NCBI GenBank assembly: GCA_965261545.1
Contig: CBDHDF010000011.1
Span: 928,001-992,000 of the forward strand
Source of the DNA: Bdellovibrionales bacterium
GTDB lineage: Bacteria > Bdellovibrionota > Bdellovibrionia > Bdellovibrionales > UBA1609
DNA: 64,000 nucleotides
Direction of reading: 5' to 3'
The translations under genes were made by a program, and so were the position numbers. Shown in pieces: positions 1 through 64,000 of this stretch; the first letter of the stretch is position 1; each line of letters opens with the position of its first letter. Below the pieces are notes generated by a model. The model did no database searches and was not told the origin of the DNA. It saw nothing but the letters and a program-made list of their open reading frames with translations.

Positions 1-521
1 CAAAAGAAAATCTTGAAGAGGCCAAAGAGATGGGGGCTAAAGATGTTTGCTTCCCAGAAAAAAAAGGAATGAAAATATTAAAGATGGTTAAAAGTGCTTG
101 GGTCTTTAAAAATCTTCTCAATTGGAGAGCCGGAATAGAGGCTGTTATTTCATTCCTTAAGAGATGTTTTGGTATGAGAGTTGCTTACTGGAAAGGGCAT
201 GATGGTTTTAAGAGGTATGTAAAGAATGCCGTTTGTGCCTATAATTTTGTTGTCTTGGCAAGACATGAATTATCAACTGTCACCTAAATTTATCCATTAG
301 GAATAACAGCAATGGACCAGGTCGAAGGTGCTAAAATCTTCCAAAGGTAGGGGTGCGTCTTCAAATCGAAAAAACTAGGGCGCAAGTCGCTTAAAGACCT
401 TTTTCCCCTTAATCTGTAGAGTTTGTGTGGCAAATCTCCAACTCTCACTCCCCCATTGAGGCATTGGGAGGCTCAATGGGGAGTGTCAGAGAACAAAAAA
501 TGGGCCTTTCTGGACAGAAAC
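1..521 (+). mobile_element. ISNCY-type (IS5-like DDE) insertion sequence, copy 1, 3' part cut by the window edge
   Basis: Matches the 3' part of copy 2. Ends ...CTGGACAGAAAC at 521. Transposase C-terminus at 1-287. Confidence 0.9.
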
Positions 522-527
522 TAGCTA

Positions 528-2675
528 GTTCCTGTCCAGGGAAGAAAGTTAAGTAGTTTTAAGTATTTACATGCCTTCCCTTTAGATTTTATGCTTTAAA
601 ATGGAGTCCATCAAACATAATCCGTGTAAATTCAGTTACTTACATAAAACGGAAAAATAAAATAAGTTCCCCCCCCCCCTCTCTTGACGAACCTTTCACA
701 GCCCCTCCCTTTCAGTGACTTATGTGGCTATCAACTGGTTACTTGATATGAGAGGAAGAGTTGGATCAACCTGTGTTTCCACCGTGGTGATTTCAAACCT
801 CCTTCAGGGAAATAACATTACGTTGCGCATCAACTTCAAAAAATACTTGACGTGTTTTTTCAGAGAAATAATTTTTGATATTTTATTCTTCATTTATTTT
901 TTATGTAGGTTTTAGGAGGCGTGGGAACCTCTCTATGAGGTAGAATTCTTATCCATGTTCTCCGAGAACCTCTCTGATTTTTTTCTTCTTAAAAGACATC
1001 CTTGCTCACTTTTTTCCCTCAAAAAAACGTATGTTAATATAAAAATTAAAGAGAAACTTTCACCAAAGGGGGGACTATGCGCCATTTGAAGAAGACACAG
1101 TTGGGACTCTTTTCCCAATATCCTAACCACCAACTCAGTACAGAATTGCAGCAAATTAATAACATCATTGATCGCCATCCAGAGTTTGCCCATATGGTTC
1201 ATGAAGACCTTGTTAAAGAAAAGAAAGATTCTGGTGATATTGGTATGACATCGGAGCAAGTTCTCAAGGTGGCTATTCTTAAATCCATAAGAGGTCTTTC
1301 CTATCGTGCGTTAGCCTTTAATCTTGTCGATTCAGTATCCACCAGAGCTTTTCTGGGCCTTGAATTGGAAGAAAATTACGCTCACTCCACCTTACAGGAC
1401 TTGATTGTTCAAATAAGTGAAGAAACTTGGGGAATTATTAGCGCCTCTTTAGTTTCAGATGCAAGAGATCAAAAGATTGAGCCGTGTAAGAAAATGAGAT
1501 TGGACAGTACAGTGACGAAATCAAATATTCATCATCCAACGGATGCATCGCTTTTATATGACTGCATAAGAGTTACAGAAAGAGAATTTAAAAAAGTTCG
1601 TAAAAATGTCATGAAAGATTTTTGGCGACTTATTTCAAGAGAAGATCTTAAGAGAGCAAAAACCTTGCTTTACAAAATTAATAATTCCAAAAATGATGCG
1701 GAAAGACTACCTTGCTATAAGGAGCTTTTAAAAATCGCTACCAAATTGAACAAAGGATTACCTGATACCATCAGAAAGATAAAAAAAGAACAAAAATGTG
1801 TGAAGATGAATGCTTTGAAAAAGAGTCTAAAACAGTTAGAAAATGTTGCCTTCTACCTGGAAAAAATCATCTTTCAAACTCAAAAAAGAGTTATTGAGGG
1901 GAAAAAAGTATCTTCTGAAAAAAAGGTCCTATCCATCTTTGAACCGCATACAGACATTATTGTAAAGGGGCAAAGAGAAGTCGAGTTTGGGCATAAAATC
2001 TTTCTGACCTCAGGGCAAAGCAACATGATTTTAGATTGTCAGATCCCTGATGGCAACCCCGCAGACTCTGATATGTTTTTAAAAGTTATGAATTCAGTGA
2101 CACAAACCTATGGGGCTTGCCCTGTAAAAGTAAGTGCAGATGGTGGGTTTGCTTCAAAAGAAAATCTTGAAGAGGCCAAAGAGATGGGGGCTAAAGATGT
2201 TTGCTTCCCAGAAAAAAAAGGAATGAAAATATTAAAGATGGTTAAAAGTGCTTGGGTCTTTAAAAATCTTCTCAATTGGAGAGCCGGAATAGAGGCTGTT
2301 ATTTCATTCCTTAAGAGATGTTTTGGTATGAGAGTTGCTTACTGGAAAGGGCATGATGGTTTTAAGAGGTATGTAAAGAATGCCGTTTGTGCCTATAATT
2401 TTGTTGTCTTGGCAAGACATGAATTATCAACTGTCACCTAAATTTATCCATTAGGAATAACAGCAATGGACCAGGTCGAAGGTGCTAAAATCTTCCAAAG
2501 GTAGGGGTGCGTCTTCAAATCGAAAAAACTAGGGCGCAAGTCGCTTAAAGACCTTTTTCCCCTTAATCTGTAGAGTTTGTGTGGCAAATCTCCAACTCTC
2601 ACTCCCCCATTGAGGCATTGGGAGGCTCAATGGGGAGTGTCAGAGAACAAAAAATGGGCCTTTCTGGACAGAAAC
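528..2675 (+). mobile_element. ISNCY-type IS, copy 2 (2148 bp)
   Basis: Terminal IRs GTTCCTGTCCAG / CTGGACAGAAAC. Flanked by TAGCTA (522-527) and TACTTA (2676-2681). Confidence 0.92.
1077..2441 (+). CDS. DDE transposase, ISNCY/IS5-like (454 aa)
   Basis: Motifs RLDSTV, SADGGF and WRAGIEAVISFLKR. RBS GGGGG just upstream. Confidence 0.9.
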   Translation: MRHLKKTQLGLFSQYPNHQLSTELQQINNIIDRHPEFAHMVHEDLVKEKKDSGDIGMTSEQVLKVAILKSIRGLSYRALAFNLVDSVSTRAFLGLELEENYAHSTLQDLIVQISEETWGIISASLVSDARDQKIEPCKKMRLDSTVTKSNIHHPTDASLLYDCIRVTEREFKKVRKNVMKDFWRLISREDLKRAKTLLYKINNSKNDAERLPCYKELLKIATKLNKGLPDTIRKIKKEQKCVKMNALKKSLKQLENVAFYLEKIIFQTQKRVIEGKKVSSEKKVLSIFEPHTDIIVKGQREVEFGHKIFLTSGQSNMILDCQIPDGNPADSDMFLKVMNSVTQTYGACPVKVSADGGFASKENLEEAKEMGAKDVCFPEKKGMKILKMVKSAWVFKNLLNWRAGIEAVISFLKRCFGMRVAYWKGHDGFKRYVKNAVCAYNFVVLARHELSTVT

Positions 2676-3380
2676 TACTTAACTGCAATTTCAGGCTTAT
2701 ATCAACAAAGTTCTAAGGCTAAAAAAGGGGAGTTGCTAGATCATGCGGAACTGGTCACAAACCTCTCTAGGAAGCGACTCATAAGGAGATTAAACGAGAT
2801 TCAACAAAATAATGGCTCTGTGCCACTCAAGCGGTCAGGGAGGCCTCTGGCTTATTCTCAAGAGGAGTTACGACCCCACATCAAATATTTGTGGGAACAA
2901 ATGGAAAAAATCTCGGCTGTACGAATAAAAGCCGCTCTACCGGATTGGCTCCCCAATTATGAGTCGTGTCCTCCCCACTTAAAGCTTCAGTTAGAAAAAA
3001 TGAGTGCCAGCACCTTGAAGCGTTATCTGAAGGAAATTCGCTTGGCTTCATTGGTCTCTAAGGGATTGTCCACAACCTGTCCTGCCCAATATATGAAAAA
3101 TAAGGTTCCCATCAATACACTGGACTCCAAGGTCACAAGGCCTGGTTATATACAAACAGATACGGTTGCTCACTGTGGAACGAGGAACGAGTGCCCAAGG
3201 CCCTTTTATCAGCTCTCTTACAGTGACCGACATTAACACCACATGGACAGAGTGTCGGGCTATGTTTACCAAGAAAGGGACGGAGGTGAGAAGGCAAATC
3301 AACAACATTAACCAAGCTATACCTTTTAAACTACTGGCCATGAACTCAGACTCAGGAAGTGAGTTCTTAAACAAGCCTGT
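2676..3380 (+). pseudogene. Integrase-core (rve) transposase fragment, interrupted at both ends and frameshifted
   Basis: YQQSSKAKKGELLD...RKRLIR N-terminal motif, PGYIQTDTVAHCG and NSDSGSEFLN. A 7-bp duplication at 3177-3190 shifts the frame. Confidence 0.8.
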
Positions 3381-3905
3381 TGTGATCCAATACTTTATTT
3401 TGACGGACTTTTCATGGGTTCCTTTGACCTCGAAGCAATTTTTATGATTTTATCCTGACTGAGTTTAAGTTGTTGAGAGTGATATTTTGATTAGCAAGGT
3501 GTGTCGAGGTGAAGTGAGTGAGAAAAGGATGACTGATTCTCTCTGTTTGGTTTGCTCTCCCGCCTGGTGGTCAAGAAATTAAGAGCACTTGAGATTTCCA
3601 AGTTCTCTTGGGAGGATAATTTCGCTGTATCTGATTTGATGGATTATTTTTGGAAGCCTAGTTCCTGGCATTTAAAGCAGGAGATCCTCCCACAGGTGGT
3701 GGCTACTTGCTTGAATCGACGCAACATCCTGTTGCGGATCTTTCAGTCTCGGGCTCCTGCCCTCGCCCCTCAGCCCCAGGGGGCTTTCGGGTACGACTGA
3801 AAGATTCTTAGTCTCGATTCCACATTGAGAGGAGATTGAGAGGAGCGTCCTATCCAGTGGGACTTTATTTGGCCCCTCAGGGAGAATAACTACCGACCAT
3901 GTAGT

Positions 3906-4709
3906 TTAAATAAGTTCTGTGGCGGCTTGGCGAACATGTTCTTCTGTAATTTGTTCTTCAGAAGCTTTCATACATGCAATCAATGAACCTCTGGCAATCA
4001 AATTGGCTTTTCTTAGCAAGCCTCCAGAGCCCTGCCAAATGGCTGTGACAGCATTATCTGTCATGAGTTTATTCTTGATTCCAGAGATTTTAAGGTGATG
4101 ATCTAGATAATTTCTCATATTTTCTTCATTAAGAGCTGGTAGGTGAGCGTGGGTCATCACACGAGAAGCCAAGGGCAGAGAAGTTCTATACTTCAATTTA
4201 TCAAGAAGGTTATTCTGTCCCACCAAAATAAGTGAGAATCTTTTTTCAGAATCAAAGTTGAATTGGTTAATCGTATGCAATTCAGCAAAGACATCGACTC
4301 TCAATAAGGATGCCTCATCAATGATAACCACAATTTTATTTCTTTGTTGTTCTAATATTTCTGAGATGGCTTCTTTGAATTCCTTAAGAAGGAAGGACCT
4401 ATGGTTTCCTCTTAAATTTAAATTTATACTCCAACACAATTGTCTATATAGCTCACAGGTTGAGCCACTGTTCGCCGTCACATAACAGCTGTTAATTTCA
4501 GATTTGTGGAATTGATCTAAACTCCATCTCATGGCGGTGGATTTTCCGGTGCCAACATCGCCGGTGACGACCATAATTCCACCAATGGAAAGAACATAAT
4601 CCAATCTCTCTTTCACTGCCATTGTTCCAGGTAAAGACATAAGGTCTTTGGATTTAAGATTGTCATTAAAAGGAGAGAACTTCATTCCAAAATATTCAAT
4701 GTATTTCAT
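3906..4709 (-). CDS. ExeA-family AAA ATPase (transposition helper)
   Basis: YFGMKFSPF start, Walker A GDVGTGKS, Walker B IIDEA, LILVGQ. Overlaps the integrase stop (ATGA). Confidence 0.88.
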   Translation of the reverse strand: MKYIEYFGMKFSPFNDNLKSKDLMSLPGTMAVKERLDYVLSIGGIMVVTGDVGTGKSTAMRWSLDQFHKSEINSCYVTANSGSTCELYRQLCWSINLNLRGNHRSFLLKEFKEAISEILEQQRNKIVVIIDEASLLRVDVFAELHTINQFNFDSEKRFSLILVGQNNLLDKLKYRTSLPLASRVMTHAHLPALNEENMRNYLDHHLKISGIKNKLMTDNAVTAIWQGSGGLLRKANLIARGSLIACMKASEEQITEEHVRQAATELI

Positions 4710-6004
4710 TTCTTACCTCCTGTTTTATCTCCTGAAAATAATTCTCCTGATTTTGGTTTTGTCTCTTTCGTGGCAGAAGTCACCTTTCCATTGCGACCCA
4801 AGTAAAAATTCACATGCCGATCCAATAAATTGGCCTGACCAAAGCTTCTTCCATCAAAGAAAATTTCAACATCTTCGGGAGTCTCTCTGTGGAACTTGAG
4901 TTCCACTCTTCTATCGATCAGGTCTACGGGAGCTTCATATATGGTTCCATTCAAATGAAAAGTTCGATCCTTTTTAACTCGTCGAAATTGAATAAATCGA
5001 AAATAGTCCAATAGATTGGGGGGAGCGGGACGAACACACTTCATATTTTTACGGAATTTCGCCAATGGAGTTTCGCCAGTGGTTCCATGAACTTTGTGGT
5101 GATAACTCTCCACCCAGTCAGAAAATACCTCATTCAGTTCTTCAAGGCTCAAGGTTTTTTCATCGCAGCGAGGAAAGAAGTTTTCCCGTACATATCGAAA
5201 CCAACGCTCCACTTTCCCCCGACCCTGAGGAGTATAAGGAGGAGTGTGAATAATCTGAATACCCAAGGAAGCTGTGACCTGTTCCAAGTTTATAGCCTTA
5301 AAACAAGCCCCATTATCGATATAAAGCTTTTGAGGAAGCCCCCTCTTCTCAACAGCTTTCTTAAGACAATCCTTCATATTCTCAAGCCTTTCGGACTCAT
5401 AAAACTCCCCGTGGGGAATGATGCGAGAATTGTCATCCAATATGGCAATGAGGTAGGATTTTACTTTCTTTCTCTTTTTGCCAACCACAATGGGGCCATG
5501 AAGAACATCTGACTGCCACATTTCATTGGGAGACGAAGCTTCAAAGGACCTACGATCTGTGGACTCTTTTTGTTGCAATTTGTGATGCTTTAAAAATCTA
5601 TAAAGCACACTCATATTGATCTCTTCATTGGTACCAATAGAGCCGCGCTGACGTAGAGCATTGACAAGGGCTATGCCTGTAAAATGTCCCTTTGCCTTCA
5701 TGATCTCTTTAATGACCACTTGGAGAGATTCATCAAGACTTCTAAATTGACCTTGATCCTTGCGATCCGATGGCACAAGCCCCTCTAATCTATTGCCCGA
5801 TCCCTTGTAGTCTGCAATCCATTTTTTTATGGTGGAACGACTCACACGAGTCGATGATGAGTAGGGAACACGATAGCTCTTGGAAGATTTTTCCGTAAGC
5901 AATCTCTCTTTTTCTCCATATTCAAGGCGCAACCCTGTAACAAATTCAGAAATCACTCCGAATCTAAAGGTGGCAACCTCCATTTTCTTGTCCTTATCAG
6001 CCAT
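4706..6004 (-). CDS. DDE integrase/transposase with Mu-transposase-like C-terminus
   Basis: WQSDVLHG, LYIDNGACF, PQGRGKVERWF, YHHKVHGTTGETP. Confidence 0.9.
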   Translation of the reverse strand: MADKDKKMEVATFRFGVISEFVTGLRLEYGEKERLLTEKSSKSYRVPYSSSTRVSRSTIKKWIADYKGSGNRLEGLVPSDRKDQGQFRSLDESLQVVIKEIMKAKGHFTGIALVNALRQRGSIGTNEEINMSVLYRFLKHHKLQQKESTDRRSFEASSPNEMWQSDVLHGPIVVGKKRKKVKSYLIAILDDNSRIIPHGEFYESERLENMKDCLKKAVEKRGLPQKLYIDNGACFKAINLEQVTASLGIQIIHTPPYTPQGRGKVERWFRYVRENFFPRCDEKTLSLEELNEVFSDWVESYHHKVHGTTGETPLAKFRKNMKCVRPAPPNLLDYFRFIQFRRVKKDRTFHLNGTIYEAPVDLIDRRVELKFHRETPEDVEIFFDGRSFGQANLLDRHVNFYLGRNGKVTSATKETKPKSGELFSGDKTGGKK

Positions 6005-6139
6005 TTTGACCTCTCTTTCTTTGATTTAATTTCCGTTATTGGAAATCTTTCTTGAAATAAGAGATACACAACTTCCTGACTCTTTGTTAATGACAAGAAA
6101 CGGTAGGTTGAAAATAAATGGGAGCACTGGCAAACTTCG

Positions 6140-6475
6140 TTAACCAAAAATGTCCAGGTTTTTCTCTTGATAAAAGGCCACTGTGCTAAGTGGATCTTTT
6201 TCTTTCATCAGATTATAAGCCTTAGCGTGATTAAGAAGTTTTTTCAGCCAGTGCCCCGCTCTTTGCCTCGTTGTCCAAAGGGGCCATGCCTTGGGAATCT
6301 TGGGGTTCAGACGATGTCGTAATGCTTCGAAAATACGAGACTTTGTCTCTTGAAAACGACGCCAGAACGACTTGGGTCTTGTCGTTATAACACTGTGGCA
6401 GTGAGGACACCGCCAGCGCTTGAGGTAGACCGCTTCAGAGCATGCAAAAAAGTATCTCTTCACATAGCCATGGCC
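6140..6475 (-). pseudogene. DUF6431-like Cys-rich protein, 3' part (split by IS4)
   Basis: GHGYVKRY...KRWRCPHC. Joins in frame with 16516-16639 once the IS4 and one target copy are removed. Confidence 0.75.
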
Positions 6476-6579
6476 CAATGCCGTTTCCTTAAGAAAAATC
6501 TCTTGAAATTATTAGATAAATCGACAAGAATAAGACTTGTTTTATTTTACACCCAACCCTCAACCAAGGAGTAAGTCAC

Positions 6580-7067
6580 ATGCAATCCAATATTGATCTC
6601 GAAAGCCCCCAAATGACGAGTTCGCGTCACAGATGACCATTTTATCCTACCAAAACTTGATTCTTCCTTCAAGTCAGAGCACCTTGTCGATCCAGAAAAA
6701 CAAAAAAGGAATCGAAAATTTAATCCTCAAATTTTCTTTTTTACCATTATCTATCTTATTTCCGGAACAAATTACGAAGGCTACCAAATCGCTCTTAAGA
6801 CGGTATGGACTCATTTTGGTGACCTGCTTCTCATGCCAGTCAAAAGCAGTCTCAGCAAGATACGTCAAAGTATTTCTTACCTATTTTTCAAAGATATCTT
6901 TGAATCTTTGATTACAGACTACGAACCATTGAGAAAAACGTTTCATGGTTTTTATATCTATGCCATAGATGGCGACCAATTAGCACTTCCTCGCTCTAAA
7001 GATCTTTTAAAGGAGGGTTATTGTGGGTACCCTTGCCCAAATGAGATGGAAACTCATTTCTTACGTA
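6580..7067 (+). pseudogene. IS4 transposase fragment 1 (N-terminal)
   Basis: KRNRKFNP...KSSLSKIRQ...YAIDGDQLALP. The start is uncertain because the RBS-linked ATG at 6580 is out of frame. Confidence 0.75.
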
Positions 7068-9213
7068 GTTCCTGTCCAGGGAAGAAAGTTAAGTAGTTTT
7101 AAGTATTTACATGCCTTCCCTTTAGATTTTATGCTTTAAAATGGAGTCCATCAAACATAATCCGTGTAAATTCAGTTACTTACATAAAACGGAAAAATAA
7201 AATAAGTTCCCCCCCCTCTCTTGACGAACCTTTCACAGCCCCTCCCTTTCAGTGACTTATGTGGCTATCAACTGGTTACTTGATATGAGAGGAAGAGTTG
7301 GATCAACCTGTGTTTCCACCGTGGTGATTTCAAACCTCCTTCAGGGAAATAACATTACGTTGCGCATCAACTTCAAAAAATACTTGACGTGTTTTTTCAG
7401 AGAAATAATTTTTGATATTTTATTCTTCATTTATTTTTTATGTAGGTTTTAGGAGGCGTGGGAACCTCTCTATGAGGTAGAATTCTTATCCATGTTCTCC
7501 GAGAACCTCTCTGATTTTTTTCTTCTTAAAAGACATCCTTGCTCACTTTTTTCCCTCAAAAAAACGTATGTTAATATAAAAATTAAAGAGAAACTTTCAC
7601 CAAAGGGGGGACTATGCGCCATTTGAAGAAGACACAGTTGGGACTCTTTTCCCAATATCCTAACCACCAACTCAGTACAGAATTGCAGCAAATTAATAAC
7701 ATCATTGATCGCCATCCAGAGTTTGCCCATATGGTTCATGAAGACCTTGTTAAAGAAAAGAAAGATTCTGGTGATATTGGTATGACATCGGAGCAAGTTC
7801 TCAAGGTGGCTATTCTTAAATCCATAAGAGGTCTTTCCTATCGTGCGTTAGCCTTTAATCTTGTCGATTCAGTATCCACCAGAGCTTTTCTGGGCCTTGA
7901 ATTGGAAGAAAATTACGCTCACTCCACCTTACAGGACTTGATTGTTCAAATAAGTGAAGAAACTTGGGGAATTATTAGCGCCTCTTTAGTTTCAGATGCA
8001 AGAGATCAAAAGATTGAGCCGTGTAAGAAAATGAGATTGGACAGTACAGTGACGAAATCAAATATTCATCATCCAACGGATGCATCGCTTTTATATGACT
8101 GCATAAGAGTTACAGAAAGAGAATTTAAAAAAGTTCGTAAAAATGTCATGAAAGATTTTTGGCGACTTATTTCAAGAGAAGATCTTAAGAGAGCAAAAAC
8201 CTTGCTTTACAAAATTAATAATTCCAAAAATGATGCGGAAAGACTACCTTGCTATAAGGAGCTTTTAAAAATCGCTACCAAATTGAACAAAGGATTACCT
8301 GATACCATCAGAAAGATAAAAAAAGAACAAAAATGTGTGAAGATGAATGCTTTGAAAAAGAGTCTAAAACAGTTAGAAAATGTTGCCTTCTACCTGGAAA
8401 AAATCATCTTTCAAACTCAAAAAAGAGTTATTGAGGGGAAAAAAGTATCTTCTGAAAAAAAGGTCCTATCCATCTTTGAACCGCATACAGACATTATTGT
8501 AAAGGGGCAAAGAGAAGTCGAGTTTGGGCATAAAATCTTTTTGACCTCAGGGCAAAGCAACATGATTTTAGATTGTCAGATCCCTGATGGCAACCCCGCA
8601 GACTCTGATATGTTTTTAAAAGTTATGAATTCAGTGACACAAACCTATGGGGCTTGCCCTGTAAAAGTAAGTGCAGATGGTGGGTTTGCTTCAAAAGAAA
8701 ATCTTGAAGAGGCCAAAGAGATGGGGGCTAAAGATGTTTGCTTCCCAGAAAAAAAAAGGAATGAAAATATTAAAGATGGTTAAAAGTGCTTGGGTCTTTA
8801 AAAATCTTCTCAATTGGAGAGCCGGAATAGAGGCTGTTATTTCATTCCTTAAGAGATGTTTTGGTATGAGAGTTGCTTACTGGAAAGGGCATGATGGTTT
8901 TAAGAGGTATGTAAAGAATGCCGTTTGTGCCTATAATTTTGTTGTCTTGGCAAGACATGAATTATCAACTGTCACCTAAATTTATCCATTAGGAATAACA
9001 GCAATGGACCAGGTCGAAGGTGCTAAAATCTTCCAAAGGTAGGGGTGCGTCTTCAAATCGAAAAAACTAGGGCGCAAGTCGCTTAAAGACCTTTTTCCCC
9101 TTAATCTGTAGAGTTTGTGTGGCAAATCTCCAACTCTCACTCCCCCATTGAGGCATTGGGAGGCTCAATGGGGAGTGTCAGAGAACAAAAAATGGGCCTT
9201 TCTGGACAGAAAC
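7068..9213 (+). mobile_element. ISNCY-type IS, copy 3 (2146 bp)
   Basis: Same IRs as copy 2. Target duplication TACGTA at 7062-7067 and 9214-9219. Confidence 0.93.
7614..8979 (+). pseudogene. ISNCY transposase, frameshifted
   Basis: An extra A in the poly-A run near 8750 splits the gene into 389-aa and 102-aa ORFs. Confidence 0.85.
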
Positions 9214-9335
9214 TACGTATGTATCTATCTCATGCTTATGACGTTTTATCGGGTGTGACAAAGAATCTTTGCTATTCTCCCGCTCTGAACGAAATCGCCA
9301 ATGCTATTCAAATGATAGGTAGTTTTGAGAGTAAT
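9214..9335 (+). pseudogene. IS4 transposase fragment 2
   Basis: RMYLSHAYDVLSG...GSFESN continues fragment 1 in frame (ETHFLR-MYLS). Confidence 0.8.
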
Positions 9336-9465
9336 TGTACAATTGCGCGTATTGCCCGCACTGGTTGCACCCATTACCCTCACTTTCCCTATTTCAATGC
9401 GTCATTGATGATTTTCCTTCCCATTTCTGGGGAAAATTTTAGTTAATTTGTAATCCTATTTCTTC

Positions 9466-10218
9466 CTATTTTAGGGAAAAGTCCTGGTCAAGTTTTGTTC
9501 CCTGGATTTTTCGATAACTCTCTCCTTTAAGTAAAATTTTTATGGCGGTATGCTTCAAACGGTCGATGATAGTATCTGCCAGCACCTCATCATCAATAAT
9601 TTCTGACCAATGCGTTATTGGCAGTTGAGTGGTAATAACGGTGGACCTATCGGAACGAAACTTTAAAATATCGCAGAAGTCTGTGGATTCACTTTGGGAG
9701 AACTTCCTTAATCCAAAGTCATCAAAAATTAACACTTGGGGGCGGCCCAGACGACGCAAGTAGTTCAAATACCTTCCTGAGTGCCTTTCCAGGGCCAAGG
9801 TTTCTAGAAATATGTTGATGTCTATAAACAGTGTGGAGATTCTGGATTGACAACACTGGTGTCCCAGGCTCTGGGCCAAGAAGGTTTTACCCACCCCCGT
9901 TGGCCCTTCGACAATGATAGACCTTTGCTCCTTAACCCATGATAAAGTTTGAAGCCTATCCACCTCTCTTTTACTAATAGACCTTTTGGCATGGTGGTCA
10001 AATGCCTCACCTCTGACCTTGTGAGGCAGCTTTGAGGTCTTGAGAAGTCTTTGGCTGAATTGGATTTTCCGAGCCTCCACTTCTGCAAATAACAGCTCGT
10101 TCAATAGATCCAATGCTTGAGTCTTGTGGCTTGTGTTATCCAGCGCCACTTCAAGGCTGTCTAACATTCCATAGAGCTTCAACTCATGCATGTGGTTTTT
10201 GATTTGTACTTCATCCAT
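9466..10218 (-). CDS. istB: IS21 helper ATPase IstB
   Basis: GPTGVGKTFLA, LIFDDFG, ITTQLP..W, IIDRL. Confidence 0.93.
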   Translation of the reverse strand: MDEVQIKNHMHELKLYGMLDSLEVALDNTSHKTQALDLLNELLFAEVEARKIQFSQRLLKTSKLPHKVRGEAFDHHAKRSISKREVDRLQTLSWVKEQRSIIVEGPTGVGKTFLAQSLGHQCCQSRISTLFIDINIFLETLALERHSGRYLNYLRRLGRPQVLIFDDFGLRKFSQSESTDFCDILKFRSDRSTVITTQLPITHWSEIIDDEVLADTIIDRLKHTAIKILLKGESYRKIQGTKLDQDFSLK

Positions 10219-11734
10219 CTGGCACCTCCTTGGGGCTTTGGTTATTTGGATTTTCGTTATGTCGCAAATAAGGGTTGCCTTGTTTACGATCTATTTTCTC
10301 GTTCACCTTTTTTATTTTTTGCCCTTTATAGAAATGGAGTTGTTGCTGAAAATATCTAACCCTCCTTTTCTCCCACTGCTTGCAGTCCTCAAGGGCTTTG
10401 ATAATGAGAGGAAGGGACTTTTCCTTGCCCTCTTTCTGGATTTCTTTGTGACAGGAGCTTACAAAGCCCATAGCTCTTCTGAGATTTTCAATGGTCCCAC
10501 CCTGAAAAAGCTCCTCAATGAAGTTTTCAAGCTCTTTACAAATCATACTTGCTTGAATAAGAATGTTCTGGGGAGTGGCCTCCTTGTAGGCGCGACTGGG
10601 CTCCGGGAGGTGTTCGTTTTTGGTGATGTACTCTCCGAGTTTACCTTTGGTCCTCTTGTGGCGAGCGAGGAGCTGTTTTTGAAAGTAAATCTCCACACTC
10701 TCCACTCCAATTTTTACATCTACATACTCCCCTCGGTGCTGAAACGGAGCCGAGTAGAAGTTGGATTCAACGCTCACATGACAGTCTTGGTGGAGTTTTT
10801 TCTTCTCCCAACGTCCCCACCGGTAGGGAAAAGAAGGCAAGGGTTTTAAAGTTTTTACCTCTCGTTGAAATTTTTCATTGCGAGAGACCTTAAATCTTGT
10901 GTGAGGGCGAGCATTTATCTTCTCGCACACCTCCCTTAAAGCCTTATTAATTTGATCCAGACTGGTGAAGGTCTCTCGTCTGTACATAAACCTGAGGGCC
11001 CTTGTAACGAGCTTCACGGCATTCTCAGTAAGGCTTTTATCCTGGGGACGACGAACTCGAGCGGGAACAGCCACCGTGTCATAGTGTTCCAAAAGCTCTT
11101 GGTAGGATTTATTCAACTCTGGATCATACAAATGGGGTGTGTTCACTCCAGTCTTTAAATTATCAGGAACAACCACTCTCGGAACCCCACCGTAATATTC
11201 AAACATCAGAACGTGAGCGTGAAGAAAATCTTCACTAGATTCGCTCAAAGAGCCATAAGCAAAAATACGCTGAGAGAAACATAGATTTGAGCAAAATATA
11301 TGGGCCTTATGAATATTAAGGTCTTCATCGATCCACTCTGGCTGAAATCCTGCGTAATCAACCTCAACTTGGTGGCCTGGCTGAAAATCACGCAAGGTAA
11401 TAATCCTTTTGCCAGCTTTTGGAAATTGCTTATGAAACTCCCTCGTAAACTGGGGGTAGCTAATGACCTTCAGAAATTTTTCCTCCCAAACGTCACTTAA
11501 ACAATGCCTATCCTCAATCTCCTTCTCAATAATCTTCCAATCTATACCGTAAGACCAAGGGGGAATTTCTCTTTGGGTCTTCCAATCCTTGGGGTCTGTT
11601 AAAAGACCACGTCTTATCTTTCTAAGAGTCTTGGTGCAGCATTTCATGCGGCGACTGATTTCTCGGTCGGGAATATTTGCCTTTATTAATGATTTTATTT
11701 TTGTGTAACGCTCATGATCCATCTTTGTTCTCAT
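10211..11734 (-). CDS. istA: IS21 transposase IstA
   Basis: VEVDYAG, VVPDNLK, RRPQDKSLTEN. Start placed at 11734 after AAGGAGG (the ORF track starts at 11779). Confidence 0.92.
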   Translation of the reverse strand: MRTKMDHERYTKIKSLIKANIPDREISRRMKCCTKTLRKIRRGLLTDPKDWKTQREIPPWSYGIDWKIIEKEIEDRHCLSDVWEEKFLKVISYPQFTREFHKQFPKAGKRIITLRDFQPGHQVEVDYAGFQPEWIDEDLNIHKAHIFCSNLCFSQRIFAYGSLSESSEDFLHAHVLMFEYYGGVPRVVVPDNLKTGVNTPHLYDPELNKSYQELLEHYDTVAVPARVRRPQDKSLTENAVKLVTRALRFMYRRETFTSLDQINKALREVCEKINARPHTRFKVSRNEKFQREVKTLKPLPSFPYRWGRWEKKKLHQDCHVSVESNFYSAPFQHRGEYVDVKIGVESVEIYFQKQLLARHKRTKGKLGEYITKNEHLPEPSRAYKEATPQNILIQASMICKELENFIEELFQGGTIENLRRAMGFVSSCHKEIQKEGKEKSLPLIIKALEDCKQWEKRRVRYFQQQLHFYKGQKIKKVNEKIDRKQGNPYLRHNENPNNQSPKEVPDG

Positions 11735-11832
11735 TTCGACCTCCTTGGTTAAAGATTGGAGGTCTTTATAGAACATCAATGACGCTATGCTAAGGGGAAT
11801 CAGTCATGCCAATCAGTGCGGGCAATGCCATG

Positions 11833-13742
11833 GTTCGCCGGGCGAACTGAGATAAGATAGGGGGTTAGAGTCCCCCGAGAGGAAGGTCAACCGACCACTT
11901 CTCTCCCCAAGCCGTGCGCTGTCGGCCGTGAGGCCGAAGCGATGTATCGGTAGGGGTGTGTGTGGGCCAAATAATTGAGCGTCGAAAATGCCGAACTCTG
12001 GAGTGCGGAGGCTGTCATGGTAGCCGAACGCAACATACCCACCAGCGCTATGGTGAGTTGGTGGGTGACTCCACGGCGTCGTAGAAACTGGCACATACAT
12101 GAATCTTATCCCGGGACCTCGGGAGGTCTTTATTTAACCCCGTCATGTGCGACGGGCGACATGGGAAAGGAGGTAACCGTAACCCATGAACGAAATAAAG
12201 AAATCGGATCCACTCATAGTAGCGATGAAGAGGACGAACAAAGGGCCTACAAGCCCAGCGGAGTCCTTGGAGCGAAGGGGTGGAACTGAAGGGAACTCAA
12301 TCCGTCAAAGCATCTGCCGAACACAGAGTTGGGAAAAGGTGTCACAGGCGACGGAGCGAGTCCGTATAGCAGCAAAGAGAAAGGATGGTAAGCTCACTTG
12401 CTTGCTTCACCATGTATCTGTGGAAGCCCTCCACTTGGCTTACCTCTATTTGAATAGGGGAGCCAGTGCGGGAGTGGACCATTTAACATGGAAGGAGTAT
12501 GGCGAGAACCTCGTGCAAAACCTGTTCGATTTACATCGTCGGGTCCACACGGGTGCTTACAAAGGGCAACCTGTCTTGCGGGTAGAAATACCCAAGTCAG
12601 ACGGGGGCACAAGACCCTTGGGTGTCCTGGCCTTGGAGGACAAGATTGTCCAGAAGGCCGTTGTAGACAGCATCCTCTCTCCCATCTACGAGGAACATTT
12701 CCTCGGTTATAGCTACGGATTCCGTCCAGGGCGTGGAGCGCATAATGCGTTGGATGCTCTGGCTTACGGAATAGAGCGTAGAAAGATCAGCTACATATTG
12801 GATGCGGATATAAAATCCTACTTCGATAGCGTGGATAGAAAGACTCTAATTCGCTTTCTAAAACACCTCATCGGAGATGAGAGACTCATTCGTCTCTTTG
12901 AAAAGTGGCTCAAGTGCGGAGTGCTATCTCAAGGCGTCTTAGAAGACACAGGGAGAGGGACCGTTCAAGGTTCAAATATTTCCCCTATCTTCGCCAACAT
13001 ATATTTACATTATGTGTTGGATTTATGGATGCAGAAATGGCGCAAGGACCATGCCACAGGGGACATGATATTTGTTCGCTACGCCGATGACTTTGTCGTA
13101 GGCTTTCAATACAAGGGGGAAGCTGAACGCTTCCTCAATGATCTGAAGCGCAGGCTTAAGGAGTTTTCTCTAGAAATACATCCGGGGAAAACTCGCCTCA
13201 TAGAGTTCGGTCGATTTGCAAATGCAAATTGCCGCCGACGAGGTCTTGGTCACTCCGAGACTTTTGATTTCTTAGGATTCACTCACTTTTGTGTGCGCAC
13301 GAGGAAAGGAGGCTTTAGGATAGGGCGTAAACCCATATCCAAGAGAGTCTGCCGGACCTTACAGCACCTGAAGCTGAGTCTGAGAAAACGAGTCTACACG
13401 AGGGACCTAGCGGAATGTGCAAAGTGGTTGGGTTTGGTCATCAAAGGCTGGCTCAATTATTTTGCGGTTCCAGGAAGTACGGTGTACCTACGAAAATTTA
13501 TTTGCGCAATCAGGAGTGCTTGGATGAAAGCCATCCGACGACGCTCACAGCGTGGACGGAGATTCTCGTGGAAGAGGTTGGATAGAATGATTCGTCTATT
13601 CTGGCCTCGTATATCCATACGCCACCCGTGGCCAACAGATAGGTTCGCTATGCGGTACCACCTGAAGTAGGAGCCGGATGCTTTAACGAGCACGTCCGGA
13701 TCTGTGCGGGGGGTGCGTGGCAACACGCATTCCTACCGTAAC
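11833..13742 (+). mobile_element. Group II intron, copy 1 (1910 nt)
   Basis: 5' end GTTCGCC. Domain V GAGCCGGATGCTTTAACGAGCACGTCCGGATCT. Domain VI ends CTACCGTAAC. Candidate EBS1 CATGGT (12016-12021) pairs with exon GCCATG. Confidence 0.92.
12186..13670 (+). CDS. ltrA: Group II intron reverse transcriptase/maturase, no endonuclease domain seen
   Basis: IPKSDGGTRPLG, SYGFRPGR, DADIKSYFD, GTVQG, RYADDF, FDFLGF, GWLNYF. The true start may be downstream (about 12279). Confidence 0.95.
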   Translation: MNEIKKSDPLIVAMKRTNKGPTSPAESLERRGGTEGNSIRQSICRTQSWEKVSQATERVRIAAKRKDGKLTCLLHHVSVEALHLAYLYLNRGASAGVDHLTWKEYGENLVQNLFDLHRRVHTGAYKGQPVLRVEIPKSDGGTRPLGVLALEDKIVQKAVVDSILSPIYEEHFLGYSYGFRPGRGAHNALDALAYGIERRKISYILDADIKSYFDSVDRKTLIRFLKHLIGDERLIRLFEKWLKCGVLSQGVLEDTGRGTVQGSNISPIFANIYLHYVLDLWMQKWRKDHATGDMIFVRYADDFVVGFQYKGEAERFLNDLKRRLKEFSLEIHPGKTRLIEFGRFANANCRRRGLGHSETFDFLGFTHFCVRTRKGGFRIGRKPISKRVCRTLQHLKLSLRKRVYTRDLAECAKWLGLVIKGWLNYFAVPGSTVYLRKFICAIRSAWMKAIRRRSQRGRRFSWKRLDRMIRLFWPRISIRHPWPTDRFAMRYHLK

Positions 13743-13880
13743 CAACTGGTGCGGGCAATGCCATGCAACTGGTGCGGGCAATGCCATGCAACTGGTGAGG
13801 GTAATGCCATGCAACTGGTGAGGGTAATGCCATGCAACTGGTGAGGGTAATGTCATGCAATCGGTGAGGGCAATGCCATG
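13743..13880 (+). repeat. Six tandem 23-bp repeats, consensus CAACTGGTG(C/A)GGG(C/T)AATGCCATG (IS21 end repeats)
   Basis: Units start at 13743, 13766, 13789, 13812, 13835 and 13858. A seventh unit lies at 11810-11832. Related inverted copies occur at the other IS21 end (about 9345-9385). Confidence 0.95.
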
Positions 13881-15790
13881 GTTCGCCGGGCGAACTGAGA
13901 TAAGATAGGGGGTTAGAGTCCCCCGAGAGGAAGGTCAACCGACCACTTCTCTCCCCAAGCCGTGCGCTGTCGGCCGTGAGGCCGAAGCGATGTATCGGTA
14001 GGGGTGTGTGTGGGCCAAATAATTGAGCGTCGAAAATGCCGAACTCTGGAGTGCGGAGGCTGTCATGGTAGCCGAACGCAACATACCCACCAGCGCTATG
14101 GTGAGTTGGTGGGTGACTCCACGGCGTCGTAGAAACTGGCACATACATGAATCTTATCCCGGGACCTCGGGAGGTCTTTATTTAACCCCGTCATGTGCGA
14201 CGGGCGACATGGGAAAGGAGGTAACCGTAACCCATGAACGAAATAAAGAAATCGGATCCACTCATAGTAGCGATGAAGAGGACGAACAAAGGGCCTACAA
14301 GCCCAGCGGAGTCCTTGGAGCGAAGGGGTGGAACTGAAGGGAACTCAATCCGTCAAAGCATCTGCCGAACACAGAGTTGGGAAAAGGTGTCACAGGCGAC
14401 GGAGCGAGTCCGTATAGCAGCAAAGAGAAAGGATGGTAAGCTCACTTGCTTGCTTCACCATGTATCTGTGGAAGCCCTCCACTTGGCTTACCTCTATTTG
14501 AATAGGGGAGCCAGTGCGGGAGTGGACCATTTAACATGGAAGGAGTATGGCGAGAACCTCGTGCAAAACCTGTTCGATTTACATCGTCGGGTCCACACGG
14601 GTGCTTACAAAGGGCAACCTGTCTTGCGGGTAGAAATACCCAAGTCAGACGGGGGCACAAGACCCTTGGGTGTCCTGGCCTTGGAGGACAAGATTGTCCA
14701 GAAGGCCGTTGTAGACAGCATCCTCTCTCCCATCTACGAGGAACATTTCCTCGGTTATAGCTACGGATTCCGTCCAGGGCGTGGAGCGCATAATGCGTTG
14801 GATGCTCTGGCTTACGGAATAGAGCGTAGAAAGATCAGCTACATATTGGATGCGGATATAAAATCCTACTTCGATAGCGTGGATAGAAAGACTCTAATTC
14901 GCTTTCTAAAACACCTCATCGGAGATGAGAGACTCATTCGTCTCTTTGAAAAGTGGCTCAAGTGCGGAGTGCTATCTCAAGGCGTCTTAGAAGACACAGG
15001 GAGAGGGACCGTTCAAGGTTCAAATATTTCCCCTATCTTCGCCAACATATATTTACATTATGTGTTGGATTTATGGATGCAGAAATGGCGCAAGGACCAT
15101 GCCACAGGGGACATGATATTTGTTCGCTACGCCGATGACTTTGTCGTAGGCTTTCAATACAAGGGGGAAGCTGAACGCTTCCTCAATGATCTGAAGCGCA
15201 GGCTTAAGGAGTTTTCTCTAGAAATACATCCGGGGAAAACTCGCCTCATAGAGTTCGGTCGATTTGCAAATGCAAATTGCCGCCGACGAGGTCTTGGTCA
15301 CTCCGAGACTTTTGATTTCTTAGGATTCACTCACTTTTGTGTGCGCACGAGGAAAGGAGGCTTTAGGATAGGGCGTAAACCCATATCCAAGAGAGTCTGC
15401 CGGACCTTACAGCACCTGAAGCTGAGTCTGAGAAAACGAGTCTACACGAGGGACCTAGCGGAATGTGCAAAGTGGTTGGGTTTGGTCATCAAAGGCTGGC
15501 TCAATTATTTTGCGGTTCCAGGAAGTACGGTGTACCTACGAAAATTTATTTGCGCAATCAGGAGTGCTTGGATGAAAGCCATCCGACGACGCTCACAGCG
15601 TGGACGGAGATTCTCGTGGAAGAGGTTGGATAGAATGATTCGTCTATTCTGGCCTCGTATATCCATACGCCACCCGTGGCCAACAGATAGGTTCGCTATG
15701 CGGTACCACCTGAAGTAGGAGCCGGATGCTTTAACGAGCACGTCCGGATCTGTGCGGGGGGTGCGTGGCAACACGCATTCCTACCGTAAC
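13881..15790 (+). mobile_element. Group II intron, copy 2 (1910 nt)
   Basis: Appears identical to copy 1 at an offset of 2048, with the same boundaries. Confidence 0.92.
14234..15718 (+). CDS. ltrA: Group II intron reverse transcriptase/maturase
   Basis: Same translation as 12186-13670. Confidence 0.95.
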   Translation: MNEIKKSDPLIVAMKRTNKGPTSPAESLERRGGTEGNSIRQSICRTQSWEKVSQATERVRIAAKRKDGKLTCLLHHVSVEALHLAYLYLNRGASAGVDHLTWKEYGENLVQNLFDLHRRVHTGAYKGQPVLRVEIPKSDGGTRPLGVLALEDKIVQKAVVDSILSPIYEEHFLGYSYGFRPGRGAHNALDALAYGIERRKISYILDADIKSYFDSVDRKTLIRFLKHLIGDERLIRLFEKWLKCGVLSQGVLEDTGRGTVQGSNISPIFANIYLHYVLDLWMQKWRKDHATGDMIFVRYADDFVVGFQYKGEAERFLNDLKRRLKEFSLEIHPGKTRLIEFGRFANANCRRRGLGHSETFDFLGFTHFCVRTRKGGFRIGRKPISKRVCRTLQHLKLSLRKRVYTRDLAECAKWLGLVIKGWLNYFAVPGSTVYLRKFICAIRSAWMKAIRRRSQRGRRFSWKRLDRMIRLFWPRISIRHPWPTDRFAMRYHLK

Positions 15791-15800
15791 CAATTTTACA

Positions 15801-16502
15801 AGTAATAGCATAACTCTCTACGATAGGCTTTATTTATCTACAGAGATTATTAAGGCCCATGCTCAAGCCAGTAACTTCTTTATTGCGCGTTGTAAGCGAG
15901 GCTCTACTTTTATCCCCATTGTAAATTTATTTAATGGCCCAGGTTGGTATTCACGAATGGTTATTGAGGGGGTGGTCATTCATCTCTATAAGTATAAAAA
16001 CCCAAAGACTGGGGAGTTCTCTGTTTTGGCCACTAATCTTCCGCATGGCTCCTTGGACAAGAAGGATATGGTTGCTCTTTACTCTCGTCGTTGGGAAATA
16101 GAAACGACATTTCGTGATTTTACATCGACAATGAAAATGGAGCAGTGGCACTCAACAAGCCTTAATGGAATATTGCAAGAGCTGTATTCTTATTTTTGGC
16201 TCTTCAATTATACAAAGATTCAAATGAGCATAAATGAGGATGAAGACAGTGTGAATCAGTTGGTAAAAAATGACTACAAAAAACCTAACTTTAAACTGAT
16301 TCTTGATTTCATAATGGATAGCATCCCTCTTTTTGTTGCGGGGCTCTATCAGAAATTTAGGAAGCAGATAAAGTTGCTGATGAAGATTTCAATGGAGAAG
16401 AGGAGGCACTTCAAAAGAAGCTATGAAAGGTCTATCAAAAGGGCTGGGAGTTCTTTTAAAAGAAATAGCTTAACGCAGAGGCAGAGGGGTGTGGTGGCTT
16501 AA
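15801..16502 (+). pseudogene. IS4 transposase fragment 3 (C-terminal)
   Basis: SITLYDRLY, LATNL and YSRRWEIETTFRD (IS4 YREK-type motif). Stop lies within the right IR. Confidence 0.88.
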
Positions 16503-16515
16503 GGAAACGGCATTG

Positions 16516-16639
16516 AGCCATGGCCCCAGAGCTTCTCACTTTTACAGCCGGGATTTTGGCACTTACATGGCCTCTTCCAATTGTAATTCTTACCTTCTTT
16601 TACAAGGTCATCCGTTGATACAAAAGTAGCTAAAATCAT
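16516..16639 (-). pseudogene. DUF6431-like protein, 5' part
   Basis: RBS AGGAGG, then MILATFVS...YNWKRPCKCQNPGCKSEKLWGHG. Confidence 0.75.
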
Positions 16640-16781
16640 AACACCTCCTGATGCAGAGTATTAAACTCATGGGGAGGTTATGACAAGACTTAGTCAAGGG
16701 AATGTAATAATTCTTTAGGGATGGTCAAAGAAAAATAAAAAATAAAGGCGAATTCTAGTCAGAATAAAGTATCGTATAACA

Positions 16782-17315
16782 CCCCTCTGTGCAGGAAGCT
16801 GTATAGCCAAGTTCATCACAAGCAATAAGATCAAAACGGTCTAATTTCTTAAAAAGAGCATTCAATGAGAGTTCTTTCTTGCTTTCACGCATTGTTTCAA
16901 TAAGTTCATGAGTGGTGACCCATAAACATCGATAGCCTTGTTCACAGAGTGAACGAACTAGGGACATGGCCAAATGACTTTTCCCCATTCCAAAGCTTCC
17001 GTAAAACACAACATTACAGGCTTTTCTGACCCACTCTCCCTCTGCCATCCAATTAATTTGCTGAGCTGTCACTCCCGTTCTTTTCTGGAAGTTATAAGTT
17101 TGGAGTGATTTAAGTTGAGGAAGCTTGGCCCCCTTAAGCAATCTTTTCACTCTCTGGGAATGCTTGTCAGCAAGCTCATTTTGAACGAGTATACCTAAAT
17201 ACTGTTCATACGTCTTTTTTGTTTTTTCGGCAACTCTAGCCGTTGCAACATATTCATCCGCCATCGCTGGAAGTCGGAGTTTTTTAAGAGAACCTATAAG
17301 TTCTTCGTGATTCAT
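16782..17315 (-). pseudogene. istB: IstB, C-terminally truncated
   Basis: LKKLRLP, GSFGMGKSHLA, ACDELGY. Cut at 16782 by the three-gene transposon end. Confidence 0.85.
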
Positions 17316-18777
17316 TAAGAACCTCCTATGTTTGGAACAAGACTGTCATATTGAGACAATCTAGGTTGAAGTGGTTTTTGTTGGTCATTCAAATTAATTT
17401 TGGTGGGATTGCCTAAGAGCAAATCTTTTATGGATTTAAAGTCGAAAATCTCACGACTTTCTAATTGAAGCTCCATGGCTGTAGATAAGTCCTGCCAACT
17501 CACATGCTGAATCAAGTTGATAACTCTTAAATATTCATGCTCGGCACGGCTTGAATCTTGTTGCTTGAGGTATTGATAAAAATTTTCAAACACATTTGTT
17601 GGAAAAAGAATGGATCGGTGAGCCCATCTTACCATGGCTTGCGGCTTACGAACTAAAGAAGGAAGGATATGTTCAAGAAGAAGACTATGCTCCCCATCAG
17701 GTTTTCTTTGATGGCGAGCGACAATTTCTTGCTTCCCTCCTGCACGATAGATCGTGACATGATAGGGACCCTGTACGGTTTTACAGGGAGATTGGATCAC
17801 CTCATCAGGTATGGAATATGTGGTTTTACCTATTCTCAAAGTCCCATAACCATTACTTTGACAAATATTCACCTTACAGAGAATATCTTCATCTCGTGGA
17901 GGCAAAGGCTTAAGAACTTTGGCCTCCTCCTCAAAGCGAGATTTGGTGGAGTCACTCTGATGCTGATCCATATAAGACTCTAAAAACTGATTCAAATGAT
18001 CCCAGTCTTTAAAAACAATTCCTTTGTTTCTAACAATATTTTTTATCCGAGAACTGAAGGTTCGAATATCACGCTCCACATCTCCCTTGTCAGAGCCCTT
18101 CCCTGCGCGGCAGGGAAGAACCTTAAATCCATAGTATTGGATGGCTCGATCAAAAGATTGGGTGTAAATTCGCTGATTTCCTTTAAGAACTTTCTTCACA
18201 CAGGGAGATAAATTATCAATACGGATGTTCGCACTCATCCCACCTATCTTTTCAAAAAAAGCATGCACCCCATCGATGAAACACTCATAGACAAGAAAGG
18301 GGTAGGCACGAACCCAACAGGTGCCACTACAAGGCAATGTTCCAAAATGGAGATGAACGGAACACCATCGGCAAATGGTAAAGCAACCTTCTCCTTAAAA
18401 TCAAACTGAGCCTGTTCTCCAGGATCATATCTTTGGCTGAAAAAACGCTCCTTGGGGCGAGAACCAAGAATCTCACAAACTCTTCTCTGAACCGTTCTCT
18501 CACTCCCACGATAACCCTCCTCAACTAATAGCTCATATATTTCACGGGCGGTGTTACTTGGGTTCAACTTCAAAAAGTACTTCACCCGATCCATATATCC
18601 ATTAAGGGGATCTGGGCGAGTTCTTTTGGACCTCGCCTTGTACTTCGGTGGGGTGTTGGACTCACAGTACTTGCGCACCGTCTTACGATTGATCCCTAAT
18701 TCACGAGATATTTCTGTCTTATTTTTACCACTGTGACTCAGGTCACGAATGCGGCCGAAAGTGTATTGACTAATCAT
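17315..18777 (-). pseudogene. istA: IstA, frameshifted near 18360
   Basis: HTH (EISRELGINRKTVRKY), QAQFDF, RIDNL and DKGDVE are split across two frames. RBS GAGGAGG precedes 18777. Confidence 0.85.
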
Positions 18778-18902
18778 AAGATCCTCCTCATTGCTAACCT
18801 TTTGAGTTGCAAAAGGGAGGGACTCTGTGAGCTTAGTATCTATATCAGAAGAAGAGACTTCATTGTCTAGTATTTGAACACTCCCTGAAGATTGGTCACT
18901 TT

Positions 18903-19277
18903 TCATTGGCGACAACCTCCATATTGAAAGTGGGACATTTTAATTGGCGACGGCTTTAAGGGAAGCCTGTCTTTAGAAAGAAATTCCATGAAAATTGAGG
19001 CAAATGTTGGAATCTTGTGGAATTTAAATACTTTAGAAAATGGGCACAGCCTAAACAGGCTTTTCTTGACTATATATTTAACCTCATTGAAATCCAGAAA
19101 CAGTCTACAAATGACAAATATGGAACCTGAATAGGCTGTCATGGAAGGACTCTCCAACACGGAGCCCCTTTCCAGGTCGACAAGAACCCAAAAGGAGTTC
19201 TTATCAGCTCGGAGCCTTTTTATGAGTAATATCAATTGATTATATGCGTCTCGGTTGACAATGCCAAAAATCACCAT
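18903..19277 (-). CDS. Hypothetical passenger protein within the IS21 end
   Basis: 124-aa ORF with RBS GAGGAGG. No motif recognised. Confidence 0.45.
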   Translation of the reverse strand: MVIFGIVNRDAYNQLILLIKRLRADKNSFWVLVDLERGSVLESPSMTAYSGSIFVICRLFLDFNEVKYIVKKSLFRLCPFSKVFKFHKIPTFASIFMEFLSKDRLPLKPSPIKMSHFQYGGCRQ

Positions 19278-19344
19278 AGGTCCTCCTCTGAAAAGTGGCC
19301 ACTTTTCATTGGCGACGGTGGGGCATTTTAATTGTCAGCTAACA

Positions 19345-19884
19345 ACACTCATCTTGAACTTCCGTTAACAAAATATCGGATTTCATGTGATATTCAAAAT
19401 CCTCTATGGTGAATCCATAGGATTTTACAATGTGAATTATTCTGGCCTTCTCCAACCCAACCCGACCACTCTCAATATGACCGATTGCATCCTTATGATA
19501 ACCACATGAAAAGCTGGCTTTGCGTTGACTAAGACTTTTTAAATTTCTCAAAACCTTTAACACTTGAACCTCTTTGGTGATGATTTTTTTGAGAAATCGT
19601 CGGTCTCTTCTATCATCAATAGGCTTTTCTTTTTTGTGACAAAACCTCTTTTGGATTTGTTCACTTTTACCCTCACGGCATAACAAAAAGTCCTTATAGG
19701 TCAGCCCATAGGCCCTGACAGTTCGTTCAATTCGGGGTCTGATTATGATCGTTCTCCCATTTTCAAATTTTTCAACGGTCTTGTGGCCTATGCCCAAAAG
19801 AACCCCTGCCTCTTTACGACTTAGTCCTCGAATCTCACGCAATTTCTTCAACGCAACTGCGTTAATCTTTCCTTCGTATCCCAT
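19345..19884 (-). pseudogene. Double Xre/Cro HTH regulator, truncated by IS21 element 2
   Basis: Two HTH units (LREIRGLSRKEAG...ENGR and LRNLKSLSQRKAS...ESGR). The stop codon is supplied by the IS end. Confidence 0.8.
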
Positions 19885-20355
19885 CTTTTTTCTCCTTGAG
19901 ACTCTTTCGTAGCCTCTACTGTGCTAGCCCCCCACTAGCCGCAGGCGTAGCCATTTTTGCTAGTGAGGCACTACAAATTTTTATTAGAAAATTCAGTTGG
20001 TTAGGAAGAAACTGTTGCTACGATCTCCCGAAAAAATCTTCTTGCTACGGGCTTAGCCAAACACTTAGCCAAAATTAGCAAACGTAGGAATTTTTGGGAA
20101 ATGCTGAGAAATGTCATAGAGAGTGAGTGAGAGCTAACCCATTGAAACCATTTGATAGTTATTTCAAATAGTTAAGTTTGATTTCAAAAATCTGCAAAAA
20201 ACCATTGCCGAAATATGGAGCGCACTTGATTATACAAGTCATTCCAGAAACTTAGCTTGATTAAACAGACAAAAACAGCCTTTTAAAGACATACTGAGAA
20301 ACACTCTTTTTGCTCTGGAAAAGGCTCTGGTGGCCATTTCCAAGAAAAAAACTAC

Positions 20356-21549
20356 TCATACTATAGCTAAAAGTGGTCGCCGAGCCCCTTTTTCCTTAAA
20401 AGGATCAAATTGTCGACCTCTATCGCCACTTGTAATACTATCCACTTGAGGCATCACATCGAGAACATCAGTTGCACCTTTAACTTCAATTCCCGCAAAT
20501 CTGACATAAATCTGGAAAGTTTTTATATCTCTCCATCCACCGATTTTCATAACGGTGGCCTGATCGATCCCAGAAGCTAGCATGTGAGTGGCAAAGCAGG
20601 CTCTTAGTGAATGAAAGACGACATTGCTTTCAATGCCCAAGCCTTTCAAATATTGACGCAATACATCGCCAGCCTGACCATTCTTCCAAGCATAATGCCT
20701 CTCAAGAACAAAGTCTTCGGGTTGAGTATTACCTCCCCTTAATTTCAAAATGACCGATTTTAGATCATTTGAAATAGGAACAGATCGCCAGTACCCAGCC
20801 TTAGTGCTTTTGATAGTGCGGCGAGTATTATTGTAGGACTTCGATACGGTTATGATTCCCTTTTCGAGGTCAATGTCCCTCCACTGAAGGGCCATTAACT
20901 CTCCACTTCGCATTCCCGTACAAATAGCAAAAGCCCATGTGGGATACCAAGGGCTGTCGTTAAATCTGGCATTTTTAAGGAGAGTCCTAAGTTCATCTTT
21001 CGTGAGAATCTTAGGGACCCTTTCTTCCTTAGTTCCTACAATCAGACCTTCAGTTGGGCTCGAATGAATACCTAAAATGTATTTTTCCTCAACGGCCCAC
21101 TTAAACACAACATTGATAGAAGACTTGATATTCCTTAAAAGCCCCACTCCAGCACCATTGGCCTTAGCTGAGTCCAGAACCTGTCTTCCATCACCCTTGG
21201 TTAAGTCAGAAGCTCTACAGTCCCACCAGATATGGGTATAATTCCTTAATCTGTTGACATGAGCCTGTATGGTTAGCTTATCTGAGTACTTATCCCCAAG
21301 ATGCCCAACCCTAGCTTTGACTTCCCACCGATCTACAATCTCACCCCAAGTGAGACCGCGACCTTCAAGTTTTCCGACTTCCTCAATAACGCTCCTTAAG
21401 AGCCTTTTTTCCTCCCTTAAGGCTTTCTTCAAAGTCGGAATATTCTTCTTACTTCTTTGAAGCCTTAAGCTCGGGCTCAACCTTCCTCGTGTCTGAACAG
21501 ATACTCGAAAAAGTTCTACTCCATTATTTTTATAACTATTTACTGCCAT
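20356..21549 (-). CDS. Tyrosine recombinase/integrase 1
   Basis: TGMRSGE, FHSLRACFAT, GGW...FQIY. Start at MAVNSY after AGGAGG. Confidence 0.93.
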   Translation of the reverse strand: MAVNSYKNNGVELFRVSVQTRGRLSPSLRLQRSKKNIPTLKKALREEKRLLRSVIEEVGKLEGRGLTWGEIVDRWEVKARVGHLGDKYSDKLTIQAHVNRLRNYTHIWWDCRASDLTKGDGRQVLDSAKANGAGVGLLRNIKSSINVVFKWAVEEKYILGIHSSPTEGLIVGTKEERVPKILTKDELRTLLKNARFNDSPWYPTWAFAICTGMRSGELMALQWRDIDLEKGIITVSKSYNNTRRTIKSTKAGYWRSVPISNDLKSVILKLRGGNTQPEDFVLERHYAWKNGQAGDVLRQYLKGLGIESNVVFHSLRACFATHMLASGIDQATVMKIGGWRDIKTFQIYVRFAGIEVKGATDVLDVMPQVDSITSGDRGRQFDPFKEKGARRPLLAIV

Positions 21550-21812
21550 TATAAGCCTCCTTAAATGCTGAGGTTTCAATAAGGGCACAAAGTTCATCTT
21601 TCCTGAAGTAAAGTCTTCCCCGAAACTTCCTCGCTCTTAGAATCCCCCTATGAACAAGAATCCTAATCGCATTGGTATTTTTCCGAAGATATTGAACAGC
21701 TTCTTCCGTCGTTAACCAAACCAAATTTTCAAAGAACAAATCAGGGGCGCAAGTTCTATGACTCACATTCTGATCCCTGCCACTTTCCGTCTGACAGTTA
21801 CCTGAAACCATA
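21536..21812 (-). CDS. Excisionase-like HTH (HTH_17) protein 1
   Basis: WLTTEEAVQYLRK...RGILRARKFRGRLYFRKDEL. Start inferred from the paralog at 29778. Confidence 0.85.
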
Positions 21813-21953
21813 TCAAAACCCTCTTGGTTAGGCAAGTGAGAATTTCTAGAAACTTTCACAGAATTAGGGAATTTTTTAGAAAAAATTAGGTTAATCTTGC
21901 GACAAGTATCAATCAAGAACCTTCATTACTTTGATGATAGAATAAAAATCACA

Positions 21954-22421
21954 TCAAGTTTTTTCTGCCTTTTTTTCCTGAATCCACTTAATAAAATTCC
22001 TTACTGATTCCATCCACTCCCAATCATCCTCAAAGATCTCAGAAATACTCTCGGCGCGATGTGTCGTGTATTCTGCAATCCTCAGAGGAAACTCTTTTTG
22101 ACCATTGTTTAACAGGATATCTAAAGTCATTCTGATTTCATCAAGAATTTGATCGTGACCATGCTCTGTGTATCTGACATATCCTTCTGGAAAGTTAATC
22201 GCTTCATCAATAACCTTTTTTGCTCTCTCTAAGTCTCCGTTTGCTTGTCTTAAAGATATGGTCGCTATGAGTATCTTACGCAAAATTTTATCAGATTGAG
22301 CCCTCACCCATATAATAGATGATAAACTATCTATACCTAAGCAAGAGACTTTCTCTCTGATGCTGTCCAGATTTAAAGTATAATCTGAAAGGGCTACATC
22401 TAAAAACCGCTCTGATGTCAT
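21954..22421 (-). CDS. Hypothetical protein (155 aa)
   Basis: ORF starts 5 bp after the DUF3326 gene stop. Confidence 0.65.
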   Translation of the reverse strand: MTSERFLDVALSDYTLNLDSIREKVSCLGIDSLSSIIWVRAQSDKILRKILIATISLRQANGDLERAKKVIDEAINFPEGYVRYTEHGHDQILDEIRMTLDILLNNGQKEFPLRIAEYTTHRAESISEIFEDDWEWMESVRNFIKWIQEKKAEKT

Positions 22422-22426
22422 ATCCT

Positions 22427-23803
22427 TTAATCTAACCTCAAAACATTATTACCTATTATCTTTTTTTCTTCAGTGATATTCTCAATCTTACTCTCCAAAC
22501 TTTGCAAAGTGTGAAATGGTCTGCGAACAGAAAAAGGAGAAATTCCGTTTTTTATCGCATTTAGAACTCCAATGGCTTCCCAATAATTTTCTACACAAAA
22601 GAATTGACCGGTCTTCCAGGGAAGCTCACTCAGGCTGTTATTCATCAAGTTCTTATTTTCTTTCACTGCAATAACCTTAATGCCTTGTTCTAATGCAGCC
22701 AAGGTTGGTAAGCCAAGGCAGCCATCAGGAATCACTATGCATGAAATATCCTTTGCTGAAATAATATTGTCACAATAAAATGCATCCTGATCAGTAATAA
22801 TTTTAGGGCTTTGGTGGAGACCTTTTAAAACACAGTGCAAATAACTTGTAGAGACAGCCTCGGCGGACATTCTAGCATCCACAATGCCAGAATCCATATT
22901 GGCAATTTCAAGCGACTCAAACATAGGAGAATGAGCTGATGGAACATTAAATTTATAAGATAAAGCATGTGTTAGCATAGCCTCAACTCCCCCCCAAGGA
23001 TTAACCATGTCGCCCTCACTTCTGAAATAATCCATATGGTAACTCTTGGGAACCTCTATTATTGAGGATATAGCCACAGCATCATAATTTCCTTCATATT
23101 TTCTCAGAAGAGAGAACAGGTTGTTAATATTCTCTATAACTCCGGAAGCTCTTGCAGATTTGGCATATAAAGATTTCATTCGTATAGAAGGCCTTAGTTT
23201 AACAATATCAGAGCATTCAATCCCAAGAGTTGCTCTTGCTGCATTAATTGAATTAACCGCTGCATTTTCAAAAATCTTATGCTCATTTTCATCTATAATT
23301 GCCAGAATTCTATTGAACCTAACAGGCTGTAATCCAATAGTTCCCATCAATAAACGACAAATCGTACTGCCTTCTACATATAAACTGTTAGTGGTCATTT
23401 CGTTTATATCAGATGCATTAAAAACATTAGGGTGGGTGATGAGATTGTCACAAACGGATGCTATAAGTCTTGCTATGGGCGTGGCATCTCCGGCATGTCC
23501 CCCTATCTCACATCCAATACCAGTTGGAACGAGAAAGGCGATATTAAAATTTTTGGTGTTTTCAAACTTACGTTTTTTAAATTCAAAAAGAGTTTTGGCT
23601 TCATCAAAACCGCTCATATTTTCAGTGCTTAAAACGCCAACTTCACATTTGTATTTAGATTTTAAACTGTCAGTGATGACCATTCTTATGGGTAAAAGAC
23701 CTCGTTTACTTAATTTAACAGAAATTTCATTTTCAAGATAATTCAATAGATTTTCATTATTTTTAATCTTAGGAAGTAAAAGACTAGTTTCTGATAATTT
23801 CAT
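22427..23803 (-). CDS. DUF3326-domain protein with N-terminal extension
   Basis: LVPTGIGCEIGGHAGDA, LITHPNVFNA, YVEG, PWGGVEAMLTH, PSAHSP and AVKEN motifs. Confidence 0.85.
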   Translation of the reverse strand: MKLSETSLLLPKIKNNENLLNYLENEISVKLSKRGLLPIRMVITDSLKSKYKCEVGVLSTENMSGFDEAKTLFEFKKRKFENTKNFNIAFLVPTGIGCEIGGHAGDATPIARLIASVCDNLITHPNVFNASDINEMTTNSLYVEGSTICRLLMGTIGLQPVRFNRILAIIDENEHKIFENAAVNSINAARATLGIECSDIVKLRPSIRMKSLYAKSARASGVIENINNLFSLLRKYEGNYDAVAISSIIEVPKSYHMDYFRSEGDMVNPWGGVEAMLTHALSYKFNVPSAHSPMFESLEIANMDSGIVDARMSAEAVSTSYLHCVLKGLHQSPKIITDQDAFYCDNIISAKDISCIVIPDGCLGLPTLAALEQGIKVIAVKENKNLMNNSLSELPWKTGQFFCVENYWEAIGVLNAIKNGISPFSVRRPFHTLQSLESKIENITEEKKIIGNNVLRLD

Positions 23804-23808
23804 AAATA

Positions 23809-24972
23809 TTAACCTCCAAAATGACTTACATATTCTTCAAATGTAAAATGCTTTACTTTCTTTAAATCAGACTTGCCCTTTAAACAATAAATATCTGGTA
23901 AATTAATACCATTGAATGTATGAGATTTTACTAATGAGTAATGTCCTACATTTTTAAAAATTATCTTTGAGCCTAACTTTAATTTATCTTGAAAATAATA
24001 TGTGCCAAACATATCACCAGCCAAACAACTACAACCAGCTAGTATATATTCATTTTTATATTTTTTTTGATGGCCAAAAACATCAGGTTCATATTGATAC
24101 TCAAATACCTCTGGAAGGTGGTTAATGGTAGTGTCTAATATAGCAATATTCTTTTCTTTTCTCTGGAAAATATCAATAACAGAAGAGACGAGGTAGCCAC
24201 TATCGCCAACAAAAAAACTTCCCGGCTCTATTATAACATTGGTAAAATTATAATTCTGCTCAATTTCATTGAGAAGCTCATGAAATAAAGAAAGATTATC
24301 AGATTCATCAAACAAATAACCTCCACCTAAGTTAATCCATTGAAATTTCTTGAGGTCATCTTTGAGATGGGACTTAATTTTTAGGAAAGTCTCTGTTAAT
24401 TGAGATAAGTCTTTACTTTCACAGTTTGTATGTAAATGAAGACCACTGATTTTTTTAAAAAAATTTGCATCCTTGGATATATTCTCTTTGAGTTGTTCAA
24501 TAGGTACGCCAAGTTTTGAAAATTTATGGCAAGGATTATATCGGTCATCTTTTATAAAAGAAATTTCTGGATTTACTCTTATTCCATAACTCTGGTCTTT
24601 TCGTAATTTTTTTTCAAAGAAAGAAATTTGTTCTAAAGAATTAAATACCAAATAGCTAATATTATTTGAAATAGATCCCCATTGATCCTCTCTGATTCCA
24701 GGACTGACAAAATGAATGTTTTTCTTTTGTTGACACATAGTTTTCACTAATTGAGATTCAAATAAAGAACTCACAGAAAAACCATCTACTTGAGGCTCTA
24801 GCTCTCTTAATACATTATACAAAGGTAATGCTTTTACTGAATAAAGAATTTTGCACTTTAATCCACTAGTGATTTGATGGAGAAACTTTGCCTTCTCATT
24901 TACTTTATTTAAATTATAAATAAAGTAGGGAGTATTATTTATATCCTGAAGAGGCCAGGAGATATCCTTCAT
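23809..24972 (-). CDS. nspC: Carboxynorspermidine decarboxylase-like PLP enzyme (fold III)
   Basis: YSVKA (PLP lysine), GIRVNP, YNPC..SKLG, HTNCES, WINLGGG, IEPG, SCLAGD, HYSLVK..TFNGINLP. Confidence 0.88.
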   Translation of the reverse strand: MKDISWPLQDINNTPYFIYNLNKVNEKAKFLHQITSGLKCKILYSVKALPLYNVLRELEPQVDGFSVSSLFESQLVKTMCQQKKNIHFVSPGIREDQWGSISNNISYLVFNSLEQISFFEKKLRKDQSYGIRVNPEISFIKDDRYNPCHKFSKLGVPIEQLKENISKDANFFKKISGLHLHTNCESKDLSQLTETFLKIKSHLKDDLKKFQWINLGGGYLFDESDNLSLFHELLNEIEQNYNFTNVIIEPGSFFVGDSGYLVSSVIDIFQRKEKNIAILDTTINHLPEVFEYQYEPDVFGHQKKYKNEYILAGCSCLAGDMFGTYYFQDKLKLGSKIIFKNVGHYSLVKSHTFNGINLPDIYCLKGKSDLKKVKHFTFEEYVSHFGG

Positions 24973-25730
24973 TTAAGAACTCCCATCTTTTTAAAATAAA
25001 ATGTTGCAAATCCTGAGAATATTTCTGATTCTTCTGCTAGATCTTTTGCCCGATTTTTTGCCAATTCTTTTATTTGAAGTATGTTATTCGGATCTTTCTT
25101 TATACACTCATATATGTGTTTATAATCCCGAAACTTACTTGCTCTCTCCTCCATGACTTCTTGACTATTTATTCCTGTCAATTTAATGGTCTCCGTTCCT
25201 CTATTACATTTTCCGATGGCTTTTATCATAATAGGTATCTCGTTTTTTCCGGGAAGGTCATATTCTATAAATTGAGATGGGTCCTCTTCTAAAGGGTTAA
25301 TCAGTAGCGGTTGTTCTTTGTGGAGATTATCTTTCTTATTATAAGCTCTTTTAGACTCATCTTCTAGTGGGAAATGTGTTTTCTTAGAAGTTTGATTGCA
25401 AGTCTTGCATGCAATGAGGAGGTTTTCCCACTCATAGGATAGCCACCAATAACCTTGATGTTGAGGCTGTTCTTTAACCTCGGATTTAGGACGAAAATGT
25501 TCAACATCGCTTTCTCGCCTTTGATCTCTCTTTCTTTCACAATAACAGCACTTATGATGTTGAGATTTATGAAGAAATTTCTTAATTTCTTCATTACGCC
25601 ATAAATTCTCAAATGTCTTTGAGTTTAATTCATTATTGTTGACTGCATCTTCAATCTTGTTAAGAACTCTGGTCTTCTTAGAGTCCATGAAATTATTTTC
25701 AGGAGGCTCTCTTCGATTAATTTTTATCAT
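24969..25730 (-). CDS. HNH endonuclease, PtuB/TIGR02646-like
   Basis: KCCYCE, DVEHFRPK, YWWLSYEWENLLIACKTCN, LLINPLEEDP. Confidence 0.88.
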   Translation of the reverse strand: MIKINRREPPENNFMDSKKTRVLNKIEDAVNNNELNSKTFENLWRNEEIKKFLHKSQHHKCCYCERKRDQRRESDVEHFRPKSEVKEQPQHQGYWWLSYEWENLLIACKTCNQTSKKTHFPLEDESKRAYNKKDNLHKEQPLLINPLEEDPSQFIEYDLPGKNEIPIMIKAIGKCNRGTETIKLTGINSQEVMEERASKFRDYKHIYECIKKDPNNILQIKELAKNRAKDLAEESEIFSGFATFYFKKMGVLK

Positions 25731-25747
25731 TTTGTAGTACCAACTTC

Positions 25748-26962
25748 TTACTTTTTAAGTAATTGAATTAGTTCATTTACTCTTTTTCTGTCCTTTTCAT
25801 GATCCCACATAGGAAGTTCCCCTAGTTCAGACTCAATTTTCTTTAACCTATTTTTTTCTTCTTCAGTTCTAGAAGAAGTTTCCTTAAGATATATGTCTTT
25901 ATATTCTTTTAATAAACCTTCAGTACGCTTATTTCTTGTATCTGAAAGGTCAAAGATATCAGAAGTTAATATTTGATCGACTCTATAGCCCCTGAAGTCT
26001 CGTTTTAGATCGAAGCTCTCAGTATCACTATGTCCGTTTACATAGGAAGCTTTAATCAGTTGTGGCTCACCCTCCTCTAAATCAGCAAGTCCTAAAACAC
26101 AAATGGGAGTATGTGTACTACATATAAATTGTACTTTTGGAAACTTATCTGATAATGATTTTATAATGCTTCTTTGCCATCTTGGGTGTAGGTGTTGCTC
26201 AATTTCATCAATTATTACGATTCCTGAAATCTCATCTAAATTGAATGTATCACTACTTAGAAGCTTCCAGCTTAGAAAATCTAAAATAACAGAGGTTAAT
26301 GATTGGTAGCCATCACTTAGAGAGTTAAATGACATTTTTCTCCATTTTTTTGTTTCAACATATAGTCCTTTTTTTTCTAAAGTAATCTTATCGTTATCAT
26401 CTAATGTTAAAATTTCTTTTAAAATATTTTCTAACTTCTTCCATTCTTTCTCAGATTCACTGTAAATCCTTCTTGCACCTAGCTCTACATTTTGCAAACC
26501 AAATTCATAATTAAAAAGAGTATATAAAGAGTCAACGAGAGCATATTCTTCATAAGATTCTGTGCCTCTTATAGTCCTTCCTGACCCATAAGCTACAGCA
26601 AATATATCTTCTCTAGATTCTTTAGCTAATCCTTTAGGTTGAGAAATGGTCTCATTATTGCCATCTGAAACTATTTCAGTCTTGATTGTATATTCCTTAT
26701 TTGTATCATCTTTTAAAAAAACTTCAATAAAGCCCTCTTTTTCTTCATGTCTTAAAAAACCTCCATGTAATTCCGCAAGAAGAGCTGAAGCTCCTTCTTT
26801 ATCACATAATCCTATCGCCAGGCTTCTTAGAATTGTTGTTTTTCCTTGTCCATTATCTCCAGAAAGAAGAGACCAATTTTTTATCTCATTGTTATCTTCA
26901 AATGAAATCTCTACTTCTTTAAAGCACTTAATATTTTTAAGTATTAATTTTGATATTTTCAT
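25748..26962 (-). CDS. ABC-type AAA ATPase, PtuA-like
   Basis: GDNGQGKT, SLSDGYQ, IDEIEQHLHPRWQ, QFICSTH, ILTSDIFDL. Confidence 0.88.
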   Translation of the reverse strand: MKISKLILKNIKCFKEVEISFEDNNEIKNWSLLSGDNGQGKTTILRSLAIGLCDKEGASALLAELHGGFLRHEEKEGFIEVFLKDDTNKEYTIKTEIVSDGNNETISQPKGLAKESREDIFAVAYGSGRTIRGTESYEEYALVDSLYTLFNYEFGLQNVELGARRIYSESEKEWKKLENILKEILTLDDNDKITLEKKGLYVETKKWRKMSFNSLSDGYQSLTSVILDFLSWKLLSSDTFNLDEISGIVIIDEIEQHLHPRWQRSIIKSLSDKFPKVQFICSTHTPICVLGLADLEEGEPQLIKASYVNGHSDTESFDLKRDFRGYRVDQILTSDIFDLSDTRNKRTEGLLKEYKDIYLKETSSRTEEEKNRLKKIESELGELPMWDHEKDRKRVNELIQLLKK

Positions 26963-27493
26963 TTCCTAATTGATTCCTTGTGCTTTTAATAGTTTATTTA
27001 TTCAATATCTTAATGTTTTGCTTTTAAGCTAGGGGTCTTCTCATAAGGCTTTTCATTATGAATAAATTCCATGGGTAAGGTTGGAGAAATACAGCCATTG
27101 GTTGCTTCTCTTAATATCTTAGTGCTGGAGAGTCTGCAGTTCTCAATTTTGCACTATATGTTGTCAACGCAGCGCATATAAATGCTATATGTAGCGGTTT
27201 TCTTGAAAACTGCGGTCTCTTCAAATTAATAGTTAAAGTTGGAATCTTTCCTCCCTTTTCCTTATGGAGGTATAGCCTAGCTGTATTAAAATAGCTCTTT
27301 GCATTATATTGTAAAAGAACTGCTATAGAACTACCGATATTTCCTAGAAATGACAACATTTTTTAGGCTCTTCCTTTACAATTCAAAGTGGAAGTGATTG
27401 AGCCGGAGATGAAAACTCCTCAAAGGACATCAAGCTTAAGGTGCCCCCTTACAAGAATCCAAAATAAATTACCACAAAGTACAATGAGGAGCT

Positions 27494-28222
27494 ATTGGGT
27501 AGAAGGGCCGGTTACCCGACCCAACCCCCGTTCCCACCACATCGTGCCCAATTAAGGCAATAGGCAGACGATAACTCCACTCACTCAACTATATCAATAT
27601 CGATCTATTCCCACAGTCTTCATCCCATTCAACTCATGGAAATACCCAGTGAGTGACCCTTGTTCACCTAGGACATCCGCCCATGTGACATCTTGGGATC
27701 CTCACCAGATAGATGAACTACCCTCTTCAGTTTCGTTTCCGTAATGTTGTTGGACTTTGTTAATCCCATTTACGTTTCTCTTCAAAGGTTAGAGTTACCT
27801 AAGCCCCTTCCCTCTACGGTCGTTACTCGCTTCATCGGTACTATGGACTCGCTGACTCCCTCATGTTCATTTCACCATTCTTGCTGTTTAGGCTTGTTTG
27901 GCAATACCCCATCCTAGGGGAACATGAGGGTCTCCCACGCTCACAAATACACCTTCAAAAAAGTGCCATGCTCTCAGACCCCGGCGGCGCCACCCTTGTT
28001 CTCCTCAGTTACAAAAGGGTGATGTTGTCTTCCACTTCTTGAACAGTGTCGACCACCACGGTATAAAATCTTTCGAGGCTCAATCACTTCAACCTTACGG
28101 CCCTTCTTTCTTGCTATCTACGCTTAACTCATATTGTTATGAGCCCAAGACTCGCTGCGGAGTGCGCTGAGGCACTTCTCCGTGTGGACTTTCACCACCG
28201 ATGTATTTACCTCGTGGCGCAC
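27494..28222 (-). mobile_element. Internally deleted group II intron (729 nt) with only a relic of its protein
   Basis: Starts GTGCGCCACGAG. Domain II/III motif GGAGTCAGCGAGTCCCATAGTACCGATGAAGCG. Relic peptides ETKLKRV and YFHELNGMKTVGID. Ends GGTAACCGGCCCTTCTACCCAAT. Confidence 0.82.
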
Positions 28223-28360
28223 TCAAAATTTTTTTCTATTTGTGTATTACAGCATTTATCCATCCAAGTCTTTAATTTTATTAATGAAAAATGAATTCAC
28301 ACTCATGCTAAACTATTCCTACAAAATACTGAGAAATACTTTTTGTTATGGAAAAAGGCA

Positions 28361-29515
28361 TTAGCCTCTTCCCATAAAATTGCTCATATCTAAGACCCTG
28401 TCACTTGCACTCGCCTGGGGCATCACGTCAAGAGCATCTGTTGCACCTTTAACATCAATCCCTGCAAGCCTGACATAAATCTGAAAAGTCTTGATGTCTC
28501 TCCAACCACCAATTTTCATAACAGTGGCTTGGTCGACCCCAGATGCCAGCATATGAGTGGCAAAGCAAGCCCTCAGTGAATGAAAGACGACATTGCTTTC
28601 AATGTCTAAGTCTTTTAAATATTGCCGCAGTACCTTGCCAGCCTGACCGTTTTTCCAAGCATAATGCCTTTCAAGGACAAAGCCTTCTGAGGGAGCGTCT
28701 TTTCTCAACTCTAAAATGACCGTTTTTAGGTCATTTGAAATAGGAATAGATCGCCAGTACCCAGCCTTAGTGCTTTTGATCGTACGGCGAGTGTTATTGT
28801 AGGACTTCGATACGGTTATAATTCCTTTTTCGAGGTCAATGTCCTTCCACTGAAGGGCCATTAGCTCTCCGCTTCTCATACCAGTGCAAACAGCAAAAGC
28901 CCATGTGGGATACCAAGGATTGTTGCTTGCTTTAGCCTGCTTAAGAAGCACCCTAAGCTCATCTTTTGTGAGAATCTTAGGGACCCTTTCTTCCTTAGTT
29001 CCCACCGTCAAGCCTTCAGTGGGGCTTGAGTGAACACCTAAAGCGTATTTCTCCTCAACCGCCCACCTAAACACAACATTGACGGAAGATTTGATACTCC
29101 TTAAAAGGCCAGTGCCAGCACCCTTGGCTTTTGCTGAATCTAGAACCTGCCTTCCATCACCCTTGGTTAAATCAGAAACCCTACAGTTCCACCAGATTTG
29201 TGTGTAATTTCTTAATCTGTTGACATGGGCTTGTATGGTTAAGTTATCTGAGTATTTATCCCCCAGATGCCCAATCTTAGCTTTAATTTCCCATCGGTCT
29301 ACAATCTCACCCCAAGTGAGACCACGACCTTCAAGTTTTGCAACCTCCTGAGTGACGCTCTGTAAGAGTTTTTTTTCAACTCTTAAGGCTTCTTTCAAGG
29401 TGGGAATATTCTTCTTACTTCTTTGCAGCCTTAAGGTTCGAATCAATCTTCCTCGTGCCTGAACAGAAACCCTAAAAAATTCCACTTCATTTTTATTATA
29501 GCTATTAATTGCCAT
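28361..29515 (-). CDS. Tyrosine recombinase/integrase 2
   Basis: Close paralog of integrase 1 with the same catalytic motifs. Confidence 0.93.
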   Translation of the reverse strand: MAINSYNKNEVEFFRVSVQARGRLIRTLRLQRSKKNIPTLKEALRVEKKLLQSVTQEVAKLEGRGLTWGEIVDRWEIKAKIGHLGDKYSDNLTIQAHVNRLRNYTQIWWNCRVSDLTKGDGRQVLDSAKAKGAGTGLLRSIKSSVNVVFRWAVEEKYALGVHSSPTEGLTVGTKEERVPKILTKDELRVLLKQAKASNNPWYPTWAFAVCTGMRSGELMALQWKDIDLEKGIITVSKSYNNTRRTIKSTKAGYWRSIPISNDLKTVILELRKDAPSEGFVLERHYAWKNGQAGKVLRQYLKDLDIESNVVFHSLRACFATHMLASGVDQATVMKIGGWRDIKTFQIYVRLAGIDVKGATDALDVMPQASASDRVLDMSNFMGRG

Positions 29516-29778
29516 TATAAGCCCTCCTTAAATGCTGAGGTTTCAATAAGGACACAAAGCTCATCTTTTCTGAAGTAAAGTCTTCTCCGAAACTTCCTTG
29601 CTCTTAGAAGCCCTCTATGAACAAGAATCCTAACCGCATTGGCACTTTTCCGAAGGTACTGAGCAGCTTCTTCTGTTGTTAACCAAACTAAATTGTCAAA
29701 GAGCAAATCAGGGTCGTGCGTTTCGTGACTGGCACCCTGACCTCTGTCACCTTTTGTTTGACAGTTATCTAAAATCAT
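29515..29778 (-). CDS. Excisionase-like HTH protein 2
   Basis: WLTTEEAAQYLRK. RBS AAGGAGG. TAATG coupling to the integrase. Confidence 0.87.
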   Translation of the reverse strand: MILDNCQTKGDRGQGASHETHDPDLLFDNLVWLTTEEAAQYLRKSANAVRILVHRGLLRARKFRRRLYFRKDELCVLIETSAFKEGL

Positions 29779-29864
29779 ATCAAAACCTCCTTAGTTGAAC
29801 AATTATAAAATCCTTTAAAATATCCATAACACAACATGCATATTTACCATAAAACATCATAAAA

Positions 29865-30224
29865 CTAGGTTTGATTTTGTGACAAATATTGGTCAAAAAC
29901 CTCCATCATCTTCAATTCTAATTGCTCCTTAGAACCATGAAACTGGGTTAACTTTTTTCTTAGAAAAACCTCTCTTCTATCATTATGGGACATAGAGTCC
30001 TCTTGGGCTTTTGTAATAACTTTTTCCAAAAACTTTTCATCTGCAAGATAGAGAAGGTTTTCAAGAATACCTCCGGTCTTTACCTTTCTCCCAAAGGACT
30101 TCTTATTAGCTCTATCCACAAGTTTTGAGACTTTTCTCATAAAGCTCCTGTGGCAGCGTATAGTTGAGGAATCACTCTTCTTTGGAGCCTTCCTGATAGG
30201 GGTTGAAATATTACTTTGTTCCAT
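29865..30224 (-). CDS. Hypothetical protein
   Basis: MEQSNI start after AAGGAGG. Confidence 0.65.
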   Translation of the reverse strand: MEQSNISTPIRKAPKKSDSSTIRCHRSFMRKVSKLVDRANKKSFGRKVKTGGILENLLYLADEKFLEKVITKAQEDSMSHNDRREVFLRKKLTQFHGSKEQLELKMMEVFDQYLSQNQT

Positions 30225-30253
30225 ACGACCTCCTTGGTGTAGGGTTTGGGTTT

Positions 30254-32137
30254 TTATAGGCTTAAGCCATGGTTTCTTGTTATTGCTTTTTGTATGCAAA
30301 CAGTTGAGACAGAAATATCAAGGGGTTGAAGGTGCTTTTTTTGAAGGTGGAGAAAGTCATTTTTTTCGACCTGTCGTTCTTTGTTCTCTGACTCAACAAA
30401 ATCAATATGTCGAATATGGGGCCTTGTCGCTAAGAAAATATGAAAAGATTTTTCATCCAAACCCTTCAAAACAAGAGAGGGTTCTTGTTTTCCACGGAAT
30501 CCTTTTCTTTCATGGGCCTTCAGGAAACTAAGAAAATCAGTGTAAACAGTGACACGGTTTCCACGGCTATAGGAATCAATAAATGGAATGTCCGGTGGCC
30601 CATGGTATTTAGATGTGTAACCTTTGTTTAAGTCCCATGTGTACTGAATGGCTTTGTTATTTTCATCATCAGAGTAAAACCAAATGCCACCTTTTTTATC
30701 CACTTTCACTCTTTTTTGTTGAAAAAGATCATCAGCAAGGCTTTCTTTGATTTTGTGATGTCTGAAAAACTGTGTCACCCTGTTCATTGCAATTTGTGGA
30801 CTTTCTTCTTTGATCTTTGGAATGTAAAAAGGCTTGTAGGTTGTTTTTACCTCTCCAAAATGTTGCTCTAAGAGAAGAAGGTTTTTGTTGTCTGTGATCT
30901 TTGAAATGGCCGCCAAGAAGTTCATGTCTTCGTGGAGACTGACAAGCTCAATGAGTGACCCTGTGGTTTTGTTCTTTGTATTCGTCCATCTATTTCCATG
31001 GATGACAACGTGTTCTCGTCCTTTTAAAGTCGTTTGTCCTTTTTTGTTTTCTGTACAGGCTATATTGTGCCTCTTGCAGTAATCCAAAATGTCACAGTTT
31101 GAAGCTCGCCTTATCTCACCAATAGGCACCGTAGAGTCCCTAAGAGCATGATCTGAGGGAAGAGGAGTCCTGTTCTCACGACGATGGCTTTTTGTGTAAG
31201 ATTCATAGTCTTTTACTTGATGCTTTTGTGCATTTCCTCCCATCATGGAAAGTGGGTCTGAAGGCCCCAAAAAGTCTCCTTTTCCGTCTTTGAAATGATT
31301 GATTCCGTCTCTGATTTTTCTCTTTACCTGGGGTTGCTTGAGAAATAACTCATCATTGGATTTGAACTTTTCAACAAGTCCTGGTTTGTCATAGTGATTT
31401 CCTAGTTGTTTGCCTCGGATGCCCTTCTCATGTCCTTCATAATGATAGGTGATGGTCTTTTCAGTAATAGCCACTTTGACAGAGAGTTCGTTCAAAATGC
31501 TCACATATTCATCAAAACTTGTGGCATAGCTTCTTGCAAAATCAGCCTTTTGGAAAAGGTCCAGTCTGTAAGATTTGCCACCCCGACGTTGAATCTCTCG
31601 CACCTTTTGGGGAAGCCTTTTACTTCTGGTTTTGTCAGTTTCTCGAATAATGGAAAGTCCATGTTCTCTTACTATTTCGTCTGAAATACTTCGCAGGTTA
31701 TAGAGATGTTCCTTTTTATTTATTATGTCTCTTTTTCCTGTTTTTTCATTCACTGGGTTAACAAGAATATGGTTGTGGGTCTTACTGGTGTCTGTATGTG
31801 TGACCACAACAAATTCATGATTTGGGAAATAGCGTTTGGTCAATTCCACCCCCATGGAATTGACACTTTCTGCCGACAAGACTTGACTTTCTTCAGGCTT
31901 GAAGCTGTGAATCACCTCAAAGGCGACATTGACATTCCTGCCTCCATGGGGTTTATGTTTATTATACAAGACTTGAGTGCGCTCAAACTGCCTAATGGCC
32001 TTTCCTTCAAGGCAATGATGACAACTTATCATAAGTTCAGTTCCTCTTTCTTTAAGTAAATACTTCTCATAATCTTTTGCCGAAAGCTCTCTTTTTTGAG
32101 AGACATTCTTTCTCCACTTAACTTTTATGTATGCCAT
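30254..32137 (-). CDS. Relaxase (MOBP/VirD2-like) with C-terminal extension
   Basis: VIHSF, VVVTHTDTSKTHNHILVN (HUH motif). Lies downstream of mobC. Confidence 0.88.
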   Translation of the reverse strand: MAYIKVKWRKNVSQKRELSAKDYEKYLLKERGTELMISCHHCLEGKAIRQFERTQVLYNKHKPHGGRNVNVAFEVIHSFKPEESQVLSAESVNSMGVELTKRYFPNHEFVVVTHTDTSKTHNHILVNPVNEKTGKRDIINKKEHLYNLRSISDEIVREHGLSIIRETDKTRSKRLPQKVREIQRRGGKSYRLDLFQKADFARSYATSFDEYVSILNELSVKVAITEKTITYHYEGHEKGIRGKQLGNHYDKPGLVEKFKSNDELFLKQPQVKRKIRDGINHFKDGKGDFLGPSDPLSMMGGNAQKHQVKDYESYTKSHRRENRTPLPSDHALRDSTVPIGEIRRASNCDILDYCKRHNIACTENKKGQTTLKGREHVVIHGNRWTNTKNKTTGSLIELVSLHEDMNFLAAISKITDNKNLLLLEQHFGEVKTTYKPFYIPKIKEESPQIAMNRVTQFFRHHKIKESLADDLFQQKRVKVDKKGGIWFYSDDENNKAIQYTWDLNKGYTSKYHGPPDIPFIDSYSRGNRVTVYTDFLSFLKAHERKGFRGKQEPSLVLKGLDEKSFHIFLATRPHIRHIDFVESENKERQVEKNDFLHLQKKHLQPLDISVSTVCIQKAITRNHGLSL

Positions 32138-32471
32138 AGCCGTAGTAAATTTGGTTCGTTAAGGTTTCAAATTGCTCTAAAATTAAATCTATTTTGTCAC
32201 TCCATCCACAAAGAAGACCTGCGTTAAATCTTCTTGCGACTTGATTAAGATTATTTCCGATTCGGCCTAAATCTTTTTGTAAAATGGTTAAATCATTCTG
32301 ACTAACAAGCACTTTTGTTGGCGGCTTGCTGAAATGAGAATCTCTCAGAAGTTGAGGGGCAGATTTACCCAATACCTCACTTTCCTTTTTAATTTTCTCA
32401 TATTCAAGGGAAGACAATCTCACATAAATGACACTCCTTGCGTTGAGTTCTGACTTCTTGTTTTGTTGCAT
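32118..32471 (-). CDS. mobC: Relaxosome accessory protein MobC
   Basis: Ribbon-helix-helix start (VRLSSLEY) and LGRIGNNLNQVAR. Confidence 0.9.
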   Translation of the reverse strand: MQQNKKSELNARSVIYVRLSSLEYEKIKKESEVLGKSAPQLLRDSHFSKPPTKVLVSQNDLTILQKDLGRIGNNLNQVARRFNAGLLCGWSDKIDLILEQFETLTNQIYYGYGIHKS

Positions 32472-32559
32472 TTTTAACTCCTCTTTGTTGCTTTACGTAT
32501 TCTTTTTTGTTTCTTTTTTAAATTAATTTTGCGATTTTTGTTTTTTTATTTTATTTCAT

Positions 32560-32790
32560 CTTTTTTCATGTTCTAATTTGGGATATTTGTTTGTATGGAT
32601 TCGTTTTCTTGTGCGTTTTTTTTCATGCAAGCATGGACATTGCTAGCAATATCCCAAAAAAGCTCCTGCGGAGCAGGGGGACTTCGCCCCTTTTTTGCTT
32701 GTTGAGGGCAAGCCCCCAAACCCCCTTGATGACTGCTTCGCAGTCCCAAGGTGCTCGCTTCGCTCGCCTTTTCCCGATGTATTTTCGTCC
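32560..32790. other. Candidate oriT region
   Basis: Intergenic stretch upstream of mobC, with palindrome ATTGCTAGCAAT and GC-rich GGGCAAGCCCCCAAACCCCC. Call is based on position only. Confidence 0.4.
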
Positions 32791-32799
32791 ATCTTTGGT

Positions 32800-34293
32800 T
32801 CATAACGCAGCTCCCGCAGCCTTCACAGCAAGGCTCGTTTTGTTCGCAGTATTGCTAGCTCCGCCAATAAATTCTGGAGCAGATTCTTGTTTGTTTTCCA
32901 TCAGCATCGGCCTTAAAAAGAAGAAGACACTTCCCGTTGTGAGACTGGCCACCAATAGTTGAATCCAGGAATAGATGGAGTAAAAATAGTACATCCTTGA
33001 ACTCACAAGCTTGGCTCCATAGAGTGAGATTCCATCAGAAAAGCGGCCCAATTCCTCCATTACTTCCACGGACTGGGCCATGCTGGTCATGATGTGGTAG
33101 AACAAAACCCACAGAGGAGTCCAAAGCAGAACGGAAAAGTAAAGGACAAACCAATAAACAAGAACCTTCCACTTTCCTGCCACAACAAAGAAAATCAGGA
33201 AGGGGAAGATTGCCACCAGGGCCAGCTTTATCAGCCCTGCAACATGGGGGGCTCTGGCCAAATGCTCACTGAACTTCTGGCTTCTTGTTGCAGCCTCAGA
33301 AGCTCCATGGGTGTCCGAAAATCCAAGAAAAGACATGACGGCATCGAAGGAAAACAGGCGGTTGAGGTACTGAAAAACCCGTGCCGTTGTGCCTGGAAGT
33401 TGGGAGCCTTTCATAATGCCCATCACAGATTCTTTATCTTCCAAATAGTGGTTTACGAGCATATTGGCCATGTGCATATTTTGGGCGGCCTCATCCCTGA
33501 TGGGGTAGACATGTTTCCCACTGTTGCGGATAAAAGTGATGTGGTGATCTATGGCGTACTGCTTTAAGCGATCTCGAACTTCTTTTTTCACATCAAGGCA
33601 AGAATAAAGGCTATCTTCTGTTTTGATTTCAATTTCAGAGAGCTTCTGGTCGAGGCCCTCATCTTGGTTAAAGAAGGCGTTGAGCTTACCTTGGGCACGG
33701 GCTTCTCCAATAAGAGGCAAGGTCTTTTCAAAGCAATTTTCCGTGTAGAAGTGGACAAGCTCTTTGAGGTCTTGGTTCTGAATGGTGGCCGTTCCCGAAT
33801 ACATAATGGCTTTGTAAAAGAAGTTGGGGGCACCAAGCTGAGAGTGGGTTCTTGCCATCACATGGTCAATGATTCGACCAAGAAAGGCACTGGACTCCTC
33901 AGCCGTCCGGCTCAGAAGGTCAAAGATAAAGCTCACCTTTGCTTGATCTTTCACATCGCCATAGCGGGTTTTGATGTAGGGGTTGTCTTTCCAAGACTCT
34001 CCGTAATAATTCTTCACCCCCGTGGTGGAACCCACTCGAAGTAGGGAAAGGCCCAGAAATAGACAAAAAATGACTTTGACAAAGGCTGCTAAGGGAATTT
34101 GCTTTCGTGTGACAATGGTTCCTGGCATATAGCGTGAGAAGAATCTGATCGTGGTGATAAAGAAGGCTGTGCCGAAAATAACAAGAACCATAGCCTTGAA
34201 AAAGATTTCTGATGTGATAGCCGCAATAAACTGTGAGTGGAGTTCTAGGCCAAGATATTGGTATAAGGCTTCGTAGGCTGTGTTGCTGAACAT
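32800..34293 (-). CDS. TraG-N-like membrane conjugation protein
   Basis: Multiple TM segments, FYTENCF and AIFPFLIFF. Start MFSNT after GGAGG. Context supports the call. Confidence 0.65.
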   Translation of the reverse strand: MFSNTAYEALYQYLGLELHSQFIAAITSEIFFKAMVLVIFGTAFFITTIRFFSRYMPGTIVTRKQIPLAAFVKVIFCLFLGLSLLRVGSTTGVKNYYGESWKDNPYIKTRYGDVKDQAKVSFIFDLLSRTAEESSAFLGRIIDHVMARTHSQLGAPNFFYKAIMYSGTATIQNQDLKELVHFYTENCFEKTLPLIGEARAQGKLNAFFNQDEGLDQKLSEIEIKTEDSLYSCLDVKKEVRDRLKQYAIDHHITFIRNSGKHVYPIRDEAAQNMHMANMLVNHYLEDKESVMGIMKGSQLPGTTARVFQYLNRLFSFDAVMSFLGFSDTHGASEAATRSQKFSEHLARAPHVAGLIKLALVAIFPFLIFFVVAGKWKVLVYWFVLYFSVLLWTPLWVLFYHIMTSMAQSVEVMEELGRFSDGISLYGAKLVSSRMYYFYSIYSWIQLLVASLTTGSVFFFLRPMLMENKQESAPEFIGGASNTANKTSLAVKAAGAAL

Positions 34294-34294
34294 A

Positions 34295-35767
34295 TTAGAA
34301 TCCTCCCTGGTCAGAGTTCGGATCAGAAGAACAAAGAATGCCGTCAGAGCAGTCAAATAGCTGCCTCTGAGAACGCTTAGAATTGATCCTATTGGCTTCA
34401 TTGCCCAAAGTCCTCTCTGTGCTCTGGCCTTGATAAAGACGCCCCTCCTTGGTGATCTGAGAGATGACAGCGTTGAGTGGGGTGTTTTGGACCTCTTGAA
34501 GTTGCAAGGTCGCATCCACAGAGTCTTTGAGTTTTTTTCTCTTCTCGTTGATTTCCTTTTTTCTTGGGGCGGGAAGATTGGGGTTTTGCTCCAAAATATT
34601 GAGCATATCTAGTGAACGGTTCATTTCATGGGAGAACTTGGTCAAGGCAATGGAGGAGGCAAGTTTGCGACAATAAGAACCTCTTTTGATAAATGGGAGG
34701 TAGGACAGGTACCTGAGTGTTTGCTTATCAATGTAGGTTTGGCCTTTGTGGCCACCGATGTCTTTAAGGGCTTTTATATCAATCAGGCGATCAAGGCTTA
34801 TGCGGTGGGCATTTTTATCAATTTTTTTCAGAAGCCCACGGCACAGTTTCTCATAGGTATCCTTTTCAAGTTCATAAAGCCTTGTCCTAGGAGTGATAGC
34901 CCTACGCCTTGGCCCATATTCCACGGAAATGCGACCTTGACCGACAACAGTGTCCCCCACAAGGGCTTTGATAAGCTCGACAGTGCGTCTTGCTTCTTTT
35001 GAATTGAAACCAGCCCACTTGGCTGAAGACTCAATGAGTTTGTTCTCGTTGGCTTTGAGTCCAAAGCGGCTTCCAGCCCAGTTCGCTAAGTCCACAGAGT
35101 AGTCTGAACCTGAACGGCACTCCTTCATGGCCTGTTCCATATTTCCTCCATTTTTTTGAATGGCCCTGTGGACACATCCTTGCCGCTCTTGCTTAAAATC
35201 TTCGGTTCGTTGATCGACATATTTGTCAATCAAGGCACATTGATCGAGCCTCATTTGCGAAAGAAAGTTGGCGTTGACTCTTGTGTGCTTGAGGATGGAA
35301 CACCATGTGGGGCTGAAGTAGCAAGTAAGTAACATGGGGCTTGCTGCCATGATGTTGTTTCCCAGAGACTCAAAGTATTTGGAGTCCAAAAAGTTTTTTA
35401 AAGCTCCCTGGAGAGTGTTTTTAAAGTCAATTCTCCCACAGTCGGCGTCTATACCGAGCTTAAATCCAAGGTCCACCGTTTGGTAATTATCAAAGATATA
35501 ATCACTTTCTGGGCTGCGTTCTTTAAACAGGTAGTCCGTTGAGGACATTTCAGAGTTATGCCTGTAGTTAAAGTTCTTAGCCCTTTGAGCCGCGACAGCC
35601 ATTGCAGACAAAGCTGATAAAAATAATAAGGCTGGTAGGACTGATGAAAATAAGAATAATGAGACTGATAGGGTGGGTGGGGATAAAAACACCAAGAGGA
35701 TAGATCTCATTGTTTTCCATATTCTCATTGTTCTCAACTTCATTGCTTTTAACTTTATTGTTCTCAA
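34295..35767 (-). CDS. TraH-like secreted conjugation protein
   Basis: Signal-like N-terminus, DADCGRIDF, Cys-rich. Adjacent to the traG-like gene. Confidence 0.55.
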   Translation of the reverse strand: MRTIKLKAMKLRTMRIWKTMRSILLVFLSPPTLSVSLFLFSSVLPALLFLSALSAMAVAAQRAKNFNYRHNSEMSSTDYLFKERSPESDYIFDNYQTVDLGFKLGIDADCGRIDFKNTLQGALKNFLDSKYFESLGNNIMAASPMLLTCYFSPTWCSILKHTRVNANFLSQMRLDQCALIDKYVDQRTEDFKQERQGCVHRAIQKNGGNMEQAMKECRSGSDYSVDLANWAGSRFGLKANENKLIESSAKWAGFNSKEARRTVELIKALVGDTVVGQGRISVEYGPRRRAITPRTRLYELEKDTYEKLCRGLLKKIDKNAHRISLDRLIDIKALKDIGGHKGQTYIDKQTLRYLSYLPFIKRGSYCRKLASSIALTKFSHEMNRSLDMLNILEQNPNLPAPRKKEINEKRKKLKDSVDATLQLQEVQNTPLNAVISQITKEGRLYQGQSTERTLGNEANRINSKRSQRQLFDCSDGILCSSDPNSDQGGF

Positions 35768-35779
35768 TTTTCTCTCCTT

Positions 35780-36229
35780 TTATGATTGTTTTCCTTTATG
35801 ATTTATGAACTCCCTAGAATAAAAACTTTCCTTTATGGGAATGGGAATCGGTATAGGTACCAATGGAAGCCGTATTTTCTGACTCCAGTCCTTCTGCCCG
35901 GCAATCTCCAGAACTAAAACAAGTAAGACATAAATGGAGACCATTTGCCCTAGGAGCAGGATAAAATCTAAGAATTCTATGGGAGCCAAGGGAACCAAGA
36001 AGATGCTCATATATGTCAAAATTTCGCTTAAAGAAAACAGGGGAAGAAATGTGGTGGCAATGTCATAATCACTCTTCTTGAGACCGGCAAAGCGGATATG
36101 AAGAAGAAGCAAGATGCAATAAATGGGAGAACCAATGAGCAAATACCCAATGAGTAAGATATACCTTTCCGCATTTTCTCCCATGGAATGATGGATTGAT
36201 TTTATAAAATTTCTGTACTCTTGAGTCAT
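35780..36229 (-). CDS. Hypothetical membrane protein
   Basis: Hydrophobic 149-aa ORF with RBS AGGAGG. Confidence 0.7.
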   Translation of the reverse strand: MTQEYRNFIKSIHHSMGENAERYILLIGYLLIGSPIYCILLLLHIRFAGLKKSDYDIATTFLPLFSLSEILTYMSIFLVPLAPIEFLDFILLLGQMVSIYVLLVLVLEIAGQKDWSQKIRLPLVPIPIPIPIKESFYSREFINHKGKQS

Positions 36230-36245
36230 ATTGACCTCCTATCTA

Positions 36246-38390
36246 GTTCCTGTCCAGGGAAGAAAGTTAAGTAGTTTTAAGTATTTACATGCCTTCCCTT
36301 TAGATTTTATGCTTTAAAATGGAGTCCATCAAACATAATCCGTGTAAATTCAGTTACTTACATAAAACGGAAAAATAAAATAAGTTCCCCCCCCTCTCTT
36401 GACGAACCTTTCACAGCCCCTCCCTTTCAGTGACTTATGTGGCTATCAACTGGTTACTTGATATGAGAGGAAGAGTTGGATCAACCTGTGTTTCCACCGT
36501 GGTGATTTCAAACCTCCTTCAGGGAAATAACATTACGTTGCGCATCAACTTCAAAAAATACTTGACGTGTTTTTTCAGAGAAATAATTTTTGATATTTTA
36601 TTCTTCATTTATTTTTTATGTAGGTTTTAGGAGGCGTGGGAACCTCTCTATGAGGTAGAATTCTTATCCATGTTCTCCGAGAACCTCTCTGATTTTTTTC
36701 TTCTTAAAAGACATCCTTGCTCACTTTTTTCCCTCAAAAAAACGTATGTTAATATAAAAATTAAAGAGAAACTTTCACCAAAGGGGGGACTATGCGCCAT
36801 TTGAAGAAGACACAGTTGGGACTCTTTTCCCAATATCCTAACCACCAACTCAGTACAGAATTGCAGCAAATTAATAACATCATTGATCGCCATCCAGAGT
36901 TTGCCCATATGGTTCATGAAGACCTTGTTAAAGAAAAGAAAGATTCTGGTGATATTGGTATGACATCGGAGCAAGTTCTCAAGGTGGCTATTCTTAAATC
37001 CATAAGAGGTCTTTCCTATCGTGCGTTAGCCTTTAATCTTGTCGATTCAGTATCCACCAGAGCTTTTCTGGGCCTTGAATTGGAAGAAAATTACGCTCAC
37101 TCCACCTTACAGGACTTGATTGTTCAAATAAGTGAAGAAACTTGGGGAATTATTAGCGCCTCTTTAGTTTCAGATGCAAGAGATCAAAAGATTGAGCCGT
37201 GTAAGAAAATGAGATTGGACAGTACAGTGACGAAATCAAATATTCATCATCCAACGGATGCATCGCTTTTATATGACTGCATAAGAGTTACAGAAAGAGA
37301 ATTTAAAAAAGTTCGTAAAAATGTCATGAAAGATTTTTGGCGACTTATTTCAAGAGAAGATCTTAAGAGAGCAAAAACCTTTCTTTACAAAATTAATAAT
37401 TCCAAAAATGATGCGGAAAGACTACCTTGCTATAAGGAGCTTTTAAAAATCGCTACCAAATTGAACAAAGGATTACCTGATACCATCAGAAAGATAAAAA
37501 AAGAACAAAAATGTGTGAAGATGAATGCTTTGAAAAAGAGTCTAAAACAGTTAGAAAATGTTGCCTTCTACCTGGAAAAAATCATCTTTCAAACTCAAAA
37601 AAGAGTTATTGAGGGGAAAAAAGTATCTTCTGAAAAAAAGGTCCTATCCATCTTTGAACCGCATACAGACATTATTGTAAAGGGGCAAAGAGAAGTCGAG
37701 TTTGGGCATAAAATCTTTCTGACCTCAGGGCAAAGCAACATGATTTTAGATTGTCAGATCCCTGATGGCAACCCCGCAGACTCTGATATGTTTTTAAAAG
37801 TTATGAATTCAGTGACACAAACCTATGGGGCTTGCCCTGTAAAAGTAAGTGCAGATGGTGGGTTTGCTTCAAAAGAAAATCTTGAAGAGGCCAAAGAGAT
37901 GGGGGCTAAAGATGTTTGCTTCCCAGAAAAAAAAGGAATGAAAATATTAAAGATGGTTAAAAGTGCTTGGGTCTTTAAAAATCTTCTCAATTGGAGAGCC
38001 GGAATAGAGGCTGTTATTTCATTCCTTAAGAGATGTTTTGGTATGAGAGTTGCTTACTGGAAAGGGCATGATGGTTTTAAGAGGTATGTAAAGAATGCCG
38101 TTTGTGCCTATAATTTTGTTGTCTTGGCAAGACATGAATTATCAACTGTCACCTAAATTTATCCATTAGGAATAACAGCAATGGACCAGGTCGAAGGTGC
38201 TAAAATCTTCCAAAGGTAGGGGTGCGTCTTCAAATCGAAAAAACTAGGGCGCAAGTCGCTTAAAGACCTTTTTCCCCTTAATCTGTAGAGTTTGTGTGGC
38301 AAATCTCCAACTCTCACTCCCCCATTGAGGCATTGGGAGGCTCAATGGGGAGTGTCAGAGAACAAAAAATGGGCCTTTCTGGACAGAAAC
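36246..38390 (+). mobile_element. ISNCY-type IS, copy 4 (2145 bp)
   Basis: Same IRs. Target duplication TATCTA at 36240-36245 and 38391-38396. Confidence 0.94.
36792..38156 (+). CDS. ISNCY transposase (intact)
   Basis: 454 aa. One L to F change seen versus copy 2. Confidence 0.92.
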   Translation: MRHLKKTQLGLFSQYPNHQLSTELQQINNIIDRHPEFAHMVHEDLVKEKKDSGDIGMTSEQVLKVAILKSIRGLSYRALAFNLVDSVSTRAFLGLELEENYAHSTLQDLIVQISEETWGIISASLVSDARDQKIEPCKKMRLDSTVTKSNIHHPTDASLLYDCIRVTEREFKKVRKNVMKDFWRLISREDLKRAKTFLYKINNSKNDAERLPCYKELLKIATKLNKGLPDTIRKIKKEQKCVKMNALKKSLKQLENVAFYLEKIIFQTQKRVIEGKKVSSEKKVLSIFEPHTDIIVKGQREVEFGHKIFLTSGQSNMILDCQIPDGNPADSDMFLKVMNSVTQTYGACPVKVSADGGFASKENLEEAKEMGAKDVCFPEKKGMKILKMVKSAWVFKNLLNWRAGIEAVISFLKRCFGMRVAYWKGHDGFKRYVKNAVCAYNFVVLARHELSTVT

Positions 38391-38426
38391 TATCTATTTA
38401 GGTTGTGTTATCGTTTGTTGGTTTTC

Positions 38427-41024
38427 CTATTTCTCTTGGGTTTTATTGTTTTTCTTGGAGTGATGAGTGGTTAAGTACAAAAGAGCTTCCCAAGGCTTGC
38501 CGTCAAATTTTTTGATGGCATCCTCAAAGGTTTTCAAATCGGCTCGATTGGTGGGGGCAAGCCACCGGTCGTAGGGGGTTTGGTAATATCGAAAGACCCC
38601 TTGTTTGGACTTGTCCTTGTTCATGTAGAAGATTTCGGTAAACTGCCCTTTTTTGACCTTGAGAGATTTGACAATTTCAGAATTGGCTTCATCAAAGAGA
38701 TTTGACTTTTGAAGCAGGTAGTCCACGTTGTCGGGACTCATTTTGAGCATAATAAAATTATCAGCCACCGACCACATAGCTTGACCAGCTTCAAGCTCGA
38801 AATAGTTTTGGGGTCTAGGTGTCAGTCCAATAAGCCAGAATCCAAGCTTTCTGAAGGTTTCAGCCGCATCAATAATAAAGTTTTTGGCCACGGGATTGTT
38901 GCGACCGAGCATCCCCAATTCTTCGATAACAATAAAGCCACCACGCTCTCGATGCTCTGGCCTTTGTATCGTTTGACGTATTTCTTCAATCACACTCATT
39001 GTCATCAGAGTTTGAAGAGTTTCGTCCTTAAGGGCATCCAAGTCATAGACAAAAAGAAGTTCTGAAGACTTGTCTTTTTGAGCCACCCCCTGGAAATACT
39101 TGGAATAAGTCCCATCTCCATAAAAAGGGTTGAGTTTGACAAGAACTCTTTCAATCTCCTCTTTCATCTTTTCAAACTCTAGTTCAGATGTGAGGCTTGC
39201 CATGGCTGTTACAAAGTCATCCATTGTGACTTCCACTTCTTCTTGGCTTTCTTCGCTAACAAGTTTTCCATCCATATAAGAAAGGCCAGACTCCTTGGAT
39301 TTTTTAAGATAAGCCAGCTTCAATGCCCTAGAGATGCTGGTAATATGCTCACTTTCAATCTCAAACTTCGGGGAGGTCAGCTTAATGGCTGTGGTGAGGA
39401 GATGAGTGAGGAAATTCACTTTGGCATCATCAAAAGCTCCACGAAAGGGGGAGAAGGGCATTTCTTCCTGGGGGTCAAAGACTGTCAGTTCCCCATGAAA
39501 GGGGCCTATGACTCCCTTGTAACTGGATTTCTTATCAATGACGAAAACAAGGGGTTCTGGGTCAAGTCGCTTTGCAGATTGGATGCAATCAATGACAAAG
39601 GCTGATTTTCCGCTCCCACTATCAGCTAAAACCACGGTATGGTTTGAAGTTTCATTTTCAAGGAGATTGAAGTTTATAAGATTCTTCTCTCTTGAAAGAT
39701 AGGTTTGCAGTGAGTGGGATAAGCCCTTGAAAGAATCAAAAAGTGGCAAAAACATGACCGCATCATTTTGCAAAATGCGAATGTATCTCTGAGTTGAGTA
39801 ATCCGCTTCAGGGGAGTAGTTTAAGGGAAGGGAGTTCAGGGCTAGGCCCAAGCCAATTTCTTCCTCCACAATCACCTCGCACTCAAGGTCATTGTGAAAG
39901 ATGTTGATGAGTTCTCGTGTGCGTTGGTCTAGAATTTCTTCCGTTTCTCCCTCAAGAATGATGCAAAAAGTGAGATAAAGGCATTTTTCACCCACAGCCA
40001 AGCGGTCTTGGGCTTCTTTAATTTCTGCTCTTTGAACCTTGGCACTTCGTGAAACATTGTTTTCAAGAAAAAACTCTTTAATATCAAAGAATTTTTTGAC
40101 TTTTCCCTTGGAGGGGAAGCTAAAATTTAGGGACATTTTAAAAGGAAAATCCAACTTGGTAAAATAAGCCATGCCTCCAGCGTAGGCAAAATGTGGACTT
40201 GTTTTTAATGTTATGGTTCTTGTTTTGACTCCCTCTCTTTCGATTCCTCTATAGTCAAGAGTGGGACTGTTGTAAATCAACTGATCAGAAAGGGAAAGGT
40301 GTTTATTGAATCTTGCAAACTCTCTTTTGTAAAACTCCTTGGGATTAAAGAATTGGCGAGCATGGGTTAAGAACTCTTGAGCATCAAGGGTTTTGAGTTT
40401 TATTTTTGAGTTTTCAATATATTGCTTCATCATTTGGGAAAACAGTTTGATCTGTTTAACAAATTCACTCATTTCATCGAAAAGTATTCTCTCCCCTCGC
40501 TCCAGTGATCTTTTCCATTCTGCTGTGGCTGATTTTGGAGGGAAAAACCGAATGGACAAGAGGACTTTTCTCTTCAAAGGAGCCAGCTCATTGGTTGAAT
40601 TGCATTGGTTTTGAATCATCTTGATCTTTTCTTTGTAAAGGACTTTTGAGACAGGATGTGGGTATTTGTACTCACTGAGAAGCTTCTTCCAAACCTTGTC
40701 ATTTTTGGAAATATAAGACTGGTCAAAGAGAACTTGGAGGACACAGTTTTCAGGCAAAGCAAATAGTGATTTGAAGGACTCAACAGATGAAATGATATTT
40801 TTGATGGTCATGGGCTCATGTTCTAAAAGCTCGGCTTCGAGGATGGCGCCAAGGCTTCCATCCTTATTGACGAAGGTTCTAAACTCATCAATGTACTCGC
40901 TATATGGAAGCCATTGACTGAGAGAATCCGAGCGTTTGAACAGGGCTTCTGTCAACTGGAAGCGGTTGCTCAATGGTGCACTCAATGTTTGATGAATGGG
41001 TTTTAAAGTATCATTTAATTTCAA
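38427..41024 (-). CDS. traC: TraC/VirB4 conjugation ATPase
   Basis: SQWLPY start region, NHTVVLADSGSGKS, VIDKKSSY, ETFRK. TTG start after GAGGAGG. Confidence 0.87.
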   Translation of the reverse strand: MKLNDTLKPIHQTLSAPLSNRFQLTEALFKRSDSLSQWLPYSEYIDEFRTFVNKDGSLGAILEAELLEHEPMTIKNIISSVESFKSLFALPENCVLQVLFDQSYISKNDKVWKKLLSEYKYPHPVSKVLYKEKIKMIQNQCNSTNELAPLKRKVLLSIRFFPPKSATAEWKRSLERGERILFDEMSEFVKQIKLFSQMMKQYIENSKIKLKTLDAQEFLTHARQFFNPKEFYKREFARFNKHLSLSDQLIYNSPTLDYRGIEREGVKTRTITLKTSPHFAYAGGMAYFTKLDFPFKMSLNFSFPSKGKVKKFFDIKEFFLENNVSRSAKVQRAEIKEAQDRLAVGEKCLYLTFCIILEGETEEILDQRTRELINIFHNDLECEVIVEEEIGLGLALNSLPLNYSPEADYSTQRYIRILQNDAVMFLPLFDSFKGLSHSLQTYLSREKNLINFNLLENETSNHTVVLADSGSGKSAFVIDCIQSAKRLDPEPLVFVIDKKSSYKGVIGPFHGELTVFDPQEEMPFSPFRGAFDDAKVNFLTHLLTTAIKLTSPKFEIESEHITSISRALKLAYLKKSKESGLSYMDGKLVSEESQEEVEVTMDDFVTAMASLTSELEFEKMKEEIERVLVKLNPFYGDGTYSKYFQGVAQKDKSSELLFVYDLDALKDETLQTLMTMSVIEEIRQTIQRPEHRERGGFIVIEELGMLGRNNPVAKNFIIDAAETFRKLGFWLIGLTPRPQNYFELEAGQAMWSVADNFIMLKMSPDNVDYLLQKSNLFDEANSEIVKSLKVKKGQFTEIFYMNKDKSKQGVFRYYQTPYDRWLAPTNRADLKTFEDAIKKFDGKPWEALLYLTTHHSKKNNKTQEK

Positions 41025-41136
41025 TGCAGACCTCCTCAGTCATTTTCAATGATGTTCAGGTAAAGACCATTTGGCTTTTTCTTGGCTTCCTCAATGATTT
41101 TCTGCAAGGCCATTTGGCCTTCTCAGTTTGGTCTTC

Positions 41137-41409
41137 TCAATTAAAGTGATGTTCAGGCAAAGACCATTTGGTCTCTTCAATTAAAAGGTAAATCCATGCT
41201 CCACCAAAATAATCACCCGTGGGCATCTCATGGGCGTGAAGCCAAGCCTTTTTGATCTTTCCCCTGGTTCTTGAGACCCTTTTTTCCCTGTTGGGCTGGG
41301 CATTAAGGGAATAACCAGCCCTTTTTTCAAGAATCCCAGAAGTTTTTGTGTGGGCACAGCCTCCAAGGCTAATCAATAATGCGAGTAAGATATGAAAATA
41401 CTTTTTCAT
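41137..41409 (-). CDS. TraV-like lipoprotein
   Basis: Lipobox LGGC, RTRGKIKKAWLHAH...GD. Lies between traB and traC. Confidence 0.6.
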   Translation of the reverse strand: MKKYFHILLALLISLGGCAHTKTSGILEKRAGYSLNAQPNREKRVSRTRGKIKKAWLHAHEMPTGDYFGGAWIYLLIEETKWSLPEHHFN

Positions 41410-42732
41410 GGCGATTTCTCCTTTCATTTTTCATAAAGAAATTGTTGGGCAATAAGACTTTTTCCTGCATAACAATCCACACATCCTGGCCTGAATGGAC
41501 AGCTAAGGTGGGGATGAGAGAGGTGGCTTGTTTCAAGTACCAGTCACTCACCTTGGCGGCGGCTCCTTGGGCACCATTTTGCACAATGGTATTGGCGGAG
41601 TCTGGATTTGAACCCCCGATGTTTTGAGATCTGCGACTGATAATGTCTCCAATTCCATCCACTACAGATTTGAGGAAGGCCATTTGGGCCACACGACTTT
41701 GTTTGGAGTTCAGTTTGGCTTTAACGGCAAAGGTATTGTCTGAATCATCCGCAATAAAGCCATTCACCTTTCTTTCAAAGAATTTTCCTTTTTTGGAAAC
41801 ACATGAAAGGCGAGTGGCCTGAAAGTTAATTCGTTCGGTGGCCATGGATGGGGAACTCTTGGCAATCATGAAGCAGCCAGATAGATCCACTTTGTGCTTG
41901 TTGGGTCCAATATAGGAATAATCGAGAGCCAGAAGCACGGGATAGGTCTTACCCTCTGGGGCATCGACACCTGTCATCAGCTTGGCTTTGACATAGCTTC
42001 CTGTGGGCAAAGTGACTCCTTCTTCCACTCGCTGATGTTTTACAGGAAAGGAGATAACTCTGGGGCCTTTAGAGCTTTTGAAGTTTCCATGGTGGCGACG
42101 AGGCTTTCCTCTTGTTTGGAATATATGACTCCTGGGTGTGGGAGGACCGCCAAGGGAGAGTCGATTGTTCCCAAGGGGCAACTGATGGCTTCCTAGCAAG
42201 CCACTTCCACTTCCAACATGAATCCTCACAGGCTCGTCTTTGTGTGGCCCCATTTTCAGAACTCTTGTTTTTTCTGGCTCTGTCATTTTTTCTGAAGCTT
42301 GGGCATTTGAAGCCTGGGCATCAATTTTTTTCTTTTCAAGTAGAAGCTTTGGGTCTTCGTTTGTAGCACTCGTTTGTGGTCGTGGTGCTATAACTTTGCT
42401 TCCATCTGTTTTTCAAGTTCCCGGATCCTCGCTTCAAGAGCCTGACTTTCAGCCATGATCTTCTTGGCGGTTTTACTCAATTGCACCTCCTTGTTCTTGA
42501 GGTAAGATGAGGTTTGGGAACCGAAAATTCGACCCTCTTTAAAAACTGGTCTCTGGTGATCTCGGTAAATCACTTTCTTTGTCTCTGACATTTTGCTTGT
42601 GATATAGATAAGGCTCAGGCCAAGAAAAAGAAATAATCCCACTTTTGTCTTTGGATAAGCCAACAAAGACTTCTTTGCCGAACTGTATTGCCTTAAGGAG
42701 TGTTTAAAGAAATTCTTCACTAGTAGATTCAT
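41369..42732 (-). pseudogene. traB: TraB/TrbI (VirB10-like), split by a 1-nt frameshift near 42410
   Basis: LPTGSYVKAKLMTGVDAP and DLSGCF...ER. The N-terminal TM/coiled-coil ORF 42388-42732 joins if one A is added to a 5-A run. Confidence 0.78.
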
Positions 42733-43613
42733 ATTTGCCTTCCTTTCTTTGCATGTTTATTTTCTTCATATTGATTTTTTTCATGCTTAACAAAAGTTGG
42801 GATCATGAGGTCATTCACCGAAGCCGTTGGTTTGGCAACAATCTTTAAAAAAGTGCTACAAGTACTCCTTTTTGTTGGACATAACACCTCATGGTCAACA
42901 AGTGACATAATGGCCAAAGACGATCCTTTGAACTTCAGTTGATCTACCTCCACTTTAAACTTCACTGTGCTACAAACATTGCTGAGCCTAACAACAAAGC
43001 CCTTATATTCCTTCCCTGTATAAGTGCGGGTGAGTCTTGTTTTGATGCATCGAGGTCCCATGACCCGGAGGGGCGTGGTGAACAAGAGTCTGTTTTCTAC
43101 CCTGCGCTTGTATCCCACAATATTGTCATCCCTATCCATGGACCTCATAAAGTCCATGACAGTGATCGCTGGTAGGTTTTTCTCTGACTTCTTAAGTAAC
43201 ATGCTCTTTGGGCGTAAATCATAAAAAGGCTCCACAGAGTGATTGGAATCGCTAGAGTTGTTTGTGTTTTTCACAATTTTGATTTTTAGAGTCACCACGC
43301 TCCCATCACTGAGAACAAAGGCCACCTTTGAGGTGCCCTTTGTAAAACGGGGGCGAATGGAAAGCATGGAGTAGTCGGGGTCATTGGAATCGGCAGGCTT
43401 AATCTCAAATCTTTGGGCTTGAGAAATAGTTCGTACCTGTTTATGAAACCTGAAAATGGTCTCTTTGGAGATACGGACAAGCTCTGGTCTTGAACCATAG
43501 TAAATTTCTCTCGCCTGAGATGTGAGGGAAAAGAGAAGCAAGGCAAGAAAAACAAATACGACCAATAAAATATATAAGGTGATAAATAAGACATTGCATA
43601 AATATTTATTCAT
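42729..43613 (-). CDS. TraK-like secreted protein
   Basis: Signal peptide ending SQA. Position between the traE-like gene and traB. Confidence 0.5.
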   Translation of the reverse strand: MNKYLCNVLFITLYILLVVFVFLALLLFSLTSQAREIYYGSRPELVRISKETIFRFHKQVRTISQAQRFEIKPADSNDPDYSMLSIRPRFTKGTSKVAFVLSDGSVVTLKIKIVKNTNNSSDSNHSVEPFYDLRPKSMLLKKSEKNLPAITVMDFMRSMDRDDNIVGYKRRVENRLLFTTPLRVMGPRCIKTRLTRTYTGKEYKGFVVRLSNVCSTVKFKVEVDQLKFKGSSLAIMSLVDHEVLCPTKRSTCSTFLKIVAKPTASVNDLMIPTFVKHEKNQYEENKHAKKGRQI

Positions 43614-43615
43614 GG

Positions 43616-44527
43616 TTACCTCTTTCCTTGGGGGTTATTGGTGATTTCTTTTCCTCTAAAGGAGTTGGCTTCTGTACGAGTGAGAGAGGTGATTTGCAAG
43701 AACCACTTTTTACCCTGCTTGGGGGGAATCAGCTTTAAGACCATTTCAATAACCTCATCAGTTCTTCCCATGTACTCATTGTTGGCGTAACGCTCCCTTG
43801 TCGTGATGGCAACCACCTTGTAATGACCTCGCTCATTGGATACTATCTCCTTGTCTGTCACCTTTAAGACTTCAGAAATATTCTCCATTTTCACCATCTC
43901 AGCCCACTCTGATATTTCCATATCAAAGCGAACCTTAAGGTCGTGGGACATATAACTGGAGAGTTCCGTGTATTGCCCATCAATGTTGACGGGGTTGATA
44001 TTCCCAAGGATTCTTAAAAAGGACATGACAGCGTTTTCCACATAACCATCGGTGACAGTTTGAGGAGAGGCTGGTGTGAAGTCCACAACTCCTGGGGCCA
44101 AGATATACTCCTTTTCTCTAAGCTTTGAATGAAGGTTTCCGATTTCATATCTGGTCACAACAAAGTAAACACCCAAGACCCCAATGAGCAGAAGAATGAT
44201 ATTTTGCAATAAAATCTTCTCCTTCAATAAAGCGGCCTTAAAGCATAAATACTTGGGCAAGACCTTAAGGTTCACCCCATCATAGGAGCCCGCAGGTGGT
44301 GAACTCACTTGAGAGGATTGGATGCCTTTTTCCATAGCTCCCACCATACTACTTACCACTTCCTGACACTTCTTTTTTGCTGCCTTGAGCTTTGTAAGGA
44401 CTTTCGTTCTCAATGATGGTACGAATGTAATTGGTCGGGAAAATGCATGTCTTAATGACTTGAACAACAAATGATTTTCCATCCTTAGATTTAAAAGCCT
44501 TGACTTCTTCAATGGGTCTTCTTGCAT
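43616..44527 (-). CDS. TraE/VirB8-like protein
   Basis: Single TM segment, YILAPG, GNINPVNID. Start MQEDP after GGAGG. Confidence 0.6.
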   Translation of the reverse strand: MQEDPLKKSRLLNLRMENHLLFKSLRHAFSRPITFVPSLRTKVLTKLKAAKKKCQEVVSSMVGAMEKGIQSSQVSSPPAGSYDGVNLKVLPKYLCFKAALLKEKILLQNIILLLIGVLGVYFVVTRYEIGNLHSKLREKEYILAPGVVDFTPASPQTVTDGYVENAVMSFLRILGNINPVNIDGQYTELSSYMSHDLKVRFDMEISEWAEMVKMENISEVLKVTDKEIVSNERGHYKVVAITTRERYANNEYMGRTDEVIEMVLKLIPPKQGKKWFLQITSLTRTEANSFRGKEITNNPQGKR

Positions 44528-44691
44528 AAAATCCTCCATCTTTCTTTTTGGAAATTATTTGTTTGTTGGTATTGGCTTGCTTGCTGGCAGTTGTCTGGTT
44601 ATTGGTAATCATTTTATTCTTATTTTCTTTATTTTTGTGAGTCATTGTGACCTCCTGGTTACGGTTATGGTTAGATGTTTATATTAAATGC

Positions 44692-45003
44692 TTAATCAGA
44701 GTATTTTTTCTTTCCTTTCGGGTTCATAAGAGCTGGTAGGCTCATGTTCCATCGACTGTAAGGCCAATGAAGGAAAATGCCTTTGTGATTCCTTCTCTTT
44801 ATTACCGGCCCTATTCCCAAAAACAGTAATAATAGGATGAACATAGTCCACCATGAATAAAAGATGACCCCAAATATCAAGATGATAAAGAGGGCTATAA
44901 AGACATCACTTAACTCCCAAAAGTCGAACACAGTGATGGGTGAGTCGATGGATTGAGCCACCTTTCTCCCATGTCTTGCTTTAATCAATGCATAATCGTA
45001 CAT
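44692..45003 (-). CDS. TraL/VirB3-like membrane protein
   Basis: IDSPITVFDFWELSD, two TM segments, GIFLHWPY. RBS AGGAGG. Confidence 0.6.
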   Translation of the reverse strand: MYDYALIKARHGRKVAQSIDSPITVFDFWELSDVFIALFIILIFGVIFYSWWTMFILLLLFLGIGPVIKRRNHKGIFLHWPYSRWNMSLPALMNPKGKKKYSD

Positions 45004-45023
45004 AATGAAACCTCCTTTCTGGT

Positions 45024-45416
45024 TTAGTTAAAAATCCCATTTCCTCCACCAATGGAGAAAATATTTTCTACCCAAACGGGGGCTGTTCCGAGAATAATGG
45101 CAGCAATGATGCAAACAATGGCAACTCCAAACCTTTGCTCCTTGAGATTATACCCTGCTGATAGGATGCTGATTCCTGAAAACAGCCTTGCCCCCCACTT
45201 AAAAAGGGCTGTGTCGACAATTCTTAGGACTGTACCAGCGGCTTCCAGTTGGTCCGAAGCATCTGTTCCCGGAATCCGAGGGCCTGCATAGGCCATAGAA
45301 ACCATTGTCAATAAAAGCAGTAGTAGTAGTAGTAAAAGATTTCGATGTGTTGGGTCTTTGCCAAAGAAATTGGCTGGAGTTGTTTGACACATATATTTTG
45401 CAAACATGACATCCAT
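45024..45416 (-). CDS. TraA/VirB2-like pilin
   Basis: Signal peptide ending AYA followed by two hydrophobic helices. Start uncertain (ORF track gives 45629). Confidence 0.55.
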   Translation of the reverse strand: MDVMFAKYMCQTTPANFFGKDPTHRNLLLLLLLLLLTMVSMAYAGPRIPGTDASDQLEAAGTVLRIVDTALFKWGARLFSGISILSAGYNLKEQRFGVAIVCIIAAIILGTAPVWVENIFSIGGGNGIFN

Positions 45417-45625
45417 AGTTTTTTCTCCTTGTTCTTGGTTGGATTTCTCACCATCATTATTATGAATGAGATGAGGGGTGGGGTTAGGGGTGAAATTAGA
45501 AATGAGTTCCAAATTATGAGTAGAATTGGAATTATAAGGAGAACTCATATTATAGGAATTTTTAAAGCCTTTTGAGTTATGACCCTTGTGTTTTGTTTTA
45601 AACATTGTCTGGCAAACAGGATAAA

Positions 45626-46485
45626 TCATAGTTTTTCTCCTTTTTCTAGTAGGGCAATCATTGAATTGGCACCTTGGAAACCAATAATGGCTGGGTAAAG
45701 GACTTTCTTTTTTAAATCCGCAACAAGTGTGAAGGGTACAGATTCAATCTTGTGCTTTTTTATCTCATCTCTTGTGGCTTTTTGTATGGGAAGTGGAAAA
45801 GAGTTTTTCTTAAAATCTCTGTCATCCACCTGTCGAGCCTCAATATAGATTCCACGATTTTGTAATTTTAGGAGAGTCTTAAACATTCGTTTGCATGAGG
45901 GACATTTAGAATCAAAATACATTCTGACCCTGTATCTTGAGGGATCAAATGAGATTTTTGGACTTTGGATTTTTTTCTGAAGAACTTGGCGAGCTTCAGG
46001 GGTGTATTTTGAGTTTTTACTCAAATACTCTTTGATCCTCTGTTGAAGTCGCTTATTGAGGGAGCTTTTCACCTTGTTGTAGGCCATCCAATTTCTGATA
46101 TTCTCATTCGTTGGGTTGCGGGCAAGCTCTATAAAAGGCTCTGGAGGTTTGTAGCTTCCTTCCTTGAAGAACTCATCATTTTGAGGGTTGAGGTACTTTT
46201 CCCAGTCAAATGGCTTTGATGTTTTCTTCGTTTCTTTGTCTTTCTGAGTTTTTTTGTATTCTTTGGCTTCTGTCTCTTCTTTATCTTTTTTACTTTGGAA
46301 CTCGTTGGTGGTCGTAGTTCCTAGTTCTTTTTTCTCGTTTTACCCCAGTAATCAATGCCATCAGGAAAATATTTTATTTCTTGGTCATTGGTTTGAGGTG
46401 AAATATTTCGGCTTGCCTGGATTGAGGTGAGGCAAGAAATAAACAATAGATTGAAAAGAAACAATCGCTTGATAGGGTTATTCAC
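45626..46485 (-). pseudogene. TraF-like thioredoxin-fold protein, frameshifted near 46340
   Basis: GTG at 46485 with RBS and signal peptide. ARNPTNENIRNWM and CPSC lie in the downstream frame. Confidence 0.65.
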
Positions 46486-47662
46486 AGTTTAATACCTCCT
46501 GATAATCAATAAGACTGTTTTGAGCCTTTGAGACGTACTCGTCAAGAAGGCTCTTTTTGGGTTTCAATGATTTGGGTTGTGCTAATTCAGATTTTGTAAG
46601 GTATTCCATAACGGGGATTCTTCCCACAACTCCCTTTTTGCACCTTTGGCATCCCTTGGAGTTTATTTGTCGGAAATCTCCCTTCAGTGCGAGAGGGGCA
46701 AGGGCATGGATTTTTCTCACATCTTGGGAGGTCACTCTATTTGAACAAAAGGGACAGATTTTTTTCACAAGTCGTTGAACCGCACAGAACCTCAAGTTGG
46801 ATTCAAGCATGTAGGGTTCCACTCCCATATTTCGTAGGCGTTCAATGACTTTCACTGCACTGTTGGCATGGAGGGTGGAAATCACCAGGTGCCCGGTGGC
46901 TGAAGCTTTAAAGCAAAGGTCTGCGGTTTCCCAATCTCGTATTTCACCAACAAAAATAATATCAGGGTCTTGACGGAGCACAGCCCTCAATCCATCGGCA
47001 AAAGACAGGGAGTCTTTAATTTCAATCTGATTGATTCCTTGAAAGCTATATTCCACAGGGTCTTCCAGTGAGACGATGTTCTTTCGTTCTTTGTCAAGGG
47101 AGTTGAGGAGGCTGAAAAGTGTTCTTGTTTTTCCGCTTCCTGTGGGTCCAGAAACAAGAATCACTCCATTGGGCTCATTGGCTGAGTTTCTAAGGTCAAA
47201 GACAGCATCATCACTGAGGTTGGATGACTCCAGATTAAAATCCGTTGTCATATCAAGAAGGCGGAGAACAATCTTCTCCCCATACAGTGTGGGGGTGGAG
47301 TTGACTCTCAAGGCTAATTTCCATGAAGGAAGTGACAAACGGCTGTCTTGTGGTCTATTGCTGATAGCAATAGACAGGTTGCAAAGCCTTTTGGTCTCCT
47401 GAATGAAGCTTTGCCGATAATCTCTAGTGAGGGTCTTGTGAGTAAAGAGGTCGCCATTGACTCTTATTCTTATGGCAAGCCCATTGGCATGGGGTTCAAT
47501 ATGAATATCACTTGCAGATTGCTTTTGGGCATGTTGCAAGGTCTCTCGGAAAAGTGAGGTGTAAGGACCACAGTTGGCCATTTTTTCTTCACTGGTTTGT
47601 TTGCGTTCCATTGTGATTTGGGTCATCTTATCTTCCCTATTTTTTTCATTCTTTTGATTCAC
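46478..47662 (-). CDS. GspE/PilB-family secretion ATPase
   Basis: ASDIHIEP, PQDSR, GEKIVLRLL, GPTGSGKT, LEDPVEY, LRQDPDII.VGEIRD, TGHLVISTLH, CPFC...CQRC. Confidence 0.92.
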   Translation of the reverse strand: MNQKNEKNREDKMTQITMERKQTSEEKMANCGPYTSLFRETLQHAQKQSASDIHIEPHANGLAIRIRVNGDLFTHKTLTRDYRQSFIQETKRLCNLSIAISNRPQDSRLSLPSWKLALRVNSTPTLYGEKIVLRLLDMTTDFNLESSNLSDDAVFDLRNSANEPNGVILVSGPTGSGKTRTLFSLLNSLDKERKNIVSLEDPVEYSFQGINQIEIKDSLSFADGLRAVLRQDPDIIFVGEIRDWETADLCFKASATGHLVISTLHANSAVKVIERLRNMGVEPYMLESNLRFCAVQRLVKKICPFCSNRVTSQDVRKIHALAPLALKGDFRQINSKGCQRCKKGVVGRIPVMEYLTKSELAQPKSLKPKKSLLDEYVSKAQNSLIDYQEVLNCE

Positions 47663-47663
47663 C

Positions 47664-50600
47664 TTACTTTTTCAGTCCTTTTTCTAGTTCTTGGCAGGTG
47701 GGTTTCATGGCGGCAATAACTGCTTTTGAAATTGCAATATGGGCGATGTCACGAACGCAACTGACAGGTTTGTAGATCACAAATAAATATCCTGTTAAGC
47801 GACCTCCCATAAGACGTCCTATTTCTCTCACATTTTTAATGGTGTCGAGGAGGGCAATATTTTGTCCCTCACGAAAGCAAGAACTGGACCCTGGACTTAT
47901 CATTTGCCAGGTTTCCCCAAAGCTTGAGGGTGTGGCCATAAAGATTTCTGATGAAATCGACTTCATCCGTGAAGCGATCATCAAGGCCCCGGTGAGAGTG
48001 GCCGGCCCGTTGTAACTGCCCATTCTTGGGTAAAAAACTCCCCAACCATTGCAGGCAGAATGGCCGGAGGGCGGAAATATGGGAAGCTGGGGAAGCTTCA
48101 CGCTGCACATGGGAGAATCGGGGGCATAAGAAGCATCCGTCCCTCCTGTTGCCGAAGTCACGGCCCCTTTGATAAGACAGGCTTTGGGAGCCAGCGACCA
48201 TGCAAGAAAATTCGGTTGGAAGCTGTCGCTGATCCCAGTGGACCAGTGCTTATGAATATGCTCGCTCATTCCATCAAAGCACAGCTTGGGAATCCGAATT
48301 CCACCACAGGGAAGTATGCCAAATGGAATCTGAGCAAGAGGCACGGAGAGGGTTCTGGCATGATAGGATTGGGTGTCTTCATCGTTGGCCACTCCAAAGG
48401 GAGCAAGAGTTTTCACAGTGGACAACTGGAGGGCTGCGCCTGGGAGCTTGTGGAAATGTGAGTGACCTGCACGGGGTGAGACTTCAATAAAAGTTTGAGG
48501 GACATTGTAGCTGAAGCGAGCACAAGGGCGTGGTGGGAAACCACACATTGTCATTGAGTATTTGAAGTTTAGGCAAGAGTTAAATTCCACAGTATTGACG
48601 ATCGAGCAGATATTGGGGAAAGCTTGGGCCTTGTGAGTCAATGCCAGAGGAGTTATGAGAGTCACAAGGGTCAGGCATAAAGAAGGCCGGAGAGGCTTTT
48701 TTTGAAGCCACTTAAGGACTTTTGTGTGCTTGGTGTTTTGCTTTTTGAGAAAATAGGGTTTTAAGAAAAGTTTATAGAAGTTAGTTTCTATGCCATCATA
48801 CACTTGCACAAAGGCTTCAAAGGACTTGAGCCTTGAAAAGTCCTTTCCTGTGATGAGGAATTCCTTTTGTTGGCTGGTACTGATGGATTCGTTAATATTG
48901 GCATCCTTTGAGTCAAAGCCACCGAGAATGAAGTTCCGAGTGGTCCTTTGAGATTGCTCAGAAAGGCTGCGACTGGTTTTCTCCTGATCCTCTTGGCCCA
49001 TCAATTCTTTAAAGTTACGAATGGTGTCAATGTCGGAAGAATGGCAAGCAATCCTTGTACGAAAGTTTTGGATCAGTTCCTTGGCTGCTGTCTCACTGCC
49101 AATGGCATTGTAAATGGAACTTAGGCTCTGGGAGGCTGCGAGAAAGAAGAAATTGGCCTCACGACCCTTGGCACATATTTTATCATCACCCATGGAGCCT
49201 CCATGGCCAACGGAGACGATATCTTGGTACTCATCAGCGATCAGGGCTGTCAGAATGTTTCTGGGGCGGCTGGTGTCTTTTAGACGGTTTAATACAGACC
49301 TCTCATAGTGGAGCTTAATAAAAGTGCCCATGGAGCGGCAAAGGGCCTCATGGTTTACATTGAAAAGAAGAACTTTTCCATTATCAACAATCTCATCCAT
49401 GGATGGGATCGTGAGGTCTTCTTTTTTGGGACAGAAGATTTGAGCCGCCTTGTAGTTTTGGAATTGATTGAGAAATGTGGTGGAACTCACCAAAACGCCA
49501 GACCTGAACTTGTCTTCAAAGAGTGAGTATTCCTTGAAATATTGGAGGGCGCACTGGATGTTGTATCTTTCCTCCTCATCAAAGCGGTTCTTGTCCAAAG
49601 ATGCTTTTAGGTTTTGCGTGACTTCTGTTGAGTCTGCGATGAGCATGGTTTTGTAGCAATCAAGCAAGGTGAAGTAATCAAATACGGCGGCACAGTAGAC
49701 GATGACATTTTTTGTAAGGTTGAAAGCGGAGTCCTCCCAAATGGGTGACTCGTTGGATTTGCCTGAAAAGTTCTTTGCCGCAGCCCTTATCATATTGGCA
49801 ACTTCCAAATAGTTTGAATTTTTCAAGGTGTTGTCAATATAGACGGGGTTAAATGTTTGTATAGACTCCCCTGCGGAGCCGGGGGCCTTGATATCTCCAA
49901 GGTAAACGCACTGATCTACCAGGTCATGTTTTTGAAGTATTTTGGAAGCCTTTTCAATAAAACTGCCCTTGGGGTCGAGTATCAAGGCGGCTGGTTTGCG
50001 TGAAAATTGGGTAAAGAGTTGGTCGACATAGTTCAAGATAGTCCCTTGTGTCTTTCCAGTCCCTATGGAGCCTGTGACTAAAATATTTCCATTCAATGCT
50101 TTTTGAGGAATAGTGAGCCACTTCGGACGCTCCGTTTTGTCAAATGCATCTGTCTCCTCTCCAATAGAACCTAAAGTGAGTCCATCCCTAAAGCGTGATT
50201 TTCTGGGCAGTGTTTTATCGAGCTTAAGGAACCTTTGGGTTATTAATAAAATAGAAATTGATCCATACAAGACAATGCTTAAGGATAGTAAGAATGAGCT
50301 ATTAAGAAATATACTAAGATATTGGAGAATTCTCTGAGAAAAAATATCCCCATAGAATGAGAGGCTATGTGCTGTATATAACTCAAATGGCTTCCAAAAT
50401 AGGCCGGCCAACAGTAGGCAAAGCAGAGTTTTTGCAAGAACTTCTGTTCCATTCATTTTTTCCTTTTTGATGCTTCGCAAACGACTCCCTTGCTTTTTAT
50501 AGCCCAAGACTCTTTCAAGGATGAGTGTCATCATCAGGGCATTGACGGAGACAGAAGCCAAGCCTATGAGGAGAAAGTCTTGTGTCTCCTCAAAAGCCTT

Positions 50601-50768
50601 TTCAAGGTGAATCCAGTGCAACACAATGGACTCATAGTGACTCAGGCCAAAAAGTGTTAGGAGAACAAGGGCGAGAAGGGCAATGGCTGCTAGGGGAGAA
50701 ATGTCATTTTTTTTCATTTGTGACCTCTTGTGTGAGACTTGTGAGATTGCATGTTCTTTGTAAAGCAT
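47664..50768 (-). CDS. Type IV coupling protein (TraD/VirD4-like) with a C-terminal Cys-rich TraU-like domain
   Basis: N-terminal TMs, GSIGTGKT, ILDPKG, LIADEYQ, ASQSLS. Then a hydrophobic segment ending KAQA and a Cys-rich domain with GWGVFYPRMG and WQMISP. Confidence 0.8.
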   Translation of the reverse strand: MLYKEHAISQVSHKRSQMKKNDISPLAAIALLALVLLTLFGLSHYESIVLHWIHLEKAFEETQDFLLIGLASVSVNALMMTLILERVLGYKKQGSRLRSIKKEKMNGTEVLAKTLLCLLLAGLFWKPFELYTAHSLSFYGDIFSQRILQYLSIFLNSSFLLSLSIVLYGSISILLITQRFLKLDKTLPRKSRFRDGLTLGSIGEETDAFDKTERPKWLTIPQKALNGNILVTGSIGTGKTQGTILNYVDQLFTQFSRKPAALILDPKGSFIEKASKILQKHDLVDQCVYLGDIKAPGSAGESIQTFNPVYIDNTLKNSNYLEVANMIRAAAKNFSGKSNESPIWEDSAFNLTKNVIVYCAAVFDYFTLLDCYKTMLIADSTEVTQNLKASLDKNRFDEEERYNIQCALQYFKEYSLFEDKFRSGVLVSSTTFLNQFQNYKAAQIFCPKKEDLTIPSMDEIVDNGKVLLFNVNHEALCRSMGTFIKLHYERSVLNRLKDTSRPRNILTALIADEYQDIVSVGHGGSMGDDKICAKGREANFFFLAASQSLSSIYNAIGSETAAKELIQNFRTRIACHSSDIDTIRNFKELMGQEDQEKTSRSLSEQSQRTTRNFILGGFDSKDANINESISTSQQKEFLITGKDFSRLKSFEAFVQVYDGIETNFYKLFLKPYFLKKQNTKHTKVLKWLQKKPLRPSLCLTLVTLITPLALTHKAQAFPNICSIVNTVEFNSCLNFKYSMTMCGFPPRPCARFSYNVPQTFIEVSPRAGHSHFHKLPGAALQLSTVKTLAPFGVANDEDTQSYHARTLSVPLAQIPFGILPCGGIRIPKLCFDGMSEHIHKHWSTGISDSFQPNFLAWSLAPKACLIKGAVTSATGGTDASYAPDSPMCSVKLPQLPIFPPSGHSACNGWGVFYPRMGSYNGPATLTGALMIASRMKSISSEIFMATPSSFGETWQMISPGSSSCFREGQNIALLDTIKNVREIGRLMGGRLTGYLFVIYKPVSCVRDIAHIAISKAVIAAMKPTCQELEKGLKK

Positions 50769-50932
50769 CGCTCTTTCAGGTTAAATTCAATATTGGCACA
50801 GCTCCCATCATGGACCTGAATCACAAAGCTCCCGTACTTCATAGGGAAGTGTGCTTTCTTGGACACATGTGCAATGAGCCTCTCAACAGCTTCTTTGATG
50901 ATTATTTCGTCTTTCACATTTTCTAAATTCAT
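50714..50932 (-). CDS. Small DUF2292/YezD-like protein
   Basis: MKYGSFVIQVHDG...IE motif. Confidence 0.55.
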   Translation of the reverse strand: MNLENVKDEIIIKEAVERLIAHVSKKAHFPMKYGSFVIQVHDGSCANIEFNLKERCFTKNMQSHKSHTRGHK

Positions 50933-51037
50933 TTGACTGATTCCTTCTTTATTCCTTGTGGAATGATTAAAAATGGTATTCGTTTTTTTAATCGCTTCAG
51001 TTCACTCGAACTTCTTAGTATTTCTGAGCCTTTTAGA

Positions 51038-52739
51038 CTTGACTTCGTGGTCGTTTTTATACACAACACTCCTTAATTAAATTCTTATCTACAGATTTTA
51101 AAATTAGTTTTTGGCGTTTACTAAGAATGACTGTTCTAATAAATTGATGTTTTTTCCTTTTATCATATAAATAAACCCTATACATACTTTCTAAATCTTT
51201 AAGAGCCTTTAAAGGAGAAATATCCATATCTTTCAAATGCATCCTCAGGATAGAAAGTATTAAATAAGATAAATAACAGATAAAAACATGTGCAACAACT
51301 CTATTTGAAAGCCAATGACGTACTGGACGCAAATTAGATACTCCCTTCAAAGTACGAAAAGATTTTTCTACTATATCTTTATCAAAGTATAGTTTTATCA
51401 TTTCTTTGTTTTGAATATTTTTTGTGCAGAAAAGGCAAAAATATCCATCAATCTCTTCGTCACTCTCCAATATATTTTTCCTTATCCTTCCTGAGGGGGT
51501 AAAATACTTTTCTAAACATGCCTTAATAGGTTTCCCTTTAGATAATGATTTTTGAGCATGCTGTATCTCACGATGACGAGACTCTTGTATTTCAACTCTT
51601 TTCCGATCATTATAACAAATAGCCAACTTTCCTTTAACTCTGTTAAATGAATAGTCTACTTTTTTTATATAGAATACTCTTTTCTCTAATGGGATCATAT
51701 TTGAAACATTTTTTATCCCACCATCATTTATAACCTCTCGGACTGTGCTTTTTTCTTTACTGTTCATTGGAACTCCACATAGCGTATTCCACCCCAATTT
51801 CTTGACCTCTCTTAGGTTTTCTCCAGAAGGAATTCCTCTATCATACACAAGAAGACCTGAGCGGAGATTATAGTGAGAGAATTCTTGTACAAGGCCAGAT
51901 AGGGTTTTGCTGTCGGCAATATTTCCATCAAATGTCTTGTGGAAAACAGGAACCCCTTCTTTCTGAGTTACACATAGACCTACTTGAATAAGCGGTTTAT
52001 CTTTTTTTCCTTCTTTGCTATGACCTAGCTTTCCTATTGTGCATTTTTTCCCATATAAATATGTATTAGTAACATCATACACCATTCCTCGCAAAGACAG
52101 CTTATATTTTCTTTTGGCAACATTAAATACATTCCTCTGAATAGACTCTATCTTACTTTCAGTTAAAGTATCTAGAGATGTTAGCAACCGATATTCTGTT
52201 AAACCATCTAAATCCAATATATTATTTAAATCTGTTCTCTCAAACCATTCAGGCATATTATTTAGGCTCTGATAGTTTAGACAGTGGGCATATACCATAC
52301 TTAATATTTCATTAGAGTAAGACCCCAACATATTTTGTAGTTCTAATTTTTTAGAAATACTATCTAAAACCAATAATGGTCCATATACTTTCACCTCATT
52401 GACTTGAAGGTCATCAGATGATATCGATATTACCTTTTTGTCATCTACCTCTTTCCCAATGTAACGAATATGTTTCTGTACTACTTTTCCATTAATTCTC
52501 TTACCTTCTACTTCTGCTAAATATGTTTTTCCATTTTTTTTTATTTTTCTGATGTAACTCATATTTCCCCTCTCACTAGTGTTGTGTATAATTTATACAC
52601 AACAAAATAAAGGGAGGCAATAGTAATTTATGAGAATTTTCTAAAAAAATAATGATTTTTCAGAAGGAGAAGGGCATGTTATGAAAAAACATAAAGATAG
52701 TCTATAAATGTTGTGTATAAAAATGGCCACGAATTCAAG
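51038..52739 (-). mobile_element. IS1634-family element
   Basis: 31-bp IR CTTGA(C/A)TTCGTGG(TCG/CCA)TTTTTATACACAACA. Target duplication TTTAGA at 51032-51037 and 52740-52745. Confidence 0.92.
51057..52562 (-). CDS. IS1634-family transposase
   Basis: YDVTNTY, GHSKEG, FDGNIAD, VYDRG, VEKSFRTLK, LRPVRHW...RVVAHVFIC. Confidence 0.92.
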   Translation of the reverse strand: MSYIRKIKKNGKTYLAEVEGKRINGKVVQKHIRYIGKEVDDKKVISISSDDLQVNEVKVYGPLLVLDSISKKLELQNMLGSYSNEILSMVYAHCLNYQSLNNMPEWFERTDLNNILDLDGLTEYRLLTSLDTLTESKIESIQRNVFNVAKRKYKLSLRGMVYDVTNTYLYGKKCTIGKLGHSKEGKKDKPLIQVGLCVTQKEGVPVFHKTFDGNIADSKTLSGLVQEFSHYNLRSGLLVYDRGIPSGENLREVKKLGWNTLCGVPMNSKEKSTVREVINDGGIKNVSNMIPLEKRVFYIKKVDYSFNRVKGKLAICYNDRKRVEIQESRHREIQHAQKSLSKGKPIKACLEKYFTPSGRIRKNILESDEEIDGYFCLFCTKNIQNKEMIKLYFDKDIVEKSFRTLKGVSNLRPVRHWLSNRVVAHVFICYLSYLILSILRMHLKDMDISPLKALKDLESMYRVYLYDKRKKHQFIRTVILSKRQKLILKSVDKNLIKECCV

Positions 52740-52823
52740 TTTAGAGGCTTCTTAGAAATCCTTAAAATTTCAAATTTTTTGAGTCCTTAGGCTTCTATGA
52801 ATCCCAAGAAATTCTTATAATTC

Positions 52824-53327
52824 CTAGAAACAAACTGCATGTTTCTCTCTTTCCCTCCTTGGCCTATCTTTCCTTGGCTTTGTGGAGGTCATGCGCTTTA
52901 TCAGTATCATCCCTAAACTTTTTAGGGCTCGGTCCCTTATGCGAGACACAGCGTAGGCTGAAATTTCCAGTCTCTCACCTGTTTCCCGTAGATTCAGACC
53001 ACCCAAGAAGAGAAAATTTAAAACCGCTCTTTGTTTAAAAGTGAGTTCTTTGGTGGCATCGAGCAAATATCTCTGGAGAACGAGTGACTCCTTTCCATCA
53101 AGTATGAAGCAGGTATCACCTGCCTCTTGGGGGTATTCCTCAATAAGAACTGGATCATCTAAGAGAACTTCCTCCTGGTTGACCTCAATGGTTTTTAGGT
53201 AATCCTCCCAAGTTGAGAGGCTCCAACTCTCACAGGACCTTTTGATTTCCTCTTCTGGTTTCGGTGTTCCGTCGGGGCTCAACCATGGTGTTTTATTTTC
53301 CATTTTTCGTCTCATTTTCTTTCTCAT
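52824..53327 (-). CDS. Sigma70 region-4 HTH protein
   Basis: ELTFKQRAVL...GLNLRETGERLEIS..AVSRIRDRALKSL. RBS AAGGAGG. Confidence 0.8.
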   Translation of the reverse strand: MRKKMRRKMENKTPWLSPDGTPKPEEEIKRSCESWSLSTWEDYLKTIEVNQEEVLLDDPVLIEEYPQEAGDTCFILDGKESLVLQRYLLDATKELTFKQRAVLNFLFLGGLNLRETGERLEISAYAVSRIRDRALKSLGMILIKRMTSTKPRKDRPRREREKHAVCF

Positions 53328-54345
53328 TTTTCTTACCTCCTTACTAATAGTGTTTTTTTCAACCGTTTCAACCGGGTGAATTGGGTCGAATTTTCATCAA
53401 AATTTCTGAAAATTTTTACTCATATTTTTGGATAAATTCTCTTAACATCCTGTTTTTACTAAATATTTCTTCCAAAAAAATCTTAGAAAATTCTCAAATT
53501 TTATTTCTTATTTTTATTAAAAAAATATTTTTTATATTTTTTTATGAAATTATTTCTCCAATATTTCTAATTTTCTTCTATGAGTATTTAATTTTAAATT
53601 CCTTGAAACAAAGAATTTTTCCATGGCTAAGAGCACCTCCTTTCTGTAGTTCCAAACTTCCTTTTGAAGGAGTGACAAATTTTGTCCATTTTTTGTTTAA
53701 CAGTGATTTCTTTGATGGCATCGAGAAATATCTCTGATCGGGCAACTCCCTGGCATCCAGTATGGATTTATGGAAGGCATCACTTGCCTCTTGGGAGTAT
53801 TCCTCAATAAGAACGGGGTCATCTAAGAGAACTTCCTCTTGGTTAATTTCAGTGGATTTTAGATAGTCTTCCCAATCTGAGGGACTCCAACTTTTACAGG
53901 ACCTTGTGATTTCCTCTTCTGATTTCGGTGTCCCGTCTGGGTTCAACCATGGCGTTTTATTTTGCATTTTTCTTCTCATTTTTCTTACCTCCTTACTAAT
54001 AGTGTTTTTTTCAACCGTTTCAACCGGGTGAATTGGGCCAAATTTTCATCAAAATTTCTGAAGATTTTTATTCATATTTTTGGATAAATGTTATTAACGT
54101 CCTGTTTTTACTAAATATTTCTTCCAAAAAAATCTTAAAAAATTCTCAGGTTTTATTTCTTCTTTTTATTAAAAAAATATTTTTATATTTTTTTTATGAG
54201 ATTATTTCTCTAATATTTATAATTTTCTCCTATGCGTATTTAAATTTTAAATTCCTTGAAACAAGGGATATTTCTATGATTAAAAGCACCTCCTTTCTGT
54301 ATGTTCCAAACTTCCTTTTGAAGGAGTGACAAATTTTGTCCATCC
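53054..54345. repeat. Diverged tandem duplication of about 650 bp
   Basis: About 53054-53692 aligns by eye with about 53716-54345. Confidence 0.85.
53710..53979 (-). pseudogene. Truncated duplicate of the sigma70 region-4 gene
   Basis: N-terminus is homologous (TPWL.PDGTPK.EEEI). Similarity stops at QRY, before the HTH. Confidence 0.75.
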
Positions 54346-54467
54346 TGTTTATCTTTAAATCTAAGAAGTCAGAACTCATTAATCTTTCTTCTTTCAAGAA
54401 GTGACAAATTTTGTCCATCCTATTTATCTTTAAATCTAAGAAGTCAGAACTCATTAATCTTTCTTCT
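54325..54467. repeat. Tandem repeat of about 76 bp, two copies
   Basis: AGTGACAAATTTTGTCCATCCT(G/A)TTTATCTTTAAATCTAAGAAGTCAGAACTCATTAATCTTTCTTCT occurs twice. Confidence 0.9.
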
Positions 54468-54479
54468 CTCTATGACTAT

Positions 54480-54496
54480 TGCTAAAAACATGCCAA
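54480..54496 (-). promoter_or_regulatory. Putative sigma54 (-24/-12) promoter
   Basis: Minus strand TTGGCATGTTTTTAGCA has GG and GC with canonical spacing. Divergent from an enhancer-binding protein gene. Confidence 0.65.
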
Positions 54497-54992
54497 TGGG
54501 TTCAATTCTTTAAACATATGTTATTACAAATGAAATTGGAATTTATAAAATTATTATCACTTCAAAAAACATTCTATATTCTGAATTTTAAACGTAAATA
54601 AATTTCAAAACAGAATTTTATAAAAACAATTTTTGTATTTTTATAAATTTATTCATGTTTTTTCTTAGAAATGAGGAATAAATATTTGAATTATACTTTA
54701 AAATAAGATATATTTATTTTAACCACTCACCACTGCCTCTCTGTAAGAAGAAAGATGTAGAGCTACAAACTCACATATTTGACTTCTGAATCCAAGGGGA
54801 GGCGAGCAGCTACAAAAAGAAGATAAATGTTTGAAACTTCCTAGTTTCATATGGAAGTTATTGGGTTGGTAACTTATTTTTCATCGTAAAGATGGAAAAA
54901 AATGAATTGTTATTGAAAAAGAAAATTTGATTGTTCAAAGAATAGGTAAATAAAAATAGTAAGAAACGATAGGCAAGAAGGTAGATTGAAAA

Positions 54993-56543
54993 ATGGAAAA
55001 TATTAGTATCTTAATAGTTGATGATAATGAATCCGCCCGATTGAGCCATCAACTCTCCGTGAATACTCTACTATTTAAAAGCCATGAATCTTCAAAGTTA
55101 AAAGTATGCTTGGCTGCCGATGCTGAAGAAATGCTTCTTTATCTAAAGTCTGAAAAATTTCATGTTGTTCTTCTCGATCATAATCTTGGTGAAGATAATG
55201 ATGGCGAAATGGTAGATGGAGTCAGCCTCATACCCTCAATCCTTAAAATACAGCCCAACACAAGAATCCTCGTCATTACATCGTTCCAAAAGCAGAGTCA
55301 AATGACCCAGCTTGCAGTGCAAGCCATGGAAAATGGAGCGAGAGGATTTATCACCAAGGGAACCAGTGATGAAGAGATCAAGTATAAGAATCAACAAATT
55401 CTAAACGCTCTTCAAGAAGCTCAATTTGAAATTGAATCTTTACAAAGTCAATTTATTCCTTCAGAGATGGGTGATGACTATATATGTAAGTCAAAAGCTA
55501 TGAGACGAATTGACACACAGATTAGATCCTTATCAGAGGTTAATGCCCCTGTTTTATTTTTAGGATCCTCTGGTCTCGGTAAGACTCATGCCGCAAAAAG
55601 GCTCAATGAACTATCTCGTATTTTTTATAACCAGACAAAAAGGCCATTTGCTAATATCAATGTTAATGCTTTGTCAGAAAAATTGATTGAGTCTGAGCTT
55701 TTTGGTCACGAAAAGGGAGCCTTCACAGGGGCTATCAAACAAAAACAGGGCTTATTTGAATTGGCGTCAGGTGGAGATATTCTTTTGGATGAAATTGGTG
55801 ATGCCTCTTTAGATCTACAGGCGAAACTCTTAAAGGTTGTTGAAGAAAAGACTTTTCGTCGAGTTGGTGGGGAACAAGATATAAAAAGCAGTGCAAGGAT
55901 TATATTTGCAACCAACAAGAATTTAGAAGAAATGGTTGAAAAAGGTAAGTTTAAGTATGATCTGTACGGGCGTATTTGTGCATTTAAAATTAAAATGCCA
56001 GAACTTAAGAATAGGAAACAGGATATACCATATATTTGTGAAAATATTGCTCAAAAATTAAAGAAAGAACATCATTTATCTATCTCATACAACGACTTTC
56101 CTTCTTTATTAAAAGAATATTTTCAGAGGGGTGACATTCCATTCAATATCAGAGGGATCAGAAATGACCTCGAAAGACTGATGTTCCTTTGCCCGAAGAA
56201 AAAAAATGGGTCCATTGACTATACTAAGTGGGGCAGTGTTTTAGGCTATGAAACGACTATGGAGATTGAAAGTAGAAATTCCAATGATATTCATAAATTA
56301 ATGGATATTATAATTTCTCAAATTGGTGAAATTGGATGGCCTGGTATTTCTGCTTTGAAGGACAGGTTAGAGCAAAAAGCCTTCATTGCGGCCTACAAGA
56401 AGTATCCGAAGAATACACAACGAGCTAAGGCACTTGGTTTGTCAGCATCTGTAGCTTCAACAAAGATCAAAAGATATTTAAAGAAAGAAGATTATTTAAA
56501 GGAAGAAAATAGAAAAGAAGAAAAACAAAAAATGAGTGTATAA
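54993..56543 (+). CDS. Sigma54-dependent response regulator (NtrC family)
   Basis: Receiver (IVDD, LLDH, ITKG), GSSGLGKT, ESELFGHEKGAFTGA, LLDEIG and a C-terminal Fis-like HTH. Confidence 0.93.
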   Translation: MENISILIVDDNESARLSHQLSVNTLLFKSHESSKLKVCLAADAEEMLLYLKSEKFHVVLLDHNLGEDNDGEMVDGVSLIPSILKIQPNTRILVITSFQKQSQMTQLAVQAMENGARGFITKGTSDEEIKYKNQQILNALQEAQFEIESLQSQFIPSEMGDDYICKSKAMRRIDTQIRSLSEVNAPVLFLGSSGLGKTHAAKRLNELSRIFYNQTKRPFANINVNALSEKLIESELFGHEKGAFTGAIKQKQGLFELASGGDILLDEIGDASLDLQAKLLKVVEEKTFRRVGGEQDIKSSARIIFATNKNLEEMVEKGKFKYDLYGRICAFKIKMPELKNRKQDIPYICENIAQKLKKEHHLSISYNDFPSLLKEYFQRGDIPFNIRGIRNDLERLMFLCPKKKNGSIDYTKWGSVLGYETTMEIESRNSNDIHKLMDIIISQIGEIGWPGISALKDRLEQKAFIAAYKKYPKNTQRAKALGLSASVASTKIKRYLKKEDYLKEENRKEEKQKMSV

Positions 56544-56563
56544 ACTCAAAGGAGAAACATATT

Positions 56564-57475
56564 ATGAAAAAAGAATTGTTATTATTTAAAATATTAAAAA
56601 ATATATTTACAAAAGCTCTTATAAGAAACGGTAGTTCTAAAAGAAATTTTATCGTTTCATTGAGCGTTCTTATCATCCATGCATGGGCTATTAACGCCAA
56701 TACCACAGAAGATACTACAAAAAGTGGGTCACAGGACACTCTGCAAATAAAAGGAGAGGATGGAAGTACCTATTCACCAGATGATTACTACATTGGTGTT
56801 TTTGTGGGCCAAGCCAAAGGGAAGAATACACATATTGATACAGAAGGGTTTGCCAATTGGGGAAATCCAGGAGCTTCTACCGACTATTCCGACACAGGGT
56901 CTGTTGGTGGTTTACTCATTGGAAAGCAGTTGAGAATTAACGGTGTCCCTGTTCGGATTGAACTGGATGGTACCATTGGTGACATCTCGGCAAGCACAAA
57001 CAAGCTCGATCCAAAGGGCTTAGACGAAACAGCCACCTCAGATATTCCGTGGCTGGTCACCTTAAAGGCCGGTATTGAGCATCAACTGGGGCCTGCCACT
57101 TTGTTTGCCAACGGAGGCTTAGCGGTGGCTCGAATTAAAAATTCTGTGATTGATATTGATTTTGGTCCAAATACACCTGCACACAGGGATCTTGATGATT
57201 CTTTCACTGACAGCTCCACTCAACTAGGTTGGGTTGTGGGAGTCGGAGGAGAAGTGCCTTTAAATCAAGAAGCTAAAGGATCTTCCCACAAAGATGGAGC
57301 CTGGCTTTTACGGATGGAAGGCTCTTATATCAATTTAGGAGAGCAAGATTATAGCGTCAATCATTCAGGAAATAATAGTTGTGGAGCAGGTGGTCCTCGC
57401 AGACCTTGTTCTTACAGTATTAAAAACGAAGTAGGAATGATTCGCTTAGCTATTATTCGTCGATTCTCTTTGTAG
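56564..57475 (+). CDS. Outer-membrane beta-barrel protein (Omp25/31-like)
   Basis: Signal peptide, YYIGVFVG, GWVVGVGGE, WLLRMEGSYINLG, C-terminal RRFSL. Confidence 0.75.
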   Translation: MKKELLLFKILKNIFTKALIRNGSSKRNFIVSLSVLIIHAWAINANTTEDTTKSGSQDTLQIKGEDGSTYSPDDYYIGVFVGQAKGKNTHIDTEGFANWGNPGASTDYSDTGSVGGLLIGKQLRINGVPVRIELDGTIGDISASTNKLDPKGLDETATSDIPWLVTLKAGIEHQLGPATLFANGGLAVARIKNSVIDIDFGPNTPAHRDLDDSFTDSSTQLGWVVGVGGEVPLNQEAKGSSHKDGAWLLRMEGSYINLGEQDYSVNHSGNNSCGAGGPRRPCSYSIKNEVGMIRLAIIRRFSL

Positions 57476-57498
57476 TGATTTTTGTAACTATCCCCCTT

Positions 57499-57518
57499 GG
57501 CTTCAAAAAGAAGCCTTT
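57499..57518 (+). terminator. Possible hairpin terminator
   Basis: GGCTTC-AAAAA-GAAGCC followed by TTT. Confidence 0.35.
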
Positions 57519-57613
57519 GGGTTTGCTCCTTGTATTTCTATTTTTACAGAAAGGTAGGGTCGAATAGTTACTGATTTTTAAGATTATATATAAAATTAAT
57601 GGAGAAATGAGTC

Positions 57614-60600
57614 ATGATGAAAGAGAAGAATATAAATGATAAAATAAACCATAAGATAAATCATAAAGTAAAGGACGTCATTCTCTTTGCACTTATGACA
57701 TTCCTTGTTGGATGTTCAGCCATCAAAGATGACAAAATCAGCAAAGAAGAGATGATAAATAATCTTTTTGAATCTATTGCCACCAAGGATACAAAGGCGA
57801 CTCATTCTCTTATAGAAAATAAGGTCGATATTAATGCTTATGATTCTGAAGGATACACTCCTTTGATGAGAGTTGTTAAATCTTACGATTCAAATTTAGC
57901 TGAAAAACTCATTCATTCTGGGGCTAAGATATACCAGCCTCATAAAAAATATGAGCATCTAACAGCTCTTTCTATGATTAGTGATGGTGAAAGAGAAATG
58001 AAAAGAATTTTCACTAATGAAGTGAAGCGATATGGTACGCTTGTCGAAGAGCTTATCGTGGCTGGGAAATATGATAAAGCGGTAAAGTTAAGTGAATCTC
58101 ACCATCTTCCTGTAGATCTTATGATGCCTGACCATCAAGGCACATCAATTCAACTTATGTCCAAAGTCTATACGACCCAAGGAAAAGGCAAGGAGGATGT
58201 TGGGGCTATTGAATATGTGAGATATATTTTGAAGAATGTAAGATTTAAACCAAATTACCTTGTTGAGAATGAAAATAGTTTCAGAATTATAAGACGAGCC
58301 ATCGGTTACGATCCTTTGATGTTAGAAATTAAAGATACTTATATGAATACCAAGGGGTCTGTAAAGATGCAGATTGCTGAGGTCGATCAAACAGATATTC
58401 ATTGGCTCACCCTCAAACTTAGGGTTATGGGGCATCAAGGGCAATCCATTCCTTTGGACGATTCACATATAAATATATATACGAGTGTCATAGAGTCCCA
58501 TGTCTCAAAATATTCTGACCAGTGCAAGACCTTAGTCCATGCTATCTTGGCAAATTCCAAGGTAAATGAAAATAAAGTGAAATTTATTGGAAAAACTCTC
58601 GATATGCTTCTTTCCAATGCAAAAGAAAGCAAGGCTTCTTTTTATTTAGCGCAAAATGTATTGGAAGCATGGAAATCTGATAATTTGCCTAAGTCAAAAG
58701 ATATTTTTAGTAAAAAAATATTAGCTCTCTTACAAGCTGTGGAATCCAGTGTAAATAATTATAAACTTGAGGATGTTACTCATCTAATAAGTCATATTTT
58801 TGACTTTACATCTTATGATCGACGCAGAGGGAATAAAGAGCATCTTCAATTTCTTGTTTCAAGTGATTTAAAAAGAGATCAAAAAATTGGTATTTTAGAA
58901 GCAATAGTTCTATTAGCTGATGACGGGCTGCCTTGGAATTTTTTTAGTTATGCGATAAAAGAAGGTGGGATGAGTGCTATTGAAATGGTGGCATCTTCCA
59001 ATATTAATTATGCACCAGGAAGACAAGAGGATTCTTTAGAAAAGGCACTCTCTCATAGTCGTTCAGGACAGGAAGCGAAGTCCATGCTTACCCTTCTGGA
59101 TAAAATGGAAGTTGGTTTCTTGAACGATCATGGAAAAAAGGCTTTAAGAATAGCCTTTGAAAAGCTATGGAGTGGAGATGAAAGCTATAGGGAACCAATA
59201 AATTTCTTTTTATCAGATAAATCATCTATTTTTCCAATAATGAGTGATGAGGAAATCATTTATCTTCTAAAAGGTCAGATTCAATTTATCAAAAAAGAAA
59301 AAGGAAAATTTGATATAATAGAAAAATTGCTAACCTCTATTGATAGGAAGTTTGACTCAAAATCATATAATTACAATAATACGGTGCACTATAATATCGC
59401 TAACCTTGATTTTACTGTCGAGGAAGGTGCTTCAGCGAGAGTGAGTCTGCTTTGGGATTATATTCTCGTTGCCCATAGTTTATACAAGGATTCTACTCAA
59501 AATATATTAAAAATGAAAAATGTTCTCTCACTTTTATTTTCTAAATTTCCAGATGAAAATTTCTCTATATCCTTATCTTTTAATAGAAAAAATATATATG
59601 AAACAATAGAAAAAAGAGAATATAATTCTATATTTAGCCGCATACTTCCTCTATCATTTATTTTATCTATTGATTCAGGAATAATAAAATCAGCTCTTTC
59701 TGTAGAACATTCTAAAGAAAATAAGACTGATGGCATCTATATTGATCGAAATTTTCCCAATTTTTCTTGGAACGCTTTCTTATCAGGAGAATTTTACAAA
59801 TATTACTCAGTTGAAAATAAATTTTGGGAGATTATCACTGAAATCATTCTCAATTCGGGGCATAGCTTTGATCTTCCAGATGATCGTTCTTCTATAGACC
59901 TCATAAAAGTAGTATTGCAATCAGGTAAAATGTTGAGATATCCTGATTTATCTAATAGACTTATTAAAGAAAATATCTCCATTCCCGACAATCAAAACCT
60001 GTGTTCCATAGATAAAGAGAAAATAGATTCTTCAAGTATTCCAAAAGTAAAATATGAGAACGCCTCCTCCAATGACCCTCTTACTATAGCCCCTTATTGG
60101 TCTCACTTAGGTGTTTTTGAAGCCCTAAGACCTCTTAAGAAAAAAACTTGCCAAATGCGTAAAATTTCAGAAGAAGAAATCTATTTTCTTAAACAGTTTA
60201 TTAAAGCCAATGCATCAACCCATATGCTTGAAAATAAACCCATCGTATGGAAAGATTTTGATAGAAAAACCAAATATTACACACCCAAAGAAAGTCATTG
60301 CACTGACCCAGGTTTCACCTACAATAGGAGTTTAGTTAATTTAAGTACTTATTATTCTTCAATAGGAGATTTAGTTTCTCCCAGGGAATATAAAGTAGGA
60401 GAAGGGGCTTTGTTATATGAGCTTAATTCTCAAGACAGACAATGTTATGTCTACTTTCCAAATGAACAGGTTAAGTCAACAGCCATAAGGCAGTTTTTGA
60501 GTTCTTGGTATAGCTGTTCTGTACAAAGACATGACGAAAATCTCATCAAAGTTTTCAAAGAACTTGAAGAGCAGCTTCAAATCCAACCTATGAACGAGTC

Positions 60601-60643
60601 TTCCATTAAAGAAGTTTATACTTGCCAGTGGAAGAGTTTATGA
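57614..60643 (+). CDS. Large lipoprotein with N-terminal ankyrin repeat(s)
   Basis: Lipobox LVGC and VDINAYDSEGYTPLM...LIHSGA. Confidence 0.75.
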   Translation: MMKEKNINDKINHKINHKVKDVILFALMTFLVGCSAIKDDKISKEEMINNLFESIATKDTKATHSLIENKVDINAYDSEGYTPLMRVVKSYDSNLAEKLIHSGAKIYQPHKKYEHLTALSMISDGEREMKRIFTNEVKRYGTLVEELIVAGKYDKAVKLSESHHLPVDLMMPDHQGTSIQLMSKVYTTQGKGKEDVGAIEYVRYILKNVRFKPNYLVENENSFRIIRRAIGYDPLMLEIKDTYMNTKGSVKMQIAEVDQTDIHWLTLKLRVMGHQGQSIPLDDSHINIYTSVIESHVSKYSDQCKTLVHAILANSKVNENKVKFIGKTLDMLLSNAKESKASFYLAQNVLEAWKSDNLPKSKDIFSKKILALLQAVESSVNNYKLEDVTHLISHIFDFTSYDRRRGNKEHLQFLVSSDLKRDQKIGILEAIVLLADDGLPWNFFSYAIKEGGMSAIEMVASSNINYAPGRQEDSLEKALSHSRSGQEAKSMLTLLDKMEVGFLNDHGKKALRIAFEKLWSGDESYREPINFFLSDKSSIFPIMSDEEIIYLLKGQIQFIKKEKGKFDIIEKLLTSIDRKFDSKSYNYNNTVHYNIANLDFTVEEGASARVSLLWDYILVAHSLYKDSTQNILKMKNVLSLLFSKFPDENFSISLSFNRKNIYETIEKREYNSIFSRILPLSFILSIDSGIIKSALSVEHSKENKTDGIYIDRNFPNFSWNAFLSGEFYKYYSVENKFWEIITEIILNSGHSFDLPDDRSSIDLIKVVLQSGKMLRYPDLSNRLIKENISIPDNQNLCSIDKEKIDSSSIPKVKYENASSNDPLTIAPYWSHLGVFEALRPLKKKTCQMRKISEEEIYFLKQFIKANASTHMLENKPIVWKDFDRKTKYYTPKESHCTDPGFTYNRSLVNLSTYYSSIGDLVSPREYKVGEGALLYELNSQDRQCYVYFPNEQVKSTAIRQFLSSWYSCSVQRHDENLIKVFKELEEQLQIQPMNESSIKEVYTCQWKSL

Positions 60644-62010
60644 AAAAGCCTGTGAAGAAGACGGAAAGACCCATTTTTATCGTACTGCCTATTATTGTTT
60701 GTTTCATGGGCCTATCTTACATGTTCTTTTTATCCTTAGGCTACGACAAAGTAAAGGAGGATGTTGATAATTATGTCGTTCAATGGGAGCAGGACATCGC
60801 TCATAATATTTTTTCTAAAGAGAATCCAGTTCTTTTAAAAAAGATATTTGAGGGCTTGAAGGCTTATCCATTATCTAAATTTGAGCTTATCTCTGAGAAG
60901 AGACGAGTTCTTTCTTGGAGTGAAGACAAGTTGCCTGGTGGTGATTGTGACCCAGATCAAAAGATTGAGAGCCTTTTGACCTTCAATGGGCTACATTTAG
61001 GTAAGATAAAGTCTTGTATTTCAAAGACAAAGGTTGCAAAATCGACTTTCTTTTCTCCATCATTTCTTTTCATCATATTAATCACGATATTTTTATTGTT
61101 TATTTCAGCCTTTATACCTCTTTACAGATATAAGAAGTCTCTTAATGCCATTATTGGTATATTAAAAAATTGGCCACCCCATGAGGACTATTCAGACTTC
61201 CCAGAAAATAAGGATAAAATCACTCAGGAAGTTGTTGGGTTGGCTCGTAAAGCTATATCCACAAGACTGAATCTAGAAGACGTACAGTCAGCGTTAAAGA
61301 CTGAAAAAGAAGTGAATCGCATTATTTATCAAGTCGCCCATGATATTGTGAGTCCTTCGTCAGAACTCAAAGAAGCTATGAAGGGTGACTTGACACGAAG
61401 AGAGGTGAATGAGGTCATTCACTCGTCTATTCAGAGGATCTGTGAAGTCAGCCAAGATTTATTAAATCCCAATAGTAAAAATAGTTATAGATTGGATCAA
61501 GTAAGGTCCACTGATATATCATGTATTACAAAAGAAATCCTGCGTGATAAGAGGGTTTGTTATAAAGATATTCAGTTTAAATTAAATATTAAAAATGATG
61601 TGAGGGCTCTTTGCTCCCCTGCTGTTTTTAAAAGAATCTTATCAAATCTAATTAATAATAGCATAGAAGCCACCCCAGGATGCCAAGGGTCCATTGAGTG
61701 TTCCTTATTTCAAGAGGAGGGAAGTCACTCTTGTAAAATCATTATCTCTGACAAAGGTCGAGGTATTCCTACAGAGAATATGGATAAGGTGTTTGACGAA
61801 TATTTTACCAGTGGGAAAAAGTCTGGCAATGGCTTGGGGCTTTATTATACAAATAAGAAGGTGAAAGAATGGGGTGGAGATATAAAGCTGCACTCACGGG
61901 TTGGAGAAGGCACGACAATGACGATAACTCTTCAATCTCGTTTTCTTAAGAATAAGAATCTAAGCAAAATGATTCCAGAGAATCAAGCAAGGACAAGGAG
62001 GGCATTGTGA
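60640..62010 (+). CDS. Sensor histidine kinase
   Basis: Two TMs, VAHDIVSP, NLINNSIEA, DKGRGI, GNGLGL. ATGA overlap with the upstream gene. Confidence 0.93.
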   Translation: MKKPVKKTERPIFIVLPIIVCFMGLSYMFFLSLGYDKVKEDVDNYVVQWEQDIAHNIFSKENPVLLKKIFEGLKAYPLSKFELISEKRRVLSWSEDKLPGGDCDPDQKIESLLTFNGLHLGKIKSCISKTKVAKSTFFSPSFLFIILITIFLLFISAFIPLYRYKKSLNAIIGILKNWPPHEDYSDFPENKDKITQEVVGLARKAISTRLNLEDVQSALKTEKEVNRIIYQVAHDIVSPSSELKEAMKGDLTRREVNEVIHSSIQRICEVSQDLLNPNSKNSYRLDQVRSTDISCITKEILRDKRVCYKDIQFKLNIKNDVRALCSPAVFKRILSNLINNSIEATPGCQGSIECSLFQEEGSHSCKIIISDKGRGIPTENMDKVFDEYFTSGKKSGNGLGLYYTNKKVKEWGGDIKLHSRVGEGTTMTITLQSRFLKNKNLSKMIPENQARTRRAL

Positions 62011-62546
62011 GCTACATTTCATTAAGAAATCAATTATTAGTGGTCATATTGTCGATGGCTTTAGCCTCTTGTGCCACAAACTCGCAGTCAAGGTGGGCGA
62101 CAATAGGGATTGCGGCCCCCATTGGGGCCGGAGTTGGAGCCTTATCGGCCCCCCGTAAAGAAAAACCAGAGTTTCATGCCTTAACCTGGGGTGCTCTCTT
62201 TGCAGCGGGAGCTGCTATTTTTGGAAACTATTATTATAATGATGATAAGGAAATTGAACGCTTGAGATCGGAACTGGACCTTCTTAAGAACCCCCAACTG
62301 GAAATCCTTACTCAGGGAGAAGGATATTTCAAAGACCCAATCACGGGAAATAAATCAGAAAATCTTGTAAAATGGAAGATTTATAAAATCGACAAATGGG
62401 TGTCTGATGGTAAAAATACCAAATATCACCAAGATTTAATGGCTACAACAGAGAAAGTAGAGGCAAAAAAGGAGGGGTATAAAATACCTTTAAAAAATCC
62501 TCCCATAAAAAATAATAAAAATGAAAAGGGTGAGGAAAATGACTAA
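62007..62546 (+). CDS. Lipoprotein with glycine-zipper-like segment
   Basis: Lipobox LASC and IGAGVGALSAP. Confidence 0.7.
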   Translation: MSYISLRNQLLVVILSMALASCATNSQSRWATIGIAAPIGAGVGALSAPRKEKPEFHALTWGALFAAGAAIFGNYYYNDDKEIERLRSELDLLKNPQLEILTQGEGYFKDPITGNKSENLVKWKIYKIDKWVSDGKNTKYHQDLMATTEKVEAKKEGYKIPLKNPPIKNNKNEKGEEND

Positions 62547-63570
62547 GCGCATATTATATGGCACCGTTTTGTTGATCTTACTTCTATGGGCCTCCATAGC
62601 AACTTATTTTTTATCAGAGGAAGTTAATATTATTGAATTGGTAAAGGGAAAGTTAAGCTCTCACAAGATAACGTCTTCTGATATAGAAGAAGATTATGCA
62701 TTTATCAGGTATTTTCTGAGAAAATACTACAAGATAAATGGAAAAGAGTCAACGGACCATCTAGAAAGTAAATATTTTCTCATGAAAGAACTACTGGAGG
62801 TGTCTGGAAACAAGGTTCTAAATAAATATAAAAAGAACTTGGAATATTTTTCGACAAATAACGAAACTCAAGACTTCGTTCTCCATAAGGTGCTTCGAGA
62901 TAAACAAACGGGTGTATATACCTCTTTTTTATCTATAAATCAGAGCCAATCTAAGCGAAAGTTTCTTGTTCAAGTCAATTTGAAGGTTTCTAGAAGCACG
63001 AAGAGTTCTATGCTAGGAGATCGTATGCCAGGAGACAGTCATCTGAAAAATCGTCGAATTTTACATTGGGATGAGGTGTTATTAAGCACGCCTCCTAGCG
63101 GACTGTTGAAAAATGAGGTCTACGTCGGGGCAGATACCCTCTCTCGCCTTCAAATGCCTTGTACTGTTAAGTTCATATCTTCTCCTTCATCTTCACCACC
63201 ACCACCTTCTTCGCCTACCCCGGAGGGGCCTACAAAACACTCTAAAAAGAAGAAGAACCATTCCGTGGAGGATGGCAATATGGATGGTGGAAATATAGAA
63301 ATGACTCGTAATGCATCTTCCCGGATTGTTAAATTTCACTCCAAAGGCAAGGTCCCCAAGCCCTCTCAATTTAACGTGAATTGCCAAGGCCGGTCTTTTC
63401 AGGTCAGTTTGATTCATAGTGAGGAGTGGTTGACCGTCTATCAGTCTATCGACCCCTCCAGTGGAATCAAAAAGAAGAAAAGAAAGAAAAAGAAAAGGTT
63501 GAGTGCAAGAGCAAAAATCAAAAAAGATATTGAAAATCTATTTGGGATTGAGGTTACCAAAATGAAGTGA
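62539..63570 (+). CDS. Hypothetical membrane-anchored protein
   Basis: N-terminal TM segment, Ser/Pro linker and Lys-rich tail. Confidence 0.7.
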   Translation: MTKRILYGTVLLILLLWASIATYFLSEEVNIIELVKGKLSSHKITSSDIEEDYAFIRYFLRKYYKINGKESTDHLESKYFLMKELLEVSGNKVLNKYKKNLEYFSTNNETQDFVLHKVLRDKQTGVYTSFLSINQSQSKRKFLVQVNLKVSRSTKSSMLGDRMPGDSHLKNRRILHWDEVLLSTPPSGLLKNEVYVGADTLSRLQMPCTVKFISSPSSSPPPPSSPTPEGPTKHSKKKKNHSVEDGNMDGGNIEMTRNASSRIVKFHSKGKVPKPSQFNVNCQGRSFQVSLIHSEEWLTVYQSIDPSSGIKKKKRKKKKRLSARAKIKKDIENLFGIEVTKMK

Positions 63571-63872
63571 TAAATGTAGGGGCAGTCATTGGGATTGCCC
63601 CAATTTGGTGGGTACTTTTGGAAGGTAAGACTGTGCCCTCCCATAAATGACTGGTTTTCGCCCTTCCATCGGGGCCAAGAATCATATATATATATTATTT
63701 ATAACGTAACATATTAGATTGAGTGTGTTAAAAATTGGTGAGTTCTAACTGAGTGAAAAGAAATTCAATGAGAGGCACTTTTGAAAAATCTACTTTTACC
63801 GCAATCATATTTTCACCTAATCAAGCTGTTTTGACGCCGTGAGATAAATTGTGCAACTTAATAGGAGCTACC

Positions 63873-64000
63873 ATGAATCAAACCCAACAAGCTAAAAAAG
63901 TTTGGAAAGATATTCCTAACGATATGAGATTAAAAATTTTAAACAACGTTTGGTGTACTCACTGCTCTAAAGTAATTAGTGTGGGAAACACTACAATGCA
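63873..64000 (+). CDS. Hypothetical CxxC protein, cut by the window edge
   Basis: RBS AGGAG, then MNQTQQAKKVWKDIP...NNVWCTHC. Confidence 0.6.
   Translation, partial: MNQTQQAKKVWKDIPNDMRLKILNNVWCTHCSKVISVGNTTM

What the first reader, a model, noticed from the sequence alone, without database searches (positions are those of the whole stretch)
11810..15800. Group II intron that repeatedly homes into the tandem 23-bp end repeats of an IS21
Seen: both 1910-nt introns sit at the same position of the same repeat, after GGGCAATGCCATG and before CAA. Removing them restores seven in-phase 23-bp units running into the IS21 terminus CAATTTTACA. The intron hairpin GGCTGT-CATGGT-AGCC carries CAUGGU, which pairs with exon GCCAUG as EBS1/IBS1. 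The flanks of the two copies differ (CAATCAGTGCG vs CAATCGGTGAG upstream; CAACTGG vs CAATTTT downstream), which argues for two independent insertions rather than one duplication. Two perfect targets (ending 13765 and 13788) remain empty. Known: IS21 ends carry repeated IstA-binding sites, and group II introns often target IS coding regions. Inference: this retroelement specialises on transposase-binding repeats, gains a multi-site landing array, and could build intron arrays.
Basis: partly seen in the sequence, partly recalled or inferred. Interest (0 to 1): 0.82.

Follow-up and report, generated by a model that had tools for sequence, protein, structure and literature searches.

The report
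Intron homing into IS21 end repeats
A self-copying RNA element (a group II intron) has inserted itself several times into the short repeated transposase docking sites at one end of a jumping gene (IS21); it is a clear case of one mobile element living inside another, but introns that target the end repeats of insertion sequences have been described before.

Summary
Window 9336-15800 is one IS21-family element on the minus strand (istA, istB), flanked by a 6-bp target duplication. Its left end is an array of 23-bp direct repeats. Two 100% identical 1910-nt group II introns (RT/maturase, no endonuclease domain) sit at the same place in unit 1 and in the last unit.

Genome-wide, 8 intron insertions lie in 6 of 13 IS21 left-end arrays, after unit 1, unit 2, unit 5 or the last unit. 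Seven arrays of 5-10 units are intron-free and show the uninterrupted target. Only 2 insertions are ectopic, and 0 of 16 right ends are hit. EBS1 and EBS2 pair with the unit. A 63%-identical relative, which sits in an IS66 element, has compensating changes in both loops.

Published work shows that IS21 ends consist of IstA-bound direct repeats spaced 23 bp apart.

RmInt2 of Sinorhizobium meliloti is already known to home into the terminal inverted repeats of ISRm17 (PMC4615759). New here are the IS family, the tandem multi-site target and two introns in one array. Splicing, mobility and the long-read check remain untested.

The scan also noted this same stretch in an overlapping window. It has no note of this arrangement on other DNA.

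The parts
9330..9335 (.). Target-site duplication AGTAAT, right side of the IS21
   Evidence: Same hexamer at 15801-15806. Logan contigs join 9329 to 15801 with 6 letters shared.
9336..9379 (-). IS21 right terminal repeat: tip TGTACAATTG within R1, then R2 (two 22-bp units with the ATTRCCC core). It lacks the GCCATG that the intron pairs with.
   Evidence: 0 of 16 near-identical right ends in the genome are interrupted.
9466..10218 (-). istB, helper AAA+ ATPase (250 aa)
   Evidence: PF01695 at 187.4 bits. NF038214 at 204.3 bits against a cutoff of 200.
10211..11779 (-). istA, IS21-family DDE transposase (522 aa from the TTG start listed)
   Evidence: NF033546 at 185.3 bits against a cutoff of 160. 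Pfam rve and Mu-transpos_C_2.
11810..11832 (+). Innermost full 23-bp left-end unit (U1), 5' exon of intron copy 1
11833..13742 (+). Group II intron copy 1 (1910 nt), antisense to istA. Landmarks: EBS2 loop 11985-11997, EBS1 hairpin 12010-12025 (EBS1 12016-12021), D5 13671-13703, D6 13704-13742.
   Evidence: RF02005 at 155.8 bits against a gathering score of 49. RF00029 at 37.6 bits, below its gathering score of 40, E 2.9e-5. Coordinates.
12186..13670 (+). Intron-encoded protein, 494 aa: RT with YADD (13080-13091) plus maturase X, no endonuclease domain
   Evidence: TIGR04416 at 324.9 bits against a cutoff of 300. RVT_1 at 119.7 bits; GIIM at 21.3 bits, below its cutoff of 23. Protein sequence printed.
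13743..13880 (+). Six tandem 23-bp units U2-U7 (IstA-binding-type direct repeats). U2-U6 are unoccupied targets; U7 is the 5' exon of intron copy 2.
   Evidence: TRF period 23, 6.0 copies
13881..15790 (+). Group II intron copy 2 (1910 nt, identical to copy 1; IEP 14234-15718). It splits the terminal repeat L1, 10 bp from the IS21 tip.
15791..15800 (+). IS21 left tip CAATTTTACA (TGTAAAATTG on the IS strand), 3' exon of intron copy 2
   Evidence: The same tip ends 12 of 13 left ends tokenised; the 13th (C6) is cut short. TSD lies next to it.
15801..15806 (.). Target-site duplication AGTAAT, left side of the IS21

Best explanation
An autonomous bacterial group II intron without an endonuclease domain uses the 23-bp direct repeats of the left terminal region of an IS21-family element as its homing site. 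The structure is IIB-like: EBS1 and a short EBS2 are present.

How it recognises the site. The excised intron RNA pairs EBS1 (CAUGGU) with GCCAUG at -6..-1. It pairs EBS2 (UGCC) with GGCA or GGUA at -12..-9. It probably pairs EBS3 with the C at +1. It reverse-splices between ...GCCATG and CAA... in the middle of a unit and is copied into DNA by its reverse transcriptase. Because there is no endonuclease, priming is presumably by nascent DNA at a replication fork.

Why there are many sites. The unit is repeated 5-10 times per IS21 left end and the IS21 has about 13-16 copies. The intron therefore has dozens of equivalent sites, all in one orientation and antisense to istA. It has used at least three or four different units and can occupy two units of one array.

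Consequences for the IS21 (inferred). Insertions in inner units leave the tip-proximal repeats intact. Such copies can probably still transpose and carry the intron along. Insertion in the terminal unit, 10 bp from the tip as in window copy 2, should disable that end.

Shown: the anatomy, the junctions, the pairings and the distribution. Inferred: IstA binding of these units, the priming mode, the effects on IS21 transposition and present-day activity.
For: 1. Intron identity. RF02005 scores 155.8 bits against a gathering score of 49, twice. The D5/D6 match has E 2.9e-5. The IEP passes TIGR04416 (324.9 against 300) and carries YADD.

2. IS21 identity and limits. IstA and IstB pass the NCBIfam cutoffs. 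The tips are TG...CA. The right end has two units with the same ATTRCCC core. A 6-bp TSD flanks the window element, and 7 of 9 copies with both ends readable show 6-8-bp direct repeats. Contigs in 3 runs join across the empty site.

3. Exact insertion without a target duplication. 7 of 13 left-end arrays are intron-free and continuous, with 5, 6, 6, 8, 8, 8 and 10 units.

4. Multiple positions. There are 8 insertions in 6 of 13 arrays (83 units in all): after U1 five times, after U5 once, after the last unit once, and after a U2-type unit that abuts the tip once. The C2 copy shows the same ordered U1-U7 array as the window, with the intron between U5 and U6.

5. Specificity. 8 of 9 5' junctions follow ...AATGCCATG. 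11 of 13 3' junctions are followed by a unit or by the IS21 tip. 2 insertions are ectopic. 0 of 16 right ends are hit.

6. Pairing with covariation. The closest relative found has a 63%-identical IEP and two copies, between IS66 Orf2 and the IS66 transposase. In the aligned loops it has CAAGUA and UUUU. These pair with its own exon: UAUUUG at -6..-1 and AGAA at -12..-9.

7. The units are IS21-type transposase sites. PMC10122671 states that IS21 terminal repeats consist of direct repeats separated by 23 bp, that two complete repeats are needed for integration, and that IstA is seen bound to them. Four IstA relatives at 37-40% identity also have period-23 arrays of 2.3-4.7 copies upstream of istA.

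8. Precedent for the mechanism: RmInt2 and the ISRm17 inverted repeats, with experimental retrohoming.
Against: - No RNA, splicing or mobility data exist for this element.
- The D5/D6 model score (37.6) is below Rfam's gathering score (40).
- All evidence for targeting comes from one genome. No closer relative than 63% IEP identity was found in 100 family, 300 order and 400 phylum genomes sampled, and none in two metagenome scans.
- Five of the 8 array insertions are at the same unit, after U1. Four of those five, plus the copy after U5, share an identical 1938-nt serine-recombinase insertion at the same intron position. This fits copying of the composite by IS21 transposition, gene conversion, or trans-mobilisation as well as independent homing.
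- EBS2 is only 4 bp.
- The window's tandem pair could not be checked with long reads, because only Logan contigs were available.
- No promoter-like site was found upstream of the intron.
Confidence: 0.85

Rival explanations
1. A single ancestral intron insertion into the IS21 end was followed only by DNA-level events: IS21 transposition with the intron as cargo, unequal crossing-over within the 23-bp array, and gene conversion. There was no repeated homing.
For: Five of 8 array insertions are after U1. Five of the 8 (four of them after U1) carry the same 1938-nt secondary insertion at intron nt 716/717. Array length varies from 5 to 10 units, so the array does recombine or slip. SNP 279 C/T is shared across intact and interrupted copies, which points to exchange between copies.
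Against: The unit variants give the array an order (U1...U7). The intron lies between U1/U2, between U5/U6 and between U7 and the tip, with the order otherwise undisturbed. Moving an intron between units by crossing-over would need exchanges inside 8 bp or less and would scramble that order. Two insertions lie outside any IS21 (flanks). The window arrangement (U1-I-U2..U7-I-tip) is not a head-to-tail duplication: the 115-nt spacer is not repeated after the second copy.
Confidence: 0.07
2. The second intron in the window, or the tandem arrangement as a whole, is an assembly artefact of a repeat-rich genome.
For: The copies are letter-perfect. The genome is full of identical repeats. No read-level check across the locus was possible. 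An earlier unchecked note of this scan raised long-read assembly error for another perfect tandem repeat in this genome.
Against: The two copies have different flanks on both sides (U1 against U7, U2 against the tip). The repeated block is separated by a non-repeated 115-nt spacer. An independent locus has the same kind of arrangement (interrupted intron, one unit, intron, tip, with an intact 8-bp TSD). The U1-intron junction occurs in a Logan contig (X1 record 5, 11803-12550).
Confidence: 0.04
3. The intron is not merely a parasite of the IS21. It is a retained functional module of it, for example supplying regulation of transposition or an outward transcript.
For: The intron always has one orientation relative to istA. 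Inner-unit insertions travel with apparently transposition-competent IS21 copies that have their own TSDs.
Against: 7 of 13 left ends lack it. Most carried copies are inactivated by a secondary insertion or by truncation. The fixed orientation is explained by the base pairing alone. No promoter-like site was found.
Confidence: 0.03

Closest known systems
RmInt2 of Sinorhizobium meliloti GR4, which homes into the inverted repeats of ISRm17 (Martinez-Rodriguez et al. 2014, PMC4615759, passages seen; review PMC5894124)
   Same: An endonuclease-less bacterial group II intron whose natural target is the terminal repeat of an insertion sequence. This gives more than one site per IS copy. It has a short, mismatch-tolerant EBS2/IBS2 (4 bp suffices), and two adjacent intron copies were observed.
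   Different: - RmInt2 is class D. The class D C-terminal motif quoted in that paper is absent here.
- ISRm17 is an ISNCY element (PMC10194956), not IS21.
- RmInt2 uses one site in each inverted repeat, in opposite orientations. Here only the left end is used, at a unit repeated 5-10 times in tandem in one orientation.
- RmInt2's double copies are head-to-tail. Here they are separated by array units.
- RmInt2 mobility was shown experimentally. Here it is inferred.
RmInt1 / ISRm2011-2 and other IS-targeting introns such as E.c.I4 (PMC1802570 seen as search listing and abstract; PMC3522654 passages)
   Same: The intron uses a multi-copy insertion sequence as a safe, mobile homing site. Only part of the available sites is occupied.
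   Different: Those introns have one site per IS. For RmInt1 that site is ISRm2011-2, where the review PMC5894124 says that insertion blocks the IS's spread. That the site lies within the transposase gene is recalled, not seen in a call. Here the site is non-coding, repeated and antisense to the transposase gene, so inner insertions need not harm the IS.
The 63%-identical intron in genome G193 (loci L027, L044), and Sr.md.I1 in an IS66 unit (PMC4615759)
   Same: Same Rfam D1-D4 model (163.2 bits), same IEP architecture and an IS-borne target.
   Different: Its target is the junction between IS66 Orf2 and the IS66 transposase, in sense orientation. Its EBS1 and EBS2 loops are re-written to match.
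Group IIC-attC introns that target integron attC recombination sites
   Same: An intron specialised on the recombinase-recognition sites of another mobile system, which occur in arrays.
   Different: IIC introns recognise a DNA hairpin plus a short IBS1 and lack EBS2. Here there is no hairpin in the 5' exon (z-scores 0.64 and -0.94) and an EBS2 is present.

Membership tests
Mobile bacterial group II intron | Ribozyme domains D1-D4 with the family's secondary structure | tested here: met
   RF02005 at 155.8 bits against a gathering score of 49, full model 1-225, both copies
Mobile bacterial group II intron | Catalytic D5 (AGC triad) and D6 with a bulged branch A at the 3' end | tested here: inconclusive
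   RF00029 at 37.6 bits, just under its gathering score of 40, E 2.9e-5, full model 1-77. It ends exactly at the intron's last base. AGC is visible in the sequence.
Mobile bacterial group II intron | Intron-encoded RT/maturase in D4 | tested here: met
   TIGR04416 at 324.9 bits against a cutoff of 300. RVT_1 at 119.7 bits. YADD present. GIIM alone is sub-threshold (21.3 against 23).
Mobile bacterial group II intron | Exact insertion with no target duplication; EBS/IBS complementarity to the flanking exon | tested here: met
   Intron-free arrays are continuous. EBS1 pairs 6 of 6 and EBS2 4 of 4 positions. Compensating changes occur in a 63% relative.
Mobile bacterial group II intron | Splicing and retromobility | not testable with these tools
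   No run on record as RNA was listed. Activity is inferred from 4 identical intact copies.
IS21 family insertion sequence | istA (DDE transposase) followed by istB (AAA+ helper) | tested here: met
   NF033546 at 185.3 against 160; NF038214 at 204.3 against 200
IS21 family insertion sequence | Terminal inverted repeats ending in CA and built of multiple direct repeats spaced 23 bp apart; short target duplication | tested here: met
   Tips and units. Period 23. TSDs of 6-8 bp in 7 of 9 copies. The family feature is taken from PMC10122671.
IS21 family insertion sequence | IstA actually binds these units | not testable with these tools
   Inferred by analogy with IS5376/IS21 structures
Class D group II introns (RmInt1/RmInt2 type) | C-terminal IEP motif LX3AX3PXLF[V/A]HW, as quoted in PMC4615759 | tested here: not met
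   A regular-expression search of the 494-aa IEP finds no match. The C-terminus reads ...LFWPRISIRHPW....
Class C (IIC) group II introns | Target defined by an upstream DNA hairpin; no EBS2 | tested here: not met
   The 5' exon folds no better than shuffles. An EBS2 loop with covariation is present. The nearest solved IEP is nevertheless a IIC one (7uim, E 3.9e-43). The class is left unassigned.

The most novel reading that the evidence does not exclude
The IS21 end array and the intron form a three-way balance, not a simple parasitism.

- The array, expanded here to 5-10 IstA-type units against 2-5 in relatives, acts as a buffer or landing pad. Intron insertions in inner units are then harmless, and even dead intron copies are propagated as IS21 cargo.
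- Insertions into the terminal unit L1 immobilise the IS. The intron is therefore both passenger and brake of the IS21, and array length would be under selection because of the intron.
- A site-specific serine-recombinase mini-element that sits inside the RT genes of two different intron families would be a fourth tier that disables the intron.
Probability: 0.15. Interest if true: 0.6.

Novelty: new member of a known kind. Interest (0 to 1): 0.4.

Why it matters
It gives a second, independent natural example of a group II intron that lives on the transposase-recognition repeats of an insertion sequence. It differs from the first example in IS family and probably in intron class.

The target here is a tandem array. 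One IS end offers up to ten equivalent sites, which allows a clean comparison of insertions that should spare the IS (inner units) with insertions that should kill it (terminal unit).

This makes two questions testable in a simple system. The first is how introns and their carrier transposons affect each other's spread. The second is how many intact IstA repeats an IS21 end needs in vivo. The 23-mer and its EBS pairings also define a compact target for retargeting studies.

Tried and rejected
- Comparative search for the same intron elsewhere.
  - A DNA search of 100 sampled genomes of the family found only short weak matches.
  - IEP searches of 300 order and 400 phylum genomes found nothing closer than 63% identity.
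  - The one genome-contig scan returned two relatives at 33-35% identity.
  - A metagenome scan with the intron's first 24 nt found nothing.
  - A scan with a degenerate unit pattern found one chance match upstream of an unrelated gene in a GC-rich contig.
  - The cross-species test of specialisation could therefore not be made.
- Plasmid collection. The best IEP relatives are about 50% identical and lie in unrelated places, next to umuDC in Klebsiella plasmids and next to a rep gene in Skermanella. Only 2 of 4815 records were inspected.
- Sequencing runs. No listed holder is on record as RNA.
- Logan contigs.
  - No piece spans the locus, so the 2048-bp period could not be confirmed.
  - Run X5, from another organism label and study, has contigs for the IS21 body and for array pieces but none for intron-specific parts. 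Contigs do not show absence, so this is not used as evidence.
  - Contig word depths of the IS21 body against the intron were 19.2 against 12.1-15.2 in X1 and 43.5 against 26.9-30.1 in X2. They are roughly in line with the assembly's copy numbers, but the tool warns that such depths are not copy numbers, so they are not used.
- Replication-strand bias of insertions. Cumulative GC skew on the five largest contigs is too weak and noisy to place origins.
- Promoter for the intron. The consensus scan found no site upstream of either copy.
- Intron class. The Rfam family name gives no class; a paper search for it found only Rfam release notes. Class D motif not met, IIC features not met. Class left open.
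- Hairpin-type target: rejected.
- Literature. These searches found no report of an intron in IS21 repeats:
  - 'group II intron' + IS21 + 'inverted repeat'
  - 'group II intron' + 'transposase binding' + IS21
  - 'group II intron' + 'insertion sequence' + retrohoming + 'terminal repeats'
  - 'group II introns' + tandem + 'intron array' + 'homing site' + repeat
  - 'group II intron' + inserted + IRL + transposase + homing
  The library holds open-access papers only. Supplementary Fig. S1 of PMC4615759, which maps the RmInt2 copies, was not looked at.

Full report
**What is there**

Window 9336-15800 is one IS21-family element on the minus strand.
- istA (10211-11779) and istB (9466-10218) pass the NCBIfam cutoffs for the IS21 transposase and the IstB helper: 185.3 against 160 and 204.3 against 200 (Pfam).
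- The element begins with TGTACAATTG at 9336 and ends with CAATTTTACA at 15800.
- It is flanked by the 6-bp direct repeat AGTAAT.
- In Logan contigs of three runs, a contig joins 9329 directly to 15801 with six shared letters. The sequence without the 6471-nt element therefore exists too.
- The element sits inside an IS4-like transposase gene.

**The two introns**

Two copies of a 1910-nt group II intron lie inside the left end, on the + strand and so antisense to istA. They are at 11833-13742 and 13881-15790 and are 100% identical.
- Each matches Rfam RF02005 over the whole model: 155.8 bits against a gathering score of 49.
- Each ends with a D5/D6 match. This scores 37.6 bits, slightly under the gathering score of 40, with E 2.9e-5.
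- Each encodes a 494-aa RT/maturase with YADD and no endonuclease domain. It passes TIGR04416 at 324.9 against 300.

**The target**

The left end is a tandem array of 23-bp units (TRF period 23).

Read from the tip inward, the tip itself is the first ten bases of the terminal unit, TGTAAAATTGCATGGCATTGCCC. The intron site lies between bases 10 and 11 of every unit. The right end has two units with the same ATTRCCC core but without GCCATG.

Published work on IS21 states three things (PMC10122671, passages seen):
- The terminal repeats consist of direct repeats (L1/L2, R1/R2) separated by 23 bp.
- Two complete repeats are needed for integration.
- IstA is bound to them in the cryo-EM structure.

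Four IstA relatives at 37-40% identity in other genomes of the order also carry period-23 arrays of 2.3 to 4.7 copies upstream of istA. The units are therefore IS21-type transposase sites by architecture. Binding itself is inferred.

**Genome-wide test**

The genome has 11 contigs and 4.3 Mb. I tokenised 13 IS21 left ends, 83 units in all.
- Seven are intron-free and continuous, with 5, 6, 6, 8, 8, 8 and 10 units.
- Six carry eight intron insertions:
  - after U1 in five elements;
  - after U5 in one;
  - after the last unit in the window element;
  - after a U2-type unit that abuts the tip in the element at C10:1015955, which also has two introns.

The unit variants give the array an order. 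The C2 element shows the same ordered U1-U7 as the window, with the intron between U5 and U6. These are therefore different insertion events and not rearrangements of one.

Junction counts:
- 8 of 9 5' junctions follow ...AATGCCATG.
- Of 13 3' junctions, 5 are followed by a unit and 3 by CAATTTTACA.
- 3 more are followed by the variant tip CAATTGTACA. These are 3' fragments: two are copies of one locus and one is a 70-nt relic at 86% identity.
- The remaining 2 are followed by unrelated sequence.

The two ectopic sites are the antisense strand of a secreted-protein gene and a gene that I read as ISL3-like from its translation. That reading is from memory and was not tested.

None of 16 near-identical right ends is interrupted.

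**Recognition**

In the Rfam alignment the loop GUCAUGGU (12010-12025) is the D1 hairpin that carries EBS1.
- CAUGGU pairs with GCCAUG at -6..-1.
- The preceding internal loop AAAAUGCCGAACU (11985-11997) offers UGCC, which pairs with GGCA at -12..-9. In three units this is GGUA, with a G-U pair.
- Position +1 is C at all sites.

The closest relative found has a 63%-identical IEP. Its two copies lie between IS66 Orf2 and the IS66 transposase. In the same aligned loops it has CAAGUA and UUUU. These pair with its own exon: UAUUUG at -6..-1 and AGAA at -12..-9. This covariation supports both assignments.

The ectopic site keeps 5 of 6 IBS1 pairs and a poor IBS2. The 5' exon has no hairpin, so the target is not of the IIC kind. 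The class D motif is absent. The class is left open.

**How much is homing and how much is hitch-hiking**

Five of the eight array copies, and one ectopic copy, are interrupted at intron nt 716/717 by the same 1938-nt element. That element encodes a large serine recombinase (Resolvase, Recombinase and Zn_ribbon_recom domains).

Four of the five insertions after U1 are of this interrupted kind. They lie in IS21 copies at different genomic sites. Two of those copies are complete and have their own TSDs. The interrupted intron also occurs after U5 and at an ectopic site, where both copies share a 1-nt deletion. SNP 279 C/T cuts across intact and interrupted copies.

These facts fit any mixture of the following, and I cannot separate them:
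- IS21 transposition with the intron as cargo;
- gene conversion;
- independent site-specific recombinase insertion;
- trans-mobilisation.

The safe statement is that the intron entered the array at three or four different units at least. Inner insertions do not obviously stop the IS21 from spreading. Insertion inside L1, as in window copy 2, should by the two-repeat rule of PMC10122671 disable that end. This last point is inference.

**Artefact?**

The window pair is not a head-to-tail duplication. The flanks differ on both sides, and the 115-nt spacer (U2-U6) is not repeated after the second copy. A second locus has the same kind of pair, and the U1-intron junction is present in a Logan contig. 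No long reads were available, so this is a strong argument but not proof.

**Comparison and novelty**

Group II introns that use insertion sequences as homing sites are well known (RmInt1/ISRm2011-2; E.c.I4).

Targeting of IS terminal repeats is also published. All RmInt2 copies in S. meliloti GR4 lie in the inverted repeats of ISRm17. The authors note that this doubles the number of sites, and they demonstrate retrohoming and double intron copies (PMC4615759, passages; PMC5894124). ISRm17 is an ISNCY element (PMC10194956).

New here are the IS family, an intron that fails the class D motif test, and a tandem, same-orientation, multi-unit target that coincides with the IstA-type repeats. Several units are occupied, and two introns occur in one array in two elements. 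My five literature searches found no report of an intron in IS21 repeats, within an open-access library.

I rate it a new member of a known kind, with moderate interest.

**Organism**

Not determined here. Earlier unchecked notes of this scan call the genome Bdellovibrionales-like. Nothing seen suggests a listed pathogen.

Noticed in passing
G000 C11:547566-549503 and four identical copies (outside the window); 97% variants at C10:793053-794990, C11:871157-873094, C11:367628-368185, C10:10006-10145 and C7:146916-151828: A 1938-nt mini-element encodes only a 542-aa large serine recombinase. It has 15-bp imperfect terminal inverted repeats and a 2-bp overlap at the junction. It sits inside the RT gene of this intron (IEP residue ~121). 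A 97% variant sits inside the RT gene of a different group II intron family at residue ~267, in four or more places. The two target DNAs resemble each other, which points to a site-specific element that lands in, and inactivates, group II introns.
   Followed up: partly
window 27500-28225 (-): A third, different RF02005 match (125.8 bits at 27969-28192). Only a short, broken reading frame follows it, and a D5/D6-like end lies near 27500. It is probably an ORF-less or decayed intron of the same structural class.
   Followed up: no
window 7614-9329 and 15801-16502: The IS21 is itself inserted in an IS4-like transposase gene (DDE_Tnp_1 halves on both sides). The uninterrupted form is present at high contig depth in the runs, so it is a multi-copy element. 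The nesting is IS4-like > IS21 > two introns.
   Followed up: partly
window 16755-19320 (-): A second IS21-like remnant: a truncated IstB (186 aa) and a 340-aa ORF with no Pfam match. Three copies of a 29-nt repeat at 18885-19316 look like another IS21-type end.
   Followed up: no
G000, 13 IS21 left ends: The number of 23-bp units varies from 5 to 10 between otherwise near-identical IS21 copies. There are two array 'haplotypes' and one unit with a 1-nt deletion. IstA relatives in other genomes have 2.3-4.7 units, so the array is expanded and unstable here.
   Followed up: partly
G000 C10:843330-843399: A 70-nt relic of an intron 3' end (86% identical) is joined to the tip variant CAATTGTACA. 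It lies just after a gene whose C-terminus I read as queC-like (recalled, not tested). This hints that the intron-IS21 tip association is older than the identical copies.
   Followed up: no
G000 C6:252469, C10:1105034, C11:916333: Another insertion element, whose end reads CAATGCCGTTTCC..., truncates three intron copies at two different intron positions.
   Followed up: no
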